64,000 nt of DNA from the NCBI GenBank assembly GCA_964016885.1, contig OZ024740.1, positions 269,824,001 through 269,888,000 on the forward strand. The letters are read 5' to 3'. Of this stretch, positions 1 through 64,000 are shown piece by piece. The first letter of the stretch is position 1, and every line of letters begins with the position of its first letter. Position numbers and translations under genes: made by a program. The notes under the pieces are model-generated. The model was not told the DNA's origin. It did no database searches and saw only the letters and a program-made list of their open reading frames with translations. This DNA comes from Eledone cirrhosa. Its lineage: Eukaryota.

Positions 1-129
1 AACATGGCAGGAAATTGTGGCATTACTGAATAGTCTCCCACACTATATGTGGGAGGGCTCGCGCTGAAGATAGTATGTATGTATGTATATTCTTCTGGTT
101 TTATAATTTTATGAATTTTTTAGCAATAG

Positions 130-1430
130 AGAGAGAGTCGTATTCTAACATAGACACAAGTCTCTTTCAATGGAATTTACACAACATCAACTAGTGTATG
201 CATGCATGTCTGTGCAGGTATGGTTGTTATTGTTTGTGTGGATGTGGATGTTTTGAGTTATATGTGTGCATGTGCATATGCTTTGTATCTGTACAAGTGT
301 ATATGCAGTTATTAGATGCAGAATTTGTGGAATGTTTTACATGATTTTTACTGTTCCATTAATAGATTGTCCCTGTAATTTCCTAACTAGTTGTGCTCTT
401 TCTGTTCCTGTGAAGCCTAGCTTCTCAAGAATTGTAGTGAGAACTTGCTGACATATCCCAGTGCCCCAATAATCACAGGTATGAATCTGAAGTTATAAAC
501 AGTGTGGAGTATCTGCAGGTTTCTCATTAGTTCTGCATTGATATTCTCCTTTTCGCTAATCTCTAATTTTATATTGGCATCTGCTGGACAGCTAATTTCC
601 ATTACTGTGCATGCCTTATTTTCCCTGTCCCATATCATTATATCTGGTCTGTTATCTTTGCATTTTATTGGGGTTTTGACTGGAACATTCCACCAGTACG
701 CTTTCATATTATGTATGTGTATGTCTTCCACATTACTGTAGCTGTTAATGTGTTTATTGTTGGGGTAATCTTTTCTACTGATTGCATTGTACAGTGTTTG
801 GTCACTACATCAAGCCTCATGGGTACATAGTTTACGTGATGACATCTTTGGACAGCTGCTTATGACATGGGTGACATCTTCGATGTTAATTCTGCAGAGT
901 ATGTATTTATTGTCACATCTAGGTGTTCTGCCTGCATCCCTGTCTCTTTTGTGAAGCAGGTATTTTCTGTTGATTTCCTGTTCTTGGATTGCAAAAGCGT
1001 ATCCTTTAAAGTGAGAGCCAAACTAGCGGTTGTTAGTCCAAGATAGACTACTTTGCTTATCTATATTACTCTCACTATGGAGCTTGCTGCCAACATATCC
1101 ATGATTTTTTGCTGATAAGCATGCATTTCTTTCATCCATGGATTCGCTGGGGCATTGCTGGGTAATTTTCTGTGTGTGAGATTTTGATTACCATGCATGG
1201 AGTATCTTTCAAGGATTTTCTTCCCAACTCTCATCATCTTATCTGTCTCATGCAGACAGACTTGCTCAATAGATGGACCCTTACACTTGGTGGTTCGTAA
1301 ATGTTGTCAGAAGGATATGATGCGACACTCAAATGATGCCTTGACTGATGTTATCCCCCCGCCTCTCTGTTTATGTTTCAAGTAGAGCCGGTCTGTATCA
1401 CTGTCGATGTGGAAGTTTCTGGTGTTCTTT
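130..1430 (-). mobile_element. 5'-truncated, frameshifted R4/Dong-type non-LTR retrotransposon (C-terminal zinc knuckle + restriction-like endonuclease, 3'UTR)
   Basis: ORF 417-731 has NRPDIMIWDRENKACTVMEISCP...IPVIIGALG (PD..D/E RLE nuclease); adjacent frames give LCRINIEDVTHVISSCP (CCHC knuckle remnant). Confidence 0.8.
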
Positions 1431-1471
1431 AGGATGTTTCGTGTTTTAACATATGTATGTATGTATGTATG

Positions 1472-1505
<34 letters not shown>

Positions 1506-2754
1506 TGTGTGTAATTATGTGTATGTGAGTTTGCATGTGCGTGTTGAAAACGATTCCGACTTTATTATTCCCGAGGAAAGTAATTACGTTAGGAAGGCAA
1601 ACATGTTCAGCGTGGACCCACATACTTTCATTCGCATAAGTGGCTCATGCATTCTGTTCATCAAATATTATGATAAGTGTAGGCTTGGCGTAAGTGTAAG
1701 TGTGGATCAAGAAACTAAAGTTCAATCATAGCAGGGAAAGTATCCAACGAAGACAAACACAAAATGAAAGTGATGCTGACTGTTTTGTTCAAATCCTGAA
1801 TAAACTTAAATATGAAGACATAGATTATTCACTAACCTCGTCAATAGATCGATCCGCTCGTCTCTATTTGGGAGGAACGGGAATACAATGTATCTATTAT
1901 GAAGAATTTGCAAATGATTACAAACGGAACTTCTATAATTAATAAAAATGTGAAATACTAGTACACATACTTTTAATAAATCAGTCATGAAATCGATAAA
2001 ATTTAAATGAATCATATAGCATTAATTAATTGAGTAAATTAATCGGTCTGATAATACTCGTACTGTGTACTGCATGCCACGTAACATATTTATTTCGATA
2101 ATAAATTCTACATTAAGCATCAAAGACTAACGTCTTTGAGGATTATATAACAAGGTGAAGCACACATTACACCATTACGGTACATGGAATTACTGAAGGA
2201 ATTACTATTATGAACCTGTAAATCATTCAACTCTACAGCATTGATTTTGTTCTGGACATTTTGAGTTTTCTTTTACATCTTAATACATTTCTGTACTGCC
2301 TCTTAAAGTAGAGAATTACCAAAGTCATTAGAACGTCGAATAGAAACCTTTATGATATTCATTCCGACACTCTACGATCTGAGTTCAAACTCCACCGGGG
2401 TTAACTATGTCTTGTATGATTTTGAAGTCGACAAAAATGTACTATTCAGTAATGGGCTCTAGTCTCACTCTTCTTCTAAGTATCTTTTTCACGTCTATTC
2501 TTTCCCTCTTCCCCTCCTCCTTCTCCTTACCTGGAAGAAATCGGTTGCATCCAGGAAAGGACTGGGTGCTACGAGATTAAAAATGTTCGAAACATGATCA
2601 ATGTGAATACGACACACTCACACCTCCAGCAGGAGGTACAGATCGATATATTGGGTTGTCAAGTATGAAACATGTAGAAATTGTAAAAAAAACAAAAAAC
2701 GAATTTCTACAAATTTCATACTCGTCGATCTAATATATATATATATATTTCATT

Positions 2755-3132
2755 AGTGGATTGGCAGTATCGGTAGAGGGTCGGACGCCATGAGTTACGG
2801 CCCTTGCCATTCTGAGTTCAAATCCCGCCGAGGTTAACTTTGCCTTTCATCCTTATGGGGTCGATAAAATAAAGTACCAGTAATACACTGGGTAATTGCT
2901 GGCCTTGTGCCAAAAGTAGAAACAATTATTTTTCATAACTGGGCGGTGAATTGGCAGTATCGGTAGAGGGTCGGACGCCATGATTTGACGCATAGTTACG
3001 GCCCTTGCCATTCTGAGTTCAAATCCCGCCGAGGTTAACTCTGCCTTTCATCCTTGCGGGGTCGATAAAATAAAGTACCAGTAATGTACCGGGTAATTGC
3101 TGGCCTTGTGCCAATAGTAGAAACAATTATTT
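2755..3132 (+). mobile_element. Two tandem copies of a young tRNA-derived SINE (family S1, ~190 bp)
   Basis: A-box-like TGGCAGTATCGG, B-box GAGTTCAAATCCC, body GCCTTTCATCCTTACGGGGTCGATAAAATAAAGTACCAG (Meta/MESC-like domain), tail AGAAACAATTATT; many copies in window. Confidence 0.85.
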
Positions 3133-3957
3133 TTCATAAATATTTATTTTTGAATTATTACGGATCAGTTTATAAATTATTTGCGCATTCATTCACGCAT
3201 ATTGTAATCTTCTAAATGACATATTTGATAAATATTAATTATCTCAAATCTCATTAGATATGTCGCGATACGAACCATCTTCTACGACTTCGCCATTAAA
3301 GTAGTAATAAACACGATAGTGGTAGAGAGGATCATACCTGTTGACTAGAGACCGGAGCATGTCTGAGAGCGATTTTATGTCCCAAACCTGTGTTAATAGT
3401 AGTTACATTTTGCAACCTTTATATGTTTGAATTTATGGTATTAAACTCTGTAGCCAAATTCTACCAATAAAAATCAATTCAAGTCAAGATTAGAAAATGT
3501 ATTCACTATTAGGCTTCAAAAACACTTTGCTGTGGTTAACGCATTCCTTGTAGTCACTACAGAGTTTTCTTTTAGCTACAATATTAGCGAAAGGAAATCA
3601 ATCGGTAATTTAAAAGATTCAATGTATGACAATTAAAGTTAAATACAATCTTAGAAAATTTAAATATCTCATCGTCACGAACAACATAGCTGATTAGTCA
3701 AGTGCTATCAACATTTAATATATCAGCCCAACTGTTAAACCCATGAATACCTGTTTCTAAAACTCTTCCAATGGCACCCTTCAATTGATTGTAGATCTAT
3801 TTAACTTCTGAAAAACTAGTTGGCGGTTGGAAATATTTGGTTGCGCAAAGATTATTCAGTATGAGGGTACCTTCATAAACAAGGTACCCTCGCTAGCAGT
3901 ATTTATTCTCATATCCAAATACATTATACTCATGATGAAACCTTCTTTGCCTTATAA

Positions 3958-4056
3958 TTGTTTCTGCTTTTGGCACATTACTGGTACTTTATTTTATCGA
4001 ACCCGTAAGGATTAAAGGCAAAGTTGACCTCGGCGGGATTTGAAAGGGCCGTAACT
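3958..4056 (-). mobile_element. Partial S1 SINE
   Basis: Reverse complement of S1 3' half with internal deletions. Confidence 0.75.
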
Positions 4057-5021
4057 TTCTTTGCCTTATAATGTAAACTAATCTAGTTCAGTTACAGGTC
4101 TTTCATGAGTAATTTGTTCTATATTATTCTTTATCAAGATAGAAATTTATTGATAGTAGCTATTTTTGTTGCACAATTACCATAAATTTCCAAATATAAA
4201 GCATTTGCCTCTTAATGAACATGTTTATGGCAATAAAATATCGCTGAATTCTTCACTTACGCCGCATGAGAGACATTACTAAGTTCGAGCTTTATATCAT
4301 ATCGTGACTCAGTTAAAATAGGAAATCGCCACCTGCTGTTGTATGAAGTTAATGCATGCATCACGTAACATATCTTTCTGCTACTGCTGACCCAACATCC
4401 TTTAATGAATTTCACTTGTATTAATTATTAATCAATATTTTAGTAAACTCTTTCAAGTGTTTCGGATTCACAAAATTAAGATCTATTAAAAAGAATGGTA
4501 CAAAGGTTTTACATATATATCATATTATTGATTACTATCTCACATATCCCGCTGAAAATACGCCAAACAGCTGCTTCGGTTGTACTCTTGGAGACAGCGT
4601 TAGTATAGCCGCCATATTGTAATTTGAGATAATATTAAACAGAAATTAGGTTTTAACGATAATTTTCACAACTATCCATCAATTGTTTATTCTCAAGTCG
4701 GCTGCACAATACATTAACTATACTTTATCACAGATTGTACTATAAACTAATCTATTTTAGTTAAGAACGGTGAAATCATTCACACATTTATATAGAAAAA
4801 TGATACACAGCTGATCGTTCGTTACATTTTACGTCTCGATAGTCTCATTAACTGACGTAAGTTATGAGGCACTCTTCTCCAAACTAACAGGCGATATGTA
4901 TTCATGAATTTTCGTACGCTTGCCCCTCGCATATTACTTACATTACTTGCTATGCATGCATACATACATACATACATACACATGCATACAAATACGCACA
5001 CACTCACACACACTCATTCAC

Positions 5022-5102
<81 letters not shown>

Positions 5103-7483
5103 CTAGAAGTACCCGGCGTTGCCCGGGTGTAAGTCGACCTTTGGTCTGTTAGAATGTGTGAAAGTTACTTCCCGCGCATCACAGGTTTAAAACTTCGAAC
5201 TTCAATGGAAAAAAATAGGTTAGTAGACACATGTGTGTAATTTATTAATTGTAGTTACACAATGTATCGTTGAAATTGTTCTCTGCACGACTGACGGAAG
5301 TCAAAATCGCTTGATATTGAATGTTCAATTAATTTAAAGCAGGGTGGAAATGTCGATTACTTTCAGGGTTTTCTTTTTTACAATTTTTGCGCTCACATGT
5401 GCAGAAGAAGAATTAAAAGGGCCTTTATCTTAACCGCGGCATAATGGCGAGTCTTTTGTGACAGTTTTCAAGAATATAGGACGTTCCTGTAAAAAGTTTT
5501 CCCATGTGTAACTTTGCCTTGTTTTTTTGTGCAAAGTCGAGCCCCGCTTCAGTTTTATTGATTTTTTACATCAATGCATGATCTCTGAAGTAGATTTGAG
5601 TAGCTAAAAACCTGTCCCGGTAAATTTGCTATAGGTGAAAAAAAGTTGATCAACATTGTATCTAGGGTTATTGCCCTTTGCCACAGCCTCAAGCCTCGTC
5701 TGACGGGATGTTGGTGATTCCTCCGTCAGCGCTTGTTGGCGACGAAGGCGAACATCAGCAAGCCTTGTCGTACGTGATGTTGGTGACTCAACCAGCCGGG
5801 AAAGACGTCTATCAGCGAGTCGAGATTCGCGCTCAGCAGGTGTTTCGTAGAGAAAATTAATTAATTCTAATGGTTAGCTAAGCCAATGGCAGTGTCAATA
5901 GTAAATGAGAAAAGTCTAACATGAACAAAAGGGAATCAAGGTAAGACAATAAATTTAATATAACTACGATTAGAATGTTGTAGTTGCTTAAAAGTGGTGA
6001 CAGTTAGGATAAACGCAGTACTTGCTAACATTAAGGGAGAATATTGCATAAAGGATTAATCAATTGTGAATGAATTCATACCTGAGAACGCCTAATTCGT
6101 TGTCTCAAAGCAATAGCTGTACCTTTTTTGGAGGTAAGTATTGAACGTTTCCGTGTGGGCATAACGACGTGTAACGAAGCTGTTAGGTTAGAGAGAGGTG
6201 ATTAAATACAGAGAGAGATGACACCAGATTCGTTAGCATGGTTACTGGTGAATGGGAAGGTTTGGAAATATGATTACAATAACTTACCGAATTTTCCCGT
6301 CTATAAATTGCACTTAAAATAATTTAATTTAATAAAAAAACAGCTCTGCGCTTTATACTCCGGTGAGCCTTATGTATAAATAATACAATGGTAATCAATC
6401 ACGGCTCTAACAGAAGTAATAGATCTAGACTAAAAGTAAAGAAGATAGCATTTTCTGGTTGGCCTTACACGCCGTTGCGCGGACCAGATTTTAAATGATA
6501 CGCCTTATATCCTGGTGAGCCTTATAGAGCGGAAAATATCTATTGGAAAAGAATACGAATTCATGACCAAGGTGTGACAAAATAGGCGTCTATACAGCGC
6601 CTGAAATAAACCCTAGGATTTTTCTCGTTAAGTATCCACCCCAAAGGAACCGTTTTTTAGTTACAAAAAATAACCAAAGTGTATAGTAGCTATATTTCTG
6701 ACATATCATGCCAAAAAGAACAATATATTCAAAAAATGTTCTAAAGTACATTCAATCTCTCTTTTTGACCGATATCTTAATAAGCAAGTTATCGATTTTT
6801 TATTGGCTGTCAGTGTCTATCTGCATGCAGGTGTGCACGTGTGCGCAATTAATTGCAAATACGCTCATAACATTTAGTCGTAAGCAGAACAAAAAATGCC
6901 ATTAGAGGTGGGCTAATAATGAAGACACAAACCCTGGTGAACTTACGTTTAAACACCCGAAAAATTACTCACTTCCTGTGCAAAAGACTGTATTATAAAT
7001 TAAGTAATTTTTTAGAATCTTTTGTTTAAAAAAAGAAAACATTGGTACGACGTAAATTTTTTTACTTGTATTGTATGTGTACAACACAACTTGGTCAATT
7101 TAGTAATTTTTTTTTCAAAAAGCATGATTATTTAAGACTGTTTGAAAATTTACTCACAGCTTTTAGGTTCACAAAAGACACCATTAAATTTGGTTCCCTT
7201 TTCAGATAGGGATAATACTGTATTTCCACTTGAATAAGGTGGAATATGAAAAGAAACTCTTTAATGGTCGGTCGTTTACTGAGACAGCTGGGAAGACATG
7301 CAGCTGGCCGTCCAATCAATAACGCACGTCCTTATATGGGCATATGAAATTTATTTTTATTGCGCCAGATATAAACTAAGAGTTCTTGCGTTCGAATTCA
7401 TATAAAATTTCATTGGAATCGAAAAACATTCTGTCATAGTTCGGTACACTAAACAATGTCCATCTTCCCTTTATATATATAGA
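5103..7483 (-). mobile_element. Non-autonomous Helitron (~2.4 kb)
   Basis: On minus strand starts A|TCTATATATATAAAG (7483), ends with hairpin CCCGGGCAACGCCGGG then TACTTCTAG|T (5103); canonical TC...CTAG ends in an AT site, no TSD. Confidence 0.8.
6286..6542. mobile_element. Degenerate pogo/Tigger-like MITE nested in the Helitron
   Basis: Imperfect TIRs TACCGAATTTTCCCGTCTATAA / TTATAGAGCGGAAAATATCTA and repeated subterminal motif TTATA.TCC.GGTGAGCCTTAT. Confidence 0.45.
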
Positions 7484-8099
7484 TATAACCTGGGATGAAA
7501 ATAACTGAGAAAGAAGATAGAAATGTTTGGTTTGGTCCCTAGGAACACATTTAGCCTACGAGGGTGTCTTGGACTCTAAACCGTGGCTAAGGCAACTAAA
7601 CTAGATGGGAAACTCCCAAGAAGTGTGGCTTGTATAACACAATCCTTTGCCTCTGACAACAAATCTTTTCTATAGGGAGTCTAACAGCTAAAATACTACT
7701 TATGTAATTCCACGCCTATACAATCCTCCGCGAAAAGCAAGTAAACATATCCACTGGTTAGTGTGTTAAGGAATATATAAATTTAATAAGAAAAGTTGAA
7801 AATAATCCATGCAAGATTTCAAAGTCCGCCTACGAACTTTTCAGCCGAACCTCGTATGTAATGCTGTTAACATTCTAGTCAGAGTAATTTGTAGCAATAA
7901 TTAAGCATGTTATCGATGATATTCACCAGAGTCGCAATGTGATGTTAGATCATGTCGCGGTAACATTGACATGATCATTTCTCTTCCTCACGTTATTGAG
8001 AATATTCCTGATACTTATCATGAACTGAGTATCTTTTCTTATAGATTTCTCGTTCCAATTTTGCTGCGCTTTTATTTCAGTCTTGCTGCATTATGCGCA

Positions 8100-9075
8100 T
8101 GGCAACTTCCATTAAAGTGTAAGATTCCATTTATTTACCAAAGGTAGCATATTCAATTGCCAGCGTTTTAAAGCCAAAATACTTGTCGGAACGGCGATGA
8201 GCGAGCTTTTATTTGCTGATGATGCCAGCATCGATCAAAGAGATAGAACATTTTAAACATATTTATAATATGAGTAAACTTTCTGCCTAACAATCTACAC
8301 TAAAATGAATGAAATAATCTACAAGCCATGGCCCACCCCAAGAAATTCACTTAATCAGTTCCATACTACTTCTATCTCCATCGATGACAAAAGACCGAAG
8401 ACCTTCACACATCAGGGGAACAAAATGAACCACGATGCCTCTCTTGGGGATTAGAGAGTCACCCTTATAGCTAAAGCTACAAACATTTTGGCGCACGTCG
8501 TAAACGTCTGTGCGTTGCCCGAGGAATCTGATTCAACACACATTAATTATTTTGATGGTATTCATAAGGGATGTCTTTAGACCAGTTGTGAAACCAGTTT
8601 AAGTGACAGAATTACAATATTGACCTATCTATAAATGTAAAATTGGTGGAATTGAATCCTTTCCCTAACAAACCCAGTTAAGTTGGATTGGGCATATTAT
8701 CAGAATGAGTAGAAAACGAGTTTCAGAGGTTCTTATGTATATCCAGCACCTTGATCGAAAGACAAACATATAACAACCATAGCTGAGGCAAAAGGGAAAG
8801 CTCAATGGTAAACAGACGTCACCAAAGATTCCTCCAGATACATTTATAAAAACTGTTTTGAATTGTAAGGCATGGAGTTGAACATGTTATAAAATAAGAC
8901 GTCTGAATCATCGTATCTTATAGAGTTGGGAGAAAATACAAAGTCTCGATTTAACATGCTTGTCACTCTCGTATTCAGTTCATTATATGGTAGTCCATAC
9001 TTTGGTCTAATCTGTGAATTCGTCTGGAAATCATTGGTTGGATTAAAGTCTCATAAAAGTCATAAACATCAGACA
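8100..9075 (+). pseudogene. Heavily decayed RTE-clade LINE reverse transcriptase C-terminal half
   Basis: Translates in pieces to ELLFADDA (RT catalytic motif), IAKATNI, QLSWIGHIIRM. Confidence 0.7.
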
Positions 9076-9479
9076 CTAAGAAAGAATAGCTCTGAAACCC
9101 ACATATGTTGACATCGGTAGCAGAACTTATATATATATATCACAAAGAATACACAAAATACCGGTATTTATCCGGAAATGTATTTAATTTAATTATTATT
9201 TTATTACATCATTCTATATAAAGTAACTTGAATTCTGGATTTTTTATTGATCTTCACTTTATTGTTCCTTTCGCCATCACCGCATTTTATTTTACATTCA
9301 TTAATCTCTATTACAAAGAATTTCTTCGTTACTTTCGTGAATCGTAATCCAAGATATATGCACTAAATTACGATGACTTCGTTCTACATAGTTACATACC
9401 AATATATCTTCCGCCTACTATTAGGATTTCTCTTTTGTTGATGCTATTGGAGATTTGTCCAGACAGACAGATGGATATT

Positions 9480-9545
9480 TAGATATATATAGAGAGATAG
9501 ATAGATAAATAAATAGATAGATAGAAAGATAGATAGATAGATATA
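9480..9545. repeat. (GATA)n microsatellite at the 3' end of Tx1 copy 1
   Basis: Direct reading. Confidence 0.9.
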
Positions 9546-10481
9546 TTTCTTTATTTGCCACAAGGGCGTACAAAAATGGGACATTACAAGACGTGACGGC
9601 GGGAGTTTTGCATAAAATATTTAACAATACAAATGCAAAACAATAGAATATATATAAAATAAAACAATTGAAATCCCCAATGGGGGGGCATTACTGTGGG
9701 GTTGTTTTACACCCCGTGGATAGAACAACCCTCAACGCCACGAACGCATTTTTTTAGGTGTTCCCGGCTTCTCTCTGTTTGTCTTCTTCAACCTACAAGT
9801 TTATATACAGCGAAGGTCCATTCACTCGGGTCATTTTCGCCACATTCACCACTTTTCAGCGAATTAACTGGGGTGTAACACCTCTCTCTCCACTCTCACC
9901 TTTCTTCTGAAGTGGTACTTAAAGAAGGGGGTGAGTTGTTGTCCGGAGAGAATGGTGTTTGCTCTCAGTCCTTTTAACCTCTTCTACCATATTACCTCTT
10001 TCGCCATAGCCACCAGACAGAGGAAAGCCGCCCCTCCTTCATTCTTAAATGAAGGCGGCGGCGTGATCCTCACGATGGACTCGGCTGACAACTGGATGCG
10101 TCCCACACGTGACAGTAGCTGTTTGACATAATTCTACAGGTCGGACACCCCTGGGCACAGAACAATTGCGTGCAGGACAATTTCAATGTGCTGCTCACAT
10201 CTTAGACATGTCCTTTTGGCAGGATATCTGCCAGGGCGTCCGTGTCTGAAGATTTTATCTCGAACTGGTAGAGCTCCTAGGAAGCATTGCCAGGCCAGCG
10301 ACCTCTGGAAGTTATCCATAGGCCCTGGATGGAAAGTCCTCCCAAACAGACTAGTCAGTTCGTCCTCTTCGATGCCTAGAGTTTCCCAGAGAACGTCTTT
10401 GCACTTATCCTCCACTAATCCCCTATAGAATGTCGAAGTGGAGTCTCGGCTGATTGCCGTTTCCGCTTGGTAGAGGGCTGT
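9546..10481 (-). mobile_element. Tx1/L1-clade LINE 3' fragment (copy 1)
   Basis: FQRSLAWQCFLGALPVRDK...TCLRCEQHIEIVLHAIVLCP (zf-RVT-type CCHC domain); 3'UTR ending GGCAAATAAAGAAA; (GATA)n on both sides. Confidence 0.8.
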
Positions 10482-10482
10482 A

Positions 10483-10531
10483 AGATAGATAGATACACAG
10501 ATAGAAAGATAGATAGATAGATAGATATGTT

Positions 10532-10561
<30 letters not shown>
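10483..10561. repeat. (GATA)n microsatellite between the two Tx1 copies
   Basis: Direct reading. Confidence 0.9.
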
Positions 10562-10562
<1 letters not shown>

Positions 10563-12183
10563 GTTTCTATTTATTTGCCACGAGGGCACAAAAGAAGGGG
10601 ACAAATACAAGTTTACATAAAGGAACGAGTAAAAAACAAATAACAAATATAAAATTAACAATTCACTCCTCAATAGGGAGGAGGCGTTTTGGGGGTAACC
10701 CACACCCCCGGAAAAGTGTGCAACCCTTTTCCTTAGGAGCACAGAGAGGGGGTGCTTCTTTGCACTTCCACCTTTCCACCTACAGGCTGATAAAGAGAGA
10801 AGGCCCATTCACACGGGCCATTCTCGCTACTTTCACCCACCTTTCATAAAACTTGCTGGGGTAGAGCACCTCTCTCTCCATTCTGATCCTTCTCTTAAAA
10901 TGGTATTTAAAGAAAAGGACCAGTTGTTGGCCGGAGAGAAAGGTGTCCGACCTCAGCCCTTTCAAACGTGTCCACCATACCACCACTTTCACCATGGCTA
11001 TTACACAGAGGAAAACCACCTCTCCTTCATTTTTGAAGGTGGAGGCGGCTTGGTCGTTACAATGGACTCAGTGGTCAACAGGATTGGTCCCACCCGTGAC
11101 AGCAGTCGTTCGACATAGCACCACAGATCGGCAACGCCCAAGCAGTGTACCAATGAGTGCGTAACGGTTTTCTCGTCACGCACGCATCTGGGATAGATTT
11201 TTTTCGAGGGGTCCCTACCCGGGCGCCCGTGTCTGTAGAGCTTTTCTCGAACGGGCAGCGCCTCTCAGTAGCACTGCCAGGCCAGGGACCTCTGGAAGTT
11301 GTCCATTGGTCCCGGACCAAATGTCTTCCCGAATAGTCTGGCCAGTTCGTCTTCCTCCATGCCTAGGGCTTGTCTGAGGGCCTCGCACATCTGCTTAGGT
11401 TCAAGGATCACTCGTCCATCCTGGTCTCGCAAAGACCGGATAGTGGATTTAGTCCCACTTTTGGCTTCTGTCACGCGGGCCCAGCTAACAGCTTTGGTCC
11501 CCTCGTTTCCCAGAGCACGTATTTTGCTTCGGACAACGAAGCCTTCGTGTTTCGCGTCGAAAAACTGGCCCAAGGCCGTTCTCGACGCTAGCACTCTGGC
11601 TACGTTGCCGCTTCTAATTGCCTCTTCTACACTATCTACCAACTCCCTTTCCTTCCTATTTCTGTCTGAGGCTAACTCCTTAATAACTCCTATTGAAGCT
11701 ACTGTAATCTCTCTTTTGAGAGAGCCCCACCACCTGCAGATGACGATAGCGCCCGTCAACCGCTCCTTAACTAATGTACTAATCCGGTTCCTCTAAGCTT
11801 TACTTGCCGGTAAGGACAATTTGAGCTTCCAGTAACCGGGTCTCTGTCTATACGTTCTATCAAGGTTGACCATGGAGGTCACTAACTTGTGATCTGAATA
11901 GGCAACCATGAGCATTTTTGGACAACTTAAAAAGTCCCTATCCTTATTTCTAACTAAGAACCTATCTAGGTACGATCTAGATTGAACGCTGTGGTTTCTC
12001 CAAGTCCAGGTTGGCACAGTCGGAAAATCTAGTCGATATCTATCGGCCAGGTCGAATCGGCCGATTAACCCCTTGAGGCTGTTACAACCCCCTCTATCAG
12101 GACATTCCCCTACATAGTCCCAACATGCACCTAGGATACCATTCCAGTCCCCCACTAAAAACAAGGAGCGGGACGTCCCTAGG
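10562..12183 (-). mobile_element. Tx1/L1-clade LINE (copy 2): APE endonuclease C-half and linker joined to the C-terminal domain, RT missing
   Basis: LVGDWN...TWTW...SYLDRFLV...SDHKLV...PGYWKL (APE); linker ORF 11265-11759 runs directly into ALGMEEDEL...FQRSLAWQCY; same 3' terminus as copy 1. Confidence 0.85.
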
Positions 12184-12329
12184 TCAGAAGAATTTAAATT
12201 TTCTTTTGCTCAAAACACTTCCGGGGCCATACGGGTTACATGTGTAAAATTTGAAAAAAAACAGTTGGGTACTTCTCGAAATTTAGGGAAACAGACACAG
12301 ACATACATCCTCTGTTTTATATATATAGA
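12175..12329 (-). mobile_element. 5' fragment of Helitron type C
   Basis: Similar to 13838-13991; starts TCTATATATATAAAACAGAGG on minus strand. Confidence 0.7.
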
Positions 12330-13198
12330 CTAGCAGAAAACCACCCGGTGGGCGGTTTTCTACTAGCAAATATAGTGTAACTGATATTGTTGAGATTTGG
12401 ATGAGAAATGTTTTCGGCACCACATGTTCACCGTCTCTCGGTGTGTCTTATATGCATGTATAAATATATATGTTATCTATACGGTGAAATTTTTGAAATA
12501 AATATATGTTAAAACGAAAACAAATGTTCAAAAGTTAAACTTTTTGAATTATTTCCAATTTTTTCATGAAATTGAACACTGGACATTGGCTGCTGCAAAT
12601 GGAAATTAAATCGTATTTAATTGTATTTAAATTTCTAACCTTATTTTATTATTTATATTTTTTCAATAAGAAATAAAAAAAAACAACAAAAAAAAATTGA
12701 AGAAAAAAATTGAACAAATCAAACGTAGGTTATGGAACTGCGCAATCTGATTAATAAATTACCTCATCAGCAGCAACCTTCTTCAAATGGTCCTTATTAT
12801 CAGCAGCAACAACCACAAATTCAATGGCAACCTTCTTCAAACCACAAATTCAATGGCAACCTTCTTCGCATGGTGTCAAGTCAGAACCGCCTCGAACTGG
12901 TTACTTCTGGCTTGGTCAAGGTGTTTCTATAGCAACCAGCGATTCCCTCGGCCTCAGTGACCAAAGTCAGTGGAGAGGGGAAGGTAATGTTTCTATAAAG
13001 GAAGGGGAAGGTAATATTTCTGTAGCACGTGTTTTAGCGTCTATTCTCTCTCTCTCTCTCTCTCTCTCTCCATCTCTCCCTCCCGCTATCCCCCTCTCGT
13101 AGTCTGTCTCTTTCTTTCACTCTCACTCTCTCTCTACGCACGTGTTTCCACTGTCGGACAGACAGACAGAGACATTGCTGGTTATATATATAAGTAAA
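12330..13198 (-). mobile_element. Non-autonomous Helitron type B (copy 1)
   Basis: 3' CTAG at 12330-12333 with terminal hairpin CTAGCAGAAAACC...GGTTTTCTACTAG; near-identical to 13992-14942. Confidence 0.75.
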
Positions 13199-13991
13199 CT
13201 AGCAGAATGGCCCGGCGTTGCTCGGGATTTGCTATAGGGTTCTTATATATTTGATATATATTTATCCTTATCGAACCTCGTGAAATAAATACGTTTGTTT
13301 ATATTTTGTTATTGTGTATGCAAAAATATCTGTCCATAAATATATAATTATATATATATATATATATATTAAAATAACAGACTAAAGTTTAAGCAAATAA
13401 TCACTGCTTTCACCCTTAACGGGATATTCTACCTAAAAGCAGCATGAAGTACATACACTAAGACTAATTGATGTAATCTTTGGCCTTGTTTGTTTATATT
13501 TTGTTTTTGTGTATGCAAAAATATCTGTACACGAATATCTATATTAAAATAACATATTAATGTTTAAGCAAAGAATCGCTGCTTTCAACCTTAACGGGAT
13601 CTTCTGAAACTAAAAAAAATCAATCTGGAAAACAGGAAGACGATACTTTGGTTCGTGAAGACGTTCCCTGGCATAAGAATATATATACACACACACACTG
13701 ATCGCGTCATAATGACGTAATGCAGACAGTCAGGCATACATACAGATATTATGAAGGCGCAACGTCATATCTATGTATCTATCTAAAAAGAGAAATACTA
13801 AGAGAAAGAGGAAGAGATCGCTAAATCACCTAATGCGGTCCCTAGGGCATTGAAAATTTGAAATTTGTTTTGCTCAAAACACTTCCGAGGTCATACGAGT
13901 TACATGTATAAAGTTTGAAAAAAACCGGTTGGGTACTTCTCGAGTTTTAGGAAAACAGACACACATACATCCTCTCTTTTATATATATGGA
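13199..13991 (-). mobile_element. Non-autonomous Helitron type C
   Basis: 3' CTAG at 13199-13202 next to hairpin CCCGGCGTTGCTCGGG; 5' TCCATATATAT on minus strand; internal ~170 bp direct duplication. Confidence 0.75.
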
Positions 13992-14942
13992 CTAGCAGAA
14001 AAGCATACGGTGGGCGGTTTTCTGCTAGCAAATCTAGTGTATATATTGATATTGTTGAGATTTGGATGAGAAATGTTTTCGGCACCACATGTTCACCGTC
14101 TCTCGGTGTGTCTTTTATGCATGTATTAATATATATGTTATCTATACGGTGAAATCTTTGAAATAAATATATGTTAAAACGAAAAAGGAGAAAATAAATA
14201 ACTGGCGGTTAGAAAAAATATTCCTATGAAATTTTAATCCTACCATTAGGTGTGAATAAGGAAATATTTTTTTGTTGTCAAAACAAATGTTCAAAAGTTA
14301 AACTTCAATTTTTTGAATTATTTCCAATTTTTTCATGAAATTGAACACTGGACATTGGCTGCTGCAAATGGAAATTAAATCGTATTTAATTGTATTTAAA
14401 TTTCTAACCTTATTTTATTATTTATATTTTTTCAATAAGAAATAAAAAAAAACAACAAAAAAAAATTGAAGAAAAAAATTGAACAAATCAAACGTAGGTT
14501 ATGGAACTGCGCAATCTGATTAATAAATTACCTCATCAGCAGCAACCTTCTTCAAATGGTCCTTATTATCAGCAGCAACAACCACAAATTCAATGGCAAC
14601 CTTCTTCAAACCACAAATTCAATGGCAACCTTCTTCGCATGGTGTCAAGTCAGAACCGCCTCGAACTGGTTACTTCTGGCTTGGTCAAGGTGTCTCTATA
14701 GCAACCAGCGATTCCCTCGGCCTCAGTGACCAAAGTCAGTGGAGAGGGGAAGGTAATGTTTCTATAAAGGAAGGGGAAGGTAATATTTCTGTAGCACGTG
14801 TTTTAGCGTCTATTCACTCTCTCTCTCTCTCTATCTCTCCCTCCCGCTATCCCCCTTCGTAGTCTGTCTCTTTCTTTCACTCTCACTCTCTCTCTCTACG
14901 CACAGACAGACAGAGAAATTGCTGGTTATATATATAAGTAGA
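13992..14942 (-). mobile_element. Non-autonomous Helitron type B (copy 2)
   Basis: 5' A|TCTACTTATATATATAACC at 14942, 3' CTAG at 13992 with hairpin. Confidence 0.75.
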
Positions 14943-15380
14943 TAAGCTGCTTGTTATTCTCATCTTCCTCTCATTACTGTTAGTAGAAATGTATTATCTC
15001 ACACCTACCTGCATCTCCTGCGATAGCCAACACCAGTTCCTCTATCTCTATATATATCTATATTTCACTTTTCTCTTGTGCGGGTCGACTATCGTCGCTA
15101 ATCTTGTATAACATGTGTGTTTGTTGTAATGTGTGCTTGCATTTTTATCTATATTTATTATTTGTAAGCATCCCAAGAATCTGATTCAGCTGAAGAAGAT
15201 GACTGTCATTCGAGTGTTTCCCTTCCATTAGACAACATACATGCAATACTAGCGGCTTTTCATTAACTTAGCATCAGGATACAATACGTCATTCGATTTC
15301 CAATGCAACCACTTGACTTTAAAAACCTATACCCACGGCATTTATTTGTTTTCTCAAGTTTTAAAATTTGAGCTTGGTCT

Positions 15381-15620
15381 ATGTATGTATGTATGTATGT
15401 ATGTATGTATGTATGTATGTATGTATGTATGTATGTATGTATCTATGTATGTATGTATGTATGTATGTATGAATGTATGTATGTATATACGTGTGTATGT
15501 ATATATGTATGTGTGTATGTATTTATATATGTATGCTTGTTTGTATGTTTGTATTTATGTATGTTTCTATGTATACATACACATATATAGATATGTGTAT
15601 GCATATGGATTTGCCTACAT
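15381..15620. repeat. (TATG)n microsatellite decaying into purine-pyrimidine low complexity
   Basis: Direct reading. Confidence 0.9.
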
Positions 15621-15901
15621 ATATACATCCGAATATGTTTCTAAATTTTAGCCCCAAAATATTTTTTCGAAGAATCATATTTGTAAAAGAAAGCTTCCAG
15701 ATACACAATTAAATTCAATGATATTTATGATGGCAGTGATTAGGGATGGTGTCAATTATGTTGTTAAAAATAAGCTAAGAAACACAATGACACCTACGCA
15801 TACAGAGAAAATATGCTCACACATATACCCATAAACACTCTCACATACACACTAAAACAAACCGACGCCCCCCCCCCCCCCATATATATATATATATATA
15901 T

Positions 15902-16220
15902 AAAAGTATGACCCCGACGGCAGAGCTCAAGCCGTTTTGACGGCTATTTCTGGACTAAATTAGAATTCTTAGCTTGGTGAATAAATAGCCGAACTTGTCA
16001 AGAGGATACTTCCTTATATGGGAAGTACCCTCTTGACAAGTTCGGCTATTTATTCACCAGTCTAAAAATTTTAATTTAGTCCAGAAATAGCCGTCGAAAC
16101 GGGTTGAGCTCTGCCGTCGGGGTCATACTTTTTCATATTTCCCACTCTACTACTCTAAGTATTGAGTACTCTGGTGCGTTATGGTCCATCTGGTTCTTTA
16201 CCACAATTCCTTTGTTTTAT
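15902..16220 (+). mobile_element. Fold-back element family H1, long form (~110 bp arms plus ~90 bp unpaired tail) between (TA)n tracts
   Basis: 15902-16012 is the reverse complement of 16021-16132; tail shared with five other copies. Confidence 0.85.
16027..16123 (+). ncRNA. Degenerate type I hammerhead ribozyme (H1 family)
   Basis: ACCCT-C-TTGACAA (for CTGACGA) - stem II CGGCTATTT...AAATAGCCG - GAAA - stem III CGG..CCG - TC - GGGGT. Confidence 0.6.
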
Positions 16221-17179
16221 ATATATATATATAATATTACTTCAAAATATTAATAAATATAGACATTCATGTGATCAAATATATTTTATTGTACATATTT
16301 CAGAGGTACTGAGCTATTTCATCAGTACGTCCTGATCAGATAAAATAAATTGATGTCTGACATACCTCAACTGTGCTGATGGTTCAATTCCAGTTTTGGC
16401 AGTGATTAGTTATGACAAAACTCAATATTTATATACCATAAGTTGTAAAGAGGGTACGTAGGAAAATGTGTATAAAAATATATAATAATAAATACAAGTA
16501 AATATAAATTAATATATTTGATAAACACAAATACCAACATATCCGTGTTTGTATTGTAAACGACTAAGTTAGCTAAGTTAGTTAATAATAAATATATATA
16601 AAGGCAAGTAATAAATATAAACAAAACTACATAACTGTTAAAAATTTAAATAATAAAATATGTATACCTCCATATACATAAGGCGCAAATGAGAGAGTGA
16701 CAGAGCTAACAGGAGGAGAGAGAGAAAAACGAAAGAGATGATAGTAAAGACAAAGAAAGGGTGATATGTATGGTAACATATAATTACATAAGGAGAAGGA
16801 GAATCAAGGTATATGATACGTGACCGTTTTTTTCAAATATTAAATTAATTAGAAATAATCAATTAACTAAATAACTTGAAATGTTTAGACTATAATATTT
16901 GAAAGAACCTATATTACTGTATTATATCAAAATGAAAACAAATATAAAGTGAAAAAGATAATTTAACATAACTCCAAGGTTCATCAAGAGTATATTTAAA
17001 TTATTAAATATAGTCAATAACTTAGTTAGAAAGATTAAAATTAAAAATGTTATTAACTAACCATAAAGCTTATAAATGTAGTAAATATGATATTATTAAA
17101 CCAGATTTTTTTAGATATAAGCATTTGTATAGTTCATATATGAACTATAAGATTTAAATCGATATTTATCAATGATATA

Positions 17180-18130
17180 TAATTGTTTCTACTTTTGGCA
17201 CAAGGCCAGCAAATACCCAGTACATTACTGGTACTTTATTTTATCTACCCCGTAAGGATGAAAGGCAAAGTTAACAATTATATATAATATTAATTATTGC
17301 ATATAATTACACTTAAGAGTGTTATAAATTTGATTCAACTAAATTTTACTGTATTCACAATTATACATCAAGTTAAGTACAGATCATTAATCAATTTAGA
17401 TAAAACGAAACTTTTATACGATAAATGTAAACAATATCCTCGTAAGACGTAAACAAACATTTAAAGTAATTAAACGGTTTACGAGTCTGAAGACATTGCA
17501 GGTATCAAATTTATAAGATACAAGATTTAAAAATACGAAATCAAAACTACGGGTATTTAAACAATCTAGAGATTAACATACTCGATAAGAGAGCAGCTAA
17601 ACAATTTCTATGGTTAGGTAGAAACCTTATATCCAATATTAATAATAGCAATAATAATTGTTTCTACTTTAGGCACAAGGCCAGCAATTACCCAGTACAT
17701 TACTGGTACTTTATTATACTTTTAATAATAGCAATAATAATTGTTTCAACGTTAGGCACAAGGCCAGCAAATACCCAGTGTATTACTGGTACTTTATTTT
17801 ATCGACCCCGTAAGGATGAAAGGCAAAGTTAACCTCGGCGGGATTTGAACTCAGAATGGCAAGGGCCGTAACTCTATGCGCCAAAGCATGGCATCCGACA
17901 CTCTACCAACACTGCCAATCCACCGCCTAATAATAGCAATAATAATAAAAGCATTTCAAGAATTATTAATCAGAGTCAATATCCAATATTAATAATAGCA
18001 ATAATAATTGTTTCTACTTTAGGCACAAGGCCAGCAAATACCCCAGTGCATTACTGGTACTTTATTATACTTTTAATAATAGCAATAATAATAAAAGCAT
18101 TTCAAGAATTATTAAACAGAGTCAATATCA
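17180..18130 (-). mobile_element. Cluster of S1 SINE pieces (full copy ~17738-17928) with locally duplicated flanks
   Basis: S1 reverse complement; repeated AATAATAGCAATAATAAT flank blocks. Confidence 0.8.
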
Positions 18131-18322
18131 TTTCACACTTGAAATTATTAATAAAAGTCGAAATCATTTCACGTATAGTCAGTGTTTTTTCCTAATTTTA
18201 TATGATGCTTGGAATGTAGATGTAGATTTGTGCAGGCAGTTTCAGAATAAATAATTCACTTTTTTTCTTAAATAAGTTACCATAATTAGCAATTATTAAT
18301 AGAGTTACGGTATTACAATTAT

Positions 18323-18369
<47 letters not shown>

Positions 18370-18411
18370 GAGGAGGAGGTTATAGTTCACTTGAAGCATT
18401 GTGTAATGAGG

Positions 18412-18818
18412 TATAAACGTTTGTAATAAGGCCAAGACAATGCAGGTATGGACATAGAAAAAAGAATGTAATAGTGAAAGATATTGATGTGAATTCGTCT
18501 TTCACCTTGAATTTATTTAAATGTCCTTAATTTTCGAGATAATATCTCTTCTTCGGAGGGAAGTAAAGGTCTCAAACCAGCGTAGGTCTCAAACCAGCGT
18601 CTTTAAATCTCTAGCCAAGCCATGCTGACCGGAAATGATTTAAAGACGCTGGTTTGAGACCTTTACTTCCCTCCGAAGAAGAGATATTATCTCGAAAATT
18701 AAGGACATTTAAATAAATTCAAGGTGAAAGACGAATTCACATCAATATCTTTCACTATTGCATTCTTTTTTCTATGTCCATACCTGCATTGTCTTGGCCT
18801 TATTACACATATTCAAAC

Positions 18819-18825
<7 letters not shown>
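18412..18825. mobile_element. Fold-back palindrome H2 (~190 bp arms, 27 nt spacer) between (TA)n tracts
   Basis: 18412-18609 is the reverse complement of 18637-18825, apart from a 17-nt tandem duplication in the left arm and a short indel near the outer end. Confidence 0.9.
18670..18704 (+). ncRNA. Minimal hammerhead-like motif with U4C core (mirror copy 18525-18559 on minus)
   Basis: CCT-CCGAAGA-A-GAGAT ATT ATCTC-GAAA-AT-TA-AGG, followed by AATAAA. Confidence 0.55.
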
Positions 18826-18849
<24 letters not shown>

Positions 18850-18854
<5 letters not shown>

Positions 18855-19126
18855 TGAAACAAAATGAAAACGAAATTTCATTTCTCACTCCTAGTATGGC
18901 ACTTACTTAAATGTAAGTATGCATGTATACGTACATACATATATGTATACAGACGTACAGTAGCATGCACATATATATATATATATATATACATATACAC
19001 ATACATATGCATACAGGTACACATACATATATGCACGTATCAGTTTAGCGGCGCTTATTATAACGTCGCTTTGTTCGTTTGTAAACAAACTGTATACATA
19101 TATGTATGTACGTATACATGCATACT

Positions 19127-19168
<42 letters not shown>

Positions 19169-19410
19169 AACGGAAAAAATGAGACGAAATTTAATTTCCC
19201 ACTCTTAGTACGGCTGTTACTTAAATATAAGTATGTATACGTACATACATATATGTATACAGACGTACAGTAGTATGTATATATATATATACATAGATGC
19301 ACACATATATATATATATATATATATGTACGTATGGATTCACCGAACATTTATTATAATGCTCGGTGTGTTCGTAAACAAACATCCCGTATTAAGCAACC
19401 ATCGTTGTTC
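18850..19410. repeat. Two tandem copies of an unclassified ~250 bp interspersed repeat (third copy 58148-58386)
   Basis: Shared AAAATGAAACGAAATTTCATTTC...GTACATACATATATGTATACAGACGTACAGTAG...GTAAACAAAC. Confidence 0.75.
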
Positions 19411-19560
19411 GATTATATATAGAGTTATAAACTCAAATAGTCTTTTACAATTAATTAGCTCAAAGAATTTTTATTTTAATTAGTATTTTTCAATCTAGCT
19501 AACTTGGTCATTTGCAATACGAACACATGTATACTTGTATCAGTGTTTATCCCTATCATT

Positions 19561-19619
<59 letters not shown>

Positions 19620-19927
19620 CTTCCTTGCTCACATTTCAACCAGGTTTGATGGTCTTTATTCACTCGTTCACGATTCCACCGAATTTATATTCATAGAAAT
19701 CTGGGACTTGTTCTTCTTCATCACTTTCTGTTGCTTAAACCATTTTGTATGTTTACCCTAGCGTCCCCCTTATTTACGTGTACCAACGACTTTTTTTAGC
19801 CGTTGCTCGCACCAACCTGAGGTATATGGCCTTTAATGCGACGAAATGCCTACGACGGTTGGAAGGCCACTGATGAGGACAGACTTTTTCATATGTAACC
19901 CATTTGCAGCGCCGCAGCTCCATTATT

Positions 19928-20007
<80 letters not shown>

Positions 20008-20009
20008 CG

Positions 20010-21277
20010 ACTGCACTGGGAAAGAGATTAGGAAAAATTACAGGAGCACAGGACAGGACACCTAGATAACATTAACGCCATGACCAAAACAATAATCATC
20101 GGGTTAGGAATAGATGATAGGACCGAAATATATGTACCTAGAAAACCTTGGATATCTATTAAGGATCATAGATTAGACTTTAGAACTAATCTACCTGTTA
20201 GGTCAATAGCACCCTCCAAATTAGACATAGGTAGGACCAGCAAGAATATCATAGACAGGATACTACCGGTACTTAGGAACAAAACTAGGCTTAGCTTATG
20301 GACCTCCACTAAGGAGGTAATTGACTGGTTCTCGCTAATAGATAGCAAACAGCAGGTAAATTTTATTCAATTAGACATAGCGAATTACTACGTGTCAGTA
20401 TCACCTGTAATAGTGAACAAGGCCCTCATGAGCGCCATGGTCAAGTCCAACCTCACTAGGGAGGCGGCTAGCCTCATAGTAGCAACTAGAAAGACGCTAA
20501 TTAGATTCGAAGACAAGTTATAGGAGAGGAGGTACAGACCCGACAGTTTCGATTTCACCATGGGGTCCCGCGACTCGGCGCAGGTGACCGAGCTGATGGG
20601 GATCTATCTCCTCCATAGATTAGCGGAGGAGATCCCAGGGATCGGCGAAGGAATATACAGATACGTCGCAATTTTTACCTTCCGTCCCCTAAACCCCAGC
20701 CAGATGCATCGTATAAGGAAGCGCATATCGCATTTTTTTAAGCAACACGGCTTATCCGTGACGATAGATCCTAGCACTAAAACGGTGAATTTCCTGGACG
20801 TTCCCTTTAGCCGGGAAGCCCAGGCTAAAGGCATGCGGCGGAGCGCACGCCGACGAGGGCGGCGAAACGGGTTCAAGGGATCAGGCACCATACTCTGATG
20901 ACAGAATATGCCCCGTGGGGTAACCCAAAATAACCCAAGATGCATACTCGACTCTGCACGTCACCTTAGGCAAGAACATCGCCTGAGCCGGGACAGGTTG
21001 ACACGGATTCCACTGACTTTCAGTCAAATACCTTACACCTATAGGACAACATACCTCAACCACAGTGACATACTCCAATATGGCCGGTCCACGCACCCCA
21101 TGCATGTGTACCTTTTCAATCGAGAATCCATACTCTCCACGTATTCCATTTTGAAACACATATTACTTGTTCCGTATACAGGCCCAAGTGTACATCTCAT
21201 ACTCCTCCTATGTACTATCTCATACGCATACACGTCCCCCCTTCTTTTTTATATATTTCTATGTGACGTTATATTTT
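20010..21277 (+). mobile_element. Penelope-like element, decayed reverse transcriptase
   Basis: KDHRLDF..PVRSIAPSKLDIGRTSK, FIQLDIANYY, FDFTMGSRDSAQVTELMGIYLL, GIYRYV (for GLYRDD), TVNFLDV; starts at a (TA)n tract. Confidence 0.8.
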
Positions 21278-21385
21278 CAAATACCGCCGAGGTTGACTTT
21301 GCCTTTCATCCTTACGGGGTCGATAAAATAAAGTACCAGTAATGCACTGGGTATTTGCTGGCCTTGTGCCTAAAGTAGAAACAGT
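21278..21385 (+). mobile_element. 5'-truncated S1 SINE
   Basis: Matches S1 3' half. Confidence 0.8.
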
Positions 21386-21464
21386 TATATTTATATTTTT
21401 AATATATTGTATATTTATTTTTTATATGTGTGTATATATGTATTCGTATATGTATATATATGTG

Positions 21465-21499
<35 letters not shown>

Positions 21500-22035
21500 G
21501 AATATGTGTATGTGTATGGATGTATGTATATGGTTATGTTGTTTATATATGTGCATGTTTACTACAAGATACATCCTTCAATGTATGACGTTATATGTAT
21601 ATTTTAGTATATCGTGGGTTTTTTTTCATATACGTGTATGAATGTCTGTGTATGTACATATGTGTGTGTGTGTATGTGTGTATGTGTATGTATATATATA
21701 TATGTGTGTATATATGTATATATTTATATATATATATATATATGTATGTGTATGGATGTATGTATATGGTTATATTGTTTACATTTGTGCATGTGTGTAA
21801 CAAGATGCATCTTTTCATGTATGACCCATTGTTGACCCATTGTGTAGCTTTATATGACTTTGTGTGTATTTCATATTTGTGTATAGACAGATATATGTAT
21901 GTATGTATGTTTGTAGACGTGCGTGGGCTTGTAGGTAATAGGCGCATATTTGTAAGAGTGTATATGAGCCAGTGTGTGTGTACGTGCCCCCACTGTAGGG
22001 TAAGGGCTTGTTTGTGTGTATATATATATACATGT

Positions 22036-22584
22036 TCGGGTCGTTGGCGACTAAACTGGCAACCCCACCAAGGTTTCTTGGTGAGGAGGGTGACTTTGGA
22101 CATCCTGCAGGACTAAAAACAAAACCTGTCAAAGGGCAAAGGAGCTCTTAAGTGTCAATGGCCATCCAAAATCACCGGGAGAGATGACCCCTTAGCCTTT
22201 GTCAAGGCAGAATTCTAGGAGAAGGAAAACTCTGATATAACACCTGCAACTCTGATGGTATCCAATTATGTTGACTTGTTCTTCTTTTTGGTAAATATCA
22301 TCTTGGTTAAGAGAGTGGGACTGGCTTTGTTCAGTGCCTTTGCTCACTATAAAAGCTTCACGGCACGGGCATTGCTTTATATCTGGAGATCTCTCTGCAC
22401 TTGTCGTCACATGGTACCATGGGCCCAGTACTATGTGTCAATAATTGTCACAAGTGTAGTGTTTGTACCAGAGTTTTTAAGTCGCTGGCTGGACTAAAAA
22501 GTCACACTCGTTCAGCGCATCGGTAGGGGTTCTCCTACATGGATATAAAGTAGTGGCCGTACTCGAAAACGAGTTGGCAGCCAC
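22036..22584 (+). mobile_element. Non-coding ~550-600 bp repeat, probably an RTE-derived non-autonomous element (copy 1, 5'-truncated)
   Basis: Near-identical to 31101-31652; TAGGAGAAGGAAAACTCTGA motif typical of RTE 5' regions; 3' stem-loop GTGGC..ACTCG..CGAGT..GCCAC. Confidence 0.6.
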
Positions 22585-23159
22585 TATATATATATATATG
22601 TATACATATATATGTGTGTTTGCGAGCGAGTCTGTTTTTGTGCCTGTATATATGGACACGTGTGTGTATGTGCGTGTGCGTGCCTATGTATATGTCTGTA
22701 CGTGTTTGTGTATACGAGTAGATATACGCGTATGCATGTGTGTACGCATGTGTGCGTGCGTGTGTGTGTGTGTGTGTCAGTTGATGTAGATGCGTATTTC
22801 TATAGTTTTACGGGTTCTCTTTGGCTTCGTATGTATAGCGGGAGTATATGCGTGCGGGAGTATATGCGTGCGGATGTTATTTATATGATTGTGTGCGTGT
22901 GTGTCTGTGTGAGTGTGTGTGTATATATATATATGTGTGTGTGTGTGGGTGTGTGAATAGCGCGTGGATGTGTGAACAACCAAACCCAGCAGGGATTCAT
23001 TGAAGTGTGGCAGGAAGGACAGCTGATGATCAATGTGACAGTACCTATTGGTCAAAATTTATGATGACGTAGAAAAACAACAGCCAAAAGCAGGATGAGC
23101 GAAGAGGATGTTTTTTGACGCTAACACCCCAGTGAACATTTGATCCGAAATTTTTAGAA

Positions 23160-23247
23160 GTGTCCGACGAACCTGCAGATCCAGAATCAGACAGAACCAC
23201 ACAATGATCGTGTCTAGAGCTGTCTGCCGGCGAAACAATTGTAACAT
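23160..23247 (+). ncRNA. Type I hammerhead-like motif with U4C core and long stem II
   Basis: GTGT-CCGACGA-ACCTGCAGA...TCTGCCGGC-GAAA-CAATTG-TA-ACAT then AATAAA; palindromic stem III ACAATTGT. Confidence 0.6.
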
Positions 23248-23368
23248 CAATAAATTGAGTTCGGATGCATCACTGATTTTTCGTTTCATATTATATCACA
23301 CTCTGCTCTGTAAGAACATAGAGTGCTCAACCGGAATACAGCATATGGAAGCATCTTAGCTACCATCA

Positions 23369-23445
<77 letters not shown>

Positions 23446-23448
23446 TAG

Positions 23449-23635
23449 AGAGAGTTGTGGCTCGATGATTGAACTCTTGTCGTCTAACAGCTAGTTCCAG
23501 TCTAGAAATAGATGTTGTAACAACAGCTCAGTCATCAGGCTACGACTCTTTCCCATATACCCATACTCTACTAGCCCAAGTATCGAGTGCTCTGTTGAGT
23601 AAGGGTGTAACTAACTAGTTTAAAACTGGTTCTAT

Positions 23636-23638
<3 letters not shown>
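23449..23638 (+). mobile_element. Old diverged relative of fold-back family H1
   Basis: Imperfect hairpin GAGTTGTGGC.CGATGATTGAACT...AGCTCAGTCATCAGGCTACGACTC, then tail ACTCTACTAGCCCAAGTATCGAGTGCTCTG resembling the H1 tail. Confidence 0.55.
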
Positions 23639-23734
<96 letters not shown>

Positions 23735-24367
23735 GTGTATGTAAACATATACATATGTAGCGACGGCATTTCATTGATACAATTTTAATGGAATAATTTG
23801 AAATGAGCATAACTTTTAATGTATTGCAGTGACCATTGATTTGGAATGTCTCCATTTACTATGTCTCCAAGTATCTACTTTGCAGCAGACATTTTGGATG
23901 TGTTAGTTCTGTTTCCCATTGAGCTGTTATCGTTAAATTCAGAATTTATTGCTATAGTGTTTGTATACTAAAATTCCGGAATATGCTTTTTCTTGTAAAG
24001 TTTTTTTCAGTCTCTTATATTAGATCCAAGATAATCGTTATTTCTTAGTTATGCAGTTTTGCGCATTTCTTATCATCAACGTATACTTCACCCCTGGCAT
24101 TAATTCATAAAGTTCAAACGATTATATTAAAAGGTCGACCAAAGTAATATAATTATAAATAATGAATATTTATGTATATATATATATATAGAGAGAGAGA
24201 CAGTTCAAGTGTAAACCAATCTTAAATAGAGATATAGTGATGGGATAGGAGAGATTGGTGACGGTGTTAGAAGCCAAAGCTTAAAAGCGGGTGCTCGATC
24301 TGCAATATGCAGTGGAAAGCAGTTGGAAAACTGGGTTCATGCTGAGGTTAGGTGTACAGAGCTGGAA

Positions 24368-24772
24368 ATATTCCGTAGTTAAGCAAATCAAGACCACTAG
24401 CTCACATAGAAGACATTAGTCAAAGAGTATCAACATTAAGTGCAGTTTAATATAGAAACGATTATTATTACCCTCTTTCTAAAGGCGGTAGATTGGCAAT
24501 ATCGGTAGAGGGTCGGACGCCATGCTTTGCAGCATAGAGTTACGGCCCTTGCCATTCTGAGTTCAAATCCCGCCGAGGTTAACTTTGCCTTTCATCCTTA
24601 CGGGGTCGATAAAGTAAAGTACCAGTAATGCACTGGGTAATTGCTGGCCTTGTGCCAAAAGTAGAAACAATTATTACCCTTTTTTTATATTAAACTGCAC
24701 TTAATGTTGATACTCTTTGTCTAATGTCTTCTACGTGAGCTAGTGGTCTTGATTTGCTTAACTACTGAATAT
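24368..24772. repeat. Inverted repeat (~87 bp arms) with an S1 SINE inserted in the spacer
   Basis: 24368-24454 is the reverse complement of 24686-24772. Confidence 0.85.
24481..24676 (+). mobile_element. Full-length S1 SINE
   Basis: Complete consensus; TSD ATTATTACCCT (24464-24474 / 24670-24680). Confidence 0.9.
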
Positions 24773-24779
24773 ATATATA

Positions 24780-25096
24780 TATTTGTTTTGCAAGGTTTTT
24801 GATATGAAATCGTGTGTCGAAACAAATATTGATATGTTGTGGAGGGTCATATTGTTGTAATATTGCCAGAAATAATAGCAGAACACACTCACTGGTTGGT
24901 TGGTTTTCGGTTTTATATCGCCATACTTAATTTATTTCGCAATCAATGTTTATCATTGATTGACCAGTGGTTAAAAATACAGATATAAATATACATATAT
25001 AGTCTATCAAAGTTCTTTCGTTACACATCTGCAACATCATCAGTGGTACTATTATGTTCCCTCCTATTGTATTGTAATGTCTACGTCATTTTTATT

Positions 25097-25143
<47 letters not shown>

Positions 25144-26465
25144 TATCTCCCTTAAGTCAGTATTGTTTGTTTGAGTGTTGTTGTTGTTATTCCATTCATT
25201 TTTTTCTGTTTAACTTTATTCTTCTTAGTTCTATCTCAGTTGCTTCTCTGATTTGCCTACCTGCAGAGTCATTTCTATGTTTAGATATTATTGTAATTTC
25301 TATGTTGTCTATATTACCGTCCTGTTTTTGTCTGGCATGTTCATATGGTACTGAACCGTATTTTTGTCCTTTAAGTTCCCCCAGTGTTGCTCTATTCTTT
25401 CTCCTATGATTCGAGCTGTCTCACCTATGTATGTCGTTGTCATCTTTCTGTGAGTAACTTCTGTACATCTTATGCTACAGGCTACATTTCTAGTTTTATA
25501 ATTTATCTGGGGGTTCGTTTAACATATAACACGTTTCTTATTTGTACAGTGGGTTTCCTTAAAGGGGTGTGTCTTGCTGATCAGCGATTCTATGGTAGTT
25601 CCTGGCATTTCTACCACTTTAATCTTTAGATGGATCTTTCTTAGGGCCTTTCTAAATTGCTTAGCTAATTTCCCTCCAGGGGTAGCATCCACGAACATGA
25701 CACTCTGGTATCTCTGGTTGTCGTACCCTGAAGTGGCTTTCCCTATCTTATGTTTAGTCCTATCTAAGCTATTCCATGATTTTCTCCTGTATAATCGGCA
25801 GATTCCTTTCATGTCCATTTCTATGAGGGTCCTATATTTCTCCGTGGTCCCTTTGTATACTCTGATTCTGTCTCTTTGGAGAACTGCATGCGATTGATGA
25901 CATGTTGGATGTGTCTTTCCATTTCTGTTGGGTCGCCCATGCGGGACACATTCTCCATCACTGTTACTATGTCTGCGATCAGAATATTAAACTTAGCACT
26001 ATTGGACATTGCTGAATTTTTTAGTATCAACTATTTGGAGTCCATGGGTTTGGCATAGTGTGAGTGGAGAATATGGGCCTTCTCGTCTATAGTATTAATC
26101 CAGAGTTCCGTGTCTAATACTGGTAGTCTATTGTTAGGCTGTTTGGAAGGGTAGTCAATAGCTATAATTATACTCTTGTATATGGAGTTAGCTATCTGCT
26201 GGAAGCTCTCCATTGTCTTATTTCTAATTCATGTTTATATCTTGTGGGGGTGTTCTCATTATTATATTAATATCGTCTACGTAACGAGAGTACATTACGA
26301 GGTCTATGGAGTTCTCTTCGGGGTGTTCTCTGAGTCTCCTCGCCCACCACACCATAAATAGATTGGCAACATCGCCAGCTATACTGACGACAATGGCTTC
26401 TCCATCATTCTAGATGTAGATCTTTATATTAAATTTAAACATATGGCCCTTTAGGGTAGTTTTAA
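24780..26465 (-). mobile_element. Penelope-like element (RT C-terminus, Cys linker, GIY-YIG remnant, 3' pLTR)
   Basis: IDYPSKQPNNRLPVLDTELW..HYAKPMDSK; SVMFVDATPGGKLAK..KIKVVEMPG; homologous to 60470-63350. Confidence 0.85.
25005..25048 (-). ncRNA. Hammerhead motif in the PLE 3' region
   Basis: TACCA-CTGATGA-T-GTTGCA GATG TGTAAC-GAAA-GAAC-TT-TGATA. Confidence 0.7.
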
Positions 26466-26698
26466 TACTAAGGGAAATATAAATAAATAAATATGATTTT
26501 CAATAAGGAAGAGTTCCGACCATCTGTGTTTACGCATCAATTTCAAATCAGCGACTGGCTAGTAACACGTGCTGTATTTACTAAAAATACACACATCATA
26601 CCAGCTTCGTCCCAGTGGCGTGAATAGGGTTATCGACAACTAGAAACAGCAGTCAAGTCCTTTTAACTGAGTTAGCTCTACAATTAAGGGGCTGTATT

Positions 26699-27394
26699 TA
26701 TATATATCCCAAATTAAGATAAATTAAATTAAATTAAGGGTGTCATGCCAGATAGACATGCGCCATATCACCCGTAAAATATGCTCCAAGATTCTAATGA
26801 ATAGATCCGAGCATTTTATATCAACTAGAAATTGATTGACATGTAGATAAACATATGAAACAATCACAGGGGATAATTTGTAAAAGTGTGTAAGCTCACA
26901 TAGCTATGTAGGTAACTAAGTAAAGTTTAACTAGAACTTCAAAAATAGATACCTTATAAATTGATTAATCTTCCATGTATATATTCCATTAAAGAAATAT
27001 ATTTCACCAATTAATCGATTGGTAAACGACAGTAGCCGGATCCTGTTGAAAATCCGGGATCTGGCTACTGTCGTTTACCAATCGATTAATTGGTGAAATA
27101 TATTTCTTTAATGGAATATATACAAGGAAGATTAATCATATTATAAGGTATCTATTTTTGAAGTTCTAGTTAAACTTTATTTAGTTACCTACCTAGCTAT
27201 GTGTGCTTACACACTTTTACAAATTACCCCCTGTTTCATGTTTATTTACATGTCAATCAATTTCTAGTTGATATAAAATGCTCGGATATATTCATTAGAA
27301 TCTTGGAGCATATTTTACGGGTGATATGGCGCATGTCTATCTGGCATGACACCCTTAATTTAATTTAATTTATCTTAATTTTGGATATATATAT
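26699..27394. mobile_element. Fold-back palindrome H3 (~345 bp arms, ~9 nt spacer) bounded by short (TA)n
   Basis: 26699-27045 is the reverse complement of 27055-27394 with few substitutions and one small indel. Confidence 0.9.
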
Positions 27395-27788
27395 ATTTAT
27401 ATCTGTATTTTTTGACAAATAAATTAACTATGGAGATATAAAACATACAGAAGCGAAAACCAACCAAACAGTGAGTGTGTTCTATTATTTCTGGCAATGT
27501 TACAACAATATAACCCTCCCCAAGTATAAATATATATATATATGTGTGTGTGTGTGTATGTGTGTGTGTGTGTATGTGTGTGTGTGTGCGTGTGTGTGTC
27601 TTTGTGGGCGTGGGTGTCTGTGTGTGTGTGTGTATGTCTGCGAGTGTGTGCGTGCCCGGTGTTGCGATTGACAGATTGTATTAGCAATTGGAAAGATCAA
27701 TGGAAACCTTGTTTCCTCGGTCTGATTTGACGAGCTCCATCCCACTCGTTAAGCGAATGATGTCTGGAATTTTTTCGATTGACTATCG

Positions 27789-27897
<109 letters not shown>

Positions 27898-28055
27898 GAA
27901 AATTTTCGCTCTATGGCTGAATACAATAAATGTAATCTGAATTTTTCGAATAATAACATTCAATTCGTTTGCAATTACGCAAACAAACCTCAAATGTATA
28001 GCCATGTCAGTAGAATGAACCCTTCATTATTGCTCTTGTGTTGGCATGCGAATAG

Positions 28056-28103
28056 AACTGCAGACACTAATGTTTCTGGGTATCACCCTTCATCAGTACA
28101 GCT
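28056..28103 (-). ncRNA. Type I hammerhead ribozyme (left arm of H4)
   Basis: Exact reverse complement of 28391-28438. Confidence 0.8.
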
Positions 28104-28390
28104 CATTGTTCACCTGCCAAACTGTCAGAGCTAGTGAAAATATGTTATTTTCAAAAATACACAGTGACTGATCGGCCTGATTTGCATGTTAGCAGACTGG
28201 CTGATCAGTTAGATCTGTATATTAGCAGATCCACTGATATGCAAATCTGGCTGATCAGTGGATCTGCTAATATGCAGATCTGACTAATCAGCCAGTCTGC
28301 TAACATGCAAATCAGGCCGATCAGTCACTGTGTATTTTTGAAAATAGCATATATTTTCACTAGCTCTGACAGTTTGGCAGGTGAACAGTG

Positions 28391-28438
28391 AGCTGTACTG
28401 ATGAAGGGTGATACCCAGAAACATTAGTGTCTGCAGTT
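28391..28438 (+). ncRNA. Type I hammerhead ribozyme, intact core (right arm of H4)
   Basis: AGCTGTA-CTGATGA-A GGGT GAT ACCC A-GAAA-CATTAGTG-TC|TGCAGTT; 7-bp stem I, GUC triplet, predicted cut after 28431. Confidence 0.8.
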
Positions 28439-28557
28439 CTATTCGCATGCCAACACAAGAGCAATAATGAAGGGTTCATTCTACTGATATGGTTATAAAA
28501 TTGAGGCTTGTTTGCGCAATTGCAAACGAATCGAATGTTATTATTGATATTCGAAAA

Positions 28558-28746
28558 GGGCGGTGGATTGCAGTATCGGTAGGGTGTCGGACGCCATGCC
28601 TTCCAGCATAGTTACGTCCCTTTACGGTATGAGTTCAAATCCTGCCGAGGTTTACTTTGCCTTTAATCCTTACGGGGTCGATAAAATAAAGTACCAGAAA
28701 TGCACTGGATAATTGCTGGCCTTGTGCCTAAAGTAGAAACAATTAT
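28558..28746 (+). mobile_element. Full-length S1 SINE
   Basis: TSD ATTATT(G/A)ATATTCGAAAA. Confidence 0.9.
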
Positions 28747-28790
28747 TAATATTCGAAAAACTCAGATTACATTTATTATATATATATATG

Positions 28791-28865
<75 letters not shown>

Positions 28866-28954
28866 CGACAGGTCCTACAGATTGTCAATGGACAGCCTGC
28901 TGAACTACAACCGGGTAATGCAACCTCACGAGAGATACAACAACGCGTGCACAT

Positions 28955-29009
<55 letters not shown>

Positions 29010-29039
29010 TGGCCTCAACGGTTACAACATAATATTATG

Positions 29040-29520
29040 GTCCAGCATACTAACACCAAATTTGTACAGAGGGGCGGCAGAGAAACACAACAAATACATT
29101 AGGAGAGATAGCCCGTAGTATAAACGTGGGATTGAGGGAATACTGGTGGGAGCTGAAAGATGAGTAAAGATCATCAATACTATCCCATCATGGAAAACTA
29201 GAAGATGGAGATCAAGGTAAGAATCCTATCTACACATAAATTAACACAACATAAATTAAGGAAGCCACACTTATAATAAAGAGTAGACCGAGCCTCAACA
29301 GATAATACGAATGAAATAGCTACATCCCCAATCCACAATACATCTACGTAAGAGAGAATAGGAGAAATAAGAAAGCGAAAAACATATGAAGCCACAAATA
29401 CACGTATATATAATATAAAGGAAAGCGTCTCCCCATGCCCGGTTGTAGTCAGAAACAACACAATTTAGGGATTTCTAACAGAAAAGATGAAAGAATATTG
29501 AAGATAAAGTAATGTTGCTT
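29040..29520 (+). pseudogene. Decayed PLE GIY-YIG endonuclease and 3' region
   Basis: CTEG..LGEIARSI..LREYW...IKEATLIIKSRPSLNR aligns with ORF 60951-61358. Confidence 0.65.
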
Positions 29521-29612
29521 TCAAGAATCTAGGAGGAAAAGAGGAAAAACGGATCCTTAAATATATTTTCCATGCTATTTCCAATTCCACCTTTTCTCTT
29601 TATATATACGTG

Positions 29613-29649
<37 letters not shown>

Positions 29650-30536
29650 TTGTGTGTGTGTGGGTGGGTGGGGGGTGGGGGTGCGCGTGCGTTTGTTTGT
29701 CCTGAATATATATATATATATATATTCACTACATTACCGGAGTAATGGTATATTTCTTTTGCTGTAAGCGATAAATTTTAAATTGAATTGAACATATCTT
29801 TTTATGCATATTGAAAGATCCGGCCATTTTGATTTCCAGATATCTTTTCCCATTCTGTATAAAATGAGAATGTGCGTGGGTGAGAGCACGAAACTAGAGA
29901 AATAGAAAGAGGATGGAGAGAGTATCAAAGAATAGGGGAACATTAAAACAGAGTGGGGGGGGGGAGAAAGAAAAAAGAGAAAGCAATGATAAGAAAAAGA
30001 AAATATGAGGCAGAGGGTAGATAGAGATGGTAGGATATTTAAAGAAAGGAATGAGATAGAGGACTTAACGTACGAGTGAAAGTCTTAGAGTAAAGGAAAT
30101 AAATGGATATAAAATGCGACATACGTCAAAAGGGAGAGAAAGAGATAAAGAAAAAATGTATTGAAATATGAAAAAAAAAAAATCAAAGGGAACAATTTGT
30201 TATATATAGAGAGGAGAGATAGCGTACTTTGATCACAACGCTACGTATCTGTGTATATTTGTGTTGCTACTTACTCATTAAATGAAAAATGAAAATATAT
30301 ATATGACCGAAGAAATTTATCGATGATGCTATTGTTGTTGTTGTTGTGGTAAATAAGCCGGTGTTGTAAATTGACGTGTTTGTGTGGCATTGGGTGCTGG
30401 TATTGTGAGGGTGTGGTAGAAGTAGTGTGGTAGTGGTAGTGACGGTGGTGGTGGTGGTGGTGGCGGTGGTGATCGTGAGGGATTCGTTATGAATTGGTGT
30501 TGTAGTGAGAGGTGATGTGTTATGACTTAATATTAT

Positions 30537-30727
30537 TGTGGATTGGCAGTATCGGCAGAGGTTCGGATGCCATGCTCTCCATCATAGAGTTACGGCCACT
30601 AACGGTCTGATTTCAAATCCCGCCGAGGTTAACTTTGCCTTTCATCCTTACGGGGTCGATAGAATAAAGTACCAGTAATGCACTGGTTTAATTGCTAGCC
30701 TTGTGCCAAAAAGTAGAAACAATTATT
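30537..30727 (+). mobile_element. S1 SINE
   Basis: Matches consensus. Confidence 0.85.
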
Positions 30728-30935
30728 TGCTTGCTCCTGTAAGGCGTAGAAACATGGCACTTCACAAAGACCCTGGCAAAGAGGATTAACGACTTCGATA
30801 GCAAAGGACTGAGGACCATCGAGAGCAGCAGATGGCACCTTCAGGTTTCTAGCAAAGAGTTGTGTGCGCGTAGCCACCCACTTCATAGTCAACCACCGCG
30901 TGCGCTGGTAAAAACATGTCCTCCGGCATTGCACG
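30728..30935 (+). pseudogene. Short RTE LINE coding remnant
   Basis: LL*GVETWHFTKTLAKRINDFDSKGLRTI resembles the RTE LLYGxETW motif. Confidence 0.55.
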
Positions 30936-31047
30936 ATAGAATTAAGTAATAATTATTAATAATGGTATATCATGCAATGGCCATGCTCGATAACGAAGGG
31001 GAAGCCATCATGTATGTATGTACGTACGTATGTATGTATGTATGTCA

Positions 31048-31652
31048 GGTCACCAGTTGGTGCTACTGGTAACATGTATTCCAGTACAACCTGTCCCATG
31101 GTCGGGTCGTTGGCGACTAAACTGGCAACCCCACCAAGGTTTCTTGGTGAGGAGGGCGACTTTGGACATCCTGCAGGACTAAAAACAAAACCTGTCAAAG
31201 GGCAAAGGAGCTCTTAAGAGTCAATGGCCATCCAAAATCACCGGGAGAGATGACACCTTAGCCTTTGTCAAGGCAGAATTCTAGGAGAAGGAAAACTCTG
31301 ATATAACACCTGCAACCCTGATGGTATCCAATGATGTTGACTTGTTCTTCTTTTTGGTAAATATCATCTTGGTTAAGAGAGTGGGACTGGCTTTGTGCAA
31401 TGCCTTTGCTCACTATAAAAGCTTCACGGCACAGGCATTGCTTTATATCTGGAGATCTCTCTGCACTTGTCGTCACATGGTACCAAGGGCCCAGCACTAT
31501 GTGTCAATAATTGTCACAGGTGTAGTGTTTGTACCAGAGTTTTCAAGTCGCTGGCTGGACTAAAAAGTCACACTCGTTCAGCGCATTGGTAGGGGTTCTC
31601 CTACATGGATATGAAGTAGTGGCCGTACTCGGAAACGAGTTGGCAGCCACCA
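31048..31652 (+). mobile_element. Probable RTE-derived non-autonomous element (copy 2, longer 5' end)
   Basis: Near-identical to 22036-22584; flanked by (TATG)n. Confidence 0.6.
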
Positions 31653-31670
31653 TATATGTATGTATACATT

Positions 31671-31714
<44 letters not shown>

Positions 31715-31920
31715 CATGAGACTAGGTAATAGAAAGACCAATTTTACGAACAAAATCAGTAAGCTGTTTATGTTTTGAAAAGAAACTATACTAACGCTCG
31801 CCTAATTTAAGTATAATTCTTAATGTTTAATTAGAACTGATTAAATCGAATATTTAATCATGTCAATAATATACTTGGTTTTATATTTATTTTCACCTAA
31901 TATTATTGAGTTAATTTAGT

Positions 31921-32185
31921 GAAGGCGCGTGGCCTAGTGGTAAGTTTGTTGGACTTGCGATCATAAAGCCGCGAGTTCGATTCCTGGACTACGTTGTGTT
32001 CTTGAGCCAAATATTTCATTTCCAGTTGCTCCAGTATACCCAGCTGAAAATGAGTGCCAACAATAGCCAAGGATTTAATCCTGCGATGGAACGGCGTCCT
32101 GTCCAGTGGGGAAGTTTTGTACTCTCAGACGCTTCAAGCCATGAAACCGGGATAAACACCGGCTTAAGACAGAGCCTTGCTTAAC
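31921..32185 (+). mobile_element. Older tRNA-derived CORE-type SINE (family S2)
   Basis: A box TGGCCTAGTGG, B box GAGTTCGATTCC, CORE-like TTGTGTTCTTGAGC..; related copy at 57790-58110. Confidence 0.7.
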
Positions 32186-33101
32186 TTATTTAGATTAATA
32201 TTGTGTCGTTTTCTTTCTGGAATTTCACGTTCTGCGTGCAAATCCTACTGAGGCAAAATTTGCTTTTCATTTTTTCTTGTTCGACAAAATATGGTTCTAC
32301 TGGGTTCAATGTAATGGCCATCTGCTCCGCCCCCCCCCCCCCAAATCGAAAGCAGTATGTCTGAATGCTTTAAGAGTCTCATCACTATAATCAATTCCCG
32401 GATTTGATCTCACTGTATGTTACCTTGTGTTCGTATAATTTACCATAGTCTCGTGTAGAACCATGACTTGTGAATGAAAATAATTAAACGAAAACAGTTT
32501 TGAATCTCGTAGGATGAATTGTACTTATAATTCAGATGACCCGTTTTATCACACACTGTGTGACGGAGTTGCTCGGCCATTTACACGTTAACATCATGGG
32601 CAGGCTGTTCCGTTCATTGAAAAACTCGAACACTCAACGTCGAAACCAACGTATGGTTATTCTCTTCCATCGGCGCCCAAAATTGCTGGCATAGTCCCTA
32701 AATTTATATCAATTACAGAACATCCTTGAATTTGTATTGTTTTTAACTTCCCTCATAATCCTTTGGGGCGTGTAAGAATCGTTCAGACGTTCAAAATCGG
32801 AGTAAGCATCATTACGGCGTGTAAAATGGTTTGTTGTTAGTTTTACTATTACTTTATATTTAAAGCTTGAAGTATTCCTGTGAATTTCATTAGTATTTGC
32901 ACAACATTCAATCCTATACATGAAGAAACAAAATTACAAAGCACCCTAAATAGAAAATCATGATAATATAAACTACATATTTTCCATTCGAAACTTGGGG
33001 TGCACTATTAATTTAAATAGTGAATGAAATATATTATATCCTTTGGAGTAAAATTCCGATTAATAAATACAAAAACAAACACACACACATTTATATATAT
33101 A

Positions 33102-33790
33102 CTGGCATTAAAGCCCGGCGTTGCTCGGTGTCACTAAGTTACCACAGTTAGGTTGCACCGCCCATTTTATGGCAGCACTTTTTTGTCTGCCAGGCACTGG
33201 TTAAATGAATTGCAAACCTGCACTGCCGGAGCAGGAGCTGCGCCAGCAGTGACAATTGTAATTTCGCCTATTGATATTATCTCTGTGCAAAGAAGTGTTC
33301 AAATTTATTGTTTCACAGTACTTGCGCAACACGCGCGTAGACGATGCCAGCCGAACAACAGAACTGCAATGGAGTTGTTCTGCATGACATGTTTTAACGG
33401 GGGAGGGGGTGGATTGAGGGAACCGCAAACAGGAGCCTAAAAACATTGTCGAATTATGACAACCAAAAAAGAGGAAGAGGGGTCATTGTATGGTTGGTGA
33501 ATCATGTACGTCGGACGTAGAGGATGAGCCTGCTGCTGTGCCGACGGAGGGAGGGAAATAGAGGTGAGCGGAGGCCATGTGTTGCTGAGGTGTGAAGTAA
33601 TTGCAGGGAACCGCCTAAAAATCTAAATCCCGTCATTAAAGCATTGTTCACCCTTTGAGAGTCGTACGGAGGTGAAATACTAACCTGTCCACGTAAGGGA
33701 AAAAGAAGAAGAAAAAACGGGAAAGGTAGTGAGGAGAGAGGAAGAAAGAGACCAAATGGTGGTGGTGGTGGGGGGGGGGGGGATATATGT
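33102..33790 (-). mobile_element. Probable Helitron 3' portion
   Basis: ACTGG (degenerate ACTAG) followed by hairpin CCCGGCGTTGCTCGG as at 5103 and 13199; 5' end not identified. Confidence 0.5.
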
Positions 33791-33984
33791 ATATATAATT
33801 GTATTAATATATATATAAATATATACACATATATTAATAATATGGGTAATATCATCCAATTACAAGCATGAGGGTAGCTCGATGTAAAATAAATATAATA
33901 CAGAGCCGGAATACTTTATAGATAACAATCAAATTTTAATAAAATTTAATGTTATTAAACACTCTTTGTTTTTTATTTATAAAG

Positions 33985-34050
<66 letters not shown>

Positions 34051-34134
34051 CCCCACCCACTCTCTAAAGCGGGAACCTAATAAATTACCATTTGTACTGC
34101 CTCACTGTTTTTTTGTTCTTGTCTAATATTTAAC

Positions 34135-34170
<36 letters not shown>

Positions 34171-35009
34171 AATAGACATATATATATGAATATCTAGAGT
34201 GTATGCTTAAGCAAGATAACAGTTTACCATTTTTGTTTGATATATTTATTATTTTGTGATGTATCACCAAAGTTTATAGTAGATATTATCATTTGGATTA
34301 TAAAAGTTGGAGTGTCTGTTAAATTATGACTCACTATGTTATGATGACATCATAAAACCCATGTAAATATACCTACAATATTATATTTACTTCATAGTTA
34401 TTGTGATTTTACTATAATAATGATATTGACAAATATATCAACGACATGGTAATTTATTTCGATTGAATATCTATCATCATTCATTTCCTCTCGGCCATCA
34501 ACATTTTTGTTGCTTTTATAGGAAGATTCTTTACACCCGTTCATTATAATGGTTCTCTCTATCTCAACATTTAACTTCACCAAACATATTATTTTACAAG
34601 AATACTGGTATCCTTATCATGTTTTCATTTCCTTCTATTAAAAATGGAGATAGCAGTATACGTGTATTCTAAATGAATTGTTGAATCTGCCGGTATGCAA
34701 ATATTTTGATTTCAATATATAATTATCAATTTAATCACTTGCCAAGTATGTGTAATTGAAGTATTATGCATATGTATGTGAAAATCAACAAAGGAAAATA
34801 ACATCGTTCAATGGTCATATATGTTAGTTTAACGTTTGATAACGTAGGAAACGTCTCTTAATAATTCGGATGTTGTTCTTTATCAGAAAGTAGAATGAAA
34901 AATAGTAAAAATAGAAGGATAGACGAGTGTGAGAAAAGGAAGAAACGAAAAAATAAACAATTTTAGAGTAGGAAAGTACGTGTGTGTTATGTCAGACATT
35001 TGGGGGAAA

Positions 35010-35990
<981 letters not shown>

Positions 35991-36108
35991 TACATTACTC
36001 CGGAGTAACCAAACCAACCTGCGCACTTCGTCGAGTGCTCCAGCCTGCATACTGAGGTGTTGGTATACAACCAACATATACTCAAAATCTCTCCCTCTCT
36101 CTCTCTCT

Positions 36109-36154
<46 letters not shown>

Positions 36155-36169
36155 AATAATAATAAATGT

Positions 36170-36450
36170 GAAGACTAAAATCCAAAGAGGGCTCGATAAG
36201 GATATATATATATCAAATATATAAGAACCCTAGAGCAAATATTTATTAAAATAACTGATTTCACCTTTAACAGGATCTTCTGAAACTAAAAAAATCAATC
36301 TGTGAACGAAGAAGTAAATATTTCGAAAAACGTTGCAACCGAAGGAAAACAGGAAGACGATACTTTGGTTCGTGAAGACATTCCCTGGCAATGAACGGAA
36401 AAAAGCGAAGATAATACGGCGTTATGTGGAACGGAGAGAACAATTACACG
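36170..36450. mobile_element. Rearranged fragment of Helitron type C
   Basis: 36190-36240 is inverted relative to 13227-13280; 36245-36390 is direct relative to 13545-13672. Confidence 0.65.
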
Positions 36451-37116
36451 CTAAGATAAAACCACGTTTATGGTATAAATGGAGTCGTAGACTAATATTC
36501 TATTAGGAAACCGAATGATTCTCGGCTTCAGAGTTAAGAATAATGTAAATAAATTAGTAGAACGAAAATGACAGATGTTATTAAAATCATAAAAGTAATA
36601 ATAATAAATATATACACACACGCATCTATATACGTATATACATGTGCATACACAAAAACACCCGTCATGCATGCATATATACATGCACGTGCACATAAAC
36701 ACGCGCAACACATGTACCCGCACACATACGAACGTATACACTAAATACACATTAAAAAATATATATATTCAGTTTATATTTTTCAAAATTTTTATATTGG
36801 TTGTAACACACACGCATTCTTTATTTGTTTGGCATCCCCCACCAAGTGAAATGGTGGCAGGATAGATGCCAGCCTACACACATAAATCCTTCAGACCATA
36901 ACAGCAGCATACTAAAGTTGACCTGCTAACTGACCTCTTAACACTACCACTACCAACACAATGGAGGATGTCAGCTGTACTTAAACATTCTGACAAAAAC
37001 AATAACAGCTGATGATCTGCCTCAGAGGAATATCTTTTGACTGAGGAGTGGTCTCACAACTGACCAATGGGATACGAGCGTGCCCTATGACGCTGAAATT
37101 CGTTTGTTCTAGCTCA

Positions 37117-37345
37117 TATGATTCCAGTCTCTCGGAAGAATAACAACACACCCAGGAGCTGGACATATTGATGTATCGACAGACGGAAACACACTTCAAC
37201 AACATGTGTACCAGTCTTTTCCACACCAATTCGGACTGCCTGAAGAGGTCACAGCCAATAATGATTGTCACCGAAATATATATAGCAGTAAATCTATAGT
37301 TTATAATAAACGAAGCCAAATATTATATATTAGACTTAGTTATTT
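37117..37345 (+). mobile_element. Single-arm (non-palindromic) diverged copy of the H5 sequence, probable PLE pLTR
   Basis: Aligns to the H5 right arm from ATATGATTCCAGT to AATAAACGAAGC. Confidence 0.75.
37235..37289 (+). ncRNA. Minimal type I hammerhead ribozyme, intact core
   Basis: ACTGC-CTGAAGA-GGTCACAGCCAATAATGATTGTCACC-GAAA-TATATA-TA|GCAGT. Confidence 0.8.
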
Positions 37346-37723
37346 TATATATATATATATATGTGTGTGTTTATTTATATAATTATATAAACGTATATAA
37401 ATATACACACATAAATACGTATATATCGCACGCACACACATACCTACAGGTAAATACACATATGTTCACCAAACGTACGTCAACCAAATCACAATGTACA
37501 CATATACACACCTTACATACATGCAAACACGCATACACGCATACACGCATACACACACAAACACAAAATACACATATACACATACCAGTATATATAATAT
37601 AATATATACACCTATAACACCTATAACGTACGAGAAAGTATACGTACCTTCACAAAACATACGGGTAAGGTATACTTACCATACAAATAAGTAATGGCAT
37701 AAACAATATATATATATATATAT

Positions 37724-37914
37724 ATAACGAAGGAAATGTGGTAAGGAACCAGGTGGACCATAACGCACCAAAGTACTCAATACTTAGGGTAGTAGAGTGG
37801 GTAATAGGAACAAGTAAGACCCCGACGGCTGAGTTCAAGCCGTTTCGACGGCTAATTCAGAATTAGCCGTCGAAACGGCTTGAGCTCAGCCGTCGGGGTC
37901 TTACTTGTTCCTAT
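37724..37914 (-). mobile_element. Fold-back family H1, short form
   Basis: 55-bp arms centred on 37859 plus shared tail; (TA)n on both sides. Confidence 0.85.
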
Positions 37915-37931
37915 ATATATATATATATATA

Positions 37932-38001
<70 letters not shown>

Positions 38002-38086
38002 CATATATATATATATAAATATAGTTTTTTCCCAAAATGTCCGACTTAAGCTCGTGTGTGTTTAGTCAGAAATCTTTGGAAAAAAC

Positions 38087-38124
<38 letters not shown>

Positions 38125-38191
38125 TATGTGTTTGTGTGTGTGTGTGCGTATGTGTGTGTGTATGTGTATGTGTGTGTGTGTGCGCGCGTGT

Positions 38192-38235
<44 letters not shown>

Positions 38236-38571
38236 CATAGGAAAAATGTAAACCTCAAAAATTGTAATTATGCTTTATATAATTACGGATAAAAAGCATT
38301 ACTGATGTGATATTGTCACGGACGCAAGCACTAGCATGAAGTGAGCGGAATGAGTTTATAAACTAGTCTACGTTTATTTAACAGTAGTATTATGTAATAT
38401 ATATTCTTTATATAAAACCCAAAATGAGGAGAAATTAATGCGCATACCGTCATAAAATATAGTGATTAAAACTTTAATAGATATGAAGAAATGTTGGATT
38501 TATAGAGCGCTAATATTTATGTAACCAACCTTGTGCGTGCGTACGTATGTGCGTGTGTGTGTGTGTGCGTA

Positions 38572-38639
<68 letters not shown>

Positions 38640-38645
38640 GGTGTG

Positions 38646-38680
<35 letters not shown>

Positions 38681-40489
38681 GCAAGTGTGGGTGAGGTCAC
38701 TGTAAAGTAAGTTTTGAGTAGGTTGAAATATAGTTAATGTAAGTTTCAGTGAATTCGTTTTGAGCTTATCTGTATTGCTAACAACATTGGTATTGGAACA
38801 AGAATCTCTATTGGTGAATTATACTGCTCTGTTTCATCATTAAATGATTTTTTCTCCAGGCTTTTACTTAAAATACTTCCATCCATATTCTAAAGACGTC
38901 TTCAAATTACAGAAAATACTTGTTCGGCTATTTTTGCTTGATAATTTACATTTTCACGCTTCCGGAAAATTATTAAACAAGAATATTTATTATCGACTTA
39001 ACTAACATGATTTATATGCCTACGTTTATATTTATGTCTTATATTCTATACCACCCCACTCTCTCCACTTTTTCCCAATATTACTCCCCAATATATTTCC
39101 CAATATATCTCCCCAATATTTCCATCTTTTTGGCTTGTATTTTCTTTCTATCGCTATTTTCTTCACTTGTATGTTCATACATTCTATTATACTAAATTCC
39201 CTCAACTTGAAACGGAAGCACATATTCCATTAGATGCGAATTAATTATCTTTCAACCACTAACCCACCCAATAATCAACGTAGCTGTCTGAGAGCATTTT
39301 TAAATTTCTTGCTGGATTACAACGAGTGTGTGTTCTATCACCAACATTGCTTAAAAGTACTCCGAAATTTATTACGAGGGGGGAAATTTTATAACTTCTC
39401 ATCTTCTAATGCTCTCGAAAATGACATCTTTTGCAATTTCTGATTATCTATGATATACAAATCACTAAAGCAATTTTCCCAGTATTCACGTACGGATTAG
39501 ATATAGTTTCAAAAGATCTGAAATTAAGATCCTCACAGAACGGTATTCAATAGTCCGTCAAACAGGATATTTTTACGACATTCGGCAGAGAATAGGAAAT
39601 AGTAAACATAAGAAAATCGAAACATTTATGTTAAGCAATGCCAACAAATTCATTACACTAATCTTAATATGCTTGAAACTGATTAATTATTTGATGCCCT
39701 ATCTTACAGGCATTTTCATAACTCCATTTTCCGTGTTTGCTAAAACCTTGGGATCCTTGATACAACTCAGTACGATATTCTATGCATTCTTAGCATCCTT
39801 TGCTATAGGGATCAGGACAACACAAGCCCCGTGACTTTTGTCTATATTTAACACAGAGATTATAAGCCATTCAGAGCCACATAAAATAAAGATTACAAAA
39901 TTCAACAGCAACGAATGATACGAAATAAGTTTGGACGTGACATGAAAACATTAGAGTTAGTCGTTACTATATTTTATATTTCACTTTTCAGATTGCCATC
40001 TCTAAATGCTTCGAACCAGAAACCTAACTTATTTACTCTTTCTCTCAATTGTTTTCTGTAGATGCATTACGTGAGTTGATCTACCTAAGAAAGATGTTGG
40101 CATTCTTAACTGTATTGATATCTAGGGGGTCATCAGCTCGTGTCATTTGGAGATCTGGAGACAACTAATTTCAATTGTTAGTTATTTCAAACTGATCTGA
40201 ATGGTATCTTTGAGTTGTAAAATGCAGTCATTGTGGACAGTCTATTCAGTAATTTTTCGACAATATTATTGCGGTTATTCAAAGCTGATTGATATATTGT
40301 AGATAAAAAATGTCATGATACTATTCCATTATTGTTTAGACTGGTATTCATGATTCAATTTAATGGTTAATTCAGTACTGAGTCCAAAAGGTTTGTAATT
40401 TGCATTCAATAATAAACTTTGATTTGCGAAACATCATATGTTTATTAGTTATAAATGGGATAATTTCCAATAATACTAGATTTTAAATA

Positions 40490-40680
40490 TAATTGTTTCT
40501 ACTTTTGGCACAAGGCCAGCAATTACCCAGTGCATTGCTGGTACTTTATTTTATCGACCCCGTAAGGATGAAAGGCAAAGTTAGCCTCGGCGGGATTTGA
40601 ACTCAGAATGGCAAGGGCCGTAACTCTATACGTCAAAGCATGGCGTCCGACCCTCTACCGATACTGCCAATCCACCGCCC
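40490..40680 (-). mobile_element. Full-length S1 SINE
   Basis: TSD TAGATTTTAAATATAAT. Confidence 0.9.
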
Positions 40681-41927
40681 TAGATTTTAAATATAATGAT
40701 GGATGAACACTACCATAAATTTTTGGGTTTAATTTGCAAATTCAATTTAATAGGTTTCATTGTTTAGTTCAATGGGCTTTCGTTTTTCTAATATAAATCA
40801 AATGTCTCTTGTTTCTTGCATATATCGGGCTACCGGAATGCTTTGTCGGAAGAATATTCATAACAGATCTTTTCAAAACTGACATTTAGTTTGCAAATAC
40901 AAAATGTCACGACACTAGTTCATCATTGTTTAGACTGACATTCAATTCCCTATATATTTCTATGAAAGGTTTCTACTAAGATTATATTTTGCAGTACTAT
41001 AATAATACTTCAGACATCTAATTTATGAACATAAGTATGCATCAAACCTTCCTTACTAAATATACATTCTTGTTTCTCTGCATCTACAACCTATATCGCT
41101 CATCCTTTCATGAGACTCGTATGACGATGATGTCCCTATACACACCTTATTAACTGTTTCGTGTAGGTCTTATCAACACGTAAAAACAGTGGTTTCATAT
41201 ATGCAGGAAATGTGTATAAAAATGATGTGTATGTCCAGACAGCCTGCAAAATAGCTTAAATTGCTAAAGGTAACCACGAGGCAGAATGTGTTATTATATC
41301 CGAAAGCGTTATTATATTGCTTTGCATTTCATATATTATCGTCATTGAAGCGATTGTGTTATCTCTTCAATACTGTTTAATTTTGAAAACATCATCTACT
41401 TTCTGAGAAGGATCATCTCTGATGCTACTTTCGATGGCGCTTCATGCTAGACCACAGAAAAAAATTATACGTTTGAATGCTAAATATATAATTGTTATGG
41501 TGACATCAACTGGTAAAATCTCAGATTGCAGTGAAGTGAGATGCGTTCATTTTTCAGTTTTTATCAAATATAAAAAAGAACCTACAAGTAAAAAAGATAC
41601 GAAAATATGAAACAGAAAACGAAAGCAAAGAGCAAATACAAAAACAAAAGCTGAAGTGAACATAAAGAGGAAAAAGAGAATGAGCATTTTGAAAATTGAA
41701 TTTGAGTGTGGCTATGTGGAAATAACATAGCTGACTAGTTTCTGTTTGGATATGGGTGAAAGGTTTAGAGGTTCAAAACAAAAACAGATTCTACAGCATT
41801 TAAAAAGCTAACCCAGAGAAACAAAGCTGGTAGATAAGATTGTGTGATGTACTAAGGATGAAAGAAAATTAAGCAACATTAATGCTATAAAGAGTATTCA
41901 AATTTATGTTGTGGCATCTGTATATAA

Positions 41928-42116
41928 TAATTGTTTCTACTTTTTGGCACAAGGCCAGAAATTACACAGTGCATTACTGGTACTTTATTTTATCGACCCC
42001 GTAAGGTTGAAAGGCAAAGTTAACCTCGGTGGGATTTGAACTCAGAAAGGCAAGGGCCGTAACTCTATAGGTCAAAGCATGGTGACCGACCCTCTACCGA
42101 TACTGCCAATCCACCG
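41928..42116 (-). mobile_element. Full-length S1 SINE
   Basis: TSD CATCTGTATATAATAAT. Confidence 0.9.
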
Positions 42117-42683
42117 CATCTGTATATAATAATATATATAAAAGTGTATTAGATATATCGAGCAATTTCAAATAGAGCATTAATGAAAGTATTCTATATA
42201 CTACTAAAACTATGTGATTGTGTGTTTGTCTGTAATTTAATACGGCCACAGCGGCACATAATGGGAAAATACTTTGAAAGGAAGTTGCCCTTCAAATGAA
42301 ATAAAACAAGTTCCCGTGAATCGGGGCACGGGTTCCCGATATACGGGTTTTTCCCGGGTACCTTCATGAATAGAGAGAAAGAGATGGTGGTTGGGAGAGG
42401 GTAGATTGAAAGAGAGACAAGAGGGAGAATTAAACAGGGAAGGAACATGGAAGAGAAGGAGAGAGGGGGGGGGGTGTAGAAAGAGAGAGAGACCTTATGG
42501 TTTTGAATGGAATTATAACAGGTGATTTCAAAGAATCGAATACAGCTTTATTGTATATAGGATGAATTTGATGACCAACTATTAAGTCATATCTATGATA
42601 TAACTTGTGTTTAGGACAGGATCTGTGTAGCGAATATTTCCCGCTAAATAGGAAGGGTTTCCTTAGTGTGTGTGTATACGTGA

Positions 42684-42723
<40 letters not shown>

Positions 42724-42826
42724 CAGATGTGAGAAAAACCACAAACCCTCCATCTCAATTCTAGTTTTGATAAGCGCAAAAACTGGGAAAAAAGACTGCA
42801 GTTGCATTTTCGATTTCATCTTTTTT

Positions 42827-42969
<143 letters not shown>

Positions 42970-42990
42970 AATAAACAACACAATATAATT

Positions 42991-43063
42991 ATTCCATTAC
43001 CCAAAGTTTCACGAAGTTGGACGATTCTAACAGAAGCGTCTGAATTCTTTCATCAGAAGGAAT
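42991..43063 (-). ncRNA. Degenerate hammerhead motif with long stem II, ~30 nt upstream of a (TA)n tract
   Basis: ATTCCTT-CTGATGA-(18-nt arms, ~12 paired)-GAAA-CTTTGGG-TA-ATGGAAT. Confidence 0.55.
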
Positions 43064-44299
43064 CTTTTCTAAGGATAATACTTGATGACAGTTTCCGAGG
43101 TATATCAGCAACACTTAAAATACTATATTGGTGATCTCATTTCCTGATATATGGTCTTGTGCCTCTTTGTATTTGGGATACGTTATCCTACTCACAATAA
43201 TCTGTCAAAGATTATAAACATTTCTGGCAGCCATTCCATACAGGTACGTAGTCTGAAAAGAACGTACAAATTAAGTATTGAATGTATGTAAATGAATAGT
43301 CTGCAGAGTAATAATAGATGCACGAATGAAGAAAAAAGGAGTGTCATGAACACAAACCAAAGAATCTATCCCCATAGTATAAGTAACAAACATACGATAA
43401 TAGTATTCAATACGAAAACAATTTCTAAGGTGTGTAATTATGGTCTATCTGAGAGACATGGTTTTTATTTTAATATTGAAATTAGATGTGATTTAATTTG
43501 GCTGGTCTTATAGCATTTCGGATCCAATAGACGAATAGTAAGCGGTGAGTAACACGATATAGAAAATATGATTCTACTGAATGGATATTTAAATACATAT
43601 GACGATTTTGTAATCAAGCGGGTAAATGGATACAGAATATTTATGCGTATTTTATTATATAGTTTTGTAGAAAACGTGTTTATCTTAAAGCTTTGAACAA
43701 TAATTGAAATATGTATTTCAATTTTAGGTTTCTACTAACTATGTATAGTGTAGGCAATTTTCTGCATATCTGTATCTCTTTACTGCGCGTCTATATCAGT
43801 AACACACAATTTGAATATTTCGACATTATATTTCTTTATGTTTAAAGACAACGTCATATGTGTTGTTCATCAGAATATCTTATATGGAGGAGAAATTTGG
43901 TAAGCATATTTTATTGTATGAATTTTGTTAGTACCCACGGTGATAATTTGATTTATGATGTTCATGTAATTATGTTTGAAGGATAACGTATGTTTTGAAG
44001 AGAAGCATTACTAAAGGAAAAACAAACTATAATATGAAGTACTACAAAAAAGCTAACCGATCTTAACTTTTATAATATTAGAAATTCGTGTTTAATTGTC
44101 TCATGATATCTATGTTAAGAATGTCAACACTGGTTATATACGTTTATATCTTTTGTAATATAGTATATTATAAACATTCGACTTAGTGCAGATGGGAACT
44201 TAGTGCAGATGGAAGCTTTTATGAGTCAACTATACAAATCATGTGCAAGTCTGGAAAGAGTATAAATGTTATATACTATTAAAATATAAATATATAATT

Positions 44300-44781
44300 A
44301 AATGCTTTAGCATTCGGTAATCAGAAGAAGGGAGGTAGGTGCAAAAGCCCAACTTACTATCTTTAATTCGGTATTCATGCCAGCCCTTACCTATGGTCAT
44401 AAATCCGGGGTTATGACTGAAAAATTACGATCGCGAATACAAGCAGCCCAATGACGTTCCTGCAAAAAATCATTGGAGTAACGTTACTCGGTAGCGTGCT
44501 TAGCTCGGAGATCAGAGAGTCACCCTAATTAGAGTCGCTTCTTCATCGAAATGAGATATCACAGCTCCGATAATATTGGCATGTGGTTAAAATATCTCAG
44601 GAAGAAATCGCTGAACAGATTTTACGGGCGAAGACAACCGGCAAGAAATCCAGATGTAGACCATACGTAAGATGACATCCATTAACTCAGCTGGTCTCGC
44701 TTAGGGGATCCAGCCAGAGCAAACGGAGACGGTTGCTTCTGATAGGATTGGACTGAAGAAGAAGAAGAAGAAGAAGAAGAA
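44300..44781 (+). mobile_element. RTE-clade LINE 3' end with (GAA)n tail
   Basis: LTYGHKSGVMTEKLRSRIQAA...SQLR*YWHVVK...TGKKSRCRP; ends in (GAA)n. Confidence 0.75.
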
Positions 44782-44960
44782 TTTAATATTTCCTAGCAAT
44801 CACACAACATGCAGGTGGAGTTGAATCTTTATTAACATTGACCATTGATCCTTAGAATAAAGGTTGAGGTGAAAATAGTTTGGATATTAGAACTTGCTGC
44901 ATTTTAGAGGAAATAACTATATAACGTTTTAGCCAATGTTGTGACCTATATTGATAAATA

Positions 44961-45566
44961 TAATTGTTTCTACTTTTGGCACAAGGCCAGCAATTACCCA
45001 GTGCATTACTGGTACTTTATTTTATCGACCCCGTAAGGATGAAAGGCAAAGTTAACCTCGGCGGGATTTGAACTCAGAATGGCAAAGACCGTAACTCTAT
45101 GCGTCAAAGCATGGCGTCCGACCCTCTACCGATACTGCCAATCCATCGCCCATATTGATAAATATAATACATGGACATCATAAGAAATTTAAGATTAACT
45201 GTATCTAATATATAATTGAAAACCTTCATGTAATAATTGCTTCTACTTTTGGCACAAGGCCAGCAAATAAGCAGTACATTACTGGTACTTTATTTTATCG
45301 ACCCCGTAAGGATGAAAGGCAAAGTTAACTTCGACGGGATTTGAACTCAGACCGTAAAGGGACGTAACTATATGAAATAATTGTTTCTACTTTAGGCACA
45401 ATGCCAGCAATTAACCAGTGCATTACTGGTACTTTATTTTATCTACCCCGTAAGGATGAAAGCCAAAGTCAACCTCGACGGGATTTGAACTCAGATCGTA
45501 AAGGGACGTAACTATGCTGGAAAGCATGGCATCCGACCCTCTACCGATACTGCCAATCCACCGCCA
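44961..45566 (-). mobile_element. Three S1 SINE copies (44961-45150 full, 45234-45372 partial, 45378-45566 full)
   Basis: Consensus matches; first has TSD ATATTGATAAATATAAT. Confidence 0.9.
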
Positions 45567-45911
45567 GTAACTATATGTAATAATGCCTGTGTTTCTGCGG
45601 TTCTTATATATAATCGATTGAACCAACGACAATGTATTTTTTTAATATTAAATTTATTGACCTGCCTACAATACAGTTGCCCAAAACACATTTCATTGCG
45701 GATTTAGGCTATGAATTTCCGGGTGAAAAATGAACATTACAGATAATCTAATCTGGTAAGATCTAGAAATGTCCATAGAAGAACATAAGATTACAAAAGA
45801 TGGATTTGTGCAAAAAGTCAAAAAGATTGTGTCAGGTTCATATGGGATAGAATCAACTGGAAAAATGGATAAATGCAAACAGTTGATTTAAAAGAGTTGG
45901 GGGTGATATAT

Positions 45912-45959
<48 letters not shown>

Positions 45960-45960
45960 A

Positions 45961-46004
<44 letters not shown>

Positions 46005-46048
46005 GTATACACACTCATATATATATATTGTTGATTTAAGAGGTGGGA

Positions 46049-46106
<58 letters not shown>

Positions 46107-46274
46107 AAAGTTTTATTTAAAATTGTTGGGTTACAACAAGTAAATATTTTATAACTGATATAAAGCACTCGACAAGTTTTTGGAGTAGATATACGATATC
46201 AAACCAGCTTCCTACATAATGGTCGCTCATATTTATGGTACGTCAAAATTATTTATAAAACTGTTTATATATTG

Positions 46275-46340
46275 TATTTTATCTGACGAAGGCATGCCAT
46301 ATTTTTAATATGGTATCCCTTAAATATGTATAATGAAATA
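46275..46340 (+). ncRNA. Degenerate hammerhead motif (TAAA for GAAA) in a (TA)n-bounded fragment
   Basis: TATTTTAT-CTGACGA-AGGCATGCCATATT TTT AATATGGTATCCCT-TAAA-TATGTA-TA-ATGAAATA; 8-bp stem I. Confidence 0.6.
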
Positions 46341-46404
46341 AATATGGTTTTATAAATATAGTTTCCATTTGTTTAATATCGTATATATATATATATATAT
46401 ATAT

Positions 46405-46693
<289 letters not shown>

Positions 46694-46722
46694 TCCCACC
46701 TCTTAAATCAACAATATATATA

Positions 46723-46779
<57 letters not shown>

Positions 46780-47838
46780 TTATTATAGAAATGGCTTCTA
46801 CATGACTACAACTGTTTCATTCGAAGGAAATCATCAGGAAACCCGACTGCCAATGTGATATAGTGGTATTTATACATTTTCTGGTGGTAGGGGAAGGTGG
46901 TAATTGGGATGGGTGGAGGTCATTGGCTGATGGATTTAAATAATGGGGGTTCTTTGAAAAAACTATAAAAAGCAAGTGTATCCTTTGGTAGAGGCTCTTC
47001 TATATCTAGTTGCAGAAAACGGGTATACGTTTATCAGGCAATTCTTGGAACTAAGAGATTGCCTCAGAGATTCTACTCCAGAGTGGGAGATGTGAGGCTG
47101 CACGCAACGACGGTAGTACTCTATCGAGGATTTTTTTTACTGATAGATCCGATGTCCGAGCGTGTAAGGTTAATCAGTCTAAGCGACAGTTTGTTAAAGA
47201 AATTTCCCTTGCGGTCTTTTAGGATAAAGGGCTGGATCTTTACTCTAAATGGTTCAGTCTGGTCTTCTGTTTTAAGGGACTTTGCAATCTCTTTACCAAC
47301 TAAATTGGTCTCAATCAATAACAACTCGTCCACTTTTTCGTAAGTGGTCGTGATTGCATATGTTGCCAGCTTCCTATAGGTCGTAAGTTCACCTCATAAA
47401 CGTTTTTAGTTTTATCAGAGAGGACATGGAGATTGCGGGAACCTTTTAATTTCAGTATTTCGTCTTTTAAATTGGCTTGGAATGGTGTGTTGTCTCTACG
47501 AAAATTGATGTCTCTGATCATTTTGAAGAGGTCTTCCTCAAATGGTTCAAGTAGGCTGCTGGTGGGTGGTCCCTTATTGTATCGTTTTGATACTGAACTT
47601 CTCATCATTGGTAGATGCTACACCAAGGTTCTCCATCAAATACGATTAATGAACTTGTCATGGTAATATTGATGCCGAGTTTGGTCAAAATGGTTTCTTG
47701 TTGATGATTAAGAGGGGCACGGTAAGGTGCTAAAAGATATGTGTATTCCGGTTTCACCACAGTAAGGTACTCAATACATAACAGAGTAATAATATTCAAC
47801 ATAGACATGGCTTCGAAGGAAATCATCAGGAAAGCTAT
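46780..47838 (-). mobile_element. Internally deleted Penelope-like element with partial terminal direct repeat
   Basis: LEPFEEDLFKMIRDINFR..LSDKTKNVYEV; LKDRKGNF..RLINLTRSDIGSISK; TTCGAAGGAAATCATCAGGAAA at both 46820 and 47812. Confidence 0.75.
46793..46843 (-). ncRNA. Hammerhead-like motif in the PLE 3' repeat
   Basis: GGTTTC-CTGATGA-T TTC CTTC GAA T-GAAA-CA...TG-TA-GAAGCC. Confidence 0.55.
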
Positions 47839-48596
47839 ATATATACATATAGCTTGCACGATACCAAATCGGTCATATCAATGTGTTCAACGTCAAACTA
47901 CTACGCTTTCACTTGAATAATATTTTTATTTGAATATTTTGAATAGAACCAAAATCACAAGAACTATGAAATAGTCGAATGAGTTAGGGTGTGAGTATAT
48001 GTCTAATCCCTATGAATATTGAAATAAATATAAAATATACGACAGTATCACAATAGGGGCCATGAAATAGTGAAGTTATATCAACTTTATGAAATTAATT
48101 TTATAGTGATCTTAATGAAAAGTGTTGCACATTTCTTAAAAATGCAGGTAGAACTATGTGGTATGTAACAGATAATTAAGACTATTGTGCTATTATCATA
48201 TTCACCAATGACATCAAACGAAATTACCTTTGCTAGAGGACACTTCTCGAATATCTTAGCACATGATTAATACTAAATGTTTCCTATGCATCTACTTTTG
48301 AAGACGACTGAGTATATATTTTATTAACTTCTATGTTCAAGATAGAGCTGTTGGCTATTTGATTAAGTGCCTGTCTATGATTATCGAATCAAATACATGG
48401 TAATATGTTTACTTTTTTTAACTGAATTAATAACTTTGATGGTTATATACTAAGCTAAACCAATAGTATTTGAACCAAAGGAGGGTAGAGTGAAAGAAAA
48501 TTGATTGAATACACAAGGGGAAATTAATTCATAAAAAAGGAGCTGAAAATGATGTCTCACCATATTGGAACGAAATCAAATACTGCATTTCATTTG

Positions 48597-48760
48597 GTAG
48601 GCAGGGAATTGGCAGAGTCGTTAGGATGTCGGATACAATACTTTGCGGTATAGATTCCGTCTCTCTGCACTCTGAGTTCAAAATCCAGCCTTATCCACTT
48701 CGTATTTAATGCTTTAGAGGTCGCCAAAAATGTACCATTCCAGTATTGGGGTCGATTCTT
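48597..48760 (+). mobile_element. Old SINE related to S1
   Basis: TTGGCAGAGTCGTTAG...CTGAGTTCAAAATCC. Confidence 0.6.
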
Positions 48761-49754
48761 TTTCTGTATCTCTTTCTCAATTCCTCTGCATTAATATTTC
48801 GCTCATTCTCTGGCAGAAGTCAATTCTGCTCAGACTTGGCTCGGCCAATATATATACATATATATATGTGTGTGTGTCTGTGTGTGTGCATGTTTTTGTG
48901 TGTGTTTGTGCAAAGATATTGAATTAGGAACCACTGAGAAAATTTAAATGCGAAAATACAGTCTCGACAATGCAGATAATCTTAATAATAGTTGATACCT
49001 ATCTTGATAAAAGTTGAATTTATCTTGTAAAGCACCCTTGGCGACGAAAATCAGTGTACAGTGACGAATATCTACATTTTCTTTCGTCTCCAGGGATACT
49101 CTAGCCAATTTATTCAACTATTATAGCTGTATACATTGTGATTACTCTATTTTCAATATACTTATACATCTTTGTGTATATGTATTTCAACGTGAGAGCC
49201 ATAAATACAGCCTCGAAATTCCTCTTTCAATTACAAATGCAAATACGAAAAATTCCTTTAAACCTTGATATAATTGATCACTCTGGAAAAGCCGTATGCT
49301 GAGAAGCGTATATGAATATATTAATCTTTAATCATGTTATTGAATTATCCCTACTAAATGATAGCTATGATATTAAGAACATACCCGAAAGTTTTAAGAA
49401 GCGTAATCTACTTAATTCTGAAGCTGAAATGATTATGACCGGTTCAAAATGTGTCAATGGTTCACCAGTTTAGTTCATAATTAGAACATTAATGTAACTT
49501 AAATGAGAGACAAATACGTTTGTAAATAGATTGGCATATTTCTTAATTTTAGGCGAGTTTATGGAGCCACAAATGTCGCAATATTTTACAGCATGTTGCC
49601 GAATCGATGAGATCTCATCTATATTATGCACTAATAAGACAATACAACAGAGAAAAAGAAAGGAAAATATAAAATTTAAATCTATTTGTCAAGTTAGAAA
49701 CTTTTGTTGATTACATTTTGGAAATTGGTTGTCATATCTTTGCCATCGATTTCA

Positions 49755-50075
49755 ATGTCGGGGTGTAGACGACAACCATAGTTTAAAAGCAAGACCTTTG
49801 CTATTGGTCACGTCCAGGACCACCAACTTACCATCAGGGGCCAGGAATATCGATTGTCACTTAAGATCCTGCTCTTTCAGAAACAGCATGCCATGTCAGC
49901 TTCCGTTCCAGGACAACTAGACTAGAGATACGTAAACGTCAGGGCTACAGCTCGCGTGCGAGTATCCTTCACTCGGGGACGGTGGTCACATCAATAGCTG
50001 AGGTCATTGAGCAAGCGACGTTGCTTCTAGAACGACCCCAGACCACGCAGGTGTATACAATCGGCTCTTAGAATC
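49755..50075 (-). pseudogene. Decayed Tx1-type ORF2 APE endonuclease N-terminus
   Basis: Minus-strand pieces CIHLRGLGSF*KQRRLLNDL, IDVTTVPE, DGKLVVLDVTNSKGLAFKL. Confidence 0.55.
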
Positions 50076-51159
50076 ACCATATTGGCTGGTTAGTAAAAAG
50101 AAAAAAAGGGACGGCTACATACCCTCCGGGTGCTGGTTGAGATCGGGTTGTACGATCTTCCTATCTGATTGGGGTTCATTGGTAACCCCTTAACAAGCCA
50201 ATCTTGGCTTTTACATTAGTGTTTTCCACGTTTCGAGAGAAGCACTACATAATCGTGTTTATGTTTCAAGGGAAATTCACATTATCAATAGATTATGTAG
50301 TTCTTTAAAATTGCTGGTGCCGAATATTTTACCAATTTTCTTAATATCTTTACTTCGTGCTCTGAAGAACATAAATTGTTATCCATTCTCCCTAGCTGGA
50401 AATGTTGTATCTGTATTGTTGGTTGTTGTTGCTGCGTGTATTTTGTTTTTGTGGGTGATTGTGGATGTGGTAATGTTGGCGGTGGTAGCAGTGGTTGCGA
50501 TGATAGCAATGTTCTTGTTGTAGATGTTTATGTATTTGTTGTGGGTGTGTTTTTTTTGTTGTGTTTTCTGGTGTGTGTGTTGGTGTGAGGCAAGATGATT
50601 TTGTTTTGTTTTCTCCTTTTATTCTTGGGAGTTCGTGATATCCCTCCTCATCTTCACTTCGAGATGAAAAGGTACCGGTGTGTGCAGATTCTGTCTCTGA
50701 TATGGGCGAGTGTGTTTGTGCTGATGTGAGTGTCTCTGTGTGAGTTATGTTTAGAAGAGAGAGAGAGAGGGGGGGAGGAGGAATAATTTCGTTGGGAGAC
50801 ACCCCGGGTGTTTCTCACCTTGTCTGTTGTTGGTGGTTGTGGTGGTTTTCTGCTGATGATTTGGATGGTGTTGTTGATGTCGATGCTGCTGCTGCTGCTG
50901 CGAATGCTTGTGTGACTGCTGCTACTCTAAAGCTACCTCATAGTGCGATTGCAGAGCAAGCTTCAGCTCTTTCCTCTTGATACCGATACATTAGGTGATT
51001 TCCTTCGCTGCCAACACCTCAGGCGGAACACTTATATTAGCCCAGATTTTCTCAACTGTTACAAGTGTGGAAGTCTGAGTCAAACATCCCCTTCTACTGC
51101 TCAAGTCCATATGGAACACTTCCATTGTTAACATAGCCATTGCTGTGAACGTGCATTTG

Positions 51160-51430
51160 TAGTTGTTGCTGTTGTTGCTGTTGTTATTGTTGTCATTGTT
51201 ATTGTTATCGTTATGGTTGTTGTCGTTGCTTTTGTTGTGACTTTACTGTTGTTGCTAATGTTGTTGTTGTTGTTGTTGTTGTTGTTGCTATTGCTGTTGT
51301 TGTTGTTGTTCTTGTTGTTTCCGTTGCTTTTGTCGTTGATATTGTTGTCGTTGTTGTTGATGCAGATGCTACTGCTGTTGATGTCATTGCTATTGTTTCG
51401 GCTGATCCTATTGCTGTTGTTGCAGTTGTT
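51160..51430. repeat. Degenerate (GTT)n/(GCT)n trinucleotide tract
   Basis: Direct reading. Confidence 0.85.
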
Positions 51431-51813
51431 GGTAGTGGAATCGGCTTTGTAGGTTATTTCTGTAGCGCTGGTGGTGACAGTGAGTGTGTTCGCCGTGAAG
51501 TTGTTGCTTTTTGGTCGTTTGCTCAAATTGTGACTCATATTTTACACTTGCGAAATATCTTTGCTCTCCTCGCGATTGTGGAATGTGTTGTCATCTTCAT
51601 TTTTTTAAAAGATTAGTGGGCGCATTTTGGCAAATATAATTGACATACTTGGACCCCAGGCCTAAATAGTATGGGGTCACCTTTCCTAGGGCATTGTATG
51701 GTACACTATATGCATTTAATAAATAGAATTTAAACAAAAGACATTTTAAAAACAGGTAAAAAAACAACAAACTTACAAGAGCCGAGTCGAAGTCCTCTCA
51801 ATCAAACAAGAGC

Positions 51814-51865
<52 letters not shown>

Positions 51866-51876
51866 GTAATAATAAT

Positions 51877-53147
51877 CCGTAGGCTCGATACAAATATTAG
51901 AAAATCTTGTGGAACCATGCACAGAATGCATCACCCTAAGGCAGATACAGATAGAATATATCTCCCTAGGAAAGAAGGAGGACGTGGGTTAATCCAGTTA
52001 CAGATTGCGTTGAAAACAGCAACAATTGGATTATTTACATATCTAAGGGAATCACATGATTGGATGATCAAACTCGTTTTGAAACACGAAAGCATCAAAC
52101 GATCACACTCCATTACAAAAGATGCACAAAGTTACAGTAATGGACTACAAATCTCAGAAGTCCCATTTACTGCTGAAATGGAAAACACAGAAAAAGCAAA
52201 GCAGGTAAAAGTAATTGCAAAGAAAGAACTGCTACAGAAACTGGCTAAGAAATGACAAGAAGCCTCTGTATGGAAAATACCCAGAAAGAGCTAACAATCC
52301 TGATGTTGACAAAACTTTAACCCATCAGTGGTTGGCATCCCCTGGACTGAAATCGGAGACTGAAGGACTGATTATATCAGCACAAGATCAGTGTCTGCCA
52401 ACAAAAAATTACCAAGCCAACATAATAAAAAATGGACGCAACCCATTATGTTATGCCGTGTATGTAAAAAACAACCAGAGACCATTGATCATATAATTTC
52501 AATGTGCAGTCCTATAGCTCCAACCGAATACCTAAACAGGCATGACAGAGCTGCACAATACATACATTGGATAATGTGTAAGCATTTTGACCTGCCCCAT
52601 CAAAAGAATTGGTGGGAGCATCAGCCACCTCCCATACTTGAAAACGATCACATCTCAATCTTGTGGAACTTTAGCATCCAAACAGACCGAAAAATAGATG
52701 CAAATAGACCTGATATAATACTGAAGGACTTTAAAAAGAGGGTATGCCTGCTAATTGATATGTCCGTTCCAATAGACAAGAATGTATCTATAAAAACATT
52801 TGAAAAATTGAGCAAGTATAAGGACCTGGAGATAGAAATTGGAAAAATGTGGAAATTGAGAACTAAACAATACCAGTGGTTGTAGGCGCTCTAGGAATGA
52901 TACCTAACGGGTCTAATGATTACTTATCGCAAATCCCAGGAAAATCCGCGTATAGGAGAAATACAAAAGATAGTACTAATGGGAACTGCCCATATACTAA
53001 GGAAGATTCTGTCAATATAAGTACATCACAAGTCTAAACATGCATGTATGTTCTTTCTTGAACATGGCAGACCTTGTTGTCTCTTGAGGTCACTGGTTGT
53101 GACTTGGTGATAACTCGTATGAACATAAAGAAAGATAAATGCAACTG
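51877..53147 (+). mobile_element. 5'-truncated R4/Dong-type non-LTR retrotransposon inserted in (TAA)n
   Basis: HPKADTDRIYLPRKEGGRGL; ETEGLIISAQDQ; CRVCKKQPETIDHIISMC..RHD; NRPDII..LIDMSVP..EKLSKYKDL; (AAT)n at 51813-51875 and 53148-53166. Confidence 0.9.
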
Positions 53148-53164
53148 TAATAATAATAATAATA

Positions 53165-53357
53165 ATGGTTTCTGATTTAAGCTTAATGCCAACAATTCAA
53201 TCGACCTCAATACATTGCTGGTGTTTTATTTATCGACTTCGTAAGGATGAAAGGCAAAGTCAAACTCAGCATTATTTGAACTCAAAACGTAAAGGGCTGT
53301 AACTCTATGTCGCAAATCATGGTACCCGATGCTCTACCAGTACTTCTTATCCACCGT
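53165..53357 (-). mobile_element. Old S1-related SINE
   Basis: Diverged reverse-complement match. Confidence 0.7.
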
Positions 53358-53954
53358 ATGAAAGTAGAATATAAACATTTAGAATGGACGTTTCTTAAAA
53401 TATGAAATACAATCTACGAATTTGATAAACAAAGATACATGACATATTAGGCGCCTATATATGAAACGCTTTCCAAGGAAAAGTAATCCCTACGTGGATA
53501 AAATCTTTATGTATGCTCATTGATTATAGTTATTTTCAGTTGTTACGTTACACTTGTGAACTTAGGTATTCCAAATGTTATTTGAACTAGCATTAATATA
53601 GAAATCAGCTTATCCAAATAGCATTTGATCTGCTTTGCTAAATACATATCTGCTATTATGTTTCAGGCAGTGCAGAATGGTTTCAAAGGAAAAGGAGAAG
53701 CGATAACGTCAATTGCATTTCCTACATCATATAGGAAAAACGATTGCATCAATGAAACTCACAAGCTATATGCATGCATGGTCCCCTAACTCCTGATGGA
53801 GTCGTTGGAGCACTGTATCGACATACGGCGTTTCTAGGACATTTCTTTAAAAACCCAGTGGAGCGCAATCCTCTACAGATTTAATTACATGAGATCTCTT
53901 CATGAGAAGGATAGAGATAGTGCGAGAATAGAAGAGAAAGGGAGATATAGAAGC

Positions 53955-54116
53955 TAAATCAACCCTAATACTAGATTGGTACTTTTTTTAACGATCTCGA
54001 ATGGATGAAAGACAAAGTTGACCTTGACGGGATTTGAACTCAGAGAGCAGAGAGCTGAAACGAATACGGTAAAGCATTCTATCCGACGTTCTAACGAGTC
54101 TGCCAATTCGCTGCCC
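53955..54116 (-). mobile_element. Old S1-related SINE
   Basis: GGATGAAAGACAAAGTTGACCTTGACGGGATTTGAACTCAGA...CTGCCAATTCGC. Confidence 0.7.
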
Positions 54117-56357
54117 ACAAGCTTTATGCTGGGAGACTATATAAATCAGCAACTTTTATAAAGAGGAAGTTAATTTTTTATGACTGAAGATTATGAATGT
54201 CAAGAAAGTTTTCAACAATGAACATTCAATATGGCATATACCATGTAAACTCTGAAGCTTTTCCGAAATCTTGGAAAACTGTACAACATATCGCAATCAT
54301 AATGAGACTTAGTAATGGCAGAGTGATATAAGATGTTGTTCTAAAGAAGAACCATCTTATGTAAACATAAAAGAACCATGGAAGGTGAAATCGATATGAG
54401 ACTAGCTTGCTATATTACGATCAGATAGTGAGTTTCTGGATAGGTAGAATTGCTAAAGCGTCGGCAAAAATGATTTTCAATATTTCATTACCTCCAGCTA
54501 TTGACGTTCGGTTTCCTAAACCCATCATGGTCAAAGTTGTCTTTCATCTTTCTGTGGTAAACGAAATAAAACACCAACGAAGCTGCAACTGACGAAAACA
54601 AACTTCTGCAAGTATGGTTTGAAAACAGAATCTGAAATTTCAGGATTGACTCTCTAAACCTACTGAACGAGCCTGACTAAAAATCATGGAGTAGTAATGC
54701 TTCACCCATCTGCAAAATGTTTTCAATCTGCAAAAATAATTTCAATAACATGGATTCATAATTAAATAAACATCATAACTATTGCAATGCAAGCCTATGA
54801 AAGAAAATAATATTGTTAACGACAACTCTTCGTTGACATTTAATTATCTACAAACTACATTTTTCGACAAAAGGACAAGTATCACATATACACCTAAACT
54901 GCCATTAACGTTAGCTATTATGTCAAAAATGCGTTGTGGAAAATATTACATATTCTTATTAGGTGCTTCAAAATGTAATCGAATTTACTTGGTGCTATTA
55001 GTCTTTGGAATGCCTGGATTCAATATCAAAATGATACTTATCTGACGTTAAGTACATCTACTCTCTTCAATTTAAGGAAAAGTCCAATAAAATATTTTTA
55101 CAAATAAAAATGCAAAAGAGTTTACAATTCAAGGATGGAATTTATGTATATGAGATAAACCAGTGCGGTTTTGTAAGTTCTTAAATTACAATAACTAGGT
55201 CAAACGTGAATGTTACCAAATTGAGGCGGGAACGTTAGTTGGAGGTGGATGAAGTCGACAAAAAGAAATGGTATCTTTCAAACTTGTATAAGCGTCTGAA
55301 GATTAAGTCACAATTTGATCCCGCTTCTATTCTGGAGATATGGTCAATATTTGGCCATGAAACCTTAAGTAACACGTTTGTTCTGTGTATAAACATGAAT
55401 AACTTCTTATAATTATATTAAGTTATATTATTACGTGATAATTGCATTTCAATGAAAGCAAATGTCATGGCTGTTTTCTTTGTTTAATACAGGTCCTTCA
55501 CATACAAAGTAATCTTACTTATCAATTCGAATTGTTTTATTAGGTTTTATTGTTTTATTGAATGGCATGTAAGTTGTAGTTTATGGAATATTTCCAACTT
55601 TCTGAGTTACCACGTATTTAGAATAAACTATTCATCTTTTTTAGTCTGCATGATGACTAGTAAGGGAAGTATGCATATGTTTCTATCACCACTTCATGCT
55701 AGTTATAACATATTTTTTCCCACAGTAGACATGACAAGAAAATAGAATAAAAAGCTATAGGAAAGAGCTTGTATTACTAAATACACTGTAGAGAATAAAC
55801 CCGCAGTATCATAAAACCGGCTCAGAGTTCTTACAAAAATGTCTGACAGAAAACAGTTTTATATTTGAAAAATAATTGAGGAAGCTTACAAAACACAATT
55901 CTAATAATAGTATGCATATCATCACTTTTTTATTAGAGGATTTCATTACAAATTATAAAAAAGAATTTAGTCAATACATTAAAATATTTCTGAAGAAATA
56001 CGAACATTTTAGAGCTCTGCTGTCAGAAACCCACTACTACTTAAAAGAAATTCATTGCTCATTCAATTTATGGCTTTGAACATAAATCGAACCTCGATTT
56101 CTTTCAGATGGTCGAACTATATGTCTGAAAATATCAAATGAAAGTTTCAGAACAGTTTCACTACATTCCAACGCTTTACAGATAGGTCTATGACACCACT
56201 ATTGTGCCATTAATTATCAACTGCGTGAGATTTTGAAATAACGACGGAAATTCTATTAAGAATTTAACTATTAAATCATAGAATTATTTTCAATATTTAG
56301 AATGAAGAAATTTTGGTTTTGAATATTCGTAAAGTCTATGATATATATATACATACA

Positions 56358-56420
<63 letters not shown>

Positions 56421-56430
56421 ATTTGTGTGT

Positions 56431-56511
56431 ATAGAGGGTGCCCCCAAAAATTGTATATACATTTCAATTGCATTCTAATATAAGTGTGTCTGTATTTTTT
56501 GGGACGCCTGT
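56431..56511. mobile_element. ~80 bp Tc1/mariner-type MITE (second copy 56808-56885)
   Basis: TIR-like TA(C/G)AGGGTGCCCC..AAAA / TTTTTGGGACGCCTGTA with TA ends. Confidence 0.6.
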
Positions 56512-56519
56512 ATATATAA

Positions 56520-56724
56520 ATAACAAAGGAATTGTGGTAAGGAACCAGATGGACCATAACGCACCAGAGTATTCAATACTTAGGGTAGTAGAATGGGAAA
56601 TAGGAAAAAGTGTGACCCCGACGGCAGAGCTCAAGCCGTTTCGACGGCTATTTCTGGACTCAGAGTGCAGAAATAGCCGTCGAAACGGCTTGAGCTCTGC
56701 CGTCGGGGTCATATCTTTTCCTAT
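56520..56724 (-). mobile_element. Fold-back family H1, short form
   Basis: Arms 56600-56724 around spacer GACTCAGAGTG. Confidence 0.85.
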
Positions 56725-56942
56725 ATATATGTATGTGTGTGTGTGTGTGCGTGTGTGTATGTGTGTGTGTGTGTGTGTGTGCGTGTGTGTGTGTGTATGT
56801 GTGTGTATACAGGGTGCCCCCCAAAATGTATATACATTTCAATTGCATTCTAATAAAAGTGTGTCTGTATTTTTTAGGACGCCTCTTTGGATTTTAGTCT
56901 TCAAATTTATTATTATTACTATATATATATATATATATATAT

Positions 56943-57141
56943 ATAACAAAGGAATTATGGTAAGGAACCAGATGGACCATAACGCACCAGAGTACTCAAT
57001 ACTTAGGGTAGAGTGGGAAATAGGAAAAAGTATGACCACGACGGCAGAGCTCAAGCCGTTTCGATGGCTATTTCTGGACTCAGAGTGCAGAAATAGCCGT
57101 CGAAACGGCTTGAGCTCTGCCGTCGGGGTCATACCTTTTCC

Positions 57142-57144
<3 letters not shown>
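56943..57144 (-). mobile_element. Fold-back family H1, short form (tandem duplicate)
   Basis: Same spacer and flanks as 56520-56724. Confidence 0.85.
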
Positions 57145-57189
<45 letters not shown>

Positions 57190-57789
57190 CGTGTGTGTGT
57201 CTGTCTGTCTGTCTGTCTGTGTGTGTGCCTGTGTGTGTCTGTGTGTGTATGTGTGTGTGTATGTGTGTTATCGATTAAAACATATGTAAAATGTATAACA
57301 ACAAAGGTAAAAGCATTTATAATAAATGCTGCTGAGATATAAATATTAATAATGTTTTTATCTGAATACCACGATTACAACAAAAAGTTTGTATGTGTTT
57401 ACTTTGTTTCTACAGATATTTAGTTTTGAAATATGTCTGAAGAAATTAGCCGTTTAATTTAAGGAAACAACTATTGAAAACTATTAAAATGTTTTTCATG
57501 ATTTTGATTCAGCTTGAGAGAGTTAGCATCCGATACGAATTTGATATGTTAATATTATTTCAGGAATCCTTGTACAAATAAATATATACGCATTATACAT
57601 CGTTCTTCATACAGATAGAATAATTATGGTTTTATGTGAAATATTAGATATACATATTTTCTAAAGGGAACAAAATCTAATAAGACAAATGTGTTTAAAA
57701 GTACATTTGTAACTATTAGCCTTTCCTTTTTCAGGATAAATATTGCCAAATAAGTCGTACATATTCAATTTTGAAACCGTCGTGAATCC

Positions 57790-58107
57790 TTGGCAAATGA
57801 CTTAGATGTTAGAGCGTTGGGCTGGCAACCGTAACGTTATTAGATCGGTTTTCAGACCGGGTGATACGTTGTGTTCTTGAGCAGGACACTTTATTTCACG
57901 TTGCTCCAGTTTACTCAGCTGTAGAAACGCGTTGCGACGTCACTGGTGCCAAGCTGTATCGGCATTTGCCTTTCCATTGGAAAGGAGAGACTGGTATGCA
58001 TGGACGACTGCTGCTCTTCCACAAACAGACTTGCCCGGACTTGCCCCTCGGAGGAGAGCTTTCACGCTAAAAATCCAATTGTCATTCATGACCGAATGGG
58101 ATTTTAC

Positions 58108-58110
<3 letters not shown>
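57790..58110 (+). mobile_element. Old CORE-type SINE (S2-related)
   Basis: TTGTGTTCTTGAGCAGGACACTTTATTTCACGTTGCTCCAGTTTACTCAGCTG. Confidence 0.65.
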
Positions 58111-58151
<41 letters not shown>

Positions 58152-58412
58152 GGAAAAAATGAAACGAAATTTCATTTCCAACTCTTAGTACGGCTGTTAC
58201 TTAAATATAAGTATGTACACGTACATACATATATGTATACAGACGTACAGTAGTATGTATATATATATACATACATGCACACCTATATATATGCACGTAT
58301 GGATTCATCGAACATTTATTATAATGCTCGGTGTGTTTGTAAACAAACATCCCGTATTAAGCCGTAGTGTCTAGCAACCATCGTTACTCGTTTGTTCAAC
58401 ACTGACAAAGGA

Positions 58413-58455
58413 ACGCTGTACTAGTTTCAAGCTTATTAGCTATCGTCAGCAACGT
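58413..58455 (-). ncRNA. Minimal type I hammerhead ribozyme, intact core, palindromic stem III
   Basis: ACGTTG-CTGACGA-T AGCT AATA AGCT T-GAAA-CTAG-TA|CAGCGT. Confidence 0.8.
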
Positions 58456-60378
58456 ATACCTTTTTGCCATATATATATATATATATTCAAATAGTTGAAT
58501 GTTGAGTTTTACATTACATGAGAATACATGTTTTCTCTTAATCTAAATTTCATAAGTGAATGTCATCAGTTAGGAGTCTGACTAATGTAAACACAGGTCT
58601 GATTTAGATTAAATATATTTAGTTGGCTAACATTTTATTTGCTGAAAATATTAACAGAAATACATATATTCATATATTTAAACAAAGTGTAAACATAAGC
58701 ATATTAGACGCCTTTTAAAAGATTATTTTTGTCATACTCTATCTATCCCCATATATGCCTAAATCCAGAGAGCCTCCACTGGTACGTTGATCTGCCAGGA
58801 TTAGAACACCCTACTTTCATAAAAAAAAGTACACACTGATTAATATAGTACTAAATATAATATGTTTGAAAAATTGTTATTTGAATTTAAATCTATAAAA
58901 TTCTATTTGGTGACTCATATCTGTAAGATTTCCAAGGAAGAACCTGGCTATAGGTGCTATGATATAAATTATTCTTCGGGTGCCATTGTGTGGAGCAGTG
59001 TCATTTTATTTAAATAATATTGTAACCTCAAGCGGTATGATTCATGTGGTTGACACCAACATTGCATAAATATATAAACATTCATTTATGGAATGTTTTT
59101 TCCAGAGATATTACTATTTCACATATTAATAATATTTTAGGAACTGTCAACTGGATTAAGATAAGAGAATGATTTGCGTACTGAAAGCAATGTATGGAAT
59201 TGCCCACAAATCAAATATCGATTTCTTTTCGAAATATATATAGAATTTCCCTCATTTCTAGATGGACATTCTATATGACCGAGAAAATATAATGAAAAAT
59301 GCAAAGAAATATTTGACAATATAATAGCCGACAATATTTGAAGGTGAATGTATTTGATTAGTCGAGATTCTCAAAGAGAGACTTGATCTTTTGACTCATC
59401 TGATTACTAGGTAATGATAGAGTGATAGTTTAGCAACAATAAGCATATAACATTTATTACATGTTATACATCGTTACTAAATACATAAACACAACTATAC
59501 GCAACAGCTTTTTGTAATTAATACTTTACATATTGTGCATATTGTAAAAATATAACGGCCTCTTGACTAGACAGAGGAAATTGGTATTTGTTTTGTTTAG
59601 AGTGTATTGGATTCAGCCCTGTATACTGTTTACTGTGAGCACTCATATGCATATAGTATATTCCCAAATGTTTAGGTGGATTCAGTCGATTACATTTCAG
59701 TCACAACCTATATTACTCTTAATTAATTACTAAATGTTATGGTATTTTATTTTTATTTGTCGATTTCTCACCCTTCACATATAAGTTTCTAAATTTATGC
59801 TTGCAGGTTTCATATCAGCTAAAATCAATGTTACTTTGCATTGTAGCTTTTATATTTATGGATTGAAAAAACCCAAGTGTTCAATAAAATATTCTAAATT
59901 TATTCCCACAATAATTGTGTAAATTTTTCATTGGATATTGATTTATATTTTTAAGAGGAAAGTTTAGATGTACTATACTTGTTATGTTGATTAGTAACTC
60001 TATAATTACGTTATCTATGTTTAACTATGTCACGGTATCCATATTTTCTTGTTCAGCCACGAAATGACAATGAGACTTACCTCCTAAAGAATACTATCTT
60101 TATCTGAATGTACTATCAGATGTGCGTATATAACTTTATCATTTTTACTCTCATACTAAAATGGAGTTTAGATGTATCTGCAAAGAAATTATGGAAAGCG
60201 TATATTGTTAGTGTTTTCTGAAGTTACTGATACATTATAATCATTAGATTTCATAAATAAATATTTCCCTTAAGGCTGAAATATGATTTGTGATTTATGT
60301 ACATAGATACAACATTGACCATATTAGTTTTTAAACCGGCGTAGACATATACACAGACACGCGCATAAAAACATAGAG

Positions 60379-60464
<86 letters not shown>

Positions 60465-60649
60465 CGTTTCTGAATTTGTTTAGCAAGATTCTTTATCTGA
60501 AAACGTGTGTTGAAACCGATATTGTTATACTTTGGGAGGGTCAAGCTGCCGATAAGAAACACACGCACCAGTTGCTTTCAGTTCAATTTATTATAAATTT
60601 CCGGTTGGTTGGTTGTTTGGTTCCACAACCGGACAGTTGTTCATATAGT

Positions 60650-60692
60650 GTCAAAGTTCCTTCGTCACATATTCTGTGACCTCTTCAGTGAC
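60650..60692 (-). ncRNA. Hammerhead motif in the PLE 3' region (GAAG for GAAA)
   Basis: GTCA-CTGAAGA-G-GTCACA GAATA TGTGAC-GAAG-GAAC-TT-TGAC; positionally equivalent to 25005-25048. Confidence 0.7.
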
Positions 60693-61333
60693 TGGGGATT
60701 CTTTTCTTTGTTTTGTGCCTCTTCTTTGCTCTGTCCTACGCCATCTTGTTTTTGTGTGTGTTGTGTGCTTAGTTTGCGCATGTCTTACATCCGGGTGTCT
60801 GTGTGTGTTTATATTTTTATTTTTATTTTTATTTGTTTATTTATTTGTTTATTTATATGTTACTAGTTAGTTGTTTGTTCTATGTGTGTGTGTTTTCATT
60901 TTGTTCTTAATTGTAAGTTGTGATGTTGCTATTCTATTCATGTTTTCTATTTAATTTGGTTGGAGTTCATTTATCTTTATTGCCTCTGTGATTTGTGACA
61001 TTGCGTCTTTTCTGTGTGTAGATTCTATTTTTATTTCTATGTTCTCTAATTCGCCCTTATGTACTATTTTAGCATGTTGATGGAGCCAGTGTTCATTTAA
61101 TCGTTCTCCTTTGCTACGAGCTATCTCACCTACGTACATTATATTCTTATCTTTACATTGTCCCTCAGTACATCTTATGCTATATACTACGTTTCTAGTT
61201 TTACAGTTAATATGGGGTCTTAGTTTACAGATTATGCATTTCCTATCTATACAGGGGGGTCTTTGAAAACGGTATGTATTACTAATAAGTGTTTTTATGG
61301 AGGTACCTGATCTTTCCACTATCTTAAAATTTA

Positions 61334-61496
61334 GGTCGGACGCCATGCTTTCCAGCATAGTTACGTCCCTTTACAATCTGAGTTCAAATCCCGCCGAGGT
61401 TGACTTTGCCTTTCATCCTTACGGGGCCGATAAAATAAAGTACCAGTAATGCACTGGCTATTTGCTGGCCTTGTGCCTAAAGTAGAAATAATTATT
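61334..61496 (+). mobile_element. S1 SINE inside the PLE
   Basis: Consensus match, 5'-truncated. Confidence 0.85.
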
Positions 61497-62336
61497 TACC
61501 ATGGTTCTGGCTCCTCTATATACTCTGATTTTATCTCTCAGATTGTAACCAGAGAATTGCATACGGTGGATGAAGTGTTGTATGTGTCTCTCTAGTTCTT
61601 TAGGGTTGCACATGCGGGACACGTTCCTCATCACCCTTACGCAATCAGTATGTTGATTTTGGTGTGATACGAAACAGTTGAGTTTCGGTGGATCAAGTAT
61701 TTGGAAGTCATCGGTTTGGCATAATGGGAATGGAGGATTTGGTTTTTGTTATTAATGGTTTCTAACCAGAGCTCTGTGTCTAGTACAGGTAATTGATGGT
61801 TGGGGTGTTTGCTTGGGTAGTCTATAGTAACTTTGATATTCTGATGGATGGAGTTAGCTATTTGCTGGATGCTTTCCATGGTGGTTTTCTCTAATTCCTG
61901 ACTGTTCTCTAGTGGGGTGTTTTTACTACGATGTTTATATCATCAACTTAGCGGGAGTACATAATCAGGGTTAAGAGATTGTTATCTTCTAATAGTTCTT
62001 TAAGTTTATTGTCCCACTAAACCATAAATAGGTTAGCTATGTCAACTGCAATGCTAACACCAATGGCTGCTCCCTCCTCTTGGGCATATGTTTTTCCATT
62101 GAATTTGAAAATATGTTCCATAGGGGTTAGTTTTATACTGGCCCCGACCGCATGTGCAATCATTTTCTTTAGTTCATCATGGTTTTCGGGGGTCCGTATG
62201 GCTCTGGTCCACCCGTTCCATCTTTCAGTGTGGGTTTTCTTGGCCATTGAAGTAATGGTAGGTGGTCTGCCTCTTGCTAGCCTTGTGGGGCAGAGGTTGC
62301 TAAGGTAATACGTATCTAGGTAATCATTATTATATG

Positions 62337-62455
62337 TGAGTTCAAATCCCGCCGAGGTTGACTTTGCCTTTCATCCTTACGGGGTCGATAAAATAAAGTA
62401 CCAGTAATGCACTGGGTAATTGCTGGCCTTGTGCCTAAAGTAGAAACAATTATTA
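62337..62455 (+). mobile_element. 5'-truncated S1 SINE inside the PLE RT
   Basis: TSD ATTATTATATGTGAGTT. Confidence 0.85.
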
Positions 62456-63350
62456 TATGTGAGTTTATGTAGGAGTCCCAGCTTACTGGTATCAATCCCA
62501 CGGAATTCAAAATTGCTCTCACTGATCATTTCCACGCATTTCTCCACAGCAAAATCCACGTCAATGGATGGGTATAGGGACACTACATCCATACTACCTA
62601 TTATACAGTCTGTTAGGTCCCTGGACAGGTTATTTTCGCTGATTCTGCTGAGGAGGTAATCCGTGCTGTCACATATATCCGGGGAAATTTCAATGATGGG
62701 GCGTACGATCAGGGAGAGGAAATAGGAAAGTCTGTGGTTGCTAGCAATGTTAGCTCGACAGACTGGCCGTGTTGATGGTCCGGTGACTGCGTCACTGTTC
62801 ATCTTATGGTCTTTTCGAAGCCCATACAACGCTGGCACGTCATTCTTCCAGGCCTGAAAGTTGTTGGCAGTCCGTTTATTGAGCTGCATTGTTTGTCCAC
62901 ATCATCATATGAGCGTTGATGGTTTTCTCCCTATCCTCATGCTCTTATGGTATTACTTCTCTTGTGTTAGAGATTGCATGGCCTTGATGTAGTTTGACAG
63001 ACTGTCAACCGACATTCTGCCAGACATGTCTGTTGGAAAGCATGCGATCTCTCCATTACCTGAGCGCTGCATGAGCTTACGCAAGCCATTTGCGGATTTT
63101 TCTCCCAGTTGCTGGTCCTTCATTCTATTGTGTTTATTGCTATACTGTTCTAAAATATTTCTAAGTTTAGATCTAGCTATATTAAATTGTACTCCTGTTT
63201 GTTCATTGACCTGCGACGGCGATTGCGTGCTTTTGTTAAAAGCTAAAGTCGTGGCGTGGACTCGTCGTAGATCGAAGGACATATCAGAAGGGATATAAAA
63301 AGTGGAATTCCAGATTGCGTTGTTGTTCTATTGCTATGACCCTCCCAAAG

Positions 63351-63397
<47 letters not shown>

Positions 63398-63577
63398 CAA
63401 GGAATGCAAAAACATGGCATTAATTATATGTACTCTCTCATAGATATTCCATTATTGCTTTAGAAATATGTAACACCATTAAAAGGTAAAGTTCAAAAGT
63501 CAATTTTGGATCATCGGTGACATAACATCTTTATTTCTGTTATAGTAATACATACATACATACATACATACATACAT

Positions 63578-63665
<88 letters not shown>

Positions 63666-63668
<3 letters not shown>

Positions 63669-63854
63669 ACGAAGGAAATGTGGTAAGGAACCAGGTGGAC
63701 CATAACGCACCAAAGTACTCAATACTTGAGGTAGTAGAGTGGGTAATAGGAACCAGTAAGACCCCGACAGCTGAGATCAAGCCGTTTCAACGGCTAATTG
63801 AGTCCAGAATTAGCCGTCGAAACGGCTTGAGCTCAGCTGTCGGGGTCTTACTGG

Positions 63855-63858
<4 letters not shown>
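63666..63858 (-). mobile_element. Fold-back family H1, short form
   Basis: Arms 63746-63858 plus shared tail; (TA)n flanks. Confidence 0.85.
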
Positions 63859-63891
<33 letters not shown>

Positions 63892-63892
<1 letters not shown>

Positions 63893-63992
63893 TTAAAATA
63901 ACAGATTAAAGTTTAAGCAAAGAATCTTTAAGCAAAGAATTATTGGGCCCGTTAAGGATTCTTTGCTTAAACTTTAATCTGTTATTTTAATA
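63892..63992. repeat. Short inverted repeat made of Helitron type C internal sequence
   Basis: ATTAAAATAACAGATTAAAGTTTAAGCAAAGAATC and its reverse complement; matches 13368-13400. Confidence 0.7.
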
Positions 63993-64000
63993 AATATTTG

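Follow-up and report, generated by a model that had tools for sequence, protein, structure and literature searches.

We judge it probable, at about two chances in three, that each short palindrome of the H1 repeat family consists of two cDNAs that were primed from both ends where a TA repeat had broken, ran off the capped 5′ end of the element RNA at a single site, S, and were joined head to head. The observations that carry this reading are the identity of the family, two fixed outer ends that lie 80 nt apart, a wall at S, inside extended stem II, common to both arms, an untemplated G at that wall, the fact that either arm may be the longer, and the presence of one subfamily per copy. The window analyzed here is a stretch of 64,000 nt from Eledone cirrhosa (contig OZ024740.1, forward-strand positions 269,824,001 to 269,888,000), for which a first-pass annotation had proposed that cDNA folds back on stem II of a hammerhead ribozyme and primes its own second strand. 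The tens of thousands of natural junctions in the H1 family favor two-ended priming. S amounts to a base-exact prediction of the transcription start, and a start site that splits the ribozyme suggests that newly started RNA would be unable to cut itself.

Identity and abundance of the H1 family

Judged from its sequence, H1 comprises the terminal repeat of a Hydra-clade Penelope-like retroelement (PLE) together with a tail of about 80 nt. Exact-match searches of the 3.0-Gb genome returned 56,449 matches to a 20-mer from stem III (far above chance, the reversed control giving 0), at least 43,601 to a 22-mer from the tail and 4,415 to a 20-mer from the core. Since 200 kb of random 10-kb stretches contained only about 5 tails, sampling was anchored on the tail. 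Upstream of long copies lie a 3′ UTR and then an ORF for reverse transcriptase (RT) and GIY-YIG. In 445 matches, which represent tandem copies, the tail continues into the start of this ORF, and head-to-tail arrays have a period of 3,531-3,543 bp.

One locus, L174, holds an open 718-aa ORF in which YRDD and VIY..YIG motifs were recognized by eye; RT and, at the C terminus, a GIY-YIG domain thus share a single frame, as in EN+ PLEs. This ORF has 2,217 relatives at E ≤ 1e-20, and the 120 matches listed are mostly about 700 aa long and nearly all unnamed. Pfam gave no family for pieces of the ORF or for the whole 718 aa, and a PDB sequence search with it gave no significant match. Compared with section 11 of PMC8557442, the ORF carries the Hydra-clade marks DKT, CNC-x5-C (CxCX5C), CNLC (CxxC) and CKH (CxH), with RWR replacing RWK, and its GIY-YIG core appears by eye to be without the cysteine pair (no CCHH). 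An assignment to the Neptune clade, guessed from the linker, was given up for the Hydra definition in the same paper.

The build of the copies is likewise that of PLEs, with pLTR-type tandems, a one-sided tail and an inverted, 5′-truncated arm, which adjoins 183 of 270 sampled copies. Of these 183, 167 have a TA repeat on their left and 176 have one on their right, as expected of the (TA)n targets of the Hydra clade. Unequal ends, and arms that continue into an RT ORF, led us to drop a reading as a MITE or DNA transposon.

At L427-L430 (G000:C1:91.476-91.488 Mb) and at G000:C1:437.200-437.211 Mb, four or more whole elements form young head-to-tail arrays, with periods of 3,542 and 3,531 bp, respectively, and with reading frames open over the part examined. 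Such arrays fit a circular or multimeric RNA template. A 396-aa frame for the RT of an unrelated non-LTR retrotransposon adjoins the element at L174 (989-2176, minus strand).

H1 copies in the window

Every copy in the window has two unequal arms, of which the sense arm bears the tail of about 80 nt and the inverted arm has none, and is flanked by TA repeats. The first-pass annotation had treated the copies as palindromes. The mirrored arms bear this out, but the palindromes are impure, one arm having the additional tail. We count offsets from S, the A at 16078 (plus strand), which places stem II at -35..+15 and the predicted cut after +40; the outer ends then fall near +60 for the tail-less arm and near +139 for the tail.

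All six copies, the long one at 15902-16217 and five short ones, are found in the window sequence as they had been described, with matching spacers. In the long copy, a tail-less inverted arm on the minus strand (15902-16025) extends 69 nt upstream of S, and a sense arm on the plus strand (16021-16217) comprises terminal repeat and tail, with a TA repeat at its end. The sense arm contains a type I hammerhead with a U3-A8 core at 16029-16122 (plus strand): the core TTGACAA lies at 16033-16039, the two strands of a long stem II (16043-16093) at 16043-16051 and 16085-16093, GAAA at 16096, and the GTC cleavage triplet at 16116-16118, with the predicted cut after 16118. Both arms have a damaging change in the hammerhead, GAAA to AAAA in the tail-less arm and one broken stem III pair in the other. 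S itself, where arms stop genome-wide, is a putative capped transcription start within an initiator-like T[TC]AGT motif, and the tail (16139-16217, plus strand), from which tandem copies continue into the ORF, would lie between two reverse-transcription start sites. The annotation had placed the turn of this copy in stem II. The actual turn is at 16009-16025, upstream of stem I and of the whole ribozyme, on a small inverted repeat with 5 nt of microhomology and the loop on the tail-less arm; the arms turn 57-69 nt upstream of S (offsets -57/-69). Arm ends also cluster, in smaller number, at about -57 to -80, close to a hairpin upstream of stem I; this second cluster includes the same window positions and L004, L028, L149, L200 and L271, a partly selected set of loci.

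The short copies turn at offsets 0..+7. As had been claimed, they retain the 3′ half of the hammerhead only, in mirrored form, and the short product is indeed without half the ribozyme. The arms stop 4-5 and 6 nt short of S, on its downstream side, in the copy at 37725-37914 (minus strand) and 6-7 and 4 nt short of it, again downstream, in that at 46405-46594 (plus strand). At 63667-63861 (minus strand) the tail-less arm reaches S and an extra base follows, while the tail arm begins 7 nt downstream. Both arms reach S at 56521-56724 (minus strand), where the spacer is C-W-G, with an untemplated G for each arm. The fifth copy, at 56944-57144 (minus strand), is a tandem duplicate of the last and no independent insertion. 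All five short copies thus exist, but they amount to four events, because those at 56520 and 56943 form one tandem duplication of about 420 nt; the pair is 91% identical over 296 nt and has its spacer and a private change in common. The duplicated segment, at 56430-57270, includes the short copy and an adjoining short repeat. An older, diverged copy with the same two-arm build, at about 23445-23640 (plus strand), had been missed.

Other repeats accompany H1 in the window. A dispersed family of about 200 nt occurs on both strands (17732-17945, 40484-40697, 41923-42136, 44955-45168, 24484-24674 and others); it is SINE-like and may resemble a cephalopod SINE. Further long, near-perfect inverted repeats with arms of 155-215 nt (26696-27396, 27949-28545, 18411-18818, 35599-35932) are possibly other Penelope-type or MITE insertions.

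Arms stop at a common wall

Among 409 tail hits, 314 had been chosen independently of their junctions (by tail patterns, in fixed-step 10-kb stretches or in the window). The whole tail and enough flank were available for 270, which divide into 183 where the 520 nt examined contain an inverted arm and 87 where they do not. We analyzed 165 inverted copies, nearly all from contig C1, leaving out of the 183 the tandem duplicate, 8 old copies that matched none of the references and 9 whose tail arm starts beyond +60.

Most arms end at 0..+7 from S (91 of 165 tail-less arms and 89 of 165 tail arms), in agreement with the proposal that junction centers cluster in the stem II region. A further 22 tail-less and 23 tail arms end at -8..-1, 5 and 5 more than 8 nt upstream of S, and 47 and 48 later than +7. 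Exactly at S we count 20 tail-less and 26 tail arms, and at -1 only 2 and 5. Since about 14% of arms go 1-8 nt beyond S, the wall is wider than one base. The tail-less arm is the longer in 79 copies and the tail arm in 67, with 19 equal (79/146, p=0.36). Extra bases are present at 80 of the 165 junctions, some of them parsing leftovers. The other 85 are clean, and 22 of these have at least 3 nt of microhomology, some on real hairpins (stem III, and a small hairpin at -4..+9 in 3 copies). Dozens of different junctions occur within each subfamily, and the suggestion that each junction is made anew holds.

The wall is a property of the template. It is present without a palindrome, 18 of the 87 non-inverted copies beginning at -4..+6. 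At 30 loci where the tail runs into the ORF, 7 copies start near S, 16 have upstream sequence (four being units of one array) and 7 start elsewhere. Joints in direct orientation, in which a piece ending in the 5′ part of the ORF is followed by a restart at -3..+3, were found at five of these loci (L412, L413/L414, L417, L421, L423). At L413:1301-2027, a single insertion combines an inverted arm with three tandem short units, each from 3 nt upstream of S, two of which share their end position in the ORF. The motif T[TC]AGT at S is kept in 8 of 10 reference copies, the other two having a private change at 0 or +1; we take it to resemble an initiator, for which we assume the five-letter consensus from Drosophila. 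Because contig depth in three public runs (one sample, kind unrecorded) steps at S, from a summed 0.22-0.29 to 2.2-2.6 million, or about 8- to 10-fold, the wall is perhaps not an assembly artefact. In the same runs, summed depth drops about 150-fold beyond the end of the tail.

An extra G at the wall

The base that follows arms ending at S is G (sense) in 26 of 46 cases, compared with 32 of 117 at control offsets (p=0.0009). Under a strict parse the ratio of G to A at S is 27:4, against 16:24 at the controls (p=7e-5), and in untemplated spacers alone it is 15:2 against 8:9 (p=0.026); the control totals were summed by hand from tables. Genome-wide, 314 loci have two complete arms separated by 3 nt, and at 179 of them the spacer is C-N-G, where chance would give 1 in 16. 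C-N-G and C-W-G junctions are found in several subfamilies and in both orientations, and the window copy at 56521 is of the C-N-G type. In 49 of 50 listed cases A or T stands in the middle, which could reflect a templated insert from a nearby CAG and not two caps with an added base.

Spacers of 2 nt do not show the C-G excess that two such bases would predict: among the first 50 of 117 loci, CG occurs in 4 (7 when CA/TG decay is included), and G is present on 26 of 100 arms. Counted raw across the genome, S is preceded by G 8,079 times, against a partly filtered total of 28,605, which is not decisive alone. In the first 100 matches listed, a hand count of the base before S gave 20 G, 15 C, 6 A and 59 T.

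The hammerhead ribozyme

The annotation was right that a retroelement carries the hammerhead, which is of type I and lies within the Penelope-like terminal repeat. Its core was misjudged: CTGANGA (CUGANGA) occurs in none of 86 aligned core-bearing arms, which read TTGANAA, CTGAGAA or TTGAAGA or are decayed. The absence of CTGANGA had been named as grounds for refutation and, taken literally, it is what we find, but the ribozyme is left standing because U3-A8 is a published Penelope core variant, described in Cercyon PLEs of Schistosoma (PMC4209133). In the 86 arms, a set partly selected with a pattern that forces A8, the core is YTGANAA (YUGANAA), with any of the four bases at position 7 and G8 in one subfamily. 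The canonical C3-G8 is absent from 14 arms drawn across subfamilies, of which 11 have U3-A8, 1 has U3-G8 and 2 have C3-A8; 93% of their helix cells are paired, and stem I is paired throughout (100%). Three helices surround the core, with G10.1-C11.1, A15.1-U16.1 and a cut after NUH, as in type I hammerheads.

Among four arms that were folded, one gives z=-2.5 with all three helices. Covariation analysis of the 14 arms found no compensatory changes and no covariation signal, because the copies are too alike, and an Rfam scan of the window returned hairpin and microsatellite noise but no hammerhead. An indirect hint of self-cleavage is that 15 of 269 tail arms begin no more than 2 nt from the predicted cut, where 6.3 were expected (p=0.002). 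The subfamily of L115, L126 and L136 has a C3-A8 mismatch at the core pair and yet has spread, which makes it a natural test of the need for cleavage.

Origin of the palindromes

In the reading that we favor, both ends of a break in the TA repeat would prime cDNA on the element RNA, with reverse transcription starting about 60 nt downstream of S at one site and about 140 nt downstream at another. S would be a polymerase II start, and the capped RNA would begin inside the ribozyme, in the inner extension of stem II. Both cDNAs would run off the capped 5′ end, the copied cap being the likely source of the untemplated G, and their 3′ ends would be end-joined through 0-7 nt of microhomology or short untemplated inserts. 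RNA begun at S would hold only the 3′ half of the hammerhead and for that reason should not self-cleave, which would explain ribozyme-dead stubs without any fold-back. The whole ribozyme would be present only in RNA reading through from upstream, the presumed template of the roughly 12% of copies with long arms.

The first-pass annotation had ascribed the palindromes to snap-back on stem II. In general form, one cDNA, or an antisense RNA (PMC3846280), would fold on a hairpin and prime the mirror arm, the centers being trimmed later. This is the published reading of Penelope palindromes (PMC3846280), and several observations agree with it. A 13-nt subfamily tag is identical between the arms in 43 of 102 copies, compared with 6.5 in shuffles, pointing to one template class for both arms; microhomology of at least 3 nt, in part on real hairpins, is present at 22 of 85 clean junctions; and arm lengths are correlated (rho 0.37 in 165 copies), which counts against two-ended priming because fold-back also predicts it. 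For stem II, however, fold-back is largely refuted: its loop of about 33 nt must stay on the first-made arm, and this form was seen in 0 of 165 copies in either orientation, as was a product of the inner hairpin (0/165). Of the 165 junctions, 6 are clean and could come from a tail-primed cDNA folded back at some hairpin; 11 are clean mirror cases, which weigh against fold-back because a tail-primed cDNA cannot make them. In 79 of 146 copies the tail-less arm exceeds the tail arm in length, each arm can have its own extra G, solo and direct-repeat copies have the same wall, and a strand copied from the tail-less arm could not obtain the tail. We therefore regard self-priming as quite unlikely for the bulk of copies.

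Two-ended priming and joining might also operate with S as an RT stall or an RNA cut in stem II, the G coming from RT or from templated inserts. S does lie within the inner extension of stem II, C-W-G may have been copied from the adjacent CAG, and the 2-nt spacers have no CG excess. A stall would nevertheless be expected at helix entry (+15 or +40) and not past the opened main strand of stem II, the enrichment of G is confined to S, and the motif there is conserved in 8 of 10 reference copies, all of which makes a stop of this kind unlikely. We give very little credence to amplification of a few non-autonomous master palindromes, or to long inverted insertions whose centers were deleted after insertion. 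Long palindromes are unstable, and some junctions recur, such as the pairing of arms at 0 and +6, seen in about 9 copies. Against this stand the dozens of distinct junctions inside each subfamily and the identical C-W-G junction across subfamilies and orientations; nor would deletion be expected to yield a wall with an untemplated G, or an equal wall in solo copies.

A retrovirus-like strong-stop cycle is a more tentative idea, and one we think possible but doubtful. The capped RNA would start in the ribozyme, RT would start near the RNA 5′ end, run off at the cap and jump, and pseudo-LTRs and tandems would be rebuilt. With the start inside the ribozyme, only the downstream hammerhead copy could therefore cut, the 41 nt from S to the cut site would serve as terminal redundancy, and failed jumps would account for the tens of thousands of stubs. 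Evidence of such jumps is seen in the direct-repeat joints with a new start at S (L412, L413, L417, L421, L423). By hand tally, long tail arms have a long partner in 15 of 18 cases and short tail arms in 2 of 160. Because long arms are paired in this way, the data do not support a separate strand transfer into the 3′ repeat for each arm; the correlation speaks against jumps into that repeat being independent for the two arms.

Comparison with known systems

Much of the setting is already in print, including the architecture, the clade and the core variant (PMC8557442, PMC3846280, PMC4209133), and the family itself may already be catalogued. The formation of PLE inverted repeats and the rebuilding of pseudo-LTRs are named as open questions (PMC8557442, PMC2377424). 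Our search of the openly accessible literature for cap-derived G or two-ended joining in PLEs listed no prior report. Two-ended joining at a capped start would be a new and testable answer to how PLE inverted repeats form.

The element resembles the EN+ PLEs of the Hydra clade (Craig et al. 2021, PMC8557442) in its single ORF with RT followed by GIY-YIG, DKT, a CxCX5C linker and CxxC and CxH near the end, and also in its terminal-repeat hammerhead, (TA)n insertion, inverted 5′-truncated arm and one-sided tail. Unlike the elements reported there, it has a unit of about 3.5 kb rather than <3 kb, RWR in place of RWK, a non-canonical U3-A8 core, a 33-nt stem II insert and tens of thousands of stubs; its tail is about 80 nt, whereas 30-40 nt are reported for PLEs in that paper.

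Penelope palindromes (Arkhipova et al. 2013, PMC3846280) have the same head-to-head inverted pLTR, a palindrome at the junction, an optional tail and an initiator-like pLTR motif, and the transcription start and initiator of Penelope are located in its terminal repeat (PMC2377424). In contrast to the self-priming reading given there, the junction statistics of H1 fit two independently primed cDNAs. Like Schistosoma Cercyon (Cervera and De la Pena 2014, PMC4209133), H1 has U3-A8 for C3-G8, G10.1-C11.1 and opposite-strand motif pairs, which in Cercyon are 100-700 bp apart; Cercyon motifs are minimal, with little helix III, whereas in H1 stem III has 5 bp and stem II is extended.

The PAc Poseidon element, which belongs to another clade, cuts and extends both target strands in vitro, and its tail lies between two RT starts near the pLTR-ORF junction (Frangieh et al. 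2024, PMC11167929). H1 shares its AT-rich targets and the two outer ends bounding the tail; the available sections of that paper do not address the joining of inverted arms or a cap-derived base. Full-length L1-made insertions have an extra G derived from the cap, and L1 twin priming resembles our favored reading in that cDNA is made from both ends of the break, inverted products are end-joined and an extra G marks the RNA 5′ end (PMC11702581). The difference is that L1 twin priming inverts non-overlapping parts of the RNA, whereas in H1 both cDNAs would copy one stretch to one end.
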